From Candidatus Woesearchaeota archaeon (GTDB taxonomy: Archaea > Nanobdellota > Nanobdellia > Woesearchaeales > UBA583): a stretch of DNA of 64,000 nt. Shown piece after piece: positions 1 to 64,000 of the stretch (positions are counted from its first letter, which is position 1; the number at the start of each line of letters is the position of its first letter). The notes below the pieces were generated by a model that saw nothing but the letters and a program-made list of their open reading frames with translations, ran no database searches and had not been told where the DNA came from. The translations under genes were made by a program, and so were the position numbers. The stretch is from positions 1,120,001 through 1,184,000 of the forward strand of contig OZ242164.1 in NCBI GenBank assembly GCA_965205335.1, given 5' to 3'.

Positions 1-620
1 ACATCAAAGTTTAATAAGGGTTCTAAGTCTTCTTCTTTAAAGTTTCGGGTGTCAATAAAGTCACCTGTGAAAACAATAAAATCAATATCTTCTGTGTTAA
101 TTATATTGTTGGACAATTCTTGTATTTCTTTAAGATGATAATCACCAATACTTCCATATTGAGGGTCTGTTATTTGAAGGATGTTATATTCTCTTGAAAC
201 TTTGTCTGACTGTATTTCGTATTTATGGGTTTTAATTGGCAGTTCAAATGTAATTATTGAGATTAAAACAATGATTGCAAGAAAAATAGTGAAACATTTT
301 CCTAAGCTAAATTTTAGTTTAATTTTAAAGAATTTAAGAGATATGTTAGTTATGTGATATATTAGGTAGACTGGCAGAGCAAGGGCTAAAATTCCTATAT
401 AATAGTTTGTGAGTTGAGATAGTGTGAAAAAGATTTTTCCTGAGCCAAATTCTCCAAATAGTATTAGAATGAATATGGATATTGAGACATACAAGGATAT
501 GAGGAATGCTTTTTTTTTGCCTTTGTAATATATTGTAATAATGCTCTTGTAAAAGAAATAATTTAAAAAACACCATACAGAAAAAAATAATGCGAAAAAT
601 ATGAGTACTCTTATATTCAT
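1..620 (-). CDS. membrane-anchored metallophosphoesterase (partial, runs off the window edge)
   Basis: Not in the ORF track. Read manually from ATG at 620: hydrophobic N-terminus, then ILQITDPQYG ... DFIVFTGDFID (calcineurin-like motifs I and II); frame stays open to position 1. Confidence 0.8.
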   Translation of the reverse strand, partial: MNIRVLIFFALFFSVWCFLNYFFYKSIITIYYKGKKKAFLISLYVSISIFILILFGEFGSGKIFFTLSQLTNYYIGILALALPVYLIYHITNISLKFFKIKLKFSLGKCFTIFLAIIVLISIITFELPIKTHKYEIQSDKVSREYNILQITDPQYGSIGDYHLKEIQELSNNIINTEDIDFIVFTGDFIDTRNFKEEDLEPLLNFD

Positions 621-623
621 TCT

Positions 624-1616
624 TTATACAGCAATTGGAGCTTTGATTGGAGATTGGGATTTGTAATTAGTAACTTCAAGGTCATCAAATTTAAAGTCTT
701 CAATTTTTTTCTGTCCTCTGTCTTTGATTATTAATTTTGGAGGGTTGAAACTTTCTCTTGATAATTGTTCTTTTACTTGTTCTATGTGGTTTAGATAGAT
801 GTGAACGTCTCCTCCTGTCCATACAAATTCACCTACTTCTAAGTTGCATATTTCTGCGATGATGTGAACGAGAAGTGAGTAGGATGCAATGTTAAATGGT
901 ACTCCTAAGAATGTGTCGCAGGATCTTTGGTATAATTGGGCAGATAGTTTTCCATCATTTACATAGAACTGGTATAAGCAGTGACAGGGTGGAAGTCCGG
1001 ATTTAACCATTTTGGGAACATCATTTGCATTCCAAGCTGAAACTATTAGTCTTCTTGAGTTTGGGTTTGTTTTAATTTGTTCTATTACATCTTTTATTTG
1101 ATCTACCCCATTGAAATCTCTCCATTGTTTTCCATAAACTGGTCCAAGTTCTCCCCATTTTTTGGAGAATTTGTCATCAGAGATAATTTTTGAGACAAAG
1201 TTTTTCATTTCCTCTTTCCATTCGTCCGAGTATTTTGGGAATTTTTTTTCTAATTTATTTTCTTTTAGATAATTCTGGAAGGGCCATTCGTTCCATATTC
1301 CAACTTTGTTCTCGCATAAGTAACGGATGTTAGTGTCTCCTCTTAGAAACCACAGGAGTTCATGAAATATTCCTTTGTAGAAAACTTTTTTGGTTGTAAG
1401 AAGTGGAAATCCTTTTGATAAGTCAAATCTCATCTGGTATCCAAAAATACTTATTGTTCCAACTCCTGTTCTGTCTCCTTTTTTATTTCCATTGTTTAAA
1501 ATGTGTTTTAGGAGTTTGTGATATTCTCTGTCAAAATCGTTTAAGTTGTTCATATCTTGGTTTAAGGGCGATTTCTTGTTTGGTTTTTTAATCATGTATA
1601 GTTTAGGTAATTTCAT
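624..1616 (-). CDS. thyA: thymidylate synthase (bacterial-type ThyA)
   Basis: [33 protein letters not shown] and [18 protein letters not shown] motifs; true start probably a downstream Met. Confidence 0.97.
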
Positions 1617-1848
1617 ATACGTAGTTAACTATTAATCCTTTATTAAATTTTTGTTGTGGGAATGTTTAAGTCTGTGAAAAGATGTAAGTTTTTTGAATTT
1701 AAGGACAGGAAAAGAAAAATATTTCATTTGATACATTTGAAATTAATTATATGTGTTTTTAGAATTATTTTTTTATTTTCTTTTAATTTTTAATAGAAAA
1801 ATAGAAAATAATAGTTAAATTCATAAATAATTAGATATTTATACATTT

Positions 1849-3058
1849 ATGATAATTCAATTTCAAACTAAAGAATTATGGTTCATATAAAGATGAACAA
1901 ATCCTCGATTTCACCAAGAAATCAAAAGAAAAAAGCGGAATTAAATCTGTTAATAAAATTAACAATCTCGAAATATTAAAAGTTGTAGGATTAGTTGGGG
2001 TTAATGGTTCAGGTAAGAGTTTATTACTCAAAGGACTGGACTTTATGAAAGCAATGGTTTTAAATTCACACGCTCATAATGTCAATACAAATATTAATTA
2101 CTTTCCTTTCTTAAACTATGATGGAAAACCAATTGAATTTGAAATTAATTTTATTGCAGAAAATAAAAAATACTCTTATGGATTTTCTTATACTAACAAA
2201 GAAATAATTACGGAATTTCTTGAAGTACATGAATCTCAAAAGCCAACAAGGGTATTTTTTAGAGATGAAAAGGACTTAGAAAATAGATTTAAGATTAACG
2301 AGAGATATAAAAGTGAGTTAAAGCCCTTATCTTATAATGTAATCTCTCAAACTTTAATGGTTTCAAGGGCGGTTCAATTGAATTCAAAAATTCTAAAGCC
2401 TGTGTTTGATTTCTTTAATAGAATAGTTGATATTCAGAATTTATTTAATGCTCCTGTGGATTTCTCTTTGCTAGAAGATAAAAAACAAAAGGAAAGTTTG
2501 TTAGATAAATTATCTTATGCAGACTTTTCAGTTTACGATTTAGAGTTAGTTAAAGAGAAAATAAAACAAGTTTCTCTGTTAGAGATTAATGTTGGCAATA
2601 AACCAGATATTAAAAAAAATATCCAAGAAATAGATATAAGTAATTTGTTATTGTTTCATGAGAACGATAAAAAAAATATAAAAGTTAAATTTAACTTTGA
2701 ATCAACTGGAACTCAAAAGTTTATTCTAATATTTTACAATCTATTAAAATTGTCAGAAGATTCAATTATATTGTTTGATGAAATTGAGAACTCTTTTAAT
2801 ATTGAGATAGTGGAATATATAATAAAATACTTTAATAAAAGTAAGAGTAACCAACTTTTATTTACAACTCATCAACCAGATATTTTAAATTATTTAAGAT
2901 CTGACCAAATTAATATTATTGAGAAAAAAAATAGTGTGAGTGAGATAATTAACTTACATAAAATAGTCAAGAACAACCCCAAAATTAACAAGAACTACGG
3001 AGATTATTACAGAGAAGGAGTTTTAGGGGGTTTTCCAAATGTCTATAAAGAAGATTAA
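1849..3058 (+). pseudogene. AAA_21/RloA-like ABC-type ATPase with a +1 frameshift near 1861 (or a sequencing error)
   Basis: Walker A GVNGSGKS lies in frame upstream of the track ORF start (2045); ESTGTQK signature, DEIENSF Walker B, FTTH. ATG at 1849 joins this frame only if one base is removed near 1861, giving MIIQFKLKNYGSYKDE. Confidence 0.75.
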
Positions 3059-3536
3059 AAAAATAATTCAAATATATTGTGAAGGCATTTCTGAAAAAAA
3101 TTATTTTGAAGCACTAAAAGGTAATAATACAATTAGTGAATCTTATGTTCTAAAACCAAATTCAAGTGAAAAAGATTTGAATAATGCAATTAAGAAATAT
3201 GAGAGTGAAAAGCCTAATAAGGAATCTAGATTAAGTGGTGTTGACATTATAGGAGTATTTGTTTATGACTCAGATACATTTAATTTAGGTCTTAAAATAA
3301 TAAGTGAGAAAATTGAAAAATATAAAGAACAAATATATTTTAGTGAAGAGAATTTTGAAGATTTTTTAAGATGTCACAAAACTACAAGATTTTATCGTGA
3401 TAGAAAACCTCATTTAAGTAGGGAACTGATTGAAGAGATAAGAAATCTTGATTCTGAATATGTTAGAAGAAATTTAAATAAACCTAATAGATTTAGCGAT
3501 TTCAAATCTATTAGGTTTATTAATAGAATTATTTGA
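3039..3536 (+). CDS. RloB-like (TOPRIM-like) protein
   Basis: IYCEGISEKNYF and VYDSD motifs; overlaps the end of the ATPase gene. Confidence 0.75.
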   Translation: MSIKKIKKIIQIYCEGISEKNYFEALKGNNTISESYVLKPNSSEKDLNNAIKKYESEKPNKESRLSGVDIIGVFVYDSDTFNLGLKIISEKIEKYKEQIYFSEENFEDFLRCHKTTRFYRDRKPHLSRELIEEIRNLDSEYVRRNLNKPNRFSDFKSIRFINRII

Positions 3537-3563
3537 AGGGAAATTATGAAAAATTAATTTTAA

Positions 3564-4568
3564 CTATTTTTCATTTGAAATTATTCTTTTTGGGTAGACT
3601 CCTATGTCCATGAAAGTTTTATGTGTTTTAATAAAGAGCCCTTTTTCTTTGTTCATTACATCCCTGCTTGTTAAAAGAGATTCTCCTATTGCAATTAGTT
3701 CCCCTTTTAATGAGAATATAGCAACTTCTTCACCAATTTGTATTCCATCATCTAATTTGGAAACTCCTGGTATTGCTAAATTGTGCCCGTGAGATAGAGA
3801 GTCAATGCAGTTATCAAAGACATATACTTTTCTGAATTCTTTTAATATTTCTTCCATTGGTCTTATGTATTTGCAAAGTTCTTTTTCAATAATTTCGTTT
3901 TCGTTTTTAACTTCTTTATGTAACTCCCATAAATTGCGTAATTTATCTAAACTAATTATATTGTCAGATTCCGTAAAGGGACCTGCTTTAATGCGTCTTA
4001 GTTCAATCATCTGACCGCCAACTTTTAATGATTCAGCCATATCAGAACAAAGTTTTCTTATGTAAGTTCCATGCTGGCAGGATACTTCAAATAAAATGTA
4101 TTTGTTATCATCTGTTTTGTCAAGAATTTTTAGAGAATATATTTCTCTTTCACGCTCTTCTCGTTTTACCGCACTAATTATTGGAGGGGTTTGTTTAATT
4201 CTGCCCGTAAATTTATTAAAGACTTGGTTTAAATTCTCATCAGATACTTCTTTGTGCAGATACATAAGGCATATGTAAACTTTATCTGATTTAAGCATGT
4301 ATTCCATTAAACGTGTTGCTCTGCCTAAACCAATTACTAAAACTCCGCTAACTTTTGGGTCAAGTGTGCCAGAGTGTCCTGCTTTATCACATCCAAGTAA
4401 ATTGCAAATAAAATCAGCATTTTGATGAGAGGTAGAACCACAGTCTTTATCAATAATAACAAAACCTCTTTTAATCAATTCATAGATATTTAATTTGGTG
4501 ACATATTGTCCATAAGAGTCATTTGTTTCTTCAATGGATTTTATTAGGAGTTTAGAGCCTGATTTCAT
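3564..4568 (-). CDS. cbf5: Cbf5/TruB pseudouridine synthase
   Basis: GHSGTLDPKVSGVL, GTYIRKLC and a C-terminal PUA domain. Confidence 0.95.
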   Translation of the reverse strand: MKSGSKLLIKSIEETNDSYGQYVTKLNIYELIKRGFVIIDKDCGSTSHQNADFICNLLGCDKAGHSGTLDPKVSGVLVIGLGRATRLMEYMLKSDKVYICLMYLHKEVSDENLNQVFNKFTGRIKQTPPIISAVKREEREREIYSLKILDKTDDNKYILFEVSCQHGTYIRKLCSDMAESLKVGGQMIELRRIKAGPFTESDNIISLDKLRNLWELHKEVKNENEIIEKELCKYIRPMEEILKEFRKVYVFDNCIDSLSHGHNLAIPGVSKLDDGIQIGEEVAIFSLKGELIAIGESLLTSRDVMNKEKGLFIKTHKTFMDIGVYPKRIISNEK

Positions 4569-4619
4569 AAATAATGCAAAGAGAATTCTTTTATAAGGTT
4601 TACTTAACAGGAAAAACAG

Positions 4620-4638
4620 GAAAACAAGATTTATAAAT
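4620..4638 (+). promoter_or_regulatory. archaeal BRE/TATA promoter (example of a pattern that recurs across the window)
   Basis: Purine-rich run followed by TTTATAAA, ending ~22 nt before ATG 4660; spacing implies a leaderless transcript. Confidence 0.55.
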
Positions 4639-4659
4639 GCGATTTCACTTTTTATTTTT

Positions 4660-5181
4660 ATGTTCTATAAAATTAAATTGAAAGATTACGTGGATTTAAG
4701 CCCTGATTTGTTTAAAGGAGATTTGAATGAGTCAGTTAGGGAACAATTGCTAAGAAATTATAAGAATAAGACAACAGAGGATTTGGGAATGGTTGTTACA
4801 ATTGATAGTGTGGATGATGTTGGAGAGGGTTTTAAATTGCCAGAAGATGCTTCAAGGCATTATGTGGTTGAGTTTACAGCTATTGTTTATAAACCTGAAC
4901 TTCATGAAGTTGTTGAGGGTGAGGTTAGCAGTGTTACAAATTTTGGGATGTTTGTTAATCTTGGAATTATTGATGGATTAGTTCATTTGTCTCAGACTAT
5001 GGTAGATCAGGTATCTTTTAGTAAGACAGGAAGTATTTTAGGAGCTCAGAGTGGACAGACACTAAAAGCGGGAGATCAAGTTAGAGCAAGTGTTGTTGCA
5101 ATTTCGTTTAAGGATATTAGAGATGTTAAGGTTGGTTTAACTATGAGACAACCTGGGTTGGGGGCTCTTGATTGGTTATAA
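4660..5181 (+). CDS. rpo7: RNA polymerase subunit E' (Rpo7)
   Basis: S1 domain EVVEGEV..FGMFVNLGIIDGLVHLSQ; C-terminal KVGLTMRQPGLG. Confidence 0.95.
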   Translation: MFYKIKLKDYVDLSPDLFKGDLNESVREQLLRNYKNKTTEDLGMVVTIDSVDDVGEGFKLPEDASRHYVVEFTAIVYKPELHEVVEGEVSSVTNFGMFVNLGIIDGLVHLSQTMVDQVSFSKTGSILGAQSGQTLKAGDQVRASVVAISFKDIRDVKVGLTMRQPGLGALDWL

Positions 5182-5182
5182 A

Positions 5183-5371
5183 ATGGCAGGTAAAAATGTT
5201 TGTAAGGAATGTGGATATTTTACAGATGATAAAAAATGTCCTTCATGTGGAAGTTCTGGGTTTGCTGAAAAACACAAAGGTGCAGTTCTTATTTTTGATT
5301 TAGATGAATCAGAAGTTGCAAAGAAGATTAATGCAGAACTATCAGGGAAGTATGCCCTAAAATTTAATTGA
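5183..5371 (+). CDS. spt4: Spt4 / RpoE'' transcription elongation factor
   Basis: CKEC..CPSC zinc ribbon, SEVAKK..GKYAL; follows rpo7. Confidence 0.9.
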   Translation: MAGKNVCKECGYFTDDKKCPSCGSSGFAEKHKGAVLIFDLDESEVAKKINAELSGKYALKFN

Positions 5372-5865
5372 TTTCTATGATAAAATCTAATTTTAATTTC
5401 ACTAAATTGAAAACTTCTAAGGTTAAGGAGTTATTAGGTAGTCTGGAAGTAATTTATGGATGTAAGTTAGATGAGTTGTATTCTTATGATTTTTTTATAA
5501 ATTCTAAAAATAAGGTGTATGTGTTTAGCGGTAATTTAAATGGTTTTGATATGAAAAGAGTTAATTTAATTGGTTTGTATTTTGGGACTTATCATAGTGA
5601 TTCTAAGTTTCGTTTGAGTATTGAGGGTAGTAAGTTTGTTAATCCAAAGAAGAATTTTGTTGTTTTAAAGGAGAAGTTTTTGAAAAATTATTTAGCGTCA
5701 GAAAATTTGTTTTTAGAGGAGATTGAAGAGGACAAGTCGCAGGAGAGTGTTTTTTTGATTGTTAAGTGCTCTGGTGAGAATTTAGGTTGCGTTTCTAAGA
5801 AAGAGAATTTGTATATTAATTATATTCCCAAGTCAAGAAAACTTGAGTTTAATAGGGTTTTTTAA
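5368..5865 (+). CDS. RsmF/NIP7-like pre-PUA domain protein (putative)
   Basis: GLYFG..FRLSIEGS motif; RNA-processing neighbourhood. Confidence 0.5.
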   Translation: MISMIKSNFNFTKLKTSKVKELLGSLEVIYGCKLDELYSYDFFINSKNKVYVFSGNLNGFDMKRVNLIGLYFGTYHSDSKFRLSIEGSKFVNPKKNFVVLKEKFLKNYLASENLFLEEIEEDKSQESVFLIVKCSGENLGCVSKKENLYINYIPKSRKLEFNRVF

Positions 5866-5906
5866 TTTAGATAATTTTTTAAATTTGGGATTTTATGTAT
5901 TTATAA

Positions 5907-6209
5907 ATGAAAAATAAAGAACGCAAGAGTCTTCAATTGAAATATGCAAGGGAGAATATTAATTTTTTTTTTAGATTGCTTGAGAAAAGGTTTTGTGCTG
6001 AGTATGATAAGATGTATGTTCGTGAGATAAAGAGGTTGTCTGAGGGATTTAATATAAGGTTGAGCCGAGAGGAGAAATTAAAATTTTGTAAGAGGTGTAA
6101 TTTGTACTGGGATTCTAAGTCGCATGAAATCAGATTTGATTCAGATAGTAATGTAAAGGAGTATATTTGCAAGAATTGTTCATATGTTAGAAGGTTTAGG
6201 TATAAGTGA
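5907..6209 (+). CDS. rnp4: RNase P protein Rpp21
   Basis: ARENI, KLKFCKRC and CKNC..VRRF zinc ribbon. Confidence 0.8.
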   Translation: MKNKERKSLQLKYARENINFFFRLLEKRFCAEYDKMYVREIKRLSEGFNIRLSREEKLKFCKRCNLYWDSKSHEIRFDSDSNVKEYICKNCSYVRRFRYK

Positions 6210-6235
6210 TAATTTAGGAGTTTATTTTTGATATT

Positions 6236-7021
6236 TTGGTTTTTGTCAAATTCTTAATGTTTATAAAAAGGAAAATCTTAGCAAAAGTTATGTATACATT
6301 AGTTGAGTATAATTCTGATTGTGAATTTTTAATGTCTGAACTGGAGAGGTATAAGCAGATTCCTTTTGCTATGTTTAGGTTAAGTCTTAATGGGAAGGAA
6401 AATATTAAAAGTCAGTTGAGGAAGATTCGTGAGATTAGAGATAAGATTGATGCCCAATTCTTTGCAGTATGTGTAAGTGTTGAGAAATTGGAGAATTCCT
6501 CTATTGGGATAATAAATCAGTTAAAGCAGGAATTTGATTTGGTGATTGGGCTTGGGGGAACAAATAAGATAAATAGGTTTTTTTTAGAGAATACTCAAAT
6601 TGATTTTCTTGCAGATCCTCATAATAGTATTTCCAAGTTAAAGATTGATTTTATTCATCATTTTAATTCAGGTTTGAATCAAGTATTGTGCAAGATAGCA
6701 AAGGAGAAGAAGATAGGTTTGCTTTTTTCATTAAATTTTACAGAAGAGAGAACAAAGAATATTTTAAGGGAGTTTGGAAGGATTAATCAGAATGTAAGGT
6801 TTGCAAGAAAATATGGGTTGCCTATTTATATAAATTTTATTGTTGAGAGAAAAGAGCATGTTAAATCTATTAATCAGATAAAGGCTATGAGTTCAATTTT
6901 TGATGTTTCAAATGAACAAAGGATGCAGACAGTTAATGTTTTAGAGCAGAGAGTTAAAGAGAATAGGTTTAAGAAATCACCAGATTATATTTCTGATGGG
7001 ATTAGAGTAGCGAAGAATTAG
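6236..7021 (+). CDS. rnp3: RNase P protein Rpp30
   Basis: GGTNKINRFFLE, SGLNQVLCKIAKEK and QNVRFARKY; true start probably ATG 6290. Confidence 0.75.
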   Translation: MVFVKFLMFIKRKILAKVMYTLVEYNSDCEFLMSELERYKQIPFAMFRLSLNGKENIKSQLRKIREIRDKIDAQFFAVCVSVEKLENSSIGIINQLKQEFDLVIGLGGTNKINRFFLENTQIDFLADPHNSISKLKIDFIHHFNSGLNQVLCKIAKEKKIGLLFSLNFTEERTKNILREFGRINQNVRFARKYGLPIYINFIVERKEHVKSINQIKAMSSIFDVSNEQRMQTVNVLEQRVKENRFKKSPDYISDGIRVAKN

Positions 7022-7082
7022 AGAATAGTAATAAATTCATATCTTCGTTAATCTTTTAAAAGGCAGGGTAATCTTATTATAT

Positions 7083-7862
7083 ATGCTGTACACAAAAGAA
7101 GGGTATCCTCAGGTAAATGAAATTGTTTTATGCATTGTAAGAAAGATAACTTCTAATACTACTTTTGTAAATATTCCCGAGTATGAAAAGGAAGGAGTTA
7201 TTACTATTTCTGAAATTGCCCCAGGGAGAATCAGGAATTTAAGAAATTATGTTATAGAGGGGAAAACAATTGTCTGTAAGGTTTTAAGGGTTGATGAAAT
7301 TCATAGAAGAATTGATGTGTCTTTGAGAAGAGTTCCAATTAAGGTTATGAAGGATAAACTTGAAGAGATTAAAAAAGAGAGTTATGCTGAGAGAGTTTAT
7401 TTGGATATTGCAAAGGAATTAAGTTCAGATAAGGATAAACTTTTTGAAAAGACATATGAACCTATTTTTGAGAATTATGAGACAGTATTTGAAGCTATGT
7501 ACGATATAATGCTTGATGATAAGAAGGCTGATATGTTTATAGATCTTAATGAAAATGAGAAAGAAGTGTTTGTTAGAATTATTAATGATAGGATTAAACC
7601 AGAGGAGGTTATTTTTAAAGAGAAGTTTGAATTGACATCTACAAATGAAAATGGGGCCTGGTTAATAAGGGATTCTATTAGTAATTCGTTAGAACCTTTA
7701 AATTATGATAAGTTTGAGGTTTATTATCTGGCGGCAGGAAAGTTTGGAGTAACTATAATTCATGATGATATTAAGTCAGCTCAGAAATTGTTTAATAGTT
7801 TTAGAGATAATCTTCTAAAGGAAGCTAAAGGGCATGATTTAAGGATTAATATTTCTCAATAG
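7083..7862 (+). CDS. eif2a: translation initiation factor aIF-2 alpha
   Basis: S1 domain with ISEIAPGRIRNLR..VCKVLRVD..IDVSLRRV. Confidence 0.92.
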   Translation: MLYTKEGYPQVNEIVLCIVRKITSNTTFVNIPEYEKEGVITISEIAPGRIRNLRNYVIEGKTIVCKVLRVDEIHRRIDVSLRRVPIKVMKDKLEEIKKESYAERVYLDIAKELSSDKDKLFEKTYEPIFENYETVFEAMYDIMLDDKKADMFIDLNENEKEVFVRIINDRIKPEEVIFKEKFELTSTNENGAWLIRDSISNSLEPLNYDKFEVYYLAAGKFGVTIIHDDIKSAQKLFNSFRDNLLKEAKGHDLRINISQ

Positions 7863-7863
7863 A

Positions 7864-8574
7864 TTATTTTAGATTAATTTTGAATAATTTGTTTTCCCAT
7901 AAGTCATATTTTATTAGTTTGTTTTCTTTTATTTTTAAGAAATATTTTAAGGTCTGATTATAGCATAAACAAGCGCAGGCAAATGTGGTGGATGCTAACA
8001 CTCCAACATCACAACATTTTTCATCTTCAATTTCTTTTGGGAATGTTTTTTGAAATAGATTATCATCAGAATAAAATATGCAACTAATGAATTGTGTTTT
8101 AATTGCTCCATTGTATATCCAGTCTTTTTTATTTTGGATGCAGTATTTGTTTATGGTTTGTCTTGTTTCAAAGTTATCAGTGCAGTCAATTATAAGATTA
8201 CATTTTAAGCACATTTTGGAAATGTTCTCTTCATCTAAGAAAGTGCAAAAGGATTCAATTTTAGCGTTTGAATCAATTTTTTTGAGTTTTTTTTTAAGCG
8301 TATCTGATTTGAATTGTCCTATGTCATCTTCTTCAAAGTTCTGTCTTTGTAAGTTGGTTTCATCAATTAAATCACTGTCAATAATTGTCAGGTTCAGAAA
8401 TCCTCCCCTAGCTAAGAGTTCACATAAAACACTTCCAATACCTCCGCATCCCACAACTACAATCTTCTTATCTTTTATTGTTTTGGAAAAGTCCTCAGGG
8501 ATGAAATTAAGTTGTTCTTGGCGTGAATATCTCATAGAGATATGAATTAAATAAGTTTTATAAAGTCTTTGCAA
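7864..8574 (-). CDS. ThiF/MoeB/UbaA family adenylyltransferase (E1-like)
   Basis: RYSRQ, GCGGIG, TNLQRQ and DCTDNFETR; lacks the usual CxxC zinc motifs; likely start at MRYSRQ. Confidence 0.88.
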   Translation of the reverse strand: MQRLYKTYLIHISMRYSRQEQLNFIPEDFSKTIKDKKIVVVGCGGIGSVLCELLARGGFLNLTIIDSDLIDETNLQRQNFEEDDIGQFKSDTLKKKLKKIDSNAKIESFCTFLDEENISKMCLKCNLIIDCTDNFETRQTINKYCIQNKKDWIYNGAIKTQFISCIFYSDDNLFQKTFPKEIEDEKCCDVGVLASTTFACACLCYNQTLKYFLKIKENKLIKYDLWENKLFKINLK

Positions 8575-9084
8575 TTACACTTAATTATGAATGAGACAAT
8601 TAATGAGTCTGTTAATGAGACAATTGCTCAGATTCCTCAGGTTTTAGGGGTAAGTGTTGATGTGCCGCTAACTTTTCATCCTGCGGTGGATATTTTTTTT
8701 TTAACAGTTATAACTGCTTTGTTTACAACAATTATTAGGAAGTATTTAACAGATCAGGCTCATATAAGAGCGTTAAAAAAGGATATGAAAGAACTTCAAA
8801 AGAAGATGCGTGATGTTATGAAAAAAGACCCCAAGAAGGCTCAGAAACTTCAAAAGGAGGTTATGAAAAAGAATTTAGAGAATATGAAAAATGAGATGAA
8901 TCCTAAAATCATGCTTACGACAATGATTCCTCTTTTGTTTGTGTTTTTTCTTGTAAGGAAATTATATGAACCATCAGGTGATATTCTATTTTTAGGGTTT
9001 ACTGAGTTTACATGGCTTGGGACATATATTGTATTTTCAATAATTAATTCAATTGTTATTAAGAAAGTTCTAAAAGTTGCGTAA
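8569..9084 (+). CDS. DUF106 / EMC3-TMCO1 (Oxa1 superfamily) membrane insertase
   Basis: TM helix, Met/Lys-rich coiled coil, TMIPLL, then WLGTYIVFSI. Confidence 0.85.
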   Translation: MQLHLIMNETINESVNETIAQIPQVLGVSVDVPLTFHPAVDIFFLTVITALFTTIIRKYLTDQAHIRALKKDMKELQKKMRDVMKKDPKKAQKLQKEVMKKNLENMKNEMNPKIMLTTMIPLLFVFFLVRKLYEPSGDILFLGFTEFTWLGTYIVFSIINSIVIKKVLKVA

Positions 9085-9130
9085 GGCTTTTGAATTTAAT
9101 TTTTAAGTGGTTTGAGAAGAGTTGTGTTTT

Positions 9131-9583
9131 GAGTTGTTAAGTTAACGTCACTTGATTACTGTATGCAATGACAAAAAGCCTATATAAAAATTATAAGAAA
9201 AAATATAAGAAAAATGATTATAATAGCAACAGCAGTTATTCGGGGAGAATAATCAGAATATAAATCTAAGTCTTTATATGTTTCATGATACCTATTTGGA
9301 TGTCTTAATCTTAAATGTGTTTCATTATCTGGGAATAGCTCTAAATTTTCAATCTTATTATCTGTTTTATTATGATTTATATGATGTACTACTTCTTTTG
9401 GTTTTAATTTTCTTCTCAGGTGTTTCTCCATTTTCCAACGATGGACAAGCTTACCACTATCCTTAAATTGCTCATACTCATTCTCATTAATTTCAATTTT
9501 GTCTTTAAATGTCGTTATTATTTAGTAGTAATTTATTATTTATAAAATTTATGTTAATATAGATAACGCTAACTTAACAACCC
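9131..9583. mobile_element. segment bounded by 18-bp inverted repeats that encloses an HNH gene
   Basis: GAGTTGTTAAGTTAACGT (9131-9148) versus the reverse complement of 9566-9583, GGGTTGTTAAGTTAGCGT; 16/18 match; no clear TSD. Confidence 0.5.
9180..9431 (-). CDS. HNH endonuclease domain with a C-terminal transmembrane helix
   Basis: EVVHHINHNKTDNKIENL; frame stays open upstream (YEQFKDSGKLVHRWK) with no ATG, so the original start may be lost. Confidence 0.75.
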   Translation of the reverse strand: MEKHLRRKLKPKEVVHHINHNKTDNKIENLELFPDNETHLRLRHPNRYHETYKDLDLYSDYSPRITAVAIIIIFLIFFLIIFI

Positions 9584-9591
9584 AAGTTTTA

Positions 9592-10092
9592 GTGTGTAAA
9601 CGGGTGACATATGTCACCACCCTAAAAATTAACAAGACTTGTTAATTTTATGGAAAAATACGAGATTAGGAAAGTTTTCATAAAACTAAGAGTTAAACAA
9701 AACTCTTATTCTAAATGCAAGAAAATACTTGCTGAGAAGTGCAAATACTTTGTAAGTATTCGTACTTTAAAACGTTGATAACAACGTTTTAATAAAGAAA
9801 TATGGAATTATCAAGATAAGTCTACGAGACCAAATAAGATCTATTACAAAGTTACTTTAGAAACTGAGAAAGCAATTTTAAATCCTCGATATAGAACTGA
9901 TTGGAGGAGCTAGAAAGCTTCATAAATTCCAACTAATCAGGATATTTCAGAGATAACCATTAATAGAGTTATTTAGGTATAGATACAATGTTTTTAGGCC
10001 TCATCAGAGCTTATTTGTTCAAACTCCTTCTTATGAGTTTGACAACTTTCAGAGAAAGTTGAGGTGGTGACATATGTCATCCGTTTACACAC
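9592..10092 (+). mobile_element. degenerate IS481-like element (non-autonomous relic)
   Basis: 30-bp terminal inverted repeats GTGTGTAAACGGGTGACATATGTCACCACC (1 mismatch), flanked by direct repeat AGTTTTA; internal stop-interrupted HTH remnant from ATG 9650 (VSIRTLKR**..DKSTRPNKI..ETEKAIL). Confidence 0.8.
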
Positions 10093-10141
10093 AGTTTTAG
10101 TTTAATTTATAAAGAGATAGTGATTATTTTTAGGTATTAGA

Positions 10142-10579
10142 ATGGCTCTAAAATTAGTGATTGGTACAAAGTCAGGTAAGTCATATCAAAAGGAACTTAC
10201 AGGAAATGAAGCTGAGGCTCTTTATTCAAGAGTGCTCGGGGATGAACTAAATGGAGATATTTTAGGGATTTCTGGAGCTAAATTTGTTATAACTGGCGGT
10301 TCTGATTCATCAGGTTTTCCCATGAGAAGAGATGTTAGCGTTAGAAGAAAGAGAATTCTTATCACTAAGAGTTTGGGATTTAGAGGAAAGTTAAGAGGTA
10401 AGAGGTTTGGAGGGCTTAGGATTAAGAAAACTGTTGCAGGAAATAGTGTGCATGAGAAGATGCATCAGTTAAATTTAAAGTGTGTGTCAGGCGATGATAA
10501 GGTTGAAAAAATATTTGCTCCACCACCTGAGGAGAAAACTCCTGATAATGCAGAGTCAGAGCAAAAGAAAGAGAGTTAA
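10142..10579 (+). CDS. rps6e: 30S ribosomal protein S6e
   Basis: ITGGSDSSGFPMRRDV, KKTVAGN, QLNLK. Confidence 0.95.
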   Translation: MALKLVIGTKSGKSYQKELTGNEAEALYSRVLGDELNGDILGISGAKFVITGGSDSSGFPMRRDVSVRRKRILITKSLGFRGKLRGKRFGGLRIKKTVAGNSVHEKMHQLNLKCVSGDDKVEKIFAPPPEEKTPDNAESEQKKES

Positions 10580-11922
10580 TTGATTTCTATTGTTTCTCCG
10601 TCAGGAACTACCCACAAATTTTTACTTTGTTTGTAACCAAGTTCTTCGGCAAGTTCAATCATTCCTTCTTTTAGTCTTATATGTCCATGAACTGGAACTA
10701 TGTGTTTGGGTTTAATCATTCCCAATAAGTCTCTGTGGTCTTCTCTTGATGCATGTCCTGATACATGAATGCCTTTGAAGATCTTGCATCTGTAAGTTTC
10801 AAGTTTGGAATCTAAAACCTGTCTTGCTTCAATGTTTACCTGAGTTGGAATGACTTCTGAACTAAATATTACTTTATCGTCTTCTTTTAACTCAAAAGGT
10901 GTTCTGCCTTCTGCAATTTTAGATAAAACTGCATTTTCTTCTCCCTGATGTCCTGTGCATACTGCAATATAATCCTTTTTATTCTTGTTTATAATATCAA
11001 GCCAATGATTAACTTCTGATGGTGTCTCGCATATAATTACCCCTTTTTCTCTAAAATCAATTATTCCTGCATTCTTTGCGGCTTTGCTGTATTTAGCAAT
11101 AGATCTACCCATAAAGACTATTTTACGTCCAAGTTCCTGAGTTAGTTCAACAATTGATTTAAGCCTTGTAATATGTGAGGCAAATGTTGTTATGATTACT
11201 CCTTGAGTATTTACTATGTCTGTTTCAATAAATATATCACGAAGCATTTCTTTTACAACAATTTCTGATAGAGTTTTTCTTTTCAGATTTGATCTAACTG
11301 AATCAACTACTAAAAGTTTAACTCCTAATTTGTTAAGTTCTTTAATTCTCTCATAATTAGTTCTTTGTCCAAGCGCTGGCCTGTTGTCAAATTTAAAATC
11401 ATTTGCATATAATATAACACCTTCTTTTGTGTGTATCGCAACCATTGCAGTCTGAGGGATTGAATGCGTCACATTAATGAATTCAACTTCCACGCCTGAG
11501 GGCATAACAAAGGAAGAATTAACATTTACTTTGATGAATTTGTTTTTCAAAGGTGAATTAACATATCTCTGAGATTTCATTAAGACCTTCAACACTTCAA
11601 TTGTAAATGGTGTTCCATATATTGGAGCCTGTGGAAACAATTGAGCCATATACTGAACTGCTCCTATGTGGTCTAAGTGAGCATGGGAAATAACAATTGC
11701 TTTAACTTTGTCCTTTTTATCCATAAGCATCTTAGGGTCTGGAATAATGTTTTTTTCAATCATTTCCTCCATACTCATTTTATCAACTTCATCATTATAC
11801 AAAATAAGATTGCTTAATTGAAGTCCCATATCACATATAATAATTTCATCTTCTATTTCAAAAGCCATCATATTACGGCCTGCCTCATCTACTCCTCCTA
11901 TACAATGCATTTTTATTGTCAT
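10576..11922 (-). CDS. rnj: archaeal RNase J (beta-CASP)
   Basis: SHAHLDHIG, THSIP, TGHQGE, HVSGHA and PVHG motifs. Confidence 0.93.
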   Translation of the reverse strand: MTIKMHCIGGVDEAGRNMMAFEIEDEIIICDMGLQLSNLILYNDEVDKMSMEEMIEKNIIPDPKMLMDKKDKVKAIVISHAHLDHIGAVQYMAQLFPQAPIYGTPFTIEVLKVLMKSQRYVNSPLKNKFIKVNVNSSFVMPSGVEVEFINVTHSIPQTAMVAIHTKEGVILYANDFKFDNRPALGQRTNYERIKELNKLGVKLLVVDSVRSNLKRKTLSEIVVKEMLRDIFIETDIVNTQGVIITTFASHITRLKSIVELTQELGRKIVFMGRSIAKYSKAAKNAGIIDFREKGVIICETPSEVNHWLDIINKNKKDYIAVCTGHQGEENAVLSKIAEGRTPFELKEDDKVIFSSEVIPTQVNIEARQVLDSKLETYRCKIFKGIHVSGHASREDHRDLLGMIKPKHIVPVHGHIRLKEGMIELAEELGYKQSKNLWVVPDGETIEIN

Positions 11923-12162
11923 TTTTCATATATTTTGTAATTATGTTTTTTTTTGTGAGGATAAGAATTAGATTTTAGATTTAATACTAAGGTTAAAACC
12001 AAAAAAACCTCAAAGGTTTCCTAAGTTTTCTATCAAAATATTAAAAATAAAGATTATATCTCTAATCCTAACCTAATTATAAGTAGGATTTGTTAATTTA
12101 TAAATATTTGCAAATAATCAAGGTAAGAATAATTTTATAAAAGTATATCATATTCTATTATT

Positions 12163-12699
12163 ATGAAGTTAGTGCCTAAGTATTCATATGAGTTTAATTG
12201 TGTGTTAAATTCTGATTTTTCTGAGAGTGAACAAATTAAAAACTTTGCATCGATTATATCTGATAAGGATAGATTTTTGGTTTTGTTGCCTTATTTTGAG
12301 AGTAACAAGGATTTTATTGAAGAGAGATTAGGTTTTGAGTTACCTCTAATCTTAGAATTTTATGTGGTTCGCTGCGAGAAATTTAAGTCTTTTAGTGAGC
12401 CAGTAACAATTGAGTATAGTATCAATCCACAGGAGATGTTTCTTTTTTTATTTAAGGAAGTTTTAAAGGTTACAATAAATATGAGGTTTCCTGATGAGGT
12501 TACACGTGAGAAATATATTAATTCTTTTATTGGATATGTTTGTATTAATTGTGATTTTGATTCTCAAAATTTTAAGGAATTTGAGGATGCTCTGCACAAT
12601 GAATCAAAGAGATTATATCCTGATTATGAGAATTCTGAAATTGATTTTAGTACAAAGACAATGAAAGAACACTTAGAGAGTATGTATAAAGATGATTGA
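12163..12699 (+). CDS. hypothetical protein
   Basis: 178-aa ORF preceded by a TATA box; overlaps the lgt start. Confidence 0.7.
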   Translation: MKLVPKYSYEFNCVLNSDFSESEQIKNFASIISDKDRFLVLLPYFESNKDFIEERLGFELPLILEFYVVRCEKFKSFSEPVTIEYSINPQEMFLFLFKEVLKVTINMRFPDEVTREKYINSFIGYVCINCDFDSQNFKEFEDALHNESKRLYPDYENSEIDFSTKTMKEHLESMYKDD

Positions 12700-13435
12700 G
12701 CCTGTTGCATTCTCTGTTTTTGGATTGAAGATTTATTGGTATGGACTCTTCTATGTGTTTGGGTTTTTCTTTGCTTATTTGTTTATGATTTATTTTGCAA
12801 AGGATTTTGGGTTTAAGAAGAAATTCATTGAGGATGTTTTTCTTTACTTCATGATTTTTTCAGTTATTGGGGGGAGAGTGTTTTATATTATTTTTTATAA
12901 TTTAGAATATTATATAAGCAATCCTCTTGAGATATTTGCAGTGTGGAATGGAGGAATGAGTATTCATGGAGGTATTTTTTTTGGGTGTTTAACTCTTTTA
13001 TATTTTTCAAGAAAGGCTAATGTGGAATTTTTAAAGTTGACAGATTTGTTTGCTATTCCTGCATCACTTGGGGTTGCATTTGGAAGGTTGGCTAATTTTA
13101 TTAATCAGGAATTAGTTGGCAATGTTACTAACAGTGAAATCGGAGTAATTTTTCCTCTTTATGATAATGAGAAAAGATTGCCGTATCAGTTATTTGCAGG
13201 ATTTAAGAATCTAATTGTGTTTAATATTTTGCTTTATATTCAGTTTTTTAAAAAGGTTAAAAGTGGTGTTATTACAGCATTGTTTTTAATTTTTTATTCT
13301 TTTGGTAGATTTTTTATTGATTTTTATAGAGAACCAACAATTGTACTTGGCATAATTTCAATGGGGCAGTTGCTAAATTTGATTTTTGGTTTGTTTGGAT
13401 GCTATTTGCTTATAAGAATTCTAAAGAGCAAATGA
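12692..13435 (+). CDS. lgt: prolipoprotein diacylglyceryl transferase (Lgt family)
   Basis: YWYG, GGRVFY, GGMSIHGG, GRLANFINQE, PYQL and YSFGRFFIDFYREP motifs. Confidence 0.9.
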   Translation: MIEPVAFSVFGLKIYWYGLFYVFGFFFAYLFMIYFAKDFGFKKKFIEDVFLYFMIFSVIGGRVFYIIFYNLEYYISNPLEIFAVWNGGMSIHGGIFFGCLTLLYFSRKANVEFLKLTDLFAIPASLGVAFGRLANFINQELVGNVTNSEIGVIFPLYDNEKRLPYQLFAGFKNLIVFNILLYIQFFKKVKSGVITALFLIFYSFGRFFIDFYREPTIVLGIISMGQLLNLIFGLFGCYLLIRILKSK

Positions 13436-14956
13436 TTATTTTAAGAGCCTTTTTATGAAATATCCTGTAAATGCAATAGTTCCTAATATGTAGAAGGCTG
13501 ATAGGAATATGAATCTTATGTATTTCTCATTGAAAATGATTGGGTTGTATATGTTCTGGATTTGGATGAGGTAAGGGATTTGACTGAAATAAAATATTGA
13601 GGTGTAAATAATGAAAAATACTAATACTATGATTGGTATTAATTTGTGTTTTAGGTTTTGAGATTTTGAATGAACTATGAAATAATAAACTTCAATGTTA
13701 ACCACTATGAAAATAATTAGAAAGATCAGCAGATTGAATATAGTTTTTGGTTCAATTATATTATTTGTGATTAGATTATGTGTTTTTATTTCAACGCCTA
13801 ATATTCCAGAAGAACTATCAAGGACTCCTATTGTCAAGGGTGTATCTAAATCAGGCAGAAAGATGATTGCAAGAAAGAGTAGGGACGATACCAAGAATAG
13901 ATATCTTATTAGAATTGGAGTTTTTGATTTTTTTTGAATTATTTTATAGATATAATAGAGAGGACCTGCCATGATTAGAAAGAAGAAGAGAATTGCACAC
14001 AGATACGCAAGTAGAATTATGGCAGATAAAGGGATTGAGTTTACAGTTTGGAAATCATAATAGATTTTACTTTTTTCAAAATCAAAGATGTTAATTATTG
14101 GTTCATTTAGCAATTGAGAGTACAAAGGGTTTCCATTGCCTAATGTGTATGGGACAAGATAAACCCCTATGTCAACAACTAAATGAAGAGCCAAGATTAC
14201 AGATACTCCAATCATGAATGTTTTCTTGTTTGAGAAATAAGATATTAGAGTTTGATAGAATGAGTTTCCTGTGTTCGAGATTGTTTGCAAAAAATTAGAT
14301 GTGTCTGATTTGGTATGGTGTGCTATGTATTTTGCAAGATAGTAAATTGAGCCAAGTATTAGTATTAGAGAATCAACTGCAAGTGCAAACCATTCCATAA
14401 AGAAGTTAAATACTGTAATGCTAAAGAAACTTAGAGTTAGAATCAGGATAATGTATTCTCCGATTGCTCTTTTTATTTGAAAACTTCCAATTAAAGAGTC
14501 TTTGGTTGGTGTGTATTTTCTAAGTAAGTGTATTGCTACAAGAATTATGATTGCTAATCCTAGTATGAAGAGGCTTTGCTCAAATTCAGCACTGCTTTTG
14601 GCAGAAATTGACTGAAAGAAATTAATTACGAAACTGAATATTATAAAGTCCGAGTTTAATATTGATTCTAAGTTTACATAATGTATCATTAGTTTGGGTA
14701 CTGCCATCATAGAGAATGAGATTATTAGGATTAAGTCCATTAGTTTGTCTTTTGTTCCAATGAACATTTTTGTAAAACTTGCTTTGTAGAATATGTAACC
14801 TATTAAACCCCATGATAGAAGTTTTTTAAAGAAATCCAAATCAGCCAAGAGGAAATTCAGGAAGTCAAATATGTTTAATAGAATGAATAATGCAAAATAA
14901 AATGAGAGGATGAGTTTCTTTTGGATTGTTTTTTTTGGTTTGGAATCCCTGTTCAT
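13436..14956 (-). CDS. multi-pass membrane protein, function unknown
   Basis: 506 aa with more than 10 hydrophobic segments. Confidence 0.75.
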   Translation of the reverse strand: MNRDSKPKKTIQKKLILSFYFALFILLNIFDFLNFLLADLDFFKKLLSWGLIGYIFYKASFTKMFIGTKDKLMDLILIISFSMMAVPKLMIHYVNLESILNSDFIIFSFVINFFQSISAKSSAEFEQSLFILGLAIIILVAIHLLRKYTPTKDSLIGSFQIKRAIGEYIILILTLSFFSITVFNFFMEWFALAVDSLILILGSIYYLAKYIAHHTKSDTSNFLQTISNTGNSFYQTLISYFSNKKTFMIGVSVILALHLVVDIGVYLVPYTLGNGNPLYSQLLNEPIINIFDFEKSKIYYDFQTVNSIPLSAIILLAYLCAILFFFLIMAGPLYYIYKIIQKKSKTPILIRYLFLVSSLLFLAIIFLPDLDTPLTIGVLDSSSGILGVEIKTHNLITNNIIEPKTIFNLLIFLIIFIVVNIEVYYFIVHSKSQNLKHKLIPIIVLVFFIIYTSIFYFSQIPYLIQIQNIYNPIIFNEKYIRFIFLSAFYILGTIAFTGYFIKRLLK

Positions 14957-14987
14957 TGTGTGTTTGCAGTAAAAAATCTTTATAAAT

Positions 14988-15866
14988 TTGGTTTACTACT
15001 TAGAAACTATGTTTAGTGTTAGCAGTAGGTTATGTATGGAGAGAAGGTCTGTTTTTTTAATTAATTTTTTTTTAATTTTTATTATTCTTTTCTTTTTTCT
15101 TTATGACATTTCTGTGATGTATCTTTTTTATTTTATATTAATTTTTACATCTGTTTTGTCATATTTATATTTTAGAAAATCCAAGAGTTTAGCCAGAGCA
15201 TTGATTACAACTAATTTATTTATTTTTTTCTATTTTCTATATCCATTTATTGCACTCTTTATGCATGAGATTTTTGAGAGTTTCTGGTATATTTTCATTA
15301 TTTTTTATCATATTTTGATTGGATATTTGTTTTTGGTTCTCAGTGGGAATTCAAAGAATTTGTTAGGTAATATTGAGAAGTTTTCTTCAAAGGTTTTTTT
15401 GTTGGTTCTGTTATGTGGTATTGTTTTCGGATTTTTGTTTTTTCTTGTAGGTGAGCCAATTTCTCAAGAAATACTAAAGGGAGAAGGCATGAATTCACAA
15501 GTTATCAGTTTTATTATTCTTTCTTCTTTTCTTGTGGCTTTTTCTGAGCAGATGATTTTCAGTGGTTTTTTGTTTAATACATATAAAGGGCTTAGTCCAA
15601 GGTATCATGCCTTTTATCAGACGGCAATAATTTTTGTTCTGTTTCATTCGCTGAGGTTTGAGGTTTTATTTGAAGCGTATTTTAAGAGTTTTGGCGAGTT
15701 GTTTTTATTGTATATTTTTCTATATTATGTTTTGTTGTTTTTCTTTATGATTTCAGCATTGTATTTTTATTCTTTCAAGCATAAAGAGGTTGAAGGTAAT
15801 TTTATTTATCCTTTGTGTTTGCATTTTTTAACGGATTTTGTTTGGTTATTTTTCTATTTTACATAA
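14988..15866 (+). CDS. CPBP (Abi/CAAX) family intramembrane protease-like protein
   Basis: AFSEQMIFSG (EExxFRG variant), FVLFH and LHFLTD. Confidence 0.6.
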   Translation: MVYYLETMFSVSSRLCMERRSVFLINFFLIFIILFFFLYDISVMYLFYFILIFTSVLSYLYFRKSKSLARALITTNLFIFFYFLYPFIALFMHEIFESFWYIFIIFYHILIGYLFLVLSGNSKNLLGNIEKFSSKVFLLVLLCGIVFGFLFFLVGEPISQEILKGEGMNSQVISFIILSSFLVAFSEQMIFSGFLFNTYKGLSPRYHAFYQTAIIFVLFHSLRFEVLFEAYFKSFGELFLLYIFLYYVLLFFFMISALYFYSFKHKEVEGNFIYPLCLHFLTDFVWLFFYFT

Positions 15867-16014
15867 GTTCTTATGTTAAGTTTTGATGAATTGGTAGTAA
15901 ATCTGAAGAAATCTTTAATGTAAATGGTTCTTCGCTAAGTTTTAAAAAGGAATATTTATTAACTTTTTTATGAAATATCTATTTTATAGTTTATTTCATG
16001 TGTAATTTAAAAAG

Positions 16015-16575
16015 ATGACAGAACTTAAAAGGGAATATGTAGTCCCGCTAAGGCGAAAGATGAGAACTGCGCCAAAGTGGAGAAGAAGTAAAAAGGCAGT
16101 GTCTGTTTTGAAAGATTTTATGCGAAAACACATGAAAACGGAGGTTGTTGTTATTTGCTCTGATTTGAATGAGTATATATGGAAATGCGGCAATAAGAAT
16201 CCTCCCGGAAAGGTGTCTGTTGTTGCACTGAAAACAGATGTTAATGGCACAGAGAAAACTATTGTGAGTTTAGCAGATGTTAATATTGATAAACAGTTGG
16301 AGTCATATGCAGAGTCTAAACCTGGGGTTGCAACTTCTGATGAATCCAAGGATAAAGGTGTTGAGGATGCAAATGTTAAAGAGATAGATTCAAAGGATGA
16401 GAAAAATAAGTCTGAGGAGAAGCAGACTGAAGAAGCAGATTTAGAGGATAAGATAAGTGAGAGTAAGGATGAACCCCAAATTGAAGATGAAATAGAAATG
16501 AATAAGGAGAAAAAGGAACAGGAATCAGGAAATGATGAAAAGGAGGAAAGTAAAGAGGTGAAGAAGGATGAGTAA
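16015..16575 (+). CDS. rpl31e: 50S ribosomal protein L31e with an acidic C-terminal extension
   Basis: REYVVPLR..PKWRRSKKAV..LNEYIW..NPP. Confidence 0.93.
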   Translation: MTELKREYVVPLRRKMRTAPKWRRSKKAVSVLKDFMRKHMKTEVVVICSDLNEYIWKCGNKNPPGKVSVVALKTDVNGTEKTIVSLADVNIDKQLESYAESKPGVATSDESKDKGVEDANVKEIDSKDEKNKSEEKQTEEADLEDKISESKDEPQIEDEIEMNKEKKEQESGNDEKEESKEVKKDE

Positions 16576-16948
16576 ATTAGTAACTGAGTTAAAGAGTGTG
16601 AAGGAGATTAAAGCCCCCATTTGGGCTCCTTTTGTTAAGACTGGTTCAGGTAAGCAAAGGCCTCCACAGAGGTTAGATTGGTGGCATGTCAGAGCGGCAT
16701 CTGTTTTAAGTAAGATTCATAAGTTTGGTCCGATTGGAACAAATAAGTTATCAAAGCAATATGGGTGTAGGAAAAATAGAGGTCATAGGCCTGAGAAGAA
16801 AGTTGATGGGTCAAGAAATATTATAAGAAAATGCATCCAGCAACTTGAAGCGGCAAATTTAATAAAACAAGTTAAATCTCCAAAGGCAGGAAAGGTTTTA
16901 ACGAAAGAAGGGACAGAATTCTTAAAGAAGGTAAATAAAAATGGTTGA
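16568..16948 (+). CDS. rps19e: 30S ribosomal protein S19e
   Basis: PIWAPFVKTG..RPP..DWWHVRAAS..IIRKCIQQLE. Confidence 0.95.
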   Translation: MSKLVTELKSVKEIKAPIWAPFVKTGSGKQRPPQRLDWWHVRAASVLSKIHKFGPIGTNKLSKQYGCRKNRGHRPEKKVDGSRNIIRKCIQQLEAANLIKQVKSPKAGKVLTKEGTEFLKKVNKNG

Positions 16949-17207
16949 TGGTATAATTGTAAATTATAGAAGGGGAAGAAGAACCCAGACAACTAATCAG
17001 ATGATTATTTTAGTTCCGCAATATGATAAGGAGAAGGCTAATACTCTTATTGGAAAGGAAGTTGTTTATGTTTGCTTGGGAAAAAATAAAACTCAGATTA
17101 AGGGTAAGATAACATCTGTTCATGGTAATAAGGGAGCAGTTCGGGCTTTGTTTGAGAGAGGAGTTCCCGGTCAGGCGATTGGAGATAAGATAGAGGTGAG
17201 GGTGTAA
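16941..17207 (+). CDS. rpl35ae: 50S ribosomal protein L35Ae
   Basis: YRRGRRTQ..GKITSVHGNKGAVRALF..PGQAIG. Confidence 0.93.
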   Translation: MVDGIIVNYRRGRRTQTTNQMIILVPQYDKEKANTLIGKEVVYVCLGKNKTQIKGKITSVHGNKGAVRALFERGVPGQAIGDKIEVRV

Positions 17208-17210
17208 AAA

Positions 17211-17900
17211 ATGGCAAAGTTGAGAAAGTGGTGTGCTTACAGGAAGGTTGAAAGACCTTATACAAGATGGTCTAAGGTTAGAAAGAAAGCATTTGTAAAG
17301 TCAAGACCAGGTAAGAAAGTAATCAAGTTTGATATGGGAGATATAATCGGAGGATATAAGCAATTTGATACTCATTTAACTCTTGTTTCAAAGGATTTAG
17401 CTCAGATTAGAACTAATGCAATTGAGGCTTCAAGAATTACAGGTCTTAAGAAGTTAGAATTAAGACTTGGTAGAATGGGGTTTTATTTTAGAATTAGAGC
17501 AGTTCCTCATCAAGTTATTCGAGAAAATGCATTAGCGGCAGGAGCTGGAGCAGATAGACTTTCAACTGGTATGAAACATTCTTTTGGGAAAATGATTGGA
17601 ACAGCATGTCAGGTTCAGAAAGATAAAGTGATTTATGATTTGTATGTTCCTCGTGAGCATGAAAATCTTGCAAGAGAGATTCTAAAGAAAATGTCCGGAA
17701 AGTTGCCAATTAGAACAACAATTAAGTGTGAATATGTTAAAGCCATTGAGCTAACTGAGGAAGAGAAAGCCGCAAGGGATGCTAAGGAAGCAGCAAGGAT
17801 GGAAGCTAAGGAGGATATCGAGGAAGAGGAAGGAAAAGAAGAAGTGGCAAGTGATGAAAAAAGTGATTCTACAAATGAAAAAGAAGTTAAGGAAGAATAG
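17211..17900 (+). CDS. rpl10e: 50S ribosomal protein L10e/uL16 with an acidic tail
   Basis: AIEASR, PHQVIREN..GAGADRLSTGMKHSFGK. Confidence 0.95.
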   Translation: MAKLRKWCAYRKVERPYTRWSKVRKKAFVKSRPGKKVIKFDMGDIIGGYKQFDTHLTLVSKDLAQIRTNAIEASRITGLKKLELRLGRMGFYFRIRAVPHQVIRENALAAGAGADRLSTGMKHSFGKMIGTACQVQKDKVIYDLYVPREHENLAREILKKMSGKLPIRTTIKCEYVKAIELTEEEKAARDAKEAARMEAKEDIEEEEGKEEVASDEKSDSTNEKEVKEE

Positions 17901-17948
17901 TATTCTTTCAATAAGTTTTTTAAATGTTTAACACTAATTTATTGTATT

Positions 17949-18023
17949 GGCCCTGTGGTCTAGTCTGGATATGACAACAGCCTTCTAAGCTGTGGATCGC
18001 CAGTTCAAATCTGGCCAGGGTCG
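17949..18023 (+). tRNA. tRNA-Arg(TCT)
   Basis: Acceptor GGCCCTG/CAGGGTC, anticodon arm ACAGC-CTTCTAA-GCTGT, T-loop GTTCAAATC. Confidence 0.93.
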
Positions 18024-18094
18024 TTAATATATAAGAGGTTTTTAGTTTGTGTGCAAAAAACTTTTTAAAAGGAAAAGTTTTTCCTCTTATAAAT

Positions 18095-18169
18095 CCCCCT
18101 GTGGTGTAGTCCGGCCAATCATTTCGGCCTTTCGAGCCGAGGACCTGGGTTCAAATCCCGGCGGGGGGG
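18095..18169 (+). tRNA. tRNA-Glu(TTC)
   Basis: Acceptor CCCCCTG/CGGGGGG, anticodon arm TCGGC-CTTTCGA-GCCGA, T-loop GTTCAAATC. Confidence 0.93.
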
Positions 18170-18269
18170 CTTTTGTTTAATTCTTTTTATATAAAACCCA
18201 ATAACTTCAATTTTCAAGAAAAATATAAACTAAGAAATCACCTGTAATATGTATCTTTTAAATAGAATT

Positions 18270-18617
18270 CTAATGCTCATTTTGTTTGTCTTTATCTTTG
18301 GGGATTTTAATTTCTTTATGAGGCAGAAGAGCTGCTTCAAGAATTTTTGAGCGTATTTCCTGTGTGCGTCTTAATTGTTCAATATAACTTGCAGATTCAA
18401 TTAGTTCATCAAAGAATTCCATTATGTTTTCATCTTTTATTACTGAACCATCTTTAAAACTCATACTGATAATGTAGTTTTTCTCATCACAATCTATTAG
18501 AAAGTAATAGTCTTCTAATTTTACATAACAAGCCTGAACCAGAATTTCTTTGGGATAAATGTTCTTGTTGATTTTAATAGTTGCAGTTTTGCCATCAATT
18601 GAATAATTTTTCTTCAT
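18270..18617 (-). CDS. HxsD-like protein (His-Xaa-Ser system)
   Basis: NKNIYPKEILVQACY..EFFDELI..TQEIRSKILEAAL pattern; divergent from the HxsB-like gene. Confidence 0.65.
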   Translation of the reverse strand: MKKNYSIDGKTATIKINKNIYPKEILVQACYVKLEDYYFLIDCDEKNYIISMSFKDGSVIKDENIMEFFDELIESASYIEQLRRTQEIRSKILEAALLPHKEIKIPKDKDKQNEH

Positions 18618-18667
18618 GATAGTACATAAAAAGAAATGTTTATAAATATTCTTCTTGTGGAAATAAT

Positions 18668-20092
18668 ATGTTTCTCAAAAAAGAAGGAGAAGATCACATT
18701 CTGAATTTTTATAGGCATAAATTATATGATAAAAAAAGAAATCTGTATCTTTTAACAGTTGATGATGGAAATTTCATATTTTTAAATAAGGAAAGTATGA
18801 CAAATCTGAAAAAGGGATTGGTAACAAATGAAGAGATATATGAAAAATTATTAGAGAGGGGAATAATTATTAATGATTCAAATTTTAATGATATTGTTAA
18901 GAAGACAAGAAAGAGATATGCTTTTCTTATGAATGGAACTTCACTTCATATTGTTATTCCAACGTCAAGGTGTAATCTTGGATGTACTTATTGTTTTGCA
19001 TCACCTGACCCTATAACTGCCCCTCGTGACGAAAAGGATTTAGATGAGAAAACGGCAATTAAGATAGTTGATTTTATTATGAATTCTCCGTCTAATGTAA
19101 TAACTATTGAGTTTCAGGGCGGTGAGGCAACTGCAAGATTTGATTTAGTAAAAATTATGGCACAACATGCAAAGAAATTAAATGAGAAACTAAAGAAGGA
19201 TTTGAGATTAACTATTGTTTCAAATTTAACTCTTATGACAGATGATATGGCAAATTGGTTAATTGATAATGATGTTAGTATTTGCACATCACTTGATGGA
19301 CCAAGATATGTTCATGATGAAAATAGGTTTATCCATGTAAGAGAGGGGAAAGAGGTTGGAACTCATGATAAGGTTATTTACTGGATTAAAAGGATAAATG
19401 GTTTCTATAAGGAAAAGAAGAAGCAGGGACAAGTTTCTGCTCTTATGACTATAACAAAGCACTCTCTTCCTTATTATAAGGAGATAGTTGATGAGTATGT
19501 TTCTCTTGGGATTTATTTGCTTGATATAAGGCATTTAACGTTTGTTGGAAAAGCAACACAGACTACTCTGCCAATTCATTATAGTGAAAATGAGTTTATT
19601 GATTTTTATAATAAGTCTTTAGAGTATATGAAGGAGCTTGAAAAGAAGGGAATTAGAACGGTAGAACGAATGAGGGATATGTATTATACAAAGGTGTTAG
19701 TGAATAGACCAACATATCATGCTGATTTTGAAAGTCCATGTGGAGCGGCAACAGGACAGATTGTATATCATTCAAATGGAGATATTTATACTTGTCATGA
19801 AGCGTTAGGGCGTGATGAGTTTAGACTTGGAAATGTGTTTTCTGATTCTTGGCAGGATATATTCACAAAGGAAGAGACATCTAAAGCTATACTTAATTCA
19901 ATGCTTGAATCAAATGTTAAATGTGATAGGTGTGTTTTCAAACCATATTGCGGAACATGTATGGTTGAGAATTTTTATCATTTCGGAAAGTTTAATTTTT
20001 ATCCAACAAAGACTGCAAAGCATAGTGAGACTATAATGCAGTGCACAAAGATATTTGATGAGGTTCTGGAAAAGGCACTGAAAGTTGATTAA
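18668..20092 (+). CDS. radical SAM/SPASM maturase, HxsB-like
   Basis: TSLHIVIPTSRCNLGCTYC, IEFQGGE, TSLDGP, SPCGA..GDIYTC and CxxCxFKPYCG SPASM motifs. Confidence 0.85.
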   Translation: MFLKKEGEDHILNFYRHKLYDKKRNLYLLTVDDGNFIFLNKESMTNLKKGLVTNEEIYEKLLERGIIINDSNFNDIVKKTRKRYAFLMNGTSLHIVIPTSRCNLGCTYCFASPDPITAPRDEKDLDEKTAIKIVDFIMNSPSNVITIEFQGGEATARFDLVKIMAQHAKKLNEKLKKDLRLTIVSNLTLMTDDMANWLIDNDVSICTSLDGPRYVHDENRFIHVREGKEVGTHDKVIYWIKRINGFYKEKKKQGQVSALMTITKHSLPYYKEIVDEYVSLGIYLLDIRHLTFVGKATQTTLPIHYSENEFIDFYNKSLEYMKELEKKGIRTVERMRDMYYTKVLVNRPTYHADFESPCGAATGQIVYHSNGDIYTCHEALGRDEFRLGNVFSDSWQDIFTKEETSKAILNSMLESNVKCDRCVFKPYCGTCMVENFYHFGKFNFYPTKTAKHSETIMQCTKIFDEVLEKALKVD

Positions 20093-20191
20093 TACAATAT
20101 GAATCAATTATTCCTATTTCATATAGAGAACCTAAAAGATTATATAATAGCAACCAAAGATTTAAAAAGAATTTAGATATTCTATATTTAC

Positions 20192-20437
20192 ATGGCTGAA
20201 TTTGATAAGAGTTTAGATGTTGAATTATTCGGAGAAGAAGTTGATTTCGAAACGACTAAAATTAGAGTTTCTGTTATGAGTTATAATGAAGGAAGACCTA
20301 AAGTCCAAATTTCAAGAGAGAATTTTGATGCTAATTTGGAGGAGTGGAGATGGTCAAAACTTGGCAGAATGACAAAGGAAGAAACCTTAGAGGTTATTCC
20401 ATTGCTTCAAAAAGCATTAGAGAATATACCTGAGTAA
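20192..20437 (+). CDS. small conserved protein, PC4/YdbC-like fold (putative)
   Basis: VSVMSYNEGRPKVQISRE..KLGRMTKEE. Confidence 0.55.
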   Translation: MAEFDKSLDVELFGEEVDFETTKIRVSVMSYNEGRPKVQISRENFDANLEEWRWSKLGRMTKEETLEVIPLLQKALENIPE

Positions 20438-20455
20438 GTTCAATTAATTAACTCA

Positions 20456-20629
20456 AATTTAAGTAGTGTTATAGGTATGGGAAATATGTTCTCTGGTGCA
20501 AGTTCATTTAATTGGGATTTGAGCGGTTGGAATATAAGTAGTGTTACCTCCTGTAATATATTAAGTGAGAGTGCTACTTCATAGACATCCTATAATAAAC
20601 CAACTTTTCTTTCACATCTATCTTGTTGA
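20456..20629 (+). pseudogene. DUF285/BspA-type surface-protein repeat remnant
   Basis: Manual translation SSVIGMGNMFSGASSFNWDLSGWNISSVT..*..KPTF; internal TAG, 5' part missing. Confidence 0.75.
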
Positions 20630-20768
20630 GTTTTATTTTTTATTCTTTTTTTGGAATTATTTATGATGCATTTAAATAGCAGATTCTAATCATAGTGGGA
20701 CTTCTTAAATTTATTATTACTTTGGAGTTTAAACTAACTTATATATATTTTTCAAAGGGGAATTTTTC

Positions 20769-23700
20769 ATGGTTAGAAGGAATTTATTTGGAATTTTCAT
20801 TAGTATTTTTGTCATTTTTTTTGTTCTTACGGGGATAGAAGTTCTTGTTTTTGCGGATACAAACAGTGTTTGGCATAATGCCTCTGACGTAAGAGGAGGG
20901 GTTTTAGGAAGTGACGAAGGTTTTCAGGATTTTATTTTAAACAGTACATTGAGTTTGAGAGATTCTGGGAAGATAACTGATGTTCCAACCCCGATAAATG
21001 GAAGTGATGCAGTTAATAAAGATTACGTTGATGCCCAAGTTGGAGGAGTATGTAAAAAAGGAGTCTGTACTTGGACGAGGGGCATAGTTTGTCCATCTAG
21101 TTGGACAAAGGTTGGTTCAGGGGAATATGACACTTATGGATTTAGATTAGATCCAAATTTTAATAGCAGTGATAACAATAAAATGGGATCCTTTTGCTGT
21201 AGAAATTTTATTTCTTTCCCTGCTGAAGACGGATTATGCGGTTCGGGTAAAGACACTTGTATTATTGGTAACATTTACAACTCCTCTTCCAATTCAACTC
21301 ATCATATATGGTATTGCAGTGGAGTTAATGGTGGAACTAACTCAAGTATGTGTAGCAAATTAATCCCTTCTACTCCTGTGAATGGAATATGCAATAATGC
21401 GGTAAGAAATGGCTGTACAAGTGGGACATCTAACGATGGAGCATACTCTGACACCCCCACCCACTACAGATGGCGTTGTGATGGTTTGAATGGGGGAAAT
21501 AATTCGGGTATGTGTAGTAAGGCAAAACTGTGTGGAACCTGTCAAGGGACTTGTTCTTCTCCTTCCGGTGTATCATGTGGAACTTCAATACCGGCTGTAT
21601 CTGGCACTTGCTCCATTAGTGGTGCATCTTGCACCAAGACCTGTGGCACAGGCACTTATTGTTCATCTGGGACTTGTGTCGGTGGTTTTTGTATTAGTCA
21701 ACCAGTAGGAGATTGTGATAATTCTAGGAGAAATGGGTGTGGAGTTGGGAGTGCTAATGATTACGCATATGCTGATACAACTTGTGAGCACAGATGGCGT
21801 TGTGATGCATCTGGAGGTAATTCAGTAATGTGTAGTATAGTCAAACCAAGCGCTAATACATGTAATGCACTATCATGTCCTTCCCGATCAAATGTATCAT
21901 GTGGAAGTCCAATACCAGACCAATCAGGCACTTACTCTTGTAGTGGAAACTCCTGCGCTAGAACTTGTTCAGGAACAGGTACCTACTGTCCATCTGGGAC
22001 TTGTACTAGTGGTTCTTGTCGTTGCATCAGCTCTAATACAGCATGTTCAGGAGGTAAATGTGATTATCAAATAGATAATTGTGGTAATAGTGTTTTCTGT
22101 GGTGATTGTCCAGTAGATGGAAATTGGAGTGATTGGAGTTCTTGTTCTGCAACCATTTGTGGTAGTACTGGGAATCAAATGAGAACATGTACAAATCCTT
22201 CTCCACTATATGGTGGGGCTCAATGTAGTGGTAGTAATTCTAGGAGTTGTACTGCGCCAGGTCATCTTGTGAATGGAAACTGGAGTGATTGGAGTGCCTG
22301 TTCAGCAACTGCATGTGATGTAGATGGAGCTCAAACTCGGTCGTGTAATAGTCCCTCTCCTGCTTGCGGAGGGTCTGATTGTAGTGGTTCAAGCAGTAGG
22401 TCTTGTACAGGAACAAATCGAAGGGATGGTGGTTGGAGTTCTTACGGTGCTTGGAGTAATGAAGGTTCCTGTGGTCAGTATGTAAATTGCAGACAGCGCG
22501 AAGAAAAAGAGCGAACCTGCACTAACCCTAGTCCTGGATGCAGTGGTTTAGCCTGTAGTCCTAATTCTCCCATAGAAACACGTGACACCAAATCCTGCGG
22601 CAGGGTTAATGGAGGCTGGAGCACACTCCTTCCCCCAAGTAAAGTGCCATGTGGTGAAACTAGAACCGCTACTTGCAACAGTCCGCATCCGCAATGTGGA
22701 GGGACCTGTCCTGAACCTAGACCATCTGTAACAGGTACCAAATGTTCATCAGGAATCTGTAAAAATGGTGTGTGTAAAACATGTGATGTGATACCAGAGT
22801 GTGGAAGTAGTGCAAACACCTGTTCCTCTGGAGATCATAATCATCATCCATCCGATACTGGTACAAGATTTCTTTGGACTTGTAGGAGTGATCCATATGA
22901 TAGTAGTATATGTACCCCTCATAGAGTATCGTGTGGTGCAGATAAGCCTCCCTGTGAGGTGTGTAATTCCTGTGGACAATGTAATACAGGGCGTGAGGCT
23001 GGTGATGGTAGATGTTATGCTACTACCGATCCTTATCCACTTATTACTGCTCCTCCTGATTCATCTTGTCCTGTAGTAAATTGTGAAGGTTCCTGGAGTG
23101 ATACTAATGTGTGTAGTAAGGCGTGTGGTGGTGGATTTTTGCAACAGGTATTTACTATAACTCAGCAACCACAAAATGGAGGAACTGCATGTCCATCTTC
23201 ACCACGGTGGGGAACAACGTCTTGTAATACTGGATGCTGTCCTGTGAATGGAGTATGTTATTACGTTGATTTTGCCATTGAGGGTTATCACGGTGGATGT
23301 ACTTTTGGAGTGTTAGATGGAGATCCTCATTCTTCTGCTAATTGGTATTGTCAAGGGATTTGTGGTGGAAGTTTTGCCACGTGCGATTCTTGCACGGAAG
23401 AGTTTGGTTGTACTTCTCCGTCTCCACCTCCACCTCCACCTCCTCCACCTCCACCTCCACCACCGAGTTGTGGTGGGTCACGTTGTGATGATGATGGTTA
23501 TTGTACTGCAGATTGTCCTTGTAGTAGTGGAGAGGGTGATTGTGATGGACCTAGTCATTGTTCTCCAGGTTTAGTGTGTTGTAACGATGTTGGGAGTCAA
23601 TATAGTTGTCCAAAGTCTTACACAGATATTTGTTTGAGTTCATGTCCATCTCCACCACCTCCACCTCCTCCACCTCCACCTCCACCACCGAGTTGTGGTG

Positions 23701-24065
23701 GGTCACGTTGTGATGATGATGGTTATTGTACTGCAGATTGTCCTTGTAGTAGTGGAGAGGGTGATTGTGATGGACCTAGTCATTGTTCTCCAGGTTTAGT
23801 GTGTTGTAACGATGTTGGGAGTCAATATAGTTGTCCAAAGTCTTACACAGATATTTGTTTGAGTTCATGTCCATCTCCACCACCTCCACCACCTCCACCT
23901 CCTCCTACAGGGGGTTGTACACCAGCTACAATAGATAATTGTGTCCTTAGTGCTTATGCCACTCACCAACAATTTGAGAGTGGTCATTGCACTGTTGGTG
24001 GAGGTAATTGTGAATATCAATGTTTTAATGGGGCGTGGATAGTCCAAACTCATTGTATAAATTAG
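20769..24065 (+). CDS. secreted Cys-rich surface protein with thrombospondin type-1 repeats and poly-Pro linkers
   Basis: Signal/TM helix, DAVNKDYVD, WxCxGxNGG repeats, several GxWSxWSxC..RxCxxPxPxxGGxxC TSP1 units, duplicated GEGDCD domain. Confidence 0.85.
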   Translation: MVRRNLFGIFISIFVIFFVLTGIEVLVFADTNSVWHNASDVRGGVLGSDEGFQDFILNSTLSLRDSGKITDVPTPINGSDAVNKDYVDAQVGGVCKKGVCTWTRGIVCPSSWTKVGSGEYDTYGFRLDPNFNSSDNNKMGSFCCRNFISFPAEDGLCGSGKDTCIIGNIYNSSSNSTHHIWYCSGVNGGTNSSMCSKLIPSTPVNGICNNAVRNGCTSGTSNDGAYSDTPTHYRWRCDGLNGGNNSGMCSKAKLCGTCQGTCSSPSGVSCGTSIPAVSGTCSISGASCTKTCGTGTYCSSGTCVGGFCISQPVGDCDNSRRNGCGVGSANDYAYADTTCEHRWRCDASGGNSVMCSIVKPSANTCNALSCPSRSNVSCGSPIPDQSGTYSCSGNSCARTCSGTGTYCPSGTCTSGSCRCISSNTACSGGKCDYQIDNCGNSVFCGDCPVDGNWSDWSSCSATICGSTGNQMRTCTNPSPLYGGAQCSGSNSRSCTAPGHLVNGNWSDWSACSATACDVDGAQTRSCNSPSPACGGSDCSGSSSRSCTGTNRRDGGWSSYGAWSNEGSCGQYVNCRQREEKERTCTNPSPGCSGLACSPNSPIETRDTKSCGRVNGGWSTLLPPSKVPCGETRTATCNSPHPQCGGTCPEPRPSVTGTKCSSGICKNGVCKTCDVIPECGSSANTCSSGDHNHHPSDTGTRFLWTCRSDPYDSSICTPHRVSCGADKPPCEVCNSCGQCNTGREAGDGRCYATTDPYPLITAPPDSSCPVVNCEGSWSDTNVCSKACGGGFLQQVFTITQQPQNGGTACPSSPRWGTTSCNTGCCPVNGVCYYVDFAIEGYHGGCTFGVLDGDPHSSANWYCQGICGGSFATCDSCTEEFGCTSPSPPPPPPPPPPPPPPSCGGSRCDDDGYCTADCPCSSGEGDCDGPSHCSPGLVCCNDVGSQYSCPKSYTDICLSSCPSPPPPPPPPPPPPPSCGGSRCDDDGYCTADCPCSSGEGDCDGPSHCSPGLVCCNDVGSQYSCPKSYTDICLSSCPSPPPPPPPPPPTGGCTPATIDNCVLSAYATHQQFESGHCTVGGGNCEYQCFNGAWIVQTHCIN
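23421..23906 (+). repeat. 225-bp tandem duplication with (CCA/CCT)n poly-Pro spacers
   Basis: CCGAGTTGTGG begins at 23463 and at 23688; the units read identical by eye. Confidence 0.95.
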
Positions 24066-24349
24066 CCCTTTGGATGATGTATATAGATAGGACTTCATAT
24101 CCAATATTATGGAAGACTTTCCTGACAATGAGGTGTGATTTTTCAAATTCTATAAATTTTTGAAGTTTGAATATCATAATCCAATTTTTTGGTGGTGCAG
24201 AGGATCATATGGTGGAAGTAATATTCTTTGCAGTCAAAGTCCTGACCCTCTTCCCTAAGAAAAATAGTTCCATTCGGTCAAAATAACTGCAATCTTGCTC
24301 CAACCATATCATACAATAAATAATATAATTAAAACAATTAAAAAATAAT

Positions 24350-26236
24350 CTAAGCCTTCTTCCCTTTCTTACTTGACTTCTTCTTATCTGATTTCTCCTC
24401 TGCTTCAACATCAACGACATTGTCATCAGGCTTTGAACCCTCCTTAGAATTCTCTTTTGAGGAACTTGCCTTTGCTTGCTGCTCCTGAGCCATCTTGGAA
24501 TACATCTCCTGAGCTTCCTTTTGAATCTCATCCATTTTTTCCTTGATCTTTGAAACATTCCTTTTCTCAGCCTTAAGTGTCTCATCCAACTCATTAATCT
24601 TTTCAATAACACCTGATGCAACTTTCTGATCCACCTTATCCTTATTTTCATCAAGAGTCTTCTTAGTCTGGTAAACCAACTGCTCTGCAGAATTCACAGT
24701 TTCAATCTCTTCCTTTCTCTTCTTATCTTCATCTGCATGCTTTTCAGCTTCCTTTTGCATTTTCTCAATTTCCTCCTTAGAAAGATTTGTTGATGCTACA
24801 ATCTTAACCGACTGTTCCTTTCCTGTTCCCAAATCCTTGGCGCAGACATTCACAATACCATTAGCGTCAATATCAAAAGTAACCTCAATCTGTGGAACTC
24901 CCCTTGGAGCAGGTGGAATACCTTCAAGATTAAAAGAACCAATAGCCTTGTTATCATTAAACATAGCCCTCTCTCCCTGTCCTATACGAATAGTTACAGC
25001 CGCCTGATTATCCTCTGCTGTTGAATAAACCTGAGACTTCTTTGTAGGAATAGTTGTATTCTTTTCAATCATCTTCGTAAAAACACCGCCAAGAGTTTCA
25101 ATACCAAGACTTAACGGAGTAACATCAAGCAATAAAACATCCTTAATCTCTCCTGCTAAAACTCCTCCCTGAATAGCTGCTCCTAGTGCAACCGCCTCAT
25201 CAGGATTAACAGACTTATCCGCCTGCTTTCCACTTATCTCCTTTACTAAATCAGAAACTGCAGGAGTTCTTGTTGAACCTCCAACTAAAAGAACCTTATC
25301 AATCTCTGATAACTTCAACTTTGAATCCTTAATTGCTTGCTCTGTTGGTTTTCTTAACTTATCTAAAATAGGAGAAATAAGTTCATTAAACTTAGCCCTT
25401 GTAATCTTCATTTCAAGATGCTTTGGCCCATTAGCATCTGCTGTAATAAAAGGCTCACTAATCTCCGTTTCCAATTTAGATGACAGCTCAATCTTTGATT
25501 TCTCTGTTGCTGTTTTCAGCCTCTGAGCTGCCTGAGGATCTTCTCTTAAATCAATCCCATGTTCCTTCTTGAACTCATCTGCAACATAATCAATAAGAAT
25601 CTTATCAATATCATCTCCTCCCAAATGATTATCTCCTGCTGTTGCTTTTACTTCAAAAACTCCATTATCAAGTTCAAGAACTGAAACATCAAAAGTTCCA
25701 CCTCCAAAATCAAACACTAAAACATTATGTGCACCAGTTTTATCTATACCATAAGCAAGAGCTGCCGCAGTTGGTTCATTAATAATTCTCTCAACCTCAA
25801 AACCTGCAATCTTACCTGCATCCTTTGTTGCCTGTCTTTGCGAATCACTAAAATATGCCGGAACTGTAATTACTGCCTTTTTAATATCTTCTCCAAGATA
25901 ATCCTGTGCATCCTTTTTAATCTTGCTCAAAGTCATTGCTGAAATCTCTTGAGGTGTATAATCCTTTCCATGAATATTTACCTTATAATCCTCTCCCATA
26001 TGTGTTTTAATTGATAAAACTGTTTCATTGGGCTTAACTACTGCTTGTTTCTTAGCAGGCTCTCCCACTATTCTCTCCCCATCCTTTGAAATATGAACAA
26101 CAGATGGAGTGGTCCTTGTCCCTTCCAAATTTGGAATAACTACCGGATTTCCTGATTCAATGATTGAGAAACACGAATTTGTTGTTCCCAAATCAATCCC
26201 TAATATTTTTTCTTTTGCCATTTTCTTAAATATCAT
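24350..26236 (-). CDS. dnaK: chaperone DnaK (Hsp70)
   Basis: [25 protein letters not shown] and [11 protein letters not shown]. Confidence 0.98.
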
Positions 26237-26445
26237 TAAATTTTACGTTTTTGATAAAAGCAACTAATTAATTTTAATTTATAAATCTTATTATTTTTTA
26301 ACAAAACTGAAAAAAACAAAGAAAAATAAGAATTTGTGATAATACTAATATGATCTACTTTAATTCATAATTTGCAAAATTAGAAACTCGACATAATTAT
26401 TAAAACACTAAATTTATATACTGATTTAAACTTTTTCTAAATAAA

Positions 26446-26928
26446 ATGACAATAGAACGAACATTTACCATGATTAAGCCTGATGGCGTTCAGAGACAAA
26501 TAGTAGGAGAAATAATCACAAGATTTGAGAAAATAGGATTAAAACTAGTTGGTATGAAATTCATCCATGTAGATGCAGAATTTTCAAAAAAGCATTACTC
26601 AGAACATATTGGCAAACCATTCTACAAAGGACTTGAAGACTTATTAGTAAGCGGTCCCGTTGTTGCTATGGTTTGGGAAGGTGCTAAAGCAGTTGAATTA
26701 GTTCGTAAAATGGTTGGTTCAACTGAACCTGCAAACTCCCAGTCAGGTACAATTAGAGGAGATTATGCCCATATGAGTTATGCAAGAGCAGACGAATTAA
26801 ACATAGGAGTTCCAAACTTAATTCACGCCTCAGACTCTTTGGAAAATGCCCAGAAAGAAATATCTTTGTGGTTTAGCGAATCTGAGATATTTGACAATTA
26901 CGAAACAGTGCATTCAAAATTCATGTAA
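26446..26928 (+). CDS. ndk: nucleoside diphosphate kinase
   Basis: [16 protein letters not shown] and NLIHASDS. Confidence 0.97.
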
Positions 26929-26970
26929 ACTAAATTGAAAGGAAGAATAAATTAGGTTATACAATCATTT

Positions 26971-27444
26971 CTATTTTTTAAACTTCTTAACAATGCCATA
27001 TAAAACCAATCCAAAAATACAACCTTGGATAGCACCGTAGATAGCACCCAAAAAAGCACCAAAAATAGCAAGAATAATTGTAATAGTAACTGAGTAAGCA
27101 ACATCTACTCCTGTAGCAACAATAAATGCTAAGATAAAAACGGTAAAAATAAGAACTATGATAACACTAATAATTGTTTCAGTAATGCAGCAAACCATAA
27201 CACATCTTCCTAATGAATCCACTTTATATTTATAGCATAAAAATCCAAGAACAGCACCAAAAATAGCAGCAGAAACAATTCCAATTATAGTAGCAATAAT
27301 ATATACAGCAGAATCAAAAGAAATAATCATGTAGATAAGATTCATAATAACTCCGAAAATAACGCTTATTATAGCGTAACTAATAGCACCCCATATAGCA
27401 CCGTCCCAACCATTCCTGAACAGAAATTTATTTTTATTAACCAT
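26971..27444 (-). CDS. Gly-rich four-TM membrane protein
   Basis: GAIxG repeats within hydrophobic helices. Confidence 0.7.
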   Translation of the reverse strand: MVNKNKFLFRNGWDGAIWGAISYAIISVIFGVIMNLIYMIISFDSAVYIIATIIGIVSAAIFGAVLGFLCYKYKVDSLGRCVMVCCITETIISVIIVLIFTVFILAFIVATGVDVAYSVTITIILAIFGAFLGAIYGAIQGCIFGLVLYGIVKKFKK

Positions 27445-27527
27445 AAAACTCTATACAACTTTACTAATTAATAAACTTTTCCTCTCTATGACGTAGACGT
27501 ATAAATCTGTCCAAAACAAAACCTTAC

Positions 27528-28112
27528 TCAAACTCCTAAACTTATCAGAATATAATTAAAGTAAAGAGTTACAATAATTAACATAAAAATAAGTTTAATT
27601 AAAACAATACTCGCCAAAACTCTCTGCCATATAGTTTTATAATAATTCTTTAAATTAACTACTAAATTGACGAAATAATACACAAACAGAATAGACATTA
27701 AAATCTTTAAAAATAACAAAATTTCATCATTGTATATCATATTCATCACCAACCATACAACATTCAATAAAATAATAAAATGCATTGAAACAACAAAAAA
27801 TACTAAATACCCTTCCCAGAAATGATAAGGCTTGCCCTCAAAAGCAATAAGAAATAAATTCAGAAGAAAATAAACTATAAAAAGTGCTATTGGCACACCG
27901 ATAACACCTAAAAGAATTTGATTCATTACAGAAACATATGTACTAAGAGCGATTACAACATTAACAATAGCAAGAACTCCAAGCAAAACCAAACAATAAA
28001 TAAGCAGATTAGAAGTTCTAAACTTGCTTGCAAATATTTTCATATTGTATAATGACTTAAAAAAATCAAAAATCCCTAACTCTTTTTTTAAAGATTTCAC
28101 TACCATAAACAA
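27528..28112 (-). CDS. multi-pass membrane protein (Yip1-like topology)
   Basis: Five hydrophobic segments. Confidence 0.55.
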   Translation of the reverse strand: MFMVVKSLKKELGIFDFFKSLYNMKIFASKFRTSNLLIYCLVLLGVLAIVNVVIALSTYVSVMNQILLGVIGVPIALFIVYFLLNLFLIAFEGKPYHFWEGYLVFFVVSMHFIILLNVVWLVMNMIYNDEILLFLKILMSILFVYYFVNLVVNLKNYYKTIWQRVLASIVLIKLIFMLIIVTLYFNYILISLGV

Positions 28113-28161
28113 ATTATAAAAGATTATTTTATAAACTTTTTCTTTCTAAAGTATTAGTTAA

Positions 28162-28662
28162 ATGAAAAAAAAGGCTCAGGTTAAATTTGGAGAAACAATA
28201 GGGATAATAATCATAGTATATATTGTTTTAATGCTTGGACTTCTTTGGTATAATGATGTCAATTCTGATAGTTTAGATGAATTGTATAAAGGAGACCAAA
28301 AAAGCAGAGGATTTGAAAAATACTACTATATCACAAATAACCACATGCTCCGTGAGGCTCAACAAGGTTCTATTGATGAAGAATTTAATCTTGAATCAAT
28401 TCATGCAATGAATATATACTCTAAATCTAAAAATGGAAATGATTACTTATATAAATTCTTAGGATATTCAAATGTAAGTATAAAATATTATGATGCTAAT
28501 CTGGAAAATCACCAAGTAATAGAAATTTATTCAAATGTTCCAGATAGCAGTAACATAAATGACGAAGAAATATTTAGAACATTAATTCCAATAGTTGATA
28601 AATCAAATAATACAGTACTAATTGGAGTATTAGAATTAATTAATTATGAACTTAAAAGATAG
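28162..28662 (+). CDS. class III signal peptide (archaeal pilin-like) protein
   Basis: MKKKAQ followed by the hydrophobic helix ETIGIIIIVYIVLMLGLLW. Confidence 0.7.
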   Translation: MKKKAQVKFGETIGIIIIVYIVLMLGLLWYNDVNSDSLDELYKGDQKSRGFEKYYYITNNHMLREAQQGSIDEEFNLESIHAMNIYSKSKNGNDYLYKFLGYSNVSIKYYDANLENHQVIEIYSNVPDSSNINDEEIFRTLIPIVDKSNNTVLIGVLELINYELKR

Positions 28663-28792
28663 TTTAAATTTCTCTATAAAATATTTAATAAACTCTTAAA
28701 ATTTCAAAACCTGAATAAAAAATCATACTTAATTATAATTTTCACATATAATTAATAAAAAATTATATATAATACTTATCATAAACTCTTTT

Positions 28793-30844
28793 ATGGCTCA
28801 AGCATTAGATAGCAAAAAACTAATGAAAGAATTTCATAATTTCTTTGAAGAACATATGAGATCACAAATTAGAGAAGCTATTCACAGTGAGAAAGATACA
28901 CTTCACATAAATTTCTTTGACATTTCAGAATATGACATAGAATTAGGAGACCAACTTCTTGAATATCCACAAGATGTTCTAAAAATTATGGATGAAACAC
29001 TTAAACAATTCTCTGAAGATGATAATTCAAATCACTTAAAAGCAAGACTTACCTCCCTTCCTAAAACAGAACACCTAATGATTAGAGACATTCGCTCAGA
29101 GCATTTGGGAAAACTTATATTAGTTGAAGGACTTGTAATAAGGAAAACAGATGTAAGGCCCAGACTAACGCATATTGAATATCTATGCACAAACCCGGAC
29201 TGCACTTACTCACAGGAAAAATTAAGAATTCCCCAGATTGAAGAAAAAGCTAAAAAATTGAAAGCATGTGTTAGATGCAAAGCCCCAATTGAAATTGTAA
29301 ACAGGGTGCTTGTAGATTCTCAGAACCTTCTCTTAGGTGAAATTCCCGAGCAGTTAAAAAACTCAGCAGACCAGCCAAGAAGAATAAATGTATTACTAAG
29401 TGAAGATTTAGTTAGTCCTTTCAAAGATTCTCGAACAAACCCAGGGGCAAAAGTATATGTTGTTGGGACAGTTAAAGAAATTCCAAAACAAACCAGAACA
29501 GGAGCAGACAGTGTAAACTATGATATTATTATTGATGGGCATTATATAGATTTATCCCAGAAAGATTACTCAGAAATTAAAATTAGCAAAGAAGAAGAAG
29601 AAAAAATTAAAGAATTATCAAAAAAAGATAATGTGTATGATATTTTAACAGAGAACTTTGCTCCTTCAATCTTTGGGTATAACAGGGTTAAAGAAGCTAT
29701 CCTACTTCAGTTATTTGGAGGTTCTCCTAAGGAGAAAGAAGATGGAGTAAGAGTTAGAGGTGATATTCATGTATTATTAATTGGAGACCCAGGGGCCGCT
29801 AAATCGCAAATGCTTAAAGCTGCAACAAGAATAGCCCCCAAATCATCATTTGTATCAGGAAAATCAGCAACAGGTGTTGGAATGGTTGCAGCGGTTGTGC
29901 GTGATGATTTAACAAAAGGATGGGCATTAGAAGCAGGAGCCTTAGTTTTAGCATCAGGCGGGCTTGCCTCAATAGATGAAATGGATAAAATGTCTGATGA
30001 TGACACATCCGCTATGCATGAGGCATTAGAACAGCAAACAGTATCAATCGCTAAAGCAAACATTCAGGCAACATTAAGATGTCAAACAACAGTATTAGGT
30101 GCGGCAAATCCCAAATTTGGAAGATTTGATCCTTATGGTGATATTGCAAAACAAATTGACTTTCCGCCAACTCTACTTTCAAGATTTGATCTTATATTTG
30201 TTTTAAGAGACATTCCCGATAAGAAAAGAGATGACTTAATTGCAGACCATATTCTTCAAACAAATAAGGATACATCAAAAACAATTACAGATCTTGAACC
30301 TGATTTTATTAAAAAATTTATTGCGTATGCAAAAGAGAATTGCAATCCCATTCTAACTCAGGAGGCAATAACTAAAATAAGAGAATTTTATGTGAAAATT
30401 AGATCAAGTGGTGCTGATAATGAAGAGTCAGGCGTTAAATCTGTTCCAATTACAGCAAGACAACTTGAAGCTATTGTAAGACTCTCAGAAGCCTACGCTA
30501 AGATTAAACTAGATAATATCATTAAAGTTGAATATGCTCAGAAGGCAATTGATATGATTATGTATTGCTTAGAAAAAATCGGAATAGACCCGAAAACAGG
30601 TGAACTTGATATTGACAGAATTACAACAGGAGTTACAGCAACAACCCGAAATCAATACAAAACAATTAATGATATTATTGACAGACTGGAAACAGAAAAA
30701 CCAGACATTAGTTATGACGATATTTGTGAGCAGGCAGACAAAACAAATGTTCCAAGAAAAGAAGTGGCGAGAATTCTTGACAAATTAAAACAAGAAGGAA
30801 TAATTTATGAACCAAGAAAAAATATTTACAAAAAACTCTTATAG
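28793..30844 (+). CDS. mcm: MCM replicative helicase
   Basis: GDPGAAKSQ, LEAGALVLA, IDEMDKM and LLSRFDL; C-terminal winged helix. Confidence 0.97.
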   Translation: MAQALDSKKLMKEFHNFFEEHMRSQIREAIHSEKDTLHINFFDISEYDIELGDQLLEYPQDVLKIMDETLKQFSEDDNSNHLKARLTSLPKTEHLMIRDIRSEHLGKLILVEGLVIRKTDVRPRLTHIEYLCTNPDCTYSQEKLRIPQIEEKAKKLKACVRCKAPIEIVNRVLVDSQNLLLGEIPEQLKNSADQPRRINVLLSEDLVSPFKDSRTNPGAKVYVVGTVKEIPKQTRTGADSVNYDIIIDGHYIDLSQKDYSEIKISKEEEEKIKELSKKDNVYDILTENFAPSIFGYNRVKEAILLQLFGGSPKEKEDGVRVRGDIHVLLIGDPGAAKSQMLKAATRIAPKSSFVSGKSATGVGMVAAVVRDDLTKGWALEAGALVLASGGLASIDEMDKMSDDDTSAMHEALEQQTVSIAKANIQATLRCQTTVLGAANPKFGRFDPYGDIAKQIDFPPTLLSRFDLIFVLRDIPDKKRDDLIADHILQTNKDTSKTITDLEPDFIKKFIAYAKENCNPILTQEAITKIREFYVKIRSSGADNEESGVKSVPITARQLEAIVRLSEAYAKIKLDNIIKVEYAQKAIDMIMYCLEKIGIDPKTGELDIDRITTGVTATTRNQYKTINDIIDRLETEKPDISYDDICEQADKTNVPRKEVARILDKLKQEGIIYEPRKNIYKKLL

Positions 30845-30907
30845 ATTCAATTATAAAATAAAAACTTGTAATTATTCATAATGGAAAATGCGAGAATCCT
30901 GATTAAA

Positions 30908-31354
30908 TCAGAATTTATTTTCATATTTTTTAAGAGCATAAGGAAGTTGAGAATGCAGATTAGAAGGAAGTGAATCCTTTGTAAACCAACCTATATCATC
31001 AAACTTGTGGGGTTCACCTATTTTTACCATATCTCTATCAACAAGAACTTTAAAATCAAGTGCAACCCAATGAGTTTTAGTGCCATCTCCTAATTCCCTA
31101 TGAACATCCCTATATCCTAAAAATTCATACTCAATAACATCTGTGCAATATTCTTCCTTTATTTCCTTTCTTAGAGTCTCTTTAATAGAATCTCCGAATT
31201 CAAGTGCTCCACTTCCACAATCCCATTTCCCATTTTCATCTCTACAATTTGCACTTCTTTTAGCAAGTAATAACTTCCCATTATTATCAAAGCAGAAATA
31301 AACAACACAAATTCCAGTATAATCCACTCCTTTTTTCATAATAAAAATCCCCAA
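30908..31354 (-). CDS. NUDIX hydrolase
   Basis: Nudix box GALEFGDSIKETLRKEIKEE. Confidence 0.88.
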   Translation of the reverse strand: MGIFIMKKGVDYTGICVVYFCFDNNGKLLLAKRSANCRDENGKWDCGSGALEFGDSIKETLRKEIKEEYCTDVIEYEFLGYRDVHRELGDGTKTHWVALDFKVLVDRDMVKIGEPHKFDDIGWFTKDSLPSNLHSQLPYALKKYENKF

Positions 31355-31408
31355 TAAATTATCAATTATAAGCTTATCCTAATTAGTAATATTTTACACA
31401 TTCCTTTC

Positions 31409-31744
31409 TTATCTAAAGAACTTAATAGCCAATGGATAATCCCATAACTCACCATTAGTTGCTTTAACAATTGCAATAATTGGAAATACAATATTAAGTA
31501 TTACAAGTGCTATCACAAGAAAAATCCCAATTAATACAAATGTAAGTATAAATGAGATGACAAAATATATAAGAAAACTAAATTGCCAGTTCAGAGCTTT
31601 TTTAGAATGTTCTTTCAAAGAATCATCTTCCGCCACACAGTATGTAATTAGAGGCCCAATAAAACCTGTAAGAATTCCAAGCAGATGAGCAAGAAATCCT
31701 AAGTCATTATTTGAATTATTTTCTGCCATAATGATTACTATCAA
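31409..31744 (-). CDS. DUF4870 family membrane protein
   Basis: LAHLLG..GPLI..HSKKALNWQ..WDYPLAI. Confidence 0.8.
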   Translation of the reverse strand: MIVIIMAENNSNNDLGFLAHLLGILTGFIGPLITYCVAEDDSLKEHSKKALNWQFSFLIYFVISFILTFVLIGIFLVIALVILNIVFPIIAIVKATNGELWDYPLAIKFFR

Positions 31745-31976
31745 TAATATTTATTATAATTCTTTCTATTCACACTTAGGTAAAAATCCCTTAAATAAGC
31801 ATTTGATAATTAAAATTTCATATTTATTTCAATATTAGATATTTTATAAGTTTGAAAATTTTTAATGAATAAATTTTATCTATCACCTAAAAAAATTAAT
31901 CAAATAATTTCCTTATATGCTTAATCAGAAGTACTATCAAAAGTTTTATAAATATATTAGCATTAATTTTACCTTA

Positions 31977-32087
31977 GAAGGTTCATATAGCTTCGGGTTA
32001 CACCTGTTCCCATCTCGAACACAGAAGTTAAGACGAGTTAGCCCAAATGAGTACTGTTATACAACGGAAAAATTTAGGTGACCTTCA
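31977..32087 (+). rRNA. rrf: 5S rRNA (stand-alone)
   Basis: Conserved CACCTGTTCCCATCTCGAACACAGAAGTTAAG and AGTACTG; terminal helix GAAGGT/ACCTTC; upstream TATA box. Confidence 0.88.
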
Positions 32088-32210
32088 TTTTGAAAAACTA
32101 ATTCTAAAATTTGTGTTCAACATACTATATATCTATCTTAGAATACAAACTAAAAATAAAAAATTATAAAAAATTACTCCAGAAAAAAATTTCCCTTTGC
32201 AAATACTTAA

Positions 32211-33617
32211 CTACAATTTCTTAACTTCTCTCATTAAAATCTTATTAACAATCTGGGGTTTTGCAGTTCCCTTAGTTTCTTTCATAACAATTCCCACAAT
32301 AAAATTTAATGCCTTATTATTCCCATTCTTATAATCATCAACTGCCTTGGGAGAACCCAAAAGAGCCTTCCTAACCAACTCCTCAATTAACTTTGTATCC
32401 TGAATTAAAAGCAAACCTTTCTTATTAACATACTTCTCAACATCAAACTTCTCATCATACAATTTCTCTAAAACTTTCTGGGTAGTTGTATATGAAATAC
32501 TTTCCTTTCCTAAAAGTTCAATTAGTTTTGTAATTTCTTCTTTAATATCTTTCTTTTCCAAATCTATAAAGGACTCACTATGATAATTCAAAACCCTCAA
32601 AATTTCTCGCCTTAAAAACAATCCAACCTCTTTTGGATGCAAATTCTTATCAACAGCATGCTCAAAAATCTGAGTTAAATACAAATTTGAAACAAGAACC
32701 TCGACTGTCTCATCATCAAAACCATATTTAGAATACTTCTCTCTTTTAACACATGGCAACTCTGGAAGTTCACTTTTAAGTTTTCTAATAATTTCATCTG
32801 ATATAACAAGATTGGGAAGATCAGGTTCTGGTGTAAACATATAATCTTGAGCATTTTCCTTTGATCTCATAAACTCTGTTTCATCAAGTTCCTCATTATA
32901 ACGTCTTGTTTCCTGCAAAACCTTCTTCCCATTAGAAACTAACTCTTTCTGCCTTCTAATCTCAGCTTCTGCTGCAGCAACAATATTACTATATGAATTC
33001 ACATTCTTAATCTCAACCCTTTGGAATCCTGATTTCTTTATTGAAACATTAACATCAGATTTAATACCAAATTCTTCATTATAAATATCTAAATACTTTC
33101 CAATAAGAATTAATTCTTTAAGCCACTTCTTTAACTTATCTGTTGAATGAAAATCAGGCATTGTAACGATTTCAGCCAGAGGAAAACCAGCCCTGTTATA
33201 ATTAATCTCTCCGGTTTTAGGGTCCCATGCTGCAGGATTTTCTTCAAGATGAATTTCGCTCATTCTAATTCCATTTAACTTTCCAGAAATTGCATTCTCC
33301 TTAATATGCCCTCCTGAAACAGTTCTCTGATACCCAGAAGGCATATCTGGCCAGACATAGTGTTTTCTCTGAAAATTAGTTCTCTTTGTAATCTTTGAAT
33401 TGCATACAAGTCCAAGTTTTAAAACTCCAAAAAGTGCTCTCTTATTTGGGAGCATTGGTTTTGAACCTGGTTGGCTTGTGCACCTTGGACAAATTGTTGT
33501 ATTAACCTCTGTATTCTTACTTGGAATCCTACAATTGCAGAAAAGTTTCTCATTTGTTTTAAGATGCATATGAACCTCAAGCCCAATCTTAACATCATGT
33601 GAACTTTTTTCACTCAT
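32211..33617 (-). CDS. gatB: Asp/Glu-tRNA amidotransferase subunit B
   Basis: IGLEVH, FQRKHYVWPDMPSGYQ, RVEIKNVNS, PEPDLP and a C-terminal Yqey-like domain. Confidence 0.93.
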   Translation of the reverse strand: MSEKSSHDVKIGLEVHMHLKTNEKLFCNCRIPSKNTEVNTTICPRCTSQPGSKPMLPNKRALFGVLKLGLVCNSKITKRTNFQRKHYVWPDMPSGYQRTVSGGHIKENAISGKLNGIRMSEIHLEENPAAWDPKTGEINYNRAGFPLAEIVTMPDFHSTDKLKKWLKELILIGKYLDIYNEEFGIKSDVNVSIKKSGFQRVEIKNVNSYSNIVAAAEAEIRRQKELVSNGKKVLQETRRYNEELDETEFMRSKENAQDYMFTPEPDLPNLVISDEIIRKLKSELPELPCVKREKYSKYGFDDETVEVLVSNLYLTQIFEHAVDKNLHPKEVGLFLRREILRVLNYHSESFIDLEKKDIKEEITKLIELLGKESISYTTTQKVLEKLYDEKFDVEKYVNKKGLLLIQDTKLIEELVRKALLGSPKAVDDYKNGNNKALNFIVGIVMKETKGTAKPQIVNKILMREVKKL

Positions 33618-33801
33618 AAATTTCCCAATGACAATTAATTTATATATCTTATTATACAGAATTTATTTAACAGAATTAATAATATTGGTGATGAGAAGAG
33701 TTTCCTCCTCCCATCTGGATACCTTAGTAACAAACAACAATTTATAAATTTATTCTTTAAGTTTTGCGTTCTTATATAAATAAATAATTATTTTTATAAT
33801 T

Positions 33802-34662
33802 ATGGATAAAATAATTCTCAAACAGCAGAAAAATGAAATTACTGAATATCACATCTATTTAAGACTATCTGAACTAGCAAAAGATGAACATAATGTCAGG
33901 ATTTTAAAGAAGATTGCTAAGCAGGAATTAAAACATTATGAATTCTGGAAATCAATAACAAGAAAAGAAATTGCACCAGACAAATTCAGAATTTCATTAT
34001 ATGTCTTTCTTGCAAGATTCGTTGATTTATCATTTGCTCTAAGGTATATGGAAAAAGGGGAAGAGAGGGCAAAAAAATTCTATGAAGTAATGAAACATAA
34101 ATATCCCCAAGTTAAAAAAATCCAAAAAGATGAAGAAGAACATGAGAACAAACTAATAGGAATTCTTAATGATGAAAGATTAACTTACTCAAGTTCAATT
34201 GTCCTCGGATTAAACGATGCATTAGTTGAATTAACAGGAACATTAGCAGGTTTAACATTTGCTTTTGGGAACTCTTTAATAGTTGGAATTACCGGACTTA
34301 TAATGGGAGTTGCGGCGTCACTTTCAATGGCGGCTTCAGAGTATTTATCAAACGAAGAGGAAGAAACCAAAGACAAAAAATCATCTATAAAATCAGCCTT
34401 ATATACTTGGATGGCATATATAATATCTGTAGTTCTATTAGTTTCTCCATATTTCATATTTGATAAAATAATGCATGCCTTTGCAGTAATGCTTACAATG
34501 ACAATATTAATAATATTTAGTTATACATTCTACATATCAGTTGCCAAAGGATTAAGCTTTAAAAAGAAATTCTCTCAAATGGCATTGATTTCACTAAGCG
34601 TTGCATTAATTAGTTTCATAATAGGAAGACTTGTAAGCATTTATTTTGGAATAGAAGTATAA
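33802..34662 (+). CDS. rubrerythrin-like/VIT1-CCC1 metal transporter
   Basis: N-terminal ExxH ferritin-like motifs; VLGLNDALVELTG and SLSMAASEYLS. Confidence 0.88.
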   Translation: MDKIILKQQKNEITEYHIYLRLSELAKDEHNVRILKKIAKQELKHYEFWKSITRKEIAPDKFRISLYVFLARFVDLSFALRYMEKGEERAKKFYEVMKHKYPQVKKIQKDEEEHENKLIGILNDERLTYSSSIVLGLNDALVELTGTLAGLTFAFGNSLIVGITGLIMGVAASLSMAASEYLSNEEEETKDKKSSIKSALYTWMAYIISVVLLVSPYFIFDKIMHAFAVMLTMTILIIFSYTFYISVAKGLSFKKKFSQMALISLSVALISFIIGRLVSIYFGIEV

Positions 34663-34773
34663 AATTTACAAGAGAACCTTTAACATACTTATTAATTCTT
34701 TATATTTATACGACTCTTATACAACTCAAGTGTAATATAAAACTATATAAACTAAAAGTTCGTATAGCACATT

Positions 34774-35598
34774 ATGGATATTGAATCACTTTCCCAAATA
34801 TTAAAAAAAATTGAAACTGAGATTAAACTTAGGGGATTTTCAAAACAGACATCTAAAATGTATGTCTTATACAATCGTCAGTTTTTAGAGCGTACAAAAC
34901 TTAATCCTAAAAATGTCTGTGATGATGACATTAAATTATTTCTTGCAGAAAAGTTAGAAGAAGAACTTAGCACCAAATCAATTGCTTTAATTAAAGCCGC
35001 TCTCATTTTTTATTATAATGAGATTTTAGGAAATAACTTTGACATAAAAACTCCAAAAATTAAAAAATCAACACCAGTTGTTATGACAAAAGAAGAGATT
35101 GCAAGATTATTTTCTGTAATTAAAAACAAAAAACACCTTATCATAATGAAACTATATTATGGCTCAGGCTTTCGTTTATCTGAGGCAATTAGCCTAAAAA
35201 AGAAAGATATAGATTTTAATGAGAATGTAATATGGATTCGTGATGGTAAAGGAGGAAAAGACAGAATGAGCATAATCTCCCAATCTATGTCAAAACAGTT
35301 AGAGGAATTCACAGAGCATATTGGAAAAGATGATTTTGTCTTTACAAATTCAAGAGGAGATCCCATATCGCAAAGACAGGTCCAGAAAATAATTGAGAAA
35401 GCTAAAATAGAAGCAAACATTCAGAAAGACGTTCATATTCACACATTAAGGCATTCTTTTGCAACTCATTTATTAGAAGCAGGAACGGACATAAGAAAAA
35501 TTCAGGAACTCTTAGGACATAGCGATTTATCGACAACACAGATTTATACAAGAGTAACAAATGAAGAACTAAAAAAAGTCAAAAGTCCGTTAGATTAA
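34774..35598 (+). CDS. xerA: XerA-type tyrosine recombinase
   Basis: GFRLSE, GKGGKDR, HTLRHSFATHLLE and LLGHSDLSTTQIY; no IntI-specific insertion. Confidence 0.88.
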   Translation: MDIESLSQILKKIETEIKLRGFSKQTSKMYVLYNRQFLERTKLNPKNVCDDDIKLFLAEKLEEELSTKSIALIKAALIFYYNEILGNNFDIKTPKIKKSTPVVMTKEEIARLFSVIKNKKHLIIMKLYYGSGFRLSEAISLKKKDIDFNENVIWIRDGKGGKDRMSIISQSMSKQLEEFTEHIGKDDFVFTNSRGDPISQRQVQKIIEKAKIEANIQKDVHIHTLRHSFATHLLEAGTDIRKIQELLGHSDLSTTQIYTRVTNEELKKVKSPLD

Positions 35599-35808
35599 TT
35601 CTTGCAGAAGATTTTATTTTCCCTAAATATTATTAAGGAACTTTCTTAAAACTTTTAATTCCATAGAATTGAGCATAGAATATAATCCTATTATTTAAAT
35701 AAAAAGACTCAATTAAAAACATTGTAAAGATTAAATATGTGACATTTATACTACTTCATTTTTAGGATATGAAGATGTATCTCTATGTCCATTCTGCATT
35801 CTGAGAAC

Positions 35809-36357
35809 CTATGTACTTTCCAAGGCACAACTATCAGGTGGTGGGATTATAATATCTCTACTATATTTTCCTCTACATCTCTCTATTTCTTTCAACACAG
35901 CACGTGGATCATCATGTGTGGAAAGAAGATATTTTTTGGGTGTTAAAACTGTTAGTTCAAGACTATTACATTCTTTAGGAATGGTATTATGATGGTTTGT
36001 GAGACATACCAAATTTATCTCTGACATAGCATTTTTATTTTTATTTTTAAGATGTGTGAATATCCTCCTTGCATTTTCTATTTCATTTAAAATAGATGAT
36101 TTTTCATTAGTAGCTATCACTTTAATATAGCGTTTAATCGTTAATTCTTCAAAATATAAATCTAAAATAGCAGGAAATCCATTATCAATGTTTAATTTAA
36201 GGTCTTTGCAAGAACTACTAACCGTATCTTGTGTTATATTTTTTTGATGAGAATAAAGATAGTCTTGTATATGGTTATGTATAGAATAAGGATAATCTGA
36301 CCTGAGAATATAACCTCGTTCACAAATCTCATAAAGATTTCTATCTCTTCCTAACAT
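35809..36357 (-). CDS. hypothetical protein, paralog of 36613-37158
   Basis: Shared YxxCER, DY, DLY and (V/I)ATN(E/D) motifs and a Pro-containing C-terminus. Confidence 0.7.
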   Translation of the reverse strand: MLGRDRNLYEICERGYILRSDYPYSIHNHIQDYLYSHQKNITQDTVSSSCKDLKLNIDNGFPAILDLYFEELTIKRYIKVIATNEKSSILNEIENARRIFTHLKNKNKNAMSEINLVCLTNHHNTIPKECNSLELTVLTPKKYLLSTHDDPRAVLKEIERCRGKYSRDIIIPPPDSCALEST

Positions 36358-36462
36358 AACTATTAAGTAATAACATTTTATTTATAAAATTATGTATTGA
36401 TTAATCTTAAATTATCTGCTAAAAATTCCAAAATTACTTTTCATTTTCCTAACTTAGCATAT

Positions 36463-36537
36463 GATTTATCTACAACGCAGATTTACACAAGGGTAACAAA
36501 CGAAGAATTAAAGAAAGTCAAAAGTCCATTAGATTAA
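36463..36537 (+). repeat. second copy of the xerA 3' end (24 codons plus stop)
   Basis: Matches 35524-35598 with 8 substitutions; encodes the identical peptide DLSTTQIYTRVTNEELKKVKSPLD*. Confidence 0.95.
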
Positions 36538-36612
36538 TTCTTACAAGAATCTAAGGTTATAACCTTTCTATTGTTTTCAGTACTTTTTTTATCTCTAGGT
36601 CCATTATTTTTA

Positions 36613-37158
36613 TCACTTAAGAGCCCCTTCAGGTATAGGAATTCCAATAAACTTTAGGTTATTATTATTATTATTATTTTTATCATTATTTCTATACACT
36701 TTATCTGCTGCTTCTTGGTCACCCCTTGAAAGAATATTGTAATTAAAACTTATAATTCGTACATCAATTTTATTACATTCTTTAGAGAAGGGTTCAATTA
36801 GATGTACCAAATGTCCATTTATTTTATTATTATTTTTTCCATCTGCAATTCTCTTATATCCCTTAAATATATTTTTCATTCCACATATGTGAGCTAGGCG
36901 ATCATTAGTGGCTACAATTTCAGCGTAGTGTATTTTCCCTCCTATTTTTCCAATATATAGATCGAAAAAGATATTTGGTTCCCCAGATTTTTCTAACGTG
37001 GCATTTGTACTCTTAAATGTAATATCCACTCCATTAATTAGCATTTTATGTGGATTATGGTATAAATGCTGTCTTATAATTTCTTGTAATTTATGATTAT
37101 AATCAGGCTTCGTTACATAATAACGTTCACAATTATCATAAGTTTCTTCCTCTATCAT
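36613..37158 (-). CDS. hypothetical protein, paralog of 35809-36357, with an (AAT)n poly-Asn tract
   Basis: Motifs shared with the paralog; poly-Asn encoded near 36658-36678. Confidence 0.7.
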   Translation of the reverse strand: MIEEETYDNCERYYVTKPDYNHKLQEIIRQHLYHNPHKMLINGVDITFKSTNATLEKSGEPNIFFDLYIGKIGGKIHYAEIVATNDRLAHICGMKNIFKGYKRIADGKNNNKINGHLVHLIEPFSKECNKIDVRIISFNYNILSRGDQEAADKVYRNNDKNNNNNNNLKFIGIPIPEGALK

Positions 37159-37203
37159 GACTATTATGTATCTATCTTAGATTTATAAATTTATTGTATT
37201 GAT

Positions 37204-37331
37204 GGCTCTGTCCGAAAATTCAAGAGAACTTAAAATGTTATATAAATAAAGCAATTTTTGACAAATATTTTTTTTCTTTGATTGAATATAGTTAGCATAA
37301 ATTTTGGAAAAAACAATTTTCGGACAGAGCC
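37204..37331. mobile_element. 128-bp MITE
   Basis: Perfect 17-bp TIR GGCTCTGTCCGAAAATT; 8-bp TSD GTATTGAT at 37196-37203 and 37332-37339. Confidence 0.9.
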
Positions 37332-37340
37332 GTATTGATT

Positions 37341-37427
37341 GACTTTGTTCAAAAAGTCTATATTTTGTGTTATAAATTTTTAAAATATACTATATATTGA
37401 TATTTTAACTACTTTTTGAACAAAGCT
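37341..37427. mobile_element. 87-bp MITE (same family as 62972-63058, opposite orientation)
   Basis: TIR core CTTTGTTCAAAAAGT; 9-bp TSD GTATTGATT/ATATTGATT; interior homologous to 62972-63058. Confidence 0.85.
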
Positions 37428-37470
37428 ATATTGATTATTCTTAAATTTAAATAAAAAAATAAATAAATAT

Positions 37471-38118
37471 TTATCTTGTGTAGTAGAAACCAGCGCAGAA
37501 TATATGCTCATTAGATCTCTCACAATATGTTGATTTAAACGCTTCTTCATTAGTTCTTGGAACTGTGAATATATATTCTATCCATTTTCCTTCTTCTGTA
37601 GTATTAGAAATTTCCTCTCCGTAACGATTACCTAATCTATCTACTAAATGAGATATCTGATTATTCTCCAAATCTTTTCTGAAGGGATGAGCAACATTAT
37701 TTCCTCCTTTAATCACAGATACATATATATCATCTTCTACATATACTCCATCGCTAACATCTTTTAATGTTTTCTGAGGATCTTGGTTGAAATCTTCAAT
37801 TGACCTTTTTACCAAAGCAACAGACTGCTTTGCCTCATATGATTTATATCCTTCCCCATCTGCAATTCTCTTTGTTCTCTTATCTAAGTCCGAAGGTTCA
37901 TTCATGTCATATTTCTTTATATGTTTATTGTTACAATATTCTTCCCTATTCCATTTTCCTCTTTTGTCAGATATGCATTTCTTATCACCATACCCTCCTC
38001 CGTAACATTTCCCTTTCTTGTCATCATAATTATCGTGAACTGAACTAAAAACAAAAATCCCAAACAATAACACATGTATGACCACCAATACTACTATAAT
38101 TTCTTTAAAGTGTTTCAT
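37471..38118 (-). CDS. membrane-anchored single Cache-domain protein
   Basis: N-terminal TM; DIYVSV..VAHP..DRLGNRY..GKWIEY..KSTY..CAGFY. Confidence 0.8.
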   Translation of the reverse strand: MKHFKEIIVVLVVIHVLLFGIFVFSSVHDNYDDKKGKCYGGGYGDKKCISDKRGKWNREEYCNNKHIKKYDMNEPSDLDKRTKRIADGEGYKSYEAKQSVALVKRSIEDFNQDPQKTLKDVSDGVYVEDDIYVSVIKGGNNVAHPFRKDLENNQISHLVDRLGNRYGEEISNTTEEGKWIEYIFTVPRTNEEAFKSTYCERSNEHIFCAGFYYTR

Positions 38119-38272
38119 TTTTATTTCCTAATATTACATAAGTTAAAATATAAGAATAACTTATAACAATTCAGGGCAACAACAAGTATTTAAACTTTTT
38201 GTTTATTGAGAATTAGATTTCAAAATACTCTTCTTCCTAATACAAATAACAAAATTATATAAACAAAACTCT

Positions 38273-39649
38273 TTGAAAAATATTATGAACTTGAAAAACT
38301 TTGGTGTGGAAACAAATGAAGAAAAAAACAAACCAAAAGAAATAATTGACTCTAAACTGAACCTTAACACCAAAGAAATTGCCCAAAAATTTAAACTCCA
38401 GAACACTGAAACATATCTCCCTTGGTTTCTTAAATATGAACTAAATGATTACAAAGACCTAATAATAACATCTCAAATTCAGAAAATAATAGACTTCATT
38501 GAAACCTTTCAAACCAAAAACAAAAAAAAAGCAATCCTTCTATATGGTCCTGCCGGCTCTGGAAAAACAACAACACTAACTCTTTTTGGAAACCATTACA
38601 ACTACGAAGTACTTGAACTGAACGCATCAGATAACAGAAATAAAAAATCAATTGAAGAAACCGTTGGAATTGCAGTAAAACAAAAATCCTTATTTGGAAA
38701 AAACAAACTAATACTGATAGATGAAGCAGACGGAGTTTCAGGCAGAGATGACAGAGGAGGAATAAGTGCACTTGCAAAAATAATAAAAGAATCAAACTAC
38801 CCAATAGCATTCACAGCAAACGATGGAGAATCCGAAAAAATAAAAGTCCTAAAAAAATTATGCATTTACATTGACTTTGAAAATCATTCACAAGAACTCC
38901 TTCTAAAAATCGGAATGAAAATCCTAAAAGCCGAAAATATAAAATACAAAAAGGAAGAACTAAAAGAATTCATCTTAAAAAGAAATGAGACAGACATTCG
39001 TGGTTTCATAAACGACTTACAGGCATTATCATACAATAACGAACTGAATGTACAGGAAGACTTAGAACTAAGAGATTACAAAAAAAAAATAGAAACCCTT
39101 CTAAACAAAATCTATTTCTCATACCCAGAAGACTCATTTAAAAGCGGATATAACACAGATGTAAACTTAGACGAACTATTTCTTTATCTTGAAGAGAACA
39201 CTCCAGATGTATACTCAAAAACTGCTTTAATCACTGCTCTAAACGAAATATCAAAAGCAGACATTTTCAGAGGCAGAATAAGAAAATGGCAGCATTGGAG
39301 ATTTTTAGTATACGTAAACTTTTACCTAACATACGCAGTATCCAATGCAAAAGATGTTCCCAAAAAAATAGACAAATACAAAAGAAACAGAAGAATACTT
39401 TCCAAATGGATTTATGCAAACAAAGTAAACAGCCTCTCACAAAGAACCAAACTTCAAAAAAAAAACAAAGACCCGGAAAAACTAATAGAAAAACTCTCAA
39501 AACTATACAAACGCTCAGCAAAAAAAACAAGAGCGGAAGACTTATTTTACTTTGCAAAAATATATCAAAACAATGAACAATTCCAAAAAGAAATGGACAA
39601 AACACTTCAAATAAACGATTCCGAAAAAAAAACATTACTTGAATTATGA
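38273..39649 (+). CDS. rfcL: replication factor C large subunit
   Basis: GPAGSGKTT, LELNASDNR, IDEADG and ISKADIFRGRIRKWQHWRF. Confidence 0.92.
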   Translation: MKNIMNLKNFGVETNEEKNKPKEIIDSKLNLNTKEIAQKFKLQNTETYLPWFLKYELNDYKDLIITSQIQKIIDFIETFQTKNKKKAILLYGPAGSGKTTTLTLFGNHYNYEVLELNASDNRNKKSIEETVGIAVKQKSLFGKNKLILIDEADGVSGRDDRGGISALAKIIKESNYPIAFTANDGESEKIKVLKKLCIYIDFENHSQELLLKIGMKILKAENIKYKKEELKEFILKRNETDIRGFINDLQALSYNNELNVQEDLELRDYKKKIETLLNKIYFSYPEDSFKSGYNTDVNLDELFLYLEENTPDVYSKTALITALNEISKADIFRGRIRKWQHWRFLVYVNFYLTYAVSNAKDVPKKIDKYKRNRRILSKWIYANKVNSLSQRTKLQKKNKDPEKLIEKLSKLYKRSAKKTRAEDLFYFAKIYQNNEQFQKEMDKTLQINDSEKKTLLEL

Positions 39650-39694
39650 ATAATCAAACCTTAAATAACTCACACAAAAAAATTAAACACAGAT

Positions 39695-40216
39695 TTAATC
39701 TGCTTGATAATACCCAGCGCAGAGTATATGTTCCTCAACTTTCCTACAGTATGTTGATTTAGGCGCCTGTTTATCAGTCTCGGGAATAGTGAAAACATAA
39801 TTTATCCATTTACCATCTTCTGTTGTAGTAACAATATCTTTCCCAAAATAATAATCATTAACATCTTTCAGCTCTGTCACTTTAGTATTTTCTAAATCCT
39901 TCCTATATGGATGTCCTACAATATATTCCCCCTTAACTGCAAAAACATACAAATCATTATAAATATAAGTATCACCCCTAATACCACTTAAAGTGCTCTC
40001 CTTGTCAATATTATAATCTCTAATTGCACTATCAATTAACTTCATTGCCAGCTTTACTCTCACAGAATAATCATCATAACTATCTCTCATATCATCTCCA
40101 TAATAATCCATCTTTCTATAAGAATTCTTATCATGAGCAGAAATTACCACAAAAGCCCCTAAAAGCAACACCACTAAAACTAACAACACTACAACTGTTT
40201 CTTTAAAATGTTTCAT
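39695..40216 (-). CDS. membrane-anchored single Cache-domain protein (paralog of 37471-38118)
   Basis: Same MKHFKE start; DLYVFA..GHPYRKDLEN..GKWINYVF..KSTY..CAGYY. Confidence 0.8.
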   Translation of the reverse strand: MKHFKETVVVLLVLVVLLLGAFVVISAHDKNSYRKMDYYGDDMRDSYDDYSVRVKLAMKLIDSAIRDYNIDKESTLSGIRGDTYIYNDLYVFAVKGEYIVGHPYRKDLENTKVTELKDVNDYYFGKDIVTTTEDGKWINYVFTIPETDKQAPKSTYCRKVEEHILCAGYYQAD

Positions 40217-40380
40217 CTTGATTTTTCCCAATATTATTGCACTACATTATTGTATACAAAAATATTATACAAATATCCATTCAACTTAATATTTAAACTT
40301 TTCCATTAAAAAATTATAATAACAGACGCAAAACAATTTTAATGTTTACAACTAAATAAAGAAATAAAAAATACTCAATG

Positions 40381-40531
40381 AACTAGAACACATATTCACT
40401 AAAATTTTTGTTCTATTCCAATAATATCAAAATAAGTGCTAAAAATTTCAAGTGTAACTTAAACTACAATTTTAATCATAGCATTTTTACTAAAAAAAAT
40501 TATGCCTGAATTGCAATTTATTAAATCAGAA
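40381..40531 (+). repeat. dispersed intergenic repeat, copy 1
   Basis: Shares collinear blocks with 61275-61374, including the exact 27-mer CCTGAATTGCAATTTATTAAATCAGAA. Confidence 0.8.
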
Positions 40532-40632
40532 ACCCTGTCTCGATGCATTTTACTATCTTTAAATTTAGCAAAACTCTTATAAATTACAGGAATTGTTACA
40601 ATGATATATAAAAAGAAGGAAAATCAAGCAAA

Positions 40633-43600
40633 ATGAACAGAAATAACACCTTACACCACCCCCCCCCCCCTGAGAAAATGAAAGCACTATTAGTATTTGT
40701 TCTGACATTATTTGCTGCACTTTCAGTTATATCTCTTCTATCAGAAGGTTCTTATTCTGCAAACTTAAGTTCTCCCGGACCTAAGAATCTTACCGTTGAA
40801 ATAACCGGCTCTGTTATTTTAGAATGGGATGCACCTGCCAATAACACTGAAACAATCACGGGGTATCAGATTCTACGCAGAACCCCCCTCAGCGGCGAAA
40901 GCACCTTACAGATATTAGTCAATAACACAGAAACAAACGAAACCGCATACACAGACCTAAACGCTACAGAACCCCGAGAGTTTTATGTTTACAGAGTGAA
41001 AGCGTGGCGTAACCAAACTTTAAGCAGATGGTCAAATTATGATAGTGTGTATCTTCCGTCATCTTTTGGTGCACCGACTAATCTCACTGTAAATCTTGTG
41101 GATGGTTATGTAACTCTTAACTGGAATGCTCCCTTAGGCAATGCCCAATCCATTACAGGATACGAAATTCTTCGCAGGAAACCTCTTAGTGGCGAGAGTA
41201 CTTTAATGACCTTAGTCAATGACACAGAAATAAACGAAACATCTTATATTGATTTAAACGCCACAGAACCAAGCGCGAGATATGTCTACCGTGTCAAGGC
41301 TTTGCGTAACGGTGAGAAGAGCCGTTGGTCAAACTACGACTACATAAAACTTCCGGGGAATTATTCTGCACCGCCAACAGTTACATTCACTTTAATTAAT
41401 TCTACTATTGAGGGTATTTTCATTAATAATTCAGATGTTTCAGAAGACTATCAATTACCACTAAATTCTACTATAGATTATAACGATTATAACAATACCA
41501 TTAAATTTTTGAGAAACATTAACATTAGTATTGAAGATGAAGAACTTGTTTACATGGAATCATCAGACAACATGCCTCCCTCTTTCGCAACTTTTGAAAC
41601 CTTCATTTATAACCTTAATGAGAACGTAAATGCAAGTTTAGAGCCTATTGTAATTTACACTGCAACTGCAACTGATCCTGAGAATGATACCATAATGTAC
41701 GATATGAGCCCCGTACCGGGTTTTGAAATTAACGAAACATCTGGTGTAGTTACGTATGTTGGGGAAGGTTTTGATTATGAAAATCTTTCTGAGAGGGAAT
41801 TTCACCTCTTCATTAAACCATATGATATGTTTACAGTTTTACATGATAATTCACCTTTTGTACTTATTAATATAGTAATTAATAACGTAAAGGAGGCTCA
41901 TGAATTCAAGCAGGCTTTTTATGATTTTAATCTCAACGAAAATGCAGATGGTAGCAGCACAACACCTGTTTTTGTTGGGAATGTAAGTTCAGCTGTTCCT
42001 GAGACCTATAATTTAACATATTTCATTACAGAAGGTAATACTAGCAAGTTTAGCGTTAATGAATCAACTGGCGAGGTATATTACATTGGCGGTGGGGAAG
42101 ATTTTGAGAATGGACCTGCGTTTTATGATTTAACAATTTACGTTAGTGACGGGTCGCTTAATTCTTCTGCTGATGTACGTGTTGAAGTTGTTGATGTGAA
42201 TGAGGCTCCTGAATTTCCGAGAGGTAGTTATATCTCTGTTAGTATTAATGAGAACATAAATGGAAGTTCAAATCATATATTTATTAATGATTACGCTGCA
42301 ACTGATCCTGAGAACGATAATTTAACATATTTCATTACAGAAGGAGATACATCAGGTAATACAAGTAAGTTTAGAGTTGATGAATCAAATGGAGAGGTAT
42401 TTTACATTGGAAGCGGAGAGGATTATGAGGGCTTATTACTGAAACTTGGAGGAGCCCAGTATCTCCTTACAATCACAGTTAGTGATGGTGAATATAATGA
42501 TTCTTATATTTTTACTTTAGAGATTAATGATGTGAATGAGGCTCCTGAGTTTTCTGAGAGTTCCTACATCTTCAATCTTAGTGAAAATAGAGATGGCAGC
42601 ACAATGCCAATTTCTCTTGGATTTGTAAATGCAACTGATGATGATGGCAATAGTTTAACGTTTATTATAAATGAACAAGAAGTATCAAACACGTTTGCCA
42701 TTAATTCATCGACCGGTGAGATAACGTATATTGGCGGAGGGGAAGATTTTGAGAATGGACCAGCGTTTTATGAATTAACAATTTACGTTAGTGACGGGTC
42801 GCTTAATTCTTCTGCTGATGTACGTGTTGAAGTTGTTGATGTGAATGAACGTCCTAAGTTCTCTGAGAGTTCATATAATTTCAGTCTTGATGAGAATGTG
42901 GGCGGCAGTCCTATGAATCCTGTTTTTATAGGGAATGTGACTGCGACTGATGAAGATGCTGGCGATATTTTAAGATATACAATAATATTAAATGAAACGA
43001 ATTATCAAAGTAACCATCCCTTTAGGCTTAATGAATTGACCGGTAAACTGGTTTACATTGGGAGTGGAGAGGACTATGAGAATAAATCAGAATATGAGTT
43101 CCAAGTGTCAGTGAAAGACAACGAGCTTTTTATAAGAAATGTCCCTGTTCGCATTGATATTAATGATGTAAACGATGCTCCTGAGTTTTCTGAGAGTTTA
43201 TACACCTTCAATCTTAGTGAAAATAGAGATGGCAGCACAATGCCAATTTCTCTTGGATTTGTAAATGCAACTGATGATGATGGCAATAGTTTAACGTTTA
43301 TTATAAATGAACAAGAAGTATCAAACACGTTTGCCATTAATTCATCGACCGGTGAGATAACGTATATTGGCGGAGAGGAAAATTATGAAAACAGAATATC
43401 ACACACGGTACTTGTGAACGTAAGTGATGACTCTCTTAGTGATAGTGCCGTAGTTTTCATTAGGATTTTGGACGTAAACGAGGCTCCTGAATTCAATCAG
43501 GGTTCATATAATTTCATTCTTAACGAAAACGTAAACGGCAGTTCAACGCCTTTTCCTGTTGGAACGGTAACTGCGACTGATCCTGAGGAGGATACTTTAA

Positions 43601-46455
43601 CATACTCAATCACATCTGGCAATACAAACAACAAGTTTGACATTAATTCAACAACTGGTGAAATAACATATATTGGAAGTGGAGAAGACGGAAGCACGCC
43701 AGAATATCTCTTAAACATTAGCGTAACTGATACAGAATTTTCTGCCCAGACCACTGTTCAGATTACCATTAACACAACAGTCAACAGTAACAACCCTCCC
43801 TCATTCGTGGAAATTTCTCGTGTAGCTGTACTCAGAGAGGACAAAGTTGGCTCTGTATTTCTTGGCGCAGTCTCTGCCAATGATGCTGATAACGATACCT
43901 TAACCTACTCCATTACAGAAGGTGATAAAAGTAAATTTAGAGTTGATACTATTAATAATGTAGGTAATTTGTATTACATTGGAAGCGGAGAGGATTATGA
44001 GACAGGACCAAGAAGTTATAATTTAACAATTGAAGCGAGTGATGAGACAGACAGTGCGTCTCTTCTTTTCACGATTAATATCAGGGACGTAAACGAGGCT
44101 CCTGAATTCAATCAGGGTTCATATGATTTCATTCTTAACGAAAACACAAGCGGTAGCACAACGCCAGTTCCCATTGGAACAGTAACTGCAACTGATGAAG
44201 ACGGTGACACCTTAGAATATTCCATCACCTCCGGTGCCACTAACAAATTCAACATTAGCTCCGAAAATGGTGCAATCACATACATTGGCAGTGGAGAAGA
44301 TGGAAGCACGTCAGAATATTCCTTAAGCATTAACGTAACTGACACTGAATTTTCTGACCAGACCACTGTTCAGATTACCATTAACACAACAATCAGTATA
44401 GTCAATCCTAACAATCCACCTGTATTCACTGAGATCTCTCATCTCTCTCTTGCAGAAAACCGAGACGGAAGAACAACTGCTGTTTATGTTGGAAATGTAA
44501 CTGCAACCGACCAGGATAATGACACTTTAACATATTCCATTACTGAAGGCGACATAAATAAATTCAACATTGATTCATCAGTCGGGGAAATTACATACAT
44601 TGGAAGCGGGGAAAATTACGAAAGCGACCCAAAACAATACAACCTGACAATTCAGGTAACTGATAACTCATGGAATGTAGCTGGCAATATTACAGTTAGC
44701 ATTGCTGACGCAAATGACGCTCCTGTCTTTATTGAGAACTCCTACACTTTCACTCTTAACATAAGTTCCACTTCTGTTTCTATTGGAACCGTGACTGCAA
44801 CTGACGAAGACGGTGACACCTTGGGATACTCCATCACATCAGGCAATGCAGACAACAACTTTAATATTGACGAAACAACCGGTGATATAACATACACTGG
44901 CAGTGGAGAAGACGGAAGCACACCGCAATATCATTTAAACGTCAGAGTTCAGGACAATGATTCCGCTTCTGCTTCAACTGATGTTTATATTAATGTTGTT
45001 AATAATTCAGATGATATCATTCCTCCTCAACTCGGTCTGGGTACTTATGTAAATATCTGTGATCGAACATGGTGGGTTCGGAACAAAATACTGGACCTAA
45101 CTCCTTCCTCTGATGCTTGTGCGAGTGTTGATTTATCTGAGCTGGCGGCAATCACTGAACTTGATTTTAACGGATACGGGAATGCTATTATGAAAGTAGG
45201 AGATTTTGATGATATGGTTGGATTGCGAAGATTGGATTTGAGTGATCTTGGTATCGGTCTTATATTAGATGATGACGGCAGTTATCTTGATGGTGTTACT
45301 GATAACCTTGGCGGACTTTTCAGAGACTTAACTAACCTTGAGTATTTGAGTTTGATGAATAATAATTTGCATCCACATCTTCCTGATGACTCATTTGCGA
45401 ACATGGGTAATCTTCGTGAATTAGACATGCGCGGTTATTCGAGGAATCTTGAGGGTCGTGATGGTAGTTTGACTGATGGTAATTCACTGGGTGCTTGCTG
45501 GTCTTTAGAAGAAAAGGCTCAGTCTCACCCGCAATATCCATGGGATGCGCGAAAGAACTCACCTAACGCTTTCAAGCCATTAGTGAGTCTTGAGACTTAT
45601 AACTATGAGTATGATTTCAACACAGAAAACATTTTCTCATTAGGGGAAGAAAGAAACATAATTTTTTCAGCCACAATGATTTCAAAGACGAGACCATATT
45701 CTGGTGTTTTAAACGCTACAGGGTATGGTTCGCTTTATCCTGGCAGTTCTTTGACTCAGACCAGTTTCACGTTTAAATCCAGAGAATACACTGTCAAAGA
45801 ACTTCAACTGGTCAATGGAGATTTAGAACTAGAATTCAATAAAGATTTGACGGACAGAGCACATTTTTCTCTGGTGCTAACTATTGGTCATAGAGAATTC
45901 AACTTCAGAGACTCATCATTTACTACTGGTAATGGGAACAGGAGGTTGACAATTCAGAATGTGAATTTTTTGGATAGTCAGCCGGTTAACATCTCAATTG
46001 CAGCCACTGAAATCATTGACTATGAGTATGAACCAGAACCATATGCAACAAACAATTACATCCAGCCGCCGGCATCTCCACAGAACATTGGAGTATCGGA
46101 GAATGAGAGGGTTTTCACTATCACATGGGATGCTCCAGAGAATGAGGATGTTACGCATTATCGTATAGAAAGGGGTTTGAATTCATGGAAACATCAGGCT
46201 ATGAAGAGGACGAGCGGACTTAGTTCCTCAGTCGGGTCTAATGTTCAGTGTGTTGATCACATGTCAGATTTCTATACTGATTTCAGCCACTTTGCCAACC
46301 ACGTGGATACCGTCACCGCAAGCCAAAACAGTTACACTGACGACCTGTCAGGCAAACTACCATTAAGCTACAGTAGCATATGGTCGCTCAATTACCACGT
46401 ATACGCAATCACTGAAGACGGTGAGAGCATGCCTGTGACAATAAAAGCAAGATAG
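40633..46455 (+). CDS. giant surface adhesin: 2x FN3, about 11 cadherin-like repeats, LRR region, FN3
   Basis: Signal peptide; W.AP..ITGYxILRR..YVYRVKA FN3 units; DxNEAPxF and ATDxD cadherin motifs; LRRLDLS/LEYLSLMNN LRRs. Confidence 0.9.
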   Translation: MNRNNTLHHPPPPEKMKALLVFVLTLFAALSVISLLSEGSYSANLSSPGPKNLTVEITGSVILEWDAPANNTETITGYQILRRTPLSGESTLQILVNNTETNETAYTDLNATEPREFYVYRVKAWRNQTLSRWSNYDSVYLPSSFGAPTNLTVNLVDGYVTLNWNAPLGNAQSITGYEILRRKPLSGESTLMTLVNDTEINETSYIDLNATEPSARYVYRVKALRNGEKSRWSNYDYIKLPGNYSAPPTVTFTLINSTIEGIFINNSDVSEDYQLPLNSTIDYNDYNNTIKFLRNINISIEDEELVYMESSDNMPPSFATFETFIYNLNENVNASLEPIVIYTATATDPENDTIMYDMSPVPGFEINETSGVVTYVGEGFDYENLSEREFHLFIKPYDMFTVLHDNSPFVLINIVINNVKEAHEFKQAFYDFNLNENADGSSTTPVFVGNVSSAVPETYNLTYFITEGNTSKFSVNESTGEVYYIGGGEDFENGPAFYDLTIYVSDGSLNSSADVRVEVVDVNEAPEFPRGSYISVSINENINGSSNHIFINDYAATDPENDNLTYFITEGDTSGNTSKFRVDESNGEVFYIGSGEDYEGLLLKLGGAQYLLTITVSDGEYNDSYIFTLEINDVNEAPEFSESSYIFNLSENRDGSTMPISLGFVNATDDDGNSLTFIINEQEVSNTFAINSSTGEITYIGGGEDFENGPAFYELTIYVSDGSLNSSADVRVEVVDVNERPKFSESSYNFSLDENVGGSPMNPVFIGNVTATDEDAGDILRYTIILNETNYQSNHPFRLNELTGKLVYIGSGEDYENKSEYEFQVSVKDNELFIRNVPVRIDINDVNDAPEFSESLYTFNLSENRDGSTMPISLGFVNATDDDGNSLTFIINEQEVSNTFAINSSTGEITYIGGEENYENRISHTVLVNVSDDSLSDSAVVFIRILDVNEAPEFNQGSYNFILNENVNGSSTPFPVGTVTATDPEEDTLTYSITSGNTNNKFDINSTTGEITYIGSGEDGSTPEYLLNISVTDTEFSAQTTVQITINTTVNSNNPPSFVEISRVAVLREDKVGSVFLGAVSANDADNDTLTYSITEGDKSKFRVDTINNVGNLYYIGSGEDYETGPRSYNLTIEASDETDSASLLFTINIRDVNEAPEFNQGSYDFILNENTSGSTTPVPIGTVTATDEDGDTLEYSITSGATNKFNISSENGAITYIGSGEDGSTSEYSLSINVTDTEFSDQTTVQITINTTISIVNPNNPPVFTEISHLSLAENRDGRTTAVYVGNVTATDQDNDTLTYSITEGDINKFNIDSSVGEITYIGSGENYESDPKQYNLTIQVTDNSWNVAGNITVSIADANDAPVFIENSYTFTLNISSTSVSIGTVTATDEDGDTLGYSITSGNADNNFNIDETTGDITYTGSGEDGSTPQYHLNVRVQDNDSASASTDVYINVVNNSDDIIPPQLGLGTYVNICDRTWWVRNKILDLTPSSDACASVDLSELAAITELDFNGYGNAIMKVGDFDDMVGLRRLDLSDLGIGLILDDDGSYLDGVTDNLGGLFRDLTNLEYLSLMNNNLHPHLPDDSFANMGNLRELDMRGYSRNLEGRDGSLTDGNSLGACWSLEEKAQSHPQYPWDARKNSPNAFKPLVSLETYNYEYDFNTENIFSLGEERNIIFSATMISKTRPYSGVLNATGYGSLYPGSSLTQTSFTFKSREYTVKELQLVNGDLELEFNKDLTDRAHFSLVLTIGHREFNFRDSSFTTGNGNRRLTIQNVNFLDSQPVNISIAATEIIDYEYEPEPYATNNYIQPPASPQNIGVSENERVFTITWDAPENEDVTHYRIERGLNSWKHQAMKRTSGLSSSVGSNVQCVDHMSDFYTDFSHFANHVDTVTASQNSYTDDLSGKLPLSYSSIWSLNYHVYAITEDGESMPVTIKAR
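40659..40670 (+). repeat. C12 homopolymer at the 5' end of the adhesin gene
   Basis: 12 consecutive C between ATG 40633 and ATG 40678. Confidence 0.9.
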
Positions 46456-46782
46456 TCATTTTATGACTTCTTTTTACTTTCCTATACCAGCATTTCAGAC
46501 AAACATAAATTTTGCTGTTTAACCCGTTATCATAGCATTAACAAAATCAAACCAGAAAACCCGGAATAAACAGCAATGCTCCCCAACCTCTCTCATCAAA
46601 ACACAAATGGTGAAACACTTTCGCTATCAGACAAAATCCGTTTTCCGATAATGTGAAAAAAGTAAATTCCTTTATAGATGAATATATATTACGACTCTGT
46701 CCAGAAATTCAAATCAAAGATTACTAACTAAATCAAGATATAATTAATAGATTGTAAAGTTGGTAAATTTTTAGGAAAAAGA

Positions 46783-47214
46783 TTAATTATCAATGTAATT
46801 GCAGGTTCTCTCCGCTTGTTCCATTACTAATGTTAAGACATTTTGTTGTTGTTTTGGTGGGTATTTGTACTTTCTTAGTAATTTTTTGATTGTTAGTCTC
46901 ATTGTGGCTCTTGCATTTTCTCTGATGTTCCAATCAACAGATTTGTTTTCTCTGATTGTAGTCACTAATTCTTTTGCAATATCTTTTAACACTTTTTCAC
47001 TCATTACATCTCTGACTTCTTTTTTATTGCTTAATGCATCATAAAACGCAATTTCATCTTCGTTCAGGTTTAGTCCTTCACCTCTTTTGTGCTCATCTCT
47101 GAGTTTTTTTCCAAGTTTAATTAGTTCTTCTATTATTTTTGCAGTTTCAATGGTTCTGTTTTGGTATTTGTTCTCATTTTTGCACTTAGTTTTAATTTTA
47201 GCTCTCAAAACCAT
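46783..47214 (-). pseudogene. type I restriction enzyme HsdR C-terminal (DUF3387-like) fragment
   Basis: IIEELIKL..EDEIAFYDAL..VDW..ARATMR..LLRKYKYPP; no nuclease or helicase part. Confidence 0.8.
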
Positions 47215-47324
47215 AAGAAACTTCTGGATATGACCATTTATAAAGTTTTAAGTCATCCCTCTAAAAATGACCAGAACCCAGAAAAAGAAAAATTTAAAAG
47301 AGAAGAAATTGCGTATAATATAAA

Positions 47325-48494
47325 ATGCAAAGGGATTATATAATATATCCGAAGACTTTAGAAAAACTTAGAAACTCTGGAATAGAGAGTAGACTTGAAG
47401 CACTAAGAAAAAACCCAGACAATGATTTTCCATTTTTTGGTGGATATTACGATTCCTCTGCAATTCAGGAAATCATAAGAGATTTAGAACAAATGAGATT
47501 TTACAAAAATGCTCCAGGAGATTTTCTTGATGATAGTCAGATTCTAAATCAAATATTTCAAAACCCGCAAGAGTACAAATGGAAAATGCAGAGAGCTAAT
47601 GATACAAAAGAAGTGCCCTGCATTTTAGAAGAAATATTATTATTTTGCGGTTACCCCGCTTCATTTGTTTTAAAATCCGAAGAAATTAATGATTACTCTA
47701 AATTTGGCTTCTCATCTCCTATGGAGTTTATCACAGCAATTGGAGTCTTTGTTGCGCAATCACAAAGAATAACATTTCATGAAGGCTATAAATGGATTAG
47801 AGAAAAAGAAGATGGCTCTAAAATAGAAACTGAGGTTACCGGAAATATGCACTGTGACTTAAGAATATATCAAAGAGATGTCTCATTATATGAAACAACA
47901 TCTCCATTAGGAAAAGAAATTGGCATAAGACCGATAACAGATTTTTATCGGGGGATTTCTGCATATCATTCAACTGAACCTGCATTGTTAGTTGCAATTA
48001 TGAAATACATTGACCAGCAGAAAATTAATGCAGAATTCTTAAAAGATAAAGGACAAGAACTTATCAACTGGGGAAAATCTCTGGAGCAAAGAGGAGGGGC
48101 ATGTGCAGAACATTTATTCCCGCAGGATTCAGAATCAAGACTGCTTTTTGTCCCCTATGAACTTTCAATTCCTTACTTAAATGAAAGAGATGAAACAGAA
48201 GAACTCTCACGCTTTGCATTAGGCAGAGAATATCGTGGTTGGTATAGTACATACATTGCATCAAATGGAGATTTAGTTCTTGCTCAAGCAAATGAATCAT
48301 CAGAAAGAAACTCCAGAAAAATAATTAGAGCAAGATTCTCTCCTGATGACGCAGAAGAACTAATTAAAGGATTAATATATCAATCTGCAAACGGACTTGG
48401 GAGAACACCTGCAAGAAACCTTTTAAGTTTAATAGATTACAGATTTTCAGATTCCTTTAAATCTGATTTTCATTCCGCTCTAATTAATAATTAA
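47325..48494 (+). CDS. hypothetical protein
   Basis: 389-aa soluble ORF with an upstream TATA box; no family recognised. Confidence 0.75.
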   Translation: MQRDYIIYPKTLEKLRNSGIESRLEALRKNPDNDFPFFGGYYDSSAIQEIIRDLEQMRFYKNAPGDFLDDSQILNQIFQNPQEYKWKMQRANDTKEVPCILEEILLFCGYPASFVLKSEEINDYSKFGFSSPMEFITAIGVFVAQSQRITFHEGYKWIREKEDGSKIETEVTGNMHCDLRIYQRDVSLYETTSPLGKEIGIRPITDFYRGISAYHSTEPALLVAIMKYIDQQKINAEFLKDKGQELINWGKSLEQRGGACAEHLFPQDSESRLLFVPYELSIPYLNERDETEELSRFALGREYRGWYSTYIASNGDLVLAQANESSERNSRKIIRARFSPDDAEELIKGLIYQSANGLGRTPARNLLSLIDYRFSDSFKSDFHSALINN

Positions 48495-48506
48495 ATAAAA
48501 CATAAG

Positions 48507-49031
48507 TTATTCCTTTTTCCTCTTAACCCTGCACGTTTTCAAATCTTTTGTTATGCCATACACTGCATACCCCAAAATTGGAAGCGAAAGAAATTTAAGT
48601 TCCATTCCCTCATATGGCAGAAACGCAATAAAACCTACAAGCCCAAAATATGAAGCAATAGTTACAGAACAACTTGGACATCCTACAACAATTAATCCCA
48701 AAAATGCTCCAAATACTCCTATTGTACTCTTTCCCTTAGAAAACTTCCTAAAATAATTTATCTTGTAAACTGAGACAGTTAAAAACATTGAAAACAAACC
48801 AGCAATAAATAACTGAAGAAAAATCTCAACATATAAATAAATTCTTCCTAAATTTCCCTCAATAATATCATAATTTGAAATCCACATAAACAATCCTATA
48901 ATAATACTAAAAAGAATAACATTCAAAACCAAATACTTCCATTGCGAATAAACTTGGGATAAATTTTCCCAGAATTGAGAATCCATAAAATAAATGAAAT
49001 TATCTTCTTTATAAATCTTATTTTTAAACAA
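48507..49031 (-). CDS. membrane protein with a GCPSC motif
   Basis: Four TM segments and a CxxC. Confidence 0.7.
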   Translation of the reverse strand: MFKNKIYKEDNFIYFMDSQFWENLSQVYSQWKYLVLNVILFSIIIGLFMWISNYDIIEGNLGRIYLYVEIFLQLFIAGLFSMFLTVSVYKINYFRKFSKGKSTIGVFGAFLGLIVVGCPSCSVTIASYFGLVGFIAFLPYEGMELKFLSLPILGYAVYGITKDLKTCRVKRKKE

Positions 49032-49209
49032 TTAACTTAACTGAATCCTCCCTTGAATTTTTTTGTGAGCGATATTATAAATTAAAATTAGGGATAAAAC
49101 AACAAACTAATTGGAAAATTAACAACCACTTTTAGAGTAATTTAGATTTTTATATGAAATCCACAAAACCTAAGATTTATATACTACTTTATTCTCCTTA
49201 TTTATTAGA

Positions 49210-50376
49210 ATGACAGATTATGATGATGTAAAAGGGTCAAGTTCGGGGCTAAATGATGACCCGCTATACAGTATTTCATTTGAAAATGCACGTTTAGAAG
49301 AAGAAAACAAGAATCTAAAAAGAACAGTATCATTTTACCAGACAGAACTTGAAAAATTTCGAACACCACCATTTGTTGTCTCTGAAGTCATTTCTTTAAC
49401 TAAAAATAACAGAGCAGTTGTCAGATTACCAAACCAAAGTAATTTTGTGGTAGACATTGCCCAAAACGTTAAAGATTTAAAGGTAGGAGATATGGTTCTA
49501 AACGAACAAAAATCCCTTGTTATAATGAGTAAAATTGATTTAACAAAAAACTATGCAGTCGAGAATTTCTTAATTGTTAATGACAAACCTGATGTTAGAT
49601 GGAAAGATATAGGAGGATTATCCAATGAAGTTGAGAAAGTTAAAGAAGTTTTGGAAATGCCTCTTCTAAAACCACAAAAATTTAAGGAAATTGGTATCAC
49701 TCCTCCAAAAGGTGTTTTATTACACGGACCCCCTGGAACAGGAAAAACCATGATTGCAAAAGCTTTGGCTCAAGAAACAAACTCAACATTTATAGAATTA
49801 GTAGGCTCAGAACTTGTTCAGAAATTCATAGGAGAAGGAGCAAAACTTGTAAAAGATTTATTTGAACTTGCAAGAAAAAAAGGACCAAGCATTATATTCA
49901 TTGATGAAATTGATGCAATTGGAGCAAGAAGAATTGATACAGGTACATCAGGAGAAAGGGAAGTCCAGAGAACATTCATGCAACTGCTTGGAGAAATAGA
50001 TGGATTTGATTCACTTGATAACGTTAAAATAATTGCCGCAACAAACAGATTAGACATTTTAGATGAAGCAATACTAAGACCTGGAAGACTTGAAAGACAC
50101 ATTGAAGTTAAAAAGCCAGATGAGAAAGGAAGATATGAGATCTTAAAGATTCATACAAGAAGGATGAAATTTTACAAAGGTGTGAATTTAAGTGAAATTG
50201 CAGCAAAAACTGAAGAATTTAGTGGAGCAGAACTTAAAGCTCTTACGACAGAAGCAGGTTATTTGGCAATAAGAAGAAATGAAAAGAAAATTTCACATAA
50301 GGACCTTGAATCCGCTATTGATTTAGTTAAACAAGACGTTCAGGAATATGAAATAATAAGTTCTTCATTTAATTAA
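49210..50376 (+). CDS. pan: proteasome-activating nucleotidase
   Basis: N-terminal coiled coil; GPPGTGKT, ELVQKFIGEG, IDEIDA and RPGRLER. Confidence 0.93.
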   Translation: MTDYDDVKGSSSGLNDDPLYSISFENARLEEENKNLKRTVSFYQTELEKFRTPPFVVSEVISLTKNNRAVVRLPNQSNFVVDIAQNVKDLKVGDMVLNEQKSLVIMSKIDLTKNYAVENFLIVNDKPDVRWKDIGGLSNEVEKVKEVLEMPLLKPQKFKEIGITPPKGVLLHGPPGTGKTMIAKALAQETNSTFIELVGSELVQKFIGEGAKLVKDLFELARKKGPSIIFIDEIDAIGARRIDTGTSGEREVQRTFMQLLGEIDGFDSLDNVKIIAATNRLDILDEAILRPGRLERHIEVKKPDEKGRYEILKIHTRRMKFYKGVNLSEIAAKTEEFSGAELKALTTEAGYLAIRRNEKKISHKDLESAIDLVKQDVQEYEIISSSFN

Positions 50377-50425
50377 TTAAACATAAAGTCAATATTTTTA
50401 AACAAACGAATTTAGTTTATATATA

Positions 50426-51706
50426 ATGGCAGTACCTATTGATGAACAAATTGCAAAAACTATAATCTGGATATTATACTTTGTAGGTTTATATTTTTCT
50501 CTATTTTGGATTAGTGTTTTCCTTTTTGACCCTCAGCCCAACACACGCAAAAAAAGAAAAGTCTGGCCCCAAGTTACAATTGTTATGCCAATGTATAATG
50601 AAGAAAAACACGTTGAGTGGACAATGGATAGTGTCTTTGCAATGGATTATCCTCAAAAAAAACTCAAAGTAATTGCTGTTAATGATGGCTCTACTGATAG
50701 TACACTAAAAATCCTGAAACGACTTAAAGAAGAATATGATTTTAAAATAATTAATAAAAAAAACGGCGGAAAGCATACTGCACTTAATGCCGCTCTAAAA
50801 CATATAAACACTCCCTACTTTGCATGCTTGGATGCTGATTGTTATGTTGAAGCTGATGCAATGAAGAAATTAATTGAAGAATTTGACGAAGAAGATGTTG
50901 GAGCAGTTATGCCTATAATGAAAGTCCATAAACCAAAAAATATTTTGCAAAGAGTTCAATGGCTTGAATATACTATGAATATTTTCTACAAACATATAAT
51001 GGGCAAACTTGATTGCATTCATGTAACCCCGGGTCCCTTATCTACATACAAAACATCAGCAGTAAAAAAATTAGGAGGATTTAGAAAAGGACATATGACA
51101 GAGGATTTAGAAATGGCATTAAGACTTCAGGACAATAACTACAAACTAAAACAATCCCTTGATGCAATAGTTTATACTGCGGTGCCTAAAACAACCAAAG
51201 CATTTATTTCTCAAAGGACAAGATGGTATCAGGGCACACTGCTTAATGTGCGAGATTACAAACACTTCCTCTTTAACAAAAAATATGGGGATTTTGGAAT
51301 GTATCATATGCCCTTGGTTGCAGCAACAGGATTACTTGCTCTTCTTGGAGTTTTAACAGTAATCTATTTATTTTTCAAAGGAACATACTTTACAATAAAA
51401 AGATGGTATCTAACTAATTTTGATTTTGCAACCTATATCTCAAATTGGAGTTTTAACACAACTCTGCTTGATTTAAGTTGGCAGACTTTATTTTTGGTTA
51501 CTGTATTATTATTATTAGTGTTTGTCATAATGTATCTATCTTTTATTGGAACAAAAGAGAAAGTAAATGTTTTAAACAGCATTAAATATTACTTTATGTT
51601 CATATACTATTTTTTCATATATAAACTCATTATGGGATATATATGGGCAAAAGTTGTTTTAAAGCTTAGTTTGAAAAAAGATAACAAATGGGAAAAAGTA
51701 AATTAA
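50426..51706 (+). CDS. processive GT2 glycosyltransferase (PgaC/IcaA/cellulose-synthase-like)
   Basis: DGSTD, DAD, TED and QRTRW motifs with flanking TMs. Confidence 0.9.
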   Translation: MAVPIDEQIAKTIIWILYFVGLYFSLFWISVFLFDPQPNTRKKRKVWPQVTIVMPMYNEEKHVEWTMDSVFAMDYPQKKLKVIAVNDGSTDSTLKILKRLKEEYDFKIINKKNGGKHTALNAALKHINTPYFACLDADCYVEADAMKKLIEEFDEEDVGAVMPIMKVHKPKNILQRVQWLEYTMNIFYKHIMGKLDCIHVTPGPLSTYKTSAVKKLGGFRKGHMTEDLEMALRLQDNNYKLKQSLDAIVYTAVPKTTKAFISQRTRWYQGTLLNVRDYKHFLFNKKYGDFGMYHMPLVAATGLLALLGVLTVIYLFFKGTYFTIKRWYLTNFDFATYISNWSFNTTLLDLSWQTLFLVTVLLLLVFVIMYLSFIGTKEKVNVLNSIKYYFMFIYYFFIYKLIMGYIWAKVVLKLSLKKDNKWEKVN

Positions 51707-51748
51707 ATACAAGATATATTTTTAAATGAACATAATTTTCTTTTTACT

Positions 51749-52459
51749 ATGAGAGAGAGAGTTAAAGTTATCAGATACCTTGGAGTTTTATTTTTAACCA
51801 TTTTAATCTTTGTTATTGGAATTTTCTTAGGTAGTAGTGTTGAAGAACTTAGAGTTGAGAATTTGTATAATCAACTTCAAGAGCAGGACTTAGAATACCA
51901 GACAGTTGTTACAGAAAGTACATATATTGATTTTTTAGTTTCTTCAAAAGAGGAAAGGGGAAACATATCATGTGATGCAATAAAGGGAACTTATTATACA
52001 AGTATTGGCAATTTAGATGATGCCAGACTTAAACTTGAGAATTATATTAATTTTGGCAAAGTTCGTGAAGATGAATTTTACAGACTAAGAGAACACTATT
52101 CAAATGTTCAGATTAATTATTGGATATTAGCAAACAGAATTAGTTCACTATGTGATTCTAATATGAATACAATCTTATATTTTTATGCAGATAAGAAAAA
52201 GTGCCCTGCTTGTGAAGATCAAGGAATTCATTTAAGTTATGTTAAACAAAGATTAGGAGATGATATCTTAATATTTGCCTTTGATTCGCAAAGTTCAAGT
52301 GGCGTACTTAAACTGCTTTCCCAGAGATACTCAGTAAGTGAGAGAGAACTTCCTGTTCTTGTAATTAATAATGAAATATATGGCTTTATGCATAATTCTC
52401 TGATTTTTAAGATTTTATGTGAAAAAGGACTTGACAACGAAGAAGTTTGTAATTCTTAA
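51749..52459 (+). CDS. membrane-anchored thioredoxin-like protein
   Basis: N-terminal TM; LYFY..CPAC..PVLVIN. Confidence 0.65.
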   Translation: MRERVKVIRYLGVLFLTILIFVIGIFLGSSVEELRVENLYNQLQEQDLEYQTVVTESTYIDFLVSSKEERGNISCDAIKGTYYTSIGNLDDARLKLENYINFGKVREDEFYRLREHYSNVQINYWILANRISSLCDSNMNTILYFYADKKKCPACEDQGIHLSYVKQRLGDDILIFAFDSQSSSGVLKLLSQRYSVSERELPVLVINNEIYGFMHNSLIFKILCEKGLDNEEVCNS

Positions 52460-52591
52460 TTATTCCAGTTAAAAGTTGATGTAATATATGCTTGTTAAAC
52501 AATTTCAATATTCTTTAAACATCAACAGTTTTACTCTTTTATATGTTATTTATTAGGAAAAAAGAATAAATTTTATATACAAGAGATTTTA

Positions 52592-53548
52592 TTGAATTGT
52601 ATGGAAAATTCTCAGGATATAGGGACATTTATATTAGGTTTAACAAAACTTATAGAAAAACCATTTATGAAGGAAGTAAGATTTGATTACAAAGGTTTCT
52701 TTAAACTCCTATCAAAAAATAAAGAACTCCCATTATTGCAAGTTATTTTGAACCAGAATCAGATAAATTTTAACTCGGGATATAAAGTAGATTCAAATGA
52801 AACTCTTGAAAGAATATTTAAGCAGATACTTGTCAAACTCATAGAGAAAGATAGTATCACCTTAAAGAATGAAAATTTAGAGGACATAGTTTCAACATTA
52901 TTTCAAAAAATAAAAACCCTAAACTTTGAGGACTTAATCAAACTCTTATTATCTCGAGTAAACCTATCAAATTTTGAAAGATTAAAACTCTTCTTATTAA
53001 AGGATCTCAATCTGAGCGGTAAAATATCTTTAATAACACTTGTAGGAGCATTTTCTTTTTCTTCTGGATGTGCAAATGATGCAACTCACACAGGATATAA
53101 TAACACACCAAATACACATGTAGAAGAAGTCGTTGAAGAAAGCACTACTCATGGAGTGCTACAAGAACTAACACAATGGCAAAAGGAAATATGGGGAATT
53201 GGAGAAAAAAATGGAATGGATGAATGGTACTTTGAACAGATTCCTAATTTAACTGATAATCAGGCTTGGGCGTTTAAGGTAGGAGTAGAGAATAAGAAGG
53301 AAAGGTGGTACTTTGAATTAGTTCTTAAAAATCCTAATTTAACTGATTATCAGGCTTTGGCATTTAATGCAGGAGTAGAGAGTAAGAAGGAGAGGTGGTA
53401 CTTTGAACAAATTCCTAATTTAACTGATAATCAGGCTTGGGCATTTAATAAGGGAGTAGAGAGTAAGAAGGAAAGGCGGTACTTTGAATTAGTTCTTGAA
53501 AATCCTAATTTAACTTCATCTCGTTTTATGGAATTAATGCAGGAGTAG
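52592..53548 (+). CDS. repeat-containing protein with an internal lipobox-like segment; disrupted 3' end
   Basis: ISLITLVGAFSFSSGC followed by alternating 27/30-aa WYFE..PNLTDxQAxAF..GVExKKER repeats. Confidence 0.7.
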   Translation: MNCMENSQDIGTFILGLTKLIEKPFMKEVRFDYKGFFKLLSKNKELPLLQVILNQNQINFNSGYKVDSNETLERIFKQILVKLIEKDSITLKNENLEDIVSTLFQKIKTLNFEDLIKLLLSRVNLSNFERLKLFLLKDLNLSGKISLITLVGAFSFSSGCANDATHTGYNNTPNTHVEEVVEESTTHGVLQELTQWQKEIWGIGEKNGMDEWYFEQIPNLTDNQAWAFKVGVENKKERWYFELVLKNPNLTDYQALAFNAGVESKKERWYFEQIPNLTDNQAWAFNKGVESKKERRYFELVLENPNLTSSRFMELMQE

Positions 53549-53585
53549 AGAATAAGAAGGAAAGGTGGTACTTTGAATTAGTTCA
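53225..53585 (+). repeat. coding tandem repeat with alternating 81/90-bp units
   Basis: GGTACTTTGAA..CCTAATTTAACT..GGAGTAGAGA recurs and continues past the stop codon. Confidence 0.9.
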
Positions 53586-53786
53586 GGAATAGATGCACTT
53601 GGAGATTTGATGAGAACCATGCGAGAGTTTGTATCAGAAGGAAAATTAGTGACAAACCCAAGCATATTCGTTACTGGCGATGATGGTAAACCTATTAAAC
53701 TTATTTAGCAAAAATACAAATACAAATAAATTAACCTCTGTACTTAAATACAAAACTATTTATATATTAAAAACATGCAGACAATT

Positions 53787-53914
53787 AGGTCAGGTCTATG
53801 ATTCAAGTATCAAAACCTAAGACTATATGATCTTAAATGTGTGGGTATTGCAAAAGCAATATTATCTATGACTAAATAAAAAATCTAAAGTTTGCTGTCT
53901 TAGGTACCTGACCT
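53787..53914 (+). ncRNA. candidate structured ncRNA of unknown class
   Basis: Nested stems AGGTCAGGT/ACCTGACCT and CCTAAGAC/GTCTTAGG, inner hairpin TATTGC-AAAA-GCAATA; TTTATATA ~22 nt upstream. Confidence 0.4.
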
Positions 53915-53916
53915 CA

Positions 53917-56202
53917 TTATTTATCTTCTTTATTAATGTACTTTTGAATATAACTATTATACCAATGTTCAAATTCTAAAAATATCTTTTTTGAATCAAG
54001 TACTCCATATTCATTATTAATTCTCTCAGAGATTTTATGAAACTGATCATTTGCATCAATAACAGGTTTTGCTTCAAGTATCTCATCACATTTGTGCTTT
54101 ATAGAACAATCTACCTGCAATTTCTTTACCTTAACTCTTAACTGTATATTATCCCATATGGCATCCCAGTTTCCTGCCCACTGCTTAACATTTCCACCTA
54201 TTGCTTTTAAAATATCAGAATCACCATTAATCAAATCATCTGTCATCTCTAACTTGTCTTCTATTGAATTATATTTAAACAAATCCCCAAACCCATTCTC
54301 AAGCATGGGATCATTCTCCCAGTGCTTCTTAACCTCAGTTATCTGAGTGATTCTACGAAACCTGTGCAGTCCATCCGATGACTTAACAGGATTTGCAATA
54401 ATCACTAAATCAGTAGCTTTAAACGAAGTATTAGGAACTTTCAAATCATTTACTAATCTATCATACACACCAAAAGGAGAATCTCCATGAATAGTTCCTG
54501 CAACAACATTTGCCAAAGCCCCAATCCGCATAGCTTCATATAACGCAAGAGCTTCTGTGCTTCTTACTTCTCCCACAATTAAACAGGAATCTCCTAGTCT
54601 TAAAGTGGATCTAATCCCCATATCGGCAGACATGCCCTCCTTACCAATTGACAATGCTGACCTAACTCTCATAGATTGGAGGTTATACCCTAAATCTGCA
54701 AGTTGAAGAGTTGGAAGTTCAAGTGTATCCTCAATAGTTATAATTCTGTATTTTCTCATAATTTCAATCATAACAGCTACTAAAAAAGAAGACTTACCCG
54801 AACCTCTTGTACCTGCTATTAGAATAGTTCTTGCACCATCAATTATAAATGAAAGAAGTCCTGCCGCATCAGAAGTAATCATATTATTTTTGATAAACAG
54901 AGGAAGAGTCCAAGGTTTATCTCTGTGCCTTCTAAAAGAAAACCCAATCCCATAAGGATTTAATGGCTTCCCAACAGCAGAAACCCTTGCTCTTGCTTCT
55001 GGAGTTTCAATTTCGGCATCAAGAAGAGGATTTGATGCATCAAAAGGTTTCCCTGAAATCATTCTAAGCCTTGATGCCCATCCCTCTATTTCATCCTGTT
55101 CAGGAATAATATTTGTTTTACAATCTTCAAAATCTGAATGTGTTAAAAATATGGGTGTCCTATTTGCAGGAGAATTTATTGAGATATCCTGTATCTTTTC
55201 ATCTTCCAAAAGAATTTCAACAAGTCCAAACCCAACAGTATATCTTATAAGAATATGTGCCAAATCATCAACCTCTCTATGATTCAGTTTTATATTTTTG
55301 AACTCAGCAATTTCTTCGACCAAATCCTTTGAAATATTATAAAATATCTCTCTTAGTTTAGTGGGATCTATAAAATCGGACGATTCAGGTTTATGTTCAG
55401 AGATTACTTCCTTTGCAAGATTTAAAATATTATACTTATCTTCAGACAGAGTAAACTCAAGAGGTATAATATGATATAAATTATATGCTTCATTATCCAT
55501 CTCAAAAATTGTAACTTTAGCATCAAGCAGATTATACGAATCAACTTCTTTGGCTTCAATTGGAATCCTCTTTTGAAGTGATGTATATATAAAATTTGGT
55601 TTTATATTTGCCTCAAAGAATTTTTTGTATATCTCTCTGCTTCCAATTTTATGTCCAAAAAGTTCATTTTTGCTTAATTTGATTATAGTCATATCTTCAA
55701 GCTTTTCGCCAATATATTTTAATGCTCTCTCATACTTAGAATCAACTTCTTCACATTTATTATTTAAGTGGGTTTTTTCAAATTTATAATCTCTTAGTTT
55801 TCTCTTTATCCTAACATAAGCTCCTATTGGGTCTGAGGTTAGACTTTTCACAATCGTATTCTGTAAGAAAGTATATCTATTAAAAAAAAGTTTGACACAT
55901 TCCTCATCTTTATTAATTAGTTCTCCTGATGTAAAAAGTTCTTTTTGTTTGCTTAGCAAAGAATACATCTGTGCAATTTCATTTAAATGTTTAACTTGTT
56001 CAAAGTCATATTCGTAATTTTTATTATGAACAAATATTATTTTGGTTATAGATGGTGTTTGAACTAATCTCTTAATTACATCGCGCATAACAATTCCATC
56101 ATCCTCAATTGTGGGGAAGTTTTCTTTTCCAAGATAGTTTAATTTAAGAATGTTTTCAACTCCATGTTTTATTATTTCAAAGTCCTTATCTTTTGAGAAC
56201 AT
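53917..56202 (-). CDS. type II/IV secretion (pilus assembly) ATPase
   Basis: GTRGSGKS, TIEDTLEL, VGEVR and GTIHG. Confidence 0.9.
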   Translation of the reverse strand: MFSKDKDFEIIKHGVENILKLNYLGKENFPTIEDDGIVMRDVIKRLVQTPSITKIIFVHNKNYEYDFEQVKHLNEIAQMYSLLSKQKELFTSGELINKDEECVKLFFNRYTFLQNTIVKSLTSDPIGAYVRIKRKLRDYKFEKTHLNNKCEEVDSKYERALKYIGEKLEDMTIIKLSKNELFGHKIGSREIYKKFFEANIKPNFIYTSLQKRIPIEAKEVDSYNLLDAKVTIFEMDNEAYNLYHIIPLEFTLSEDKYNILNLAKEVISEHKPESSDFIDPTKLREIFYNISKDLVEEIAEFKNIKLNHREVDDLAHILIRYTVGFGLVEILLEDEKIQDISINSPANRTPIFLTHSDFEDCKTNIIPEQDEIEGWASRLRMISGKPFDASNPLLDAEIETPEARARVSAVGKPLNPYGIGFSFRRHRDKPWTLPLFIKNNMITSDAAGLLSFIIDGARTILIAGTRGSGKSSFLVAVMIEIMRKYRIITIEDTLELPTLQLADLGYNLQSMRVRSALSIGKEGMSADMGIRSTLRLGDSCLIVGEVRSTEALALYEAMRIGALANVVAGTIHGDSPFGVYDRLVNDLKVPNTSFKATDLVIIANPVKSSDGLHRFRRITQITEVKKHWENDPMLENGFGDLFKYNSIEDKLEMTDDLINGDSDILKAIGGNVKQWAGNWDAIWDNIQLRVKVKKLQVDCSIKHKCDEILEAKPVIDANDQFHKISERINNEYGVLDSKKIFLEFEHWYNSYIQKYINKEDK

Positions 56203-56855
56203 ATTTCTTCTCAGAACTTGGAATTTAAATAATAATTTCGCTATTATTAAGGAGTTAAAAACTGTTTCCTAGAATTTATAGGATTTAAGCGTTATTTCCA
56301 TCAATTTGATGAAAACTTTATAAATGGTTTCTTCCCTAAATACATACTCAATTTGATATTGAGCTTGACAACTTACAACACCTTGTGGTTTAGATAATAC
56401 TTGCCATAAGGTTTCAATATTATATTTCTAATGATAAGTAAAGATAAACATTTATATATAAGTTTTCTTCTAAATTACAAACTTAATATTTGTATCTATT
56501 TCTCTAAACTTGTAGCCCAAAAATTAAAAACCAAATTAGTTTAGTAAATATACTCAATCTTTTACAGAGTTTTCATTCCATTTCAAACATAGTTTCTAAC
56601 TTACTTAATTTATTTATCCGAAATGAAACTAAAATTTTTTAAAGTTTAAGAAATACTACATTTATACTAAGACATAGAGCCTTGGTGGTTTTTCCAGTTT
56701 TATCATATAAATGATCTTGGCGCATGTTTATTTTGCCTTGCCGAAAAACTGGTTAAATAGGACATCAAATAGGAATTCAAATATATAATTTATATAGGTT
56801 ACAATAAATATATTTTTGAAACTATTTTATTAAATTATTAATAGGAGGAATTAAA

Positions 56856-57887
56856 ATGAGTGAAGAAGTGAAGGAAGAAGATAAGCAAGAACTAAAAGAA
56901 GAAAATACAAGAGAAGATAAAGAAACTAAACAGAGTAAAGAGAAGGAATTAACAATATCTGATTTGCCGGGAGTTGGGCCGAGCACAGCAGAAAAATTAG
57001 AGGCAGCAGGAATTGACACATTACTTGCAGTTGCGGTTTCATCCATAAGAGTTCTAACAGAAGAAGCCGGAGTCTCTGAAAGCGTTGCAAGAAAAATGAT
57101 TCAGGCCGCGCGTGATATGATGGATATGGGATTTGAAACTGCTGATTCAGTACTTGAAAGAAGACGCTCAATAAACAAAATTACAACAGGCTCAGAAGGA
57201 TTTAATGATGTTATGGGAGGGGGATTTGAAACTGGAGCTATAACTGAATGCTTTGGAGAATTTGGTTCAGGAAAAACTCAGATTGGACATCAGCTTGCAG
57301 TTAATGTTCAGTTGCCTCTGGATAAAGGAGGACTTAATGCAAAAGTAATTTACATTGATACAGAAAATACGTTCAGACCTGAAAGAATTATTCAGATGGC
57401 TAAAGGCAAAGGAATTGATCCCCAAACTGCTTTGAAAAATATTAAAGTAGCAAGAGCATATAACTCAGATCATCAGATGCTCTTATCAGAAAAGGCAGAA
57501 GACTTGCTTAAAGAAGGGGAATATAAGGTCTTAATTGTTGATTCCCTAACTGCTCATTTCAGGGCTGAATTTATTGGACGGGGAACATTGGCAGAAAGAC
57601 AGCAAAAACTAAACAAGCACATGCACACTCTTTTAAGATTATCTGATATGTATAATTGTTGCGTCATTGTATCCAATCAGGTTATGGCAAGACCAAATGT
57701 GATGTTTGGAGATCCAACTCAGGCAATTGGAGGACATATTGTAGGTCACAGTTCAACATTTAGAATTTATCTAAGAAAAGGGAAAAAAGGTTCAAGAGTT
57801 GCAAAATTAGTTGACAGTCCCAACTTACCTGAAAACGAATGCATGTTTTTTGTAAATGAGGGAGGAATTTCAGATAAAGAAGAATAA
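56856..57887 (+). CDS. radA: DNA repair and recombination protein RadA
   Basis: Hh[26 protein letters not shown] and GRGTLAERQ. Confidence 0.97.
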
Positions 57888-58002
57888 AATAAGAATTATT
57901 CTTTTCTCGTATTTGCTTCCCATTAAATTATCATTTATATACTTTTGAGTGTCTGAAATTTGAGTACTAATTTTTTTTAAACTTAAAAAATCAAAAAAGC
58001 CT

Positions 58003-58236
58003 ATGGACTTATTTGATAAAAAAGAAAAACTTGCAGATTTAATTGAAGAATACACATCTGATGAATCTAAAGAATCCGAGCTTATAGATTACGTTAAAGA
58101 ATGCTACGATGACCCAGACTTAAAAGACATTGAATTATTTAAAAACATACTTGGAGAACTTGACAAGTACCTAAAAGACCTCTCAAGAAAAGAATTAAAG
58201 CAGAGAGTTCTGCTTATTCGTTCGTACATTGAATGA
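58003..58236 (+). CDS. small acidic hypothetical protein
   Basis: 77-aa ORF with plausible composition. Confidence 0.6.
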   Translation: MDLFDKKEKLADLIEEYTSDESKESELIDYVKECYDDPDLKDIELFKNILGELDKYLKDLSRKELKQRVLLIRSYIE

Positions 58237-58257
58237 AAATACTTCAATTCATATGCG

Positions 58258-61185
58258 TCATTTCAAAATTGGTTTTAGAAACTGACCAGTAAAACTTTTC
58301 TTTACCTTAACAATCTCTTCAGGAGTTCCAACTGCAATTATTTCTCCTCCATTCTCACCGCCCTCAGGACCCATATCAATAACATAATCACAGCACTTAA
58401 CAACATCTAAATTATGCTCAATGACAATAATTGAATTCCCTTTCTCAACTAAACGATTCATAACAGAAAGAAGTTTTCTGACATCCTCAAAATGAAGCCC
58501 CGTAGTTGGTTCATCTAAAACATACAAAGTATTTCCTTTCTTGAACTTAGCAAGCTCACGGGTTAATTTAATCCTCTGAGACTCACCGCCCGACAAAGTA
58601 GTTGAAGACTGCCCAAGTTTAATATACCCAAGCCCTACATCTGCAAGAGTTTTCAGTTTCCTATGAACATTTGAAATATTTTCAAAGTAAACAACTGCCT
58701 CATCCACACTCATATTAAGAACCTCTGCTATATCCTTGCCTTTATAAGTTACCTCTAAAGTTTCACTATTATACCTTTTGCCTCTGCAATCCTCACACTC
58801 AACAAACACATCGGGAAGAAAATTCATCTCAATCTTAATCATCCCATCACCCCTGCAAGTCTCGCAACGCCCACCCTTAACATTAAAAGAAAACCTTCCT
58901 TCCTTATACCCTCTAACTTTGGCTTCCTTAGTCATTGCAAAAATTCTACGGATTTCATCAAAAATTTTAGTATAAGTTGCGGGATTTGACCTTGGTGTTT
59001 TTCCAATTGGATTCTGATCTATTACAATAATATTATCAACATCTTCTGGAACTATTATTTCTTTATGCAATCCAACCTTTTCATGACTTTGAGAAAAATA
59101 TTTCTGCAAACCACGGACAAGAGTCTGATTAATCAAAGTAGACTTGCCAGAACCTGAAACTCCACAAACTCCGCATAAAATTCCCGTTGGAATTTTAACA
59201 TTTGTATTCTTTAAATTATTTTCCTGTGCTCCTCTTACCTCAATAAAATTTCTTGGTTTTAACCTCTCCTTTGGAACATCAATCTCCAACTCCTTTGACA
59301 AATATCTCCCAGTTAAAGATTTGCTGTTTCCTGCAATCTCATCGGGAGTTCCTGTTGCTATAATATGTCCCCCATTAATTCCTGCCCCTGGTCCTATATC
59401 AATAACATAATCCGCAGCTTTTATAGTATCCTCATCATGCTCAACAACAATTAAAGTATTTCCTAAATCACGAAGCCCGCAAAGAGTATTAATCAACTTG
59501 GCATTATCTCTTTGGTGCAACCCAATTGAAGGCTCATCTAAAATATATAGAACTCCCATCAAATTTGCTCCTATCTGAGTTGCCAGTCTTATCCTCTGAG
59601 CCTCTCCTCCTGACAAAGTCCCAGCAGAACGCGAAAGATTCAGATAACTTAACCCCACATTGTTTAGAAATGTTAATCTGTCTATTATCTCTTTTAAAAC
59701 CTGCTTTGCAATAAACTTTTCCTTATCTGTTAATTTCCTTTCAAGATTTGTAAAAAAACTAAGTGCATCTTTAATAGATAACTCTGTTATATCAATTATT
59801 GACTGCTTCTGAATCTTAACTGCAAGAATATTGTCCTTTAACCTTTTCCCTGAACATGCCTCGCATTTAGAACTAACCATTAATTTCTCGTAAATACTTT
59901 TCCTGTAATCCGATTCTGACTGTTTATACAATCTCATAGTCTGCGGAATTACTCCCTCCCAGCCAGTTTCCAAATTCATTCTTGCACCATTTGACCAAAA
60001 AGCCTTAATCGGTTGCTTTGTTCCATACAAAAGAACTTTCAGTTGAGTTTGTGTAAAATCCTTGATTGGAGTAAATATATCAAACCCAAAATTTCTCCCA
60101 ACAGCACTAATTTGCTGAGTTCTAAACTTTAAATCCATCCTGCCATACACACTTATAGCACCATCCATAATAGACAACTCTTTATCTGGAATAATTAAAT
60201 CAGGAGAGATTTTCATTTTCTCTCCTATTCCCAAACATTCACGGCATGCTCCAAAAGGGGAATTAAAAGAAAACATTCTTGGCTCTAACTGTTCAAATAT
60301 TATATCACTGTGATTGGGACATGCTCCAAATGTTGAATAAGTTATCTCGCATTCTCTTTGAATATCCTTTAAATCTTTCTCTGTAATCTTTGAACCGAGT
60401 TCATCAACCTTCTCTTTTGCTTTATCATAATCCAAAATATTAAGAGTTCCTCCCCCAAACTTTAAAGCCTGTTCAACTGAATCAGTGATTCTTAATCTTT
60501 CATCATCAGAAATCACAATCCTGTCAACTACTGCCTCAATCCAGTGCTTCTCATACCTCTCTAACTTTAATTCATCTTTTATAGTTTCCAAATCATAAAT
60601 ATGCCCGTCAACTCTTGCCTTTGTAAACCCGTCCCTTTTCAAATCATCAAACACTCTCTCATAAGTTCCCTTCAAACCGCGAACAATTGGCGCTAAAATT
60701 ACAATTCTCTTCCCCTTATCTGAAATAATAAGATTAACTATATTTTCAGCAGACTGAGGTTTAATAGGAGAATCACATTTAGGACAATGAGGAGTTCCAA
60801 TTCTTGCAAACAATAATCTTAAATAATCATAAATCTCTGTAACCGTCCCCACAGTTGATCTTGGGTTTTTAGAAGTTGTTTTCTGTTCTATTGATATAGC
60901 AGGCGATAATCCTTCAATTGAATCAACATCAGGTTTATTCATAAGCCCTAAAAATTGCCTAGCATACGCTGATAAAGATTCTACATATCTTCTCTGCCCT
61001 TCCGCATACAATGTATCAAATGCAAGAGTTGATTTACCCGAACCTGAAAGTCCTGTAATCACAATAAATTTATCTCTTGGAAATTCTACATCTATGTTTT
61101 TTAGATTATGTTCTCTTGCACCTTTTACAATAATATTTTTGTTCATTCTGTAATGTTGAGAGCACTTAAAATAAACAAAATACAA
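58258..61185 (-). CDS. uvrA: excinuclease ABC subunit A
   Basis: [29 protein letters not shown], second ABC domain and zinc fingers; likely start at MNKNI (61146). Confidence 0.98.
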
Positions 61186-61274
61186 TTCCTTTATAAAATT
61201 ATTTTAAGATAGTTGTTAAGAGGAATTATAATGGCAAGCACAAAACAAATTTAATAATTTGCAACTTAAAAAAA

Positions 61275-61374
61275 AACTAAAACACATATTCATTAAGAAT
61301 ATCAAATGTAACTTTAATCATAGCATTTATACTGCAGAAAAGTTCCACCTGAATTGCAATTTATTAAATCAGAA
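61275..61374 (+). repeat. dispersed intergenic repeat, copy 2
   Basis: Collinear blocks shared with 40381-40531. Confidence 0.8.
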
Positions 61375-61507
61375 GATGAATCTGAAATCAAAACTTGAAT
61401 TAATATGCTACTCATTTTATACTATGCAAAGATTTTTAAAGATTTAATGCTAAGAAAATATTAATTAGTATTTACAACTAACTCTTAGTTATAAATTTGG
61501 CAAAAAA

Positions 61508-62614
61508 ATGGATAGTATTATCAAAAATGCAGTAGATAATTCAGATGCTCAAAAGTCATTTGTATCAAGCAAAGAGGATGAGGAACTTTTGGAAGTTTTA
61601 AAAAAGCATCAAGCAAGAATTAAAGTAGTTGGAGTTGGTGGTGGTGGAAACAATACTCTTGACAGAATTTCAGAAATAGGTATTGAGGGAGCAAGAACCA
61701 TTGGAATTAATACTGATGCTCAGGATTTAATTGAAACAAAGGCTGATAAGAAGATATTAATAGGTCGTGAATTAACTAAGGGATTAGGAGCAGGATCTGT
61801 TCCAAAAGTAGGTGAGGAAGCCGCCCGAGAGTCAGAAAGTGATATTAAAGAAGCTCTTAAAGATTCAGATATGATTTTCATTACAGCAGGAATGGGAGGG
61901 GGAACTGGAACAGGCGCCGCTCCATTTATTGCTGAAACTGCCAGAAAGTCGGGAGCTCTTTTAGTTGGGGTTGTTACAATTCCTTTTTCAATGGAAGGCT
62001 CAAGAAGATATGATAATGCTATATTAGGACTTGAGAGAATGGAAAGACATGTAGATACTCTAATTGTTATTCCGAACGAAAAACTCTTGGAGATTGCACC
62101 GAATTTACCACTTCACACAGCTTTTAAATTGGCTGATGAAGTTCTAACTAATGCTGTTAAGGGAATTACAGAATTAGTTACAAGAAATGGATTAATCAAT
62201 CTTGACTTTGCAGATATAAGAACGGTTATGACAAGTGCAGGTATGGCAATGATTGGTCTTGGAGAATCTGATTCTGAGAACAGAGCAGAGGAAAGCGTTG
62301 AGAGAGCATTAAACAATCCTCTTTTAGATGTTGATTTATCTGGTGCATCTGGCGCTCTTGTTAATGTAACAGGGGGTGCTGATATGACATTAGAAGATGC
62401 AAAGAGAATTGTTGCAAGAGTTTCCAAAACTCTTGATGAAGATGCAAGAATTATATGGGGGGCTCAGATTATGGAGGATTTAAATAGAGTAGTTAAAACA
62501 ATGGTCGTAATTACGGGCGTTAAATCTGACCAGATTAGAGGATCTTCAAGAGTTTCAAGAGAAAGAGATGACGACTATGATGAAAACGATTTAGGAATTG
62601 AATTCGTAAGATAA
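61508..62614 (+). CDS. ftsZ: cell division protein FtsZ
   Basis: [15 protein letters not shown] and NLDFAD. Confidence 0.98.
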
Positions 62615-62795
62615 GTTTATATTTATTTATATTAGAAAATTAATATAACAATTAGAATTTAAGAGTAAATTCTAAATTAATCTGGTTCTGCAACAAAAAG
62701 GGAATTTTTGAAGGATGGGGGCAAATTGCCACCTTCCTTGATTTTCAGGCATTAAGATAATTTCATATAATAGTATAAAATTTAATTTTTAATGA

Positions 62796-62927
62796 AAGAA
62801 AATAAGAATTCCCTTAATTCCTCAAAAGGTTCAAGAAGCGATAGCAGAGAAAGTCGCAGATAGTCATAATCTAAGAAAACAAAGCAGACAACTTTTAGAA
62901 GAAGCAAAAACAGAAGTGAAAAGATAA
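62796..62927 (+). pseudogene. remnant of a restriction-modification specificity-subunit C-terminal helix
   Basis: Manual translation KKIRIPLIPQKVQEAIAEKVADSHNLRKQSRQLLEEAKTEVKR*; no start codon. Confidence 0.6.
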
Positions 62928-62971
62928 ATAAAAAAATAAAAGTCCCTATTTTGTTACAGAAACAACTAATC

Positions 62972-63058
62972 GGCTTTGTACGAAAAGTAACTAAAATATC
63001 AATATGTAGTATATTTTAAAATATAATAACACAAGATATAGACTTTTCGTACAAAGCC
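62972..63058. mobile_element. 87-bp MITE with IS903-like ends
   Basis: Perfect 17-bp TIR GGCTTTGTACGAAAAGT; perfect 9-bp TSD CAACTAATC. Confidence 0.92.
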
Positions 63059-63102
63059 CAACTAATCATAAGATTTATAAATGTTAGACACGAAACGAAT
63101 AT

Positions 63103-63279
63103 ATGAAATTAGGATATATTTTCTATTTAATTGGTATTTTTTTTCTTATACTTACTATCGGATATTTTGTAATAAAGTATCTTGAACATTTTCCTACAAG
63201 TATTAAAGCAATATTATCTTTTATAACTGCGATAATACTATTTATCATAGGGGATTATTTAAGGAGGCTTGACAAATGA
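63103..63279 (+). CDS. 58-aa two-TM membrane protein (below the track cutoff)
   Basis: MKLGYIFYLIG...GDYLRRLDK*; upstream TATA box; ATGA overlap with the next gene. Confidence 0.7.
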   Translation: MKLGYIFYLIGIFFLILTIGYFVIKYLEHFPTSIKAILSFITAIILFIIGDYLRRLDK

Positions 63280-63575
63280 GTGAAGCAGGTTGGTCAATAG
63301 CATTGGGGATTCTGGTATTTTTAATTGCAATCATATTTGCCGCAATATACTACTTCCGATACAAAAGAATCTACTTAGTAATACTTATCACATCAATTGC
63401 AACATATATATTTGCAGTATTTTACACATGGGAGGTTTTTGAATTAAACACAAACTGGATACTCCTTATGCTTGTTATGTCCACAATTATTATGACACTT
63501 TTAGGGAGATATTTCTCTAAAATCAGATTAGTACCTGACAAAGCGCATACAACCTTAAAAGAAAAGGAAAAATGA
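63276..63575 (+). CDS. small three-TM membrane protein
   Basis: Hydrophobic 99-aa ORF, translationally coupled on both sides. Confidence 0.7.
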   Translation: MSEAGWSIALGILVFLIAIIFAAIYYFRYKRIYLVILITSIATYIFAVFYTWEVFELNTNWILLMLVMSTIIMTLLGRYFSKIRLVPDKAHTTLKEKEK

Positions 63576-64000
63576 CTGAAAATGAAAATAATAGAGGCAC
63601 TCTCTATCTCATATTAATAGGGGTTTTAATCTTGGTTTTTATCGGACTCTTATTTCTATCATCGCCAGATAACACAAGTATTAAATATAAATTTGAAGAT
63701 GCAATAGTTGTTTCAGACATCTCTTCATTTACCGCCCAAATTGGAAATGTTAATGTGAAAAACTACAATATCCTGCCAGCAAAAATTGAACTCAAAGATT
63801 TAGTTGCATGTGTATTTGACGATAACTTTGATGGTAATTTGGATGTTACATACGGAGCAGTGAGAAATTATTATTATAATAAACATTTTATTGAATTAAA
63901 ATCAAAAGAAGAAAAGTCAATTTCAATTATTCTTGAAAATATGAAATATTATAAAGAAACAGAACCTAATAATAAAGGAAATTTTAAACTGTATTTATTT
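63572..64000 (+). CDS. membrane-anchored hypothetical protein (partial)
   Basis: MTENENNRGTLYLILIGVLIL...; reads open toward the window end. Confidence 0.7.
   Translation, partial: MTENENNRGTLYLILIGVLILVFIGLLFLSSPDNTSIKYKFEDAIVVSDISSFTAQIGNVNVKNYNILPAKIELKDLVACVFDDNFDGNLDVTYGAVRNYYYNKHFIELKSKEEKSISIILENMKYYKETEPNNKGNFKLYLF

Follow-up and report, generated by a model that had tools for sequence, protein, structure and literature searches.

With moderate confidence, we interpret the region downstream of xerA in this woesearchaeal genome as a displaced-tail insertion, in which a foreign unit composed of a xerA tail and a gene recombined into the conserved xerA 3′ end. The incoming unit would have consisted of a xerA tail with its 3′ flank, the gene cargo1 and the cargo1 promoter region, donated by a related lineage in which a gene of the cargo family is also convergent to xerA. 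The xerA 3′ end would have served as homology anchor for recombination, with the unit entering either as a ~0.94-kb circle integrated by a single crossover (Campbell-type) or as a linear fragment by homology-facilitated illegitimate recombination. As a result, the incoming tail (T1) would now complete xerA, while the former tail (T2) and the resident gene cargo2 would have been displaced 939 nt downstream. T2 would thus be a young relic, its silent divergence from T1 dating from the time when the two tails belonged to functional xerA genes of separate lineages. We infer the foreign origin of unit 1, the identity of the native tail and the recombination pathway; what we observe directly is how the locus is built, that the tail differences are all silent, that tail duplication recurs in relatives, that the slot varies, and that other genes show this architecture. 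The preliminary description of this locus had likewise proposed that an incoming unit replaced the xerA 3′ end and displaced the old one, which is the best reading. The relevant features of the window, the whole 64,000-nt stretch of DNA that was analyzed, are as follows.

34774–35598, + strand: xerA, intact tyrosine recombinase gene, 274 aa (Pfam PF00589, E 4.7e-47; NCBIfam XerA equivalog above cut-off)
35524–35609, + strand: tail copy 1 (T1), the last 24 sense codons of xerA including the catalytic Tyr, stop and ~11 nt of 3′ flank; the tail in use
35778–35793, + strand: 16-nt motif TATCTCTATGTCCATT in the 3′ flank of cargo1, 16–31 nt past the cargo1 stop
35809–36357, − strand: cargo1, 182-aa ORFan convergent with xerA; no family assignment
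36381–36413: cargo1 upstream region, with TATA-like TTTATAAA (36381–36388, 24–31 nt before the cargo1 ATG) and conserved 20-nt motif GTATTGATTAATCTTAAATT (36394–36413)
36463–36549, + strand: tail copy 2 (T2), putatively displaced, 5′-truncated xerA tail with eight silent differences and an intact stop
36590–36605, + strand: 16-nt motif TATCTCTAGGTCCATT, 8–23 nt past the cargo2 stop
36613–37158, − strand: cargo2, 181-aa paralog of cargo1
37182–37447: cargo2 upstream region, with TTTATAAA (37182–37189), the 20-nt motif (37428–37447) and two MITEs between them
37471–38118, − strand: Cache-domain gene (sCache_2, dCache_2), last gene of the variable slot
38273–39649, + strand: replication factor C (RFC) large subunit (NF003229 above cut-off), conserved right border of the slot

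The xerA tail is duplicated with silent changes only

The XerA protein scores 232.5 bits against the NCBIfam equivalog model NF040815 (cut-off 220), and it is the sole PF00589 match in the complete 1.2-Mb genome (G000), which makes xerA the only tyrosine recombinase gene of this archaeon. Its end, which includes the ..TQIYTRV.. motif with the catalytic Tyr, forms a direct repeat with T2 (86/87 nt, 88.5%, E 5e-20), and a self-BLAST of the genome returned T1 and T2 but no other tail copies. A separate repeat search paired 35524–35606 with 36463–36545 (83 nt, 89%). Homology continues for ~11 nt beyond the stop codon, where the alignment ends abruptly. Both copies translate to DLSTTQIYTRVTNEELKKVKSPLD*. 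We recovered the same eight silent differences that had been reported in the preliminary description, in a segment that indeed includes the catalytic Tyr; seven are third-position changes, one is a first-position Leu change (CTA/TTA), and none is a replacement. The chance that all of eight random substitutions are silent is P~1.5e-5 (Monte Carlo, 200,000 trials), and neutral drift of T2 after an in-place duplication would be expected to yield ~64% replacements (an estimate from a 25% silent fraction). This pattern bears the signature of evolution within functional xerA genes, and supports the earlier proposal that both tails have such a history.

At silent sites, the two tails are not close, since 16 of 24 codons are identical versus 10.9 expected at silent saturation (genome codon usage, P = 0.023). 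The left junction of T2 falls within an inverted repeat of 15 nt, in its right arm (36408–36422/36454–36468); this repeat was the only one to emerge from the search for attC-like sites. T2 itself lies in an open frame with a TTG start (36397–36537), for which neither a canonical start nor an evident promoter was found in the window. There is no third xerA tail after cargo2. The presence of only two tails fits a single insertion next to a resident xerA-cargo2 pair.

The two cargo genes belong to a rare family

Each tail is followed by a convergent gene of ~180 aa and, as previously noted, the two genes are distant paralogs (24% identity, E 1e-10). At this level of identity, cargo1 and cargo2 are either old allelic lineages or very fast evolving genes, and not simple orthologs from two close strains. 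The initial claim that cargo divergence far exceeds tail divergence has to be qualified: with tails that are not close at silent sites, part of the contrast comes from constraint on the tail protein.

The cargo family, with five representatives in 1.84 billion proteins (full HMMER scan), yielded no match at curated cut-off in Pfam, NCBIfam, PHROGs or PADLOC, and none to a toxin or immunity family. For cargo2, profile searches returned no family match whatsoever; for cargo1, they returned weak nuclease-flavored matches, both below cut-off, to PADLOC CARF_PDDEXK (E 1.4e-4) and to an Apea-like HEPN (E 0.04). Structural searches were equally unproductive, with a best E value of 0.22 in a PDB profile search and ESM Atlas scores of at most 0.88, to unnamed clusters. 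Two AlphaFold models were of low confidence (pLDDT 51.2 and 52.8), Foldseek found nothing for them in the PDB at E ≤0.001, and no fold is claimed. The predicted secondary structure contains a β-β-α-β core, and the invariant residues of the family (D66, ATN82–84 and ECN129–131) form no conserved catalytic motif. Word-indexed searches returned no proteins beyond those of the window itself, no convincing relative turned up in 400 genomes of the order, and scans of metagenome and genome contigs for loci of P0003, P0006 and P0004+P0005 (cargo family) found nothing.

The flanks of the two genes are homologous, in line with the preliminary description. The 16-nt motif A (TATCTCTAKGTCCATT) has two matches in the window versus 0.18 expected, and at up to two mismatches just one elsewhere in the genome (two mismatches, minus strand, G000 205167), while the 20-nt motif B (GTATTGATTAWTCTTAAATT) has two matches in the window versus 0.09 expected and, at up to two mismatches, none elsewhere in the genome. 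Both genes are preceded by TTTATAAA, which we take to be a promoter element. Upstream of cargo2, the MITEs are inserted at 37204–37331 and 37341–37428, each flanked by (G)TATTGAT, and a 17-nt perfect terminal inverted repeat was detected in this region. A GATTAAT(T)CTT-like 10–11-mer found at the xerA stop occurs again upstream of each cargo gene (estimated chance ~0.01). Past the tail, aligning the DNA of the two units gives no more than the chance similarity of AT-rich sequence. On the scale of the genome, GC skew is irregular, and origin and terminus are not placeable from it.

The slot downstream of xerA is variable and its anchor recurrent

The preliminary description had suggested that regions downstream of xerA be compared between related genomes, and this comparison reveals turnover. 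The distance between xerA and the RFC gene is 360–1371 nt in seven relatives and 2675 nt in the window, and among 16 relatives almost every one has a different gene after xerA. Tail duplications occur in three of the 18 other species of the genus (G016, G012 and G017), that is, in four of 19 genomes when the window is included. The xerA-to-RFC slot is thus a variable-gene site, with the xerA tail as a recurrent anchor. The duplicated repeats span 26–89 nt of coding sequence, the copy in G017 being only 11 codons long. Pooled over the four genomes, codon differences within clear homology amount to 22 silent and no replacement changes, including a TCG/AGT serine switch. The four duplications are independent, because their inserts (an ORFan gene, element E or another GC hairpin), their left boundaries (three among four genomes: DLS.., TQIY.. 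and NELK..) and their placement in a XerA-body tree differ; in this tree, G016 groups with the duplication-free G018 (100/99) and G012 with G017 (100/98). There is no gene in the inserts of the relatives, but element E of G016 and G012 contains an ATG from which the reading frame continues into T2. Two partial xerA matches in genomes of other families are uninformative: one, in G027, ends at a contig end, and the other, in G021, is a lone C-terminal fragment of 81 aa at a distance from the xerA of that genome.

Other genes show the same architecture

A gene tail followed by one or more inserted genes and a copy of the tail is also found in this genome at rnhB, at a RecJ-like gene and at a GIY-YIG gene. 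The rnhB (G000 1114657–1115331) and RecJ-like sites each contain a single, convergent inserted gene, and the downstream tail copy at rnhB has decayed; the insert at the GIY-YIG site is 4.9 kb long and comprises several genes, of which two run in the same direction as the host gene. In relatives, this architecture occurs at rps10, rpoA″ and tRNA genes. In addition, relatives of this archaeon contain a ~58-nt structured element, which we call E and for which there is no Rfam match. It is present in nine genomes, and 20 of its 24 copies have a duplicated 5′ flank beside them, with scores higher than the 99th percentile of 540 cross-locus controls. Two of the 24 copies lie at xerA, where they occupy an identical codon boundary in two species that are not sisters. 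Because the same anchor-duplicating architecture is seen at unrelated genes, the evidence points to a probably homology-driven, rather than xerA-specific, mechanism.

A diversity-generating retroelement or retro-copy origin of the tails was considered and rejected. The differences between T1 and T2 (G/T, A/G, T/C, A/G, T/C, C/T, A/G and G/A) are not confined to adenines, RVT_1 is absent from G000, and element E (nine genomes) shows no co-occurrence with reverse transcriptase (six genomes, overlap of two).

Weighing the alternatives

Co-assembly is a conceivable source of artefact, the preliminary description having named as a possible refutation that the two units are alleles of co-assembled strains, here joined at a shared tail. 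The genome comes from a metagenome in which strains at 85–95% identity are present, and depth at the locus is only 2–8x. Nevertheless, an artefact is highly improbable. The left flank of T2 is not xerA sequence and therefore represents a true novel junction, T1 and T2 have no exact run in common that is longer than 14 nt, which would not suffice to collapse 31-mers, and three other genomes have the same kind of structure. Moreover, an independent Logan contig from the same sample (run X2, record 12) covers 35601–37231, and hence cargo1, the T2 junction and cargo2, with no differences, which speaks against misassembly. This read check consisted of the contigs of one sample. Among them, none joined T1 directly to the sequence after T2 or showed a circle junction, an empty site or a one-unit genome; as contigs cannot show absence, this is not evidence for or against excision. 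A contig joint linking 37331 to 38319, which rests on 24 letters on one side, was left out, and two further joints in one X2 contig resemble the cargo gene of a diverged relative.

Could XerA itself, or an integrase acting in trans, have captured integrase-less tail-plus-gene cassettes at an attachment site in the xerA 3′ end? Several observations invite this idea: XerA is the only PF00589 protein of the genome, xerA tails are used far above the per-gene expectation (4/19 genomes of the genus and 2/24 copies of E), E shares one codon boundary in two non-sister species, the unit ends carry conserved non-coding motifs, the GATTAAT(T)CTT-like sequence recurs, and the 15-nt inverted repeat spans the T2 junction. 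We nonetheless consider it unlikely. The left boundaries are of three kinds among four genomes, the interval 35440–35700 is devoid of inverted repeats (minimum length 9 nt, within 40 nt), T1 has no dyad site, and no attC or other Rfam match was found in 33500–40500 at E values up to 5, although Rfam 15 may hold no attC model. XerA, 274 aa long, falls under the integron-integrase cut-off (TIGR02249, 227 versus 265 bits, with the match in two stretches), and the sites at rnhB, the RecJ-like gene, rps10, rpoA″ and tRNAs cannot share one core site. These observations, together with the recurrence of the architecture at unrelated genes, weigh against capture catalyzed by XerA. Nor does the locus look like a cassette array built by repeated capture at the recombinase gene, as had been proposed originally, for two tails and two cargo genes, with no third tail after cargo2, correspond to one insertion and not to n+1 sites for n cassettes.

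An in-place tandem duplication running from the tail through cargo, with T2 kept by selection as a homology arm by which the cassette spreads or as a small peptide with the catalytic-Tyr/α-N region, would explain the whole structure by one event, and homology extends over the full length of the units, from the tail and 16-nt motif through cargo to the promoter motif. Of all sampled tails, the one closest to a given T2 is always the T1 in the same genome (53/60, 52/54, 49/60 and 29/33), and an in-place origin is therefore compatible with the similarity data. The open frame of T2 and the in-frame ATG provided by E in G016 and G012 would suit a peptide, as would the C-terminal α-N helix of XerA, which one report describes as a regulatory switch (PMC3646895). 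Against this stand the missing canonical start and evident promoter in the window, the mere 11 codons of the G017 copy, and the replacements, stops or frameshifts in downstream copies at rpoA″ and mgtE (read by eye) and at rnhB (G000), so that this scenario is, in our view, quite improbable. Still less probable is a role of cargo1 and cargo2 as free-standing homing endonucleases; these would cut cargo-less xerA alleles, and repair would then copy the gene along with a cleavage-immune tail. The insertion in mitochondrial atp6 of Allomyces is an analogue of such an event; silent changes clustered beside the insert look like an immunity-conferring co-conversion tract, and the weak nuclease-like matches of cargo1 and the predicted β-β-α-β core would be in keeping with it. 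Nevertheless, none of the five family members matches a nuclease family at curated cut-off (LAGLIDADG, GIY-YIG, HNH or PD-(D/E)xK), cargo2 has no match at all, the family lacks a conserved catalytic motif, the models (pLDDT 51–53) give no fold match at E ≤0.001, and the tail duplications of relatives have no gene in the insert.

Displaced-tail insertion, the reading that we prefer, is consistent with an insert that has a single ORFan gene and no integrase, and with the co-occurrence in the sample of related strains at 85–95% identity, which makes donors available. Several observations count against it: no donor lineage is singled out, since each T2 is closest to its own T1; identical 20–24-aa tails at such deep silent divergence are somewhat unexpected (by a rough estimate, a joint probability of ~0.01 if omega is ~0.04); and use of xerA in 4/19 genomes, far above a random gene, is explained only incompletely by a purely generic mechanism. 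A tentative and rather doubtful extension is that integrase-less mini-cassettes, of a kind as yet undescribed, spread with conserved ends of housekeeping genes (xerA, rnhB, rps10, rpoA″ or tRNAs) as portable homology arms, their payload ranging from the ~58-nt E to single ORFan genes. If such a cassette integrated by one crossover in the arm, or through XerA at xerA, the target would stay intact and its old end would become an arm for the next transfer, and selection for transferability at the level of lineages would explain the silent-only downstream copies.

Comparison with known systems

Minimal mobile elements of Neisseria are variable gene slots between conserved genes that are exchanged by homologous recombination. 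The xerA-RFC slot, which holds different genes in different species, resembles them, but double-crossover exchange leaves no duplicated flanking gene. A duplicated gene end is seen in e14 at icd, where, in one account, the intact icd runs into the insert, a 5′-truncated C-terminal pseudogene, icdC, lies at the far end, and most differences between the two copies are silent or conservative (PMC13626634). With e14 and phage 21, integrative elements that supply a surrogate 3′ end to Escherichia coli icd, the insert lies between direct repeats of the gene 3′ end, and it is the proximal one that completes the gene; the same is true at xerA. However, the prophage e14 is 15 kb long, encodes its own integrase and uses a defined att site, whereas the insert at xerA measures 0.85 kb, holds one ORFan gene and lacks an integrase, and its target is the only tyrosine recombinase gene of the genome.

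For effector loci of the Rhs, CDI and T6SS types, displacement by homology-facilitated illegitimate recombination has been proposed, at least in one study (PMC5361080). There, a conserved 5′ anchor receives an incoming 3′ module and small downstream gene, which displace the old module with its partner gene. Similarly, T2 keeps 24 codons of the conserved xerA, followed by its own downstream gene, as expected of C-terminal displacement. The displaced tails of these systems are variable toxin domains with co-oriented immunity genes, while the xerA tails are identical in protein sequence and the convergent gene is variable.

Archaeal integrons, as depicted in a preprint, stack single-gene units by a tyrosine recombinase gene and push old units back (bioRxiv 10.1101/2022.02.06.479319). 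Their cassettes lie at attI, 5′ of intI, whereas the xerA units are 3′ of xerA and bounded by a gene-tail repeat; in addition, the IntI-specific domain is absent from XerA (TIGR02249 below cut-off). IMEX that integrate at dif, such as CTX-phi and TLC-phi, offer another parallel as integrase-less elements that would depend on host Xer, and one report places predicted dif sites close to xerA in Sulfolobales (PMC2958812). At our locus, there is no 11-6-11 dyad site in or beside the xerA tail (no inverted repeats in 35440–35700), and boundaries vary between genomes.

Implications

If this interpretation is true, small streamlined archaeal genomes acquire single genes with no integrase on the element itself. 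An essential gene would offer its conserved end as a landing pad, and its function would be preserved by a surrogate tail. This would be a concrete, testable route of gene flux for organisms with few classical mobile elements, and the xerA-to-RFC slot would be a place to seek fast-evolving genes, possibly in conflict. With the only recombinase gene as a repeated anchor, XerA itself may take part. As a by-product of this analysis, the flank-duplicating element E emerges as a candidate new family of mobile structured elements, absent from Rfam.

A duplicated xerA tail with silent differences only

G000, the genome carrying the window (positions 1120001-1184000 of C1), is one contig of 1.2 Mb with 31% G+C, and it is judged to be archaeal on three genes, the archaeal XerA equivalog, the replication factor C (RFC) large subunit and a GatE-like gene. 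The region downstream of xerA contains the following features.

Features of the xerA region in the window
34774-35598, +, xerA (NF040815, 232.5 bits, cut-off 220; PF00589, E 4.7e-47)
35524-35609, +, tail copy 1 (T1): last 24 sense codons, stop and ~11 further bases
35809-36357, -, cargo1, convergent to xerA, after T1
36463-36549, +, tail copy 2 (T2): recurrence of 35524-35609
36613-37158, -, cargo2, convergent to xerA, after T2
37204-37331, MITE, 128 nt, perfect 17-nt terminal inverted repeat (GGCTCTGTCCGAAAATT), flanks GTATTGAT
37341-37428, MITE-like palindrome, 88 nt, ends CTTTGTTCAAAAAGT, flanks TATTGAT

Judged by these profile matches, the xerA product is a bona fide XerA. Its tail occurs in the whole genome only as T1 and T2, which match over 83 nt at 89% in a repeat search and over 86/87 nt at 88.5% (E 5e-20) by BLAST, and both of which translate to DLSTTQIYTRVTNEELKKVKSPLD*. 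As the preliminary description had claimed, all eight differences are silent, which would happen with P ~1.5e-5 for eight random substitutions. It had also contrasted tail with cargo divergence, and this needs correcting: the cargos are far more diverged than the tails, but at silent sites T1 and T2 are themselves well apart, with 16 of 24 codons identical when 10.9 are expected for independent encodings under genome codon usage (P=0.023). At the neutral level the two units have therefore diverged deeply, and the resemblance between T1 and T2 comes mainly from the fixed protein sequence.

Short repeats are also present. A 15-nt inverted repeat (36408-36422 / 36454-36468, 87% complementary, 31-nt loop) has its right arm across the left junction of T2. 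The xerA stop codon is overlapped by GATTAATTCTT in both tails (35592-35602, 36531-36541) and one-indel variants, GATTAATCTT and GATTATTCTT, lie 5' of each cargo gene (36398-36407, 37431-37440), so that a short direct repeat brackets each cargo gene; we estimate the chance of such bracketing at ~0.01, the two upstream copies being homologous to each other.

A convergent gene of a narrow family after each tail

The genes following the two tails are paralogs, with 24% identity (E 1e-10), and the homologous flanks proposed for them are real, each motif occurring twice in the window (0.18 and 0.09 expected). At up to two mismatches, the 20-nt motif has no match elsewhere in G000 and the 16-nt motif has one, with two mismatches, at 205167. 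By sequence reading, the upstream regions of cargo1 and cargo2 are ~88% alike over ~33 nt once two MITEs are left out. The 128-nt MITE has 53 BLAST hits in G000, 39 of them near full length, and its contig depth in the sample is ~290-390, whereas the sequence around it has 2-8; the adjoining palindrome, in the cargo2 upstream region, has four near-full copies in G000.

Both genes carry, 24-31 nt 5' of the ATG, a TATA-like TTTATAAA that we infer to be a promoter element, and they share invariant residues (D66, A82-T83-N84, E129-C130-N131), so that they are probably real and expressed. Besides P0006, the family has five representatives in 1.84 billion proteins, and every member comes from the window's genome or from metagenome assemblies. 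All annotation routes came back blank for the cargo, and that it is a fast-evolving, conflict-type gene is a low-confidence guess. Two family pieces, P0004 (57 aa, N-terminal) and P0005 (143 aa, C-terminal), lie on a common contig of 41,593 nt and are probably a split (frameshifted) copy of a P0006-like gene.

Farther downstream, two small minus-strand Cache-domain paralogs (37471-38118, 39695-40231) have the RFC large-subunit gene between them. Cargo2 and the first Cache gene have a 27-nt segment in common (36839-36865 and 37856-37882, respectively) at 85% identity, which encodes RIADG in each.

Recurrent tail duplication in relatives

Of 19 further species in the genus, 18 have at least ~400 nt of sequence past xerA, and three of these carry a tail copy just 3' of the gene: G016 (66 nt at 92%), G012 (64 nt at 83%) and G017 (26 nt at 96%). 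The insert in G016 and G012 is a ~58-nt GC-rich structured element, E (L039 3013-3070 and L040 2640-2694, respectively), while that in G017 is another GC-rich hairpin sequence. The copies begin at DLSTT in the window, at TQIYT in G016 and G012 and at NELKK in G017. Pooled over the four genomes, the regions of clear homology hold 22 silent codon differences, no replacements and, in addition, two switches of the stop codon; one silent pair in G012 is serine TCG/AGT. In a tree of the XerA body, tail excluded, G016 groups with the duplication-free G018 (100/99) and G012 with G017 (100/98), which indicates independent events.

The arrangement downstream of xerA is not fixed: the slot turns over, as had been proposed, and the gene 3' of xerA is different in nearly every species. 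The distance from xerA to RFC is 360-1371 nt in seven relatives and 2675 nt in the window; RFC is not found within 3.7-8.8 kb after xerA in seven others, and lies upstream of xerA in G005 and G014. At a distance from its intact xerA, G021 has an isolated 81-aa XerA C-terminal fragment (L098 3300-3542 on C92, 56% identity to residues 194-274), with a small membrane-protein gene on one side and a HerA-like ATPase gene on the other.

Element E is not restricted to xerA. Searched with a covariance model, 9 of the 20 genus genomes yield 24 copies in total, and G000 none. Loci with E or E-like elements are L062-L085 and L100-L106 besides L039 and L040. In E, a 5' hairpin (NGGGCUUGAGC-loop-GCGAAACCCN) whose outer stem covaries is combined with a 3' hairpin that is variable. 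At 20 of the 24 copies, 30-120 nt of 5' flank are repeated directly 3' of E; their scores lie beyond the 99th percentile of 540 cross-locus controls, and 15 of the 24 copies score higher than any control. Its hosts are housekeeping genes: rps10, rpoA'', rpl34e, rnhB, trxB-like, ftsX, mgtE, xerA and tRNA genes. Read by eye, the downstream copies have only silent differences at rps10 (5) and rnhB (3), and replacements or a frameshift at rpoA'' and mgtE. Outside the genus, 7 of 151 genomes sampled in the order's other families contain E-like elements that share the conserved 5' hairpin of E; three of these seven (L101, L102, L105) adjoin tRNA 5' ends. Tandem [flank-E] arrays of two to three units are seen in G003 C56, G017 C36, G015 C10 and G019 C2, and some E copies have a TATA-like box ~27 nt upstream, as if independently transcribed. 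This flank-duplicating element has no Rfam match and merits its own study.

When G000 was scanned for genes whose ends recur farther downstream, three more loci came up.

Other duplicated gene ends in G000
1114657-1115331, rnhB (L093 1114657-1116863, ~3-5 kb before the window), insert: convergent 366-aa ORFan
701647-703218, RecJ-like gene, DHH + OB fold (L094 700825-703218), insert: convergent 203-aa ORF
72764-73255, GIY-YIG gene (L095 67908-73255), 4.9-kb insert, spacing 4854 nt

The rnhB tail copy (188 nt, 85%, 1516 nt downstream) contains stops and an indel; in G008, a relative, E has copies of the rnhB tail on both sides, which makes rnhB a second recurrent anchor. The RecJ-like copy (59 nt, spacing 818 nt) has five silent and three replacement differences.

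Origin of the duplicated tail

An assembly artefact is extremely unlikely. The preliminary description had allowed that the two units might be alleles of co-assembled strains, but the left flank of T2 is not xerA sequence and a Logan contig from the same sample covers 35601-37231 with 0 differences, which makes a strain chimera improbable; the three other genomes speak against it as well. Had the duplication arisen in place and T2 then decayed neutrally, most of the changes should be replacements, and none is found in the four genomes; that T2 arose in place and is functional, as a peptide or transfer arm, is quite unlikely.

Capture by XerA or another site-specific system would fit with XerA being the only tyrosine recombinase in the genome, with the hotspot behavior of xerA and with the conserved unit ends. 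It is nevertheless unlikely: a xerA-specific site is hard to square with three boundaries, with the lack of dyad symmetry in the xerA tail and with unrelated genes sharing the architecture. An integron was rejected (TIGR02249 227, cut-off 265; units 3', not 5', of the recombinase gene), and an Rfam search, which does not necessarily include an attC model, gave no attC-like match at the locus. A DGR was discarded too, for its substitution pattern is wrong and reverse transcriptase is absent. That the cargo is a homing endonuclease is very unlikely; nuclease-flavoured matches are weak and concern cargo1 only.

We somewhat favor the insertion of a foreign tail-plus-gene unit through recombination that used the conserved end of xerA as its anchor, T2 being the displaced native tail. 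The donor would be a related lineage that likewise has a cargo-family gene convergent to xerA; T1 would have arrived with the insert, leaving the native tail beside the resident cargo2. The observed structure is exactly what one homologous crossover with a ~0.94-kb circle would give; a linear fragment inserted by homology-facilitated illegitimate recombination would give it too. The sample contains strains that are 85-95% identical, so donors are plausible. The insertion reading has weak points: every T2 is closest to its own genome's T1 among sampled tails and points to no donor lineage, identical tails are somewhat unexpected at such deep silent divergence, the cargos' divergence far outstrips theirs, and xerA serves as an anchor far more often than chance would give.

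Precedents exist for both routes. The element e14 has icd on one side and the C-terminal pseudogene icdC on the other, the two copies differing by silent and conservative changes (PMC13626634), and T6SS/Rhs modules are displaced while their orphan genes stay behind (PMC5361080). Gene-tail displacement, or surrogate 3'-end insertion, is of a known kind. What is unusual is that the inserts have no integrase and hold one gene or none, that the only recombinase gene serves as anchor, and that the events are recurrent across species.
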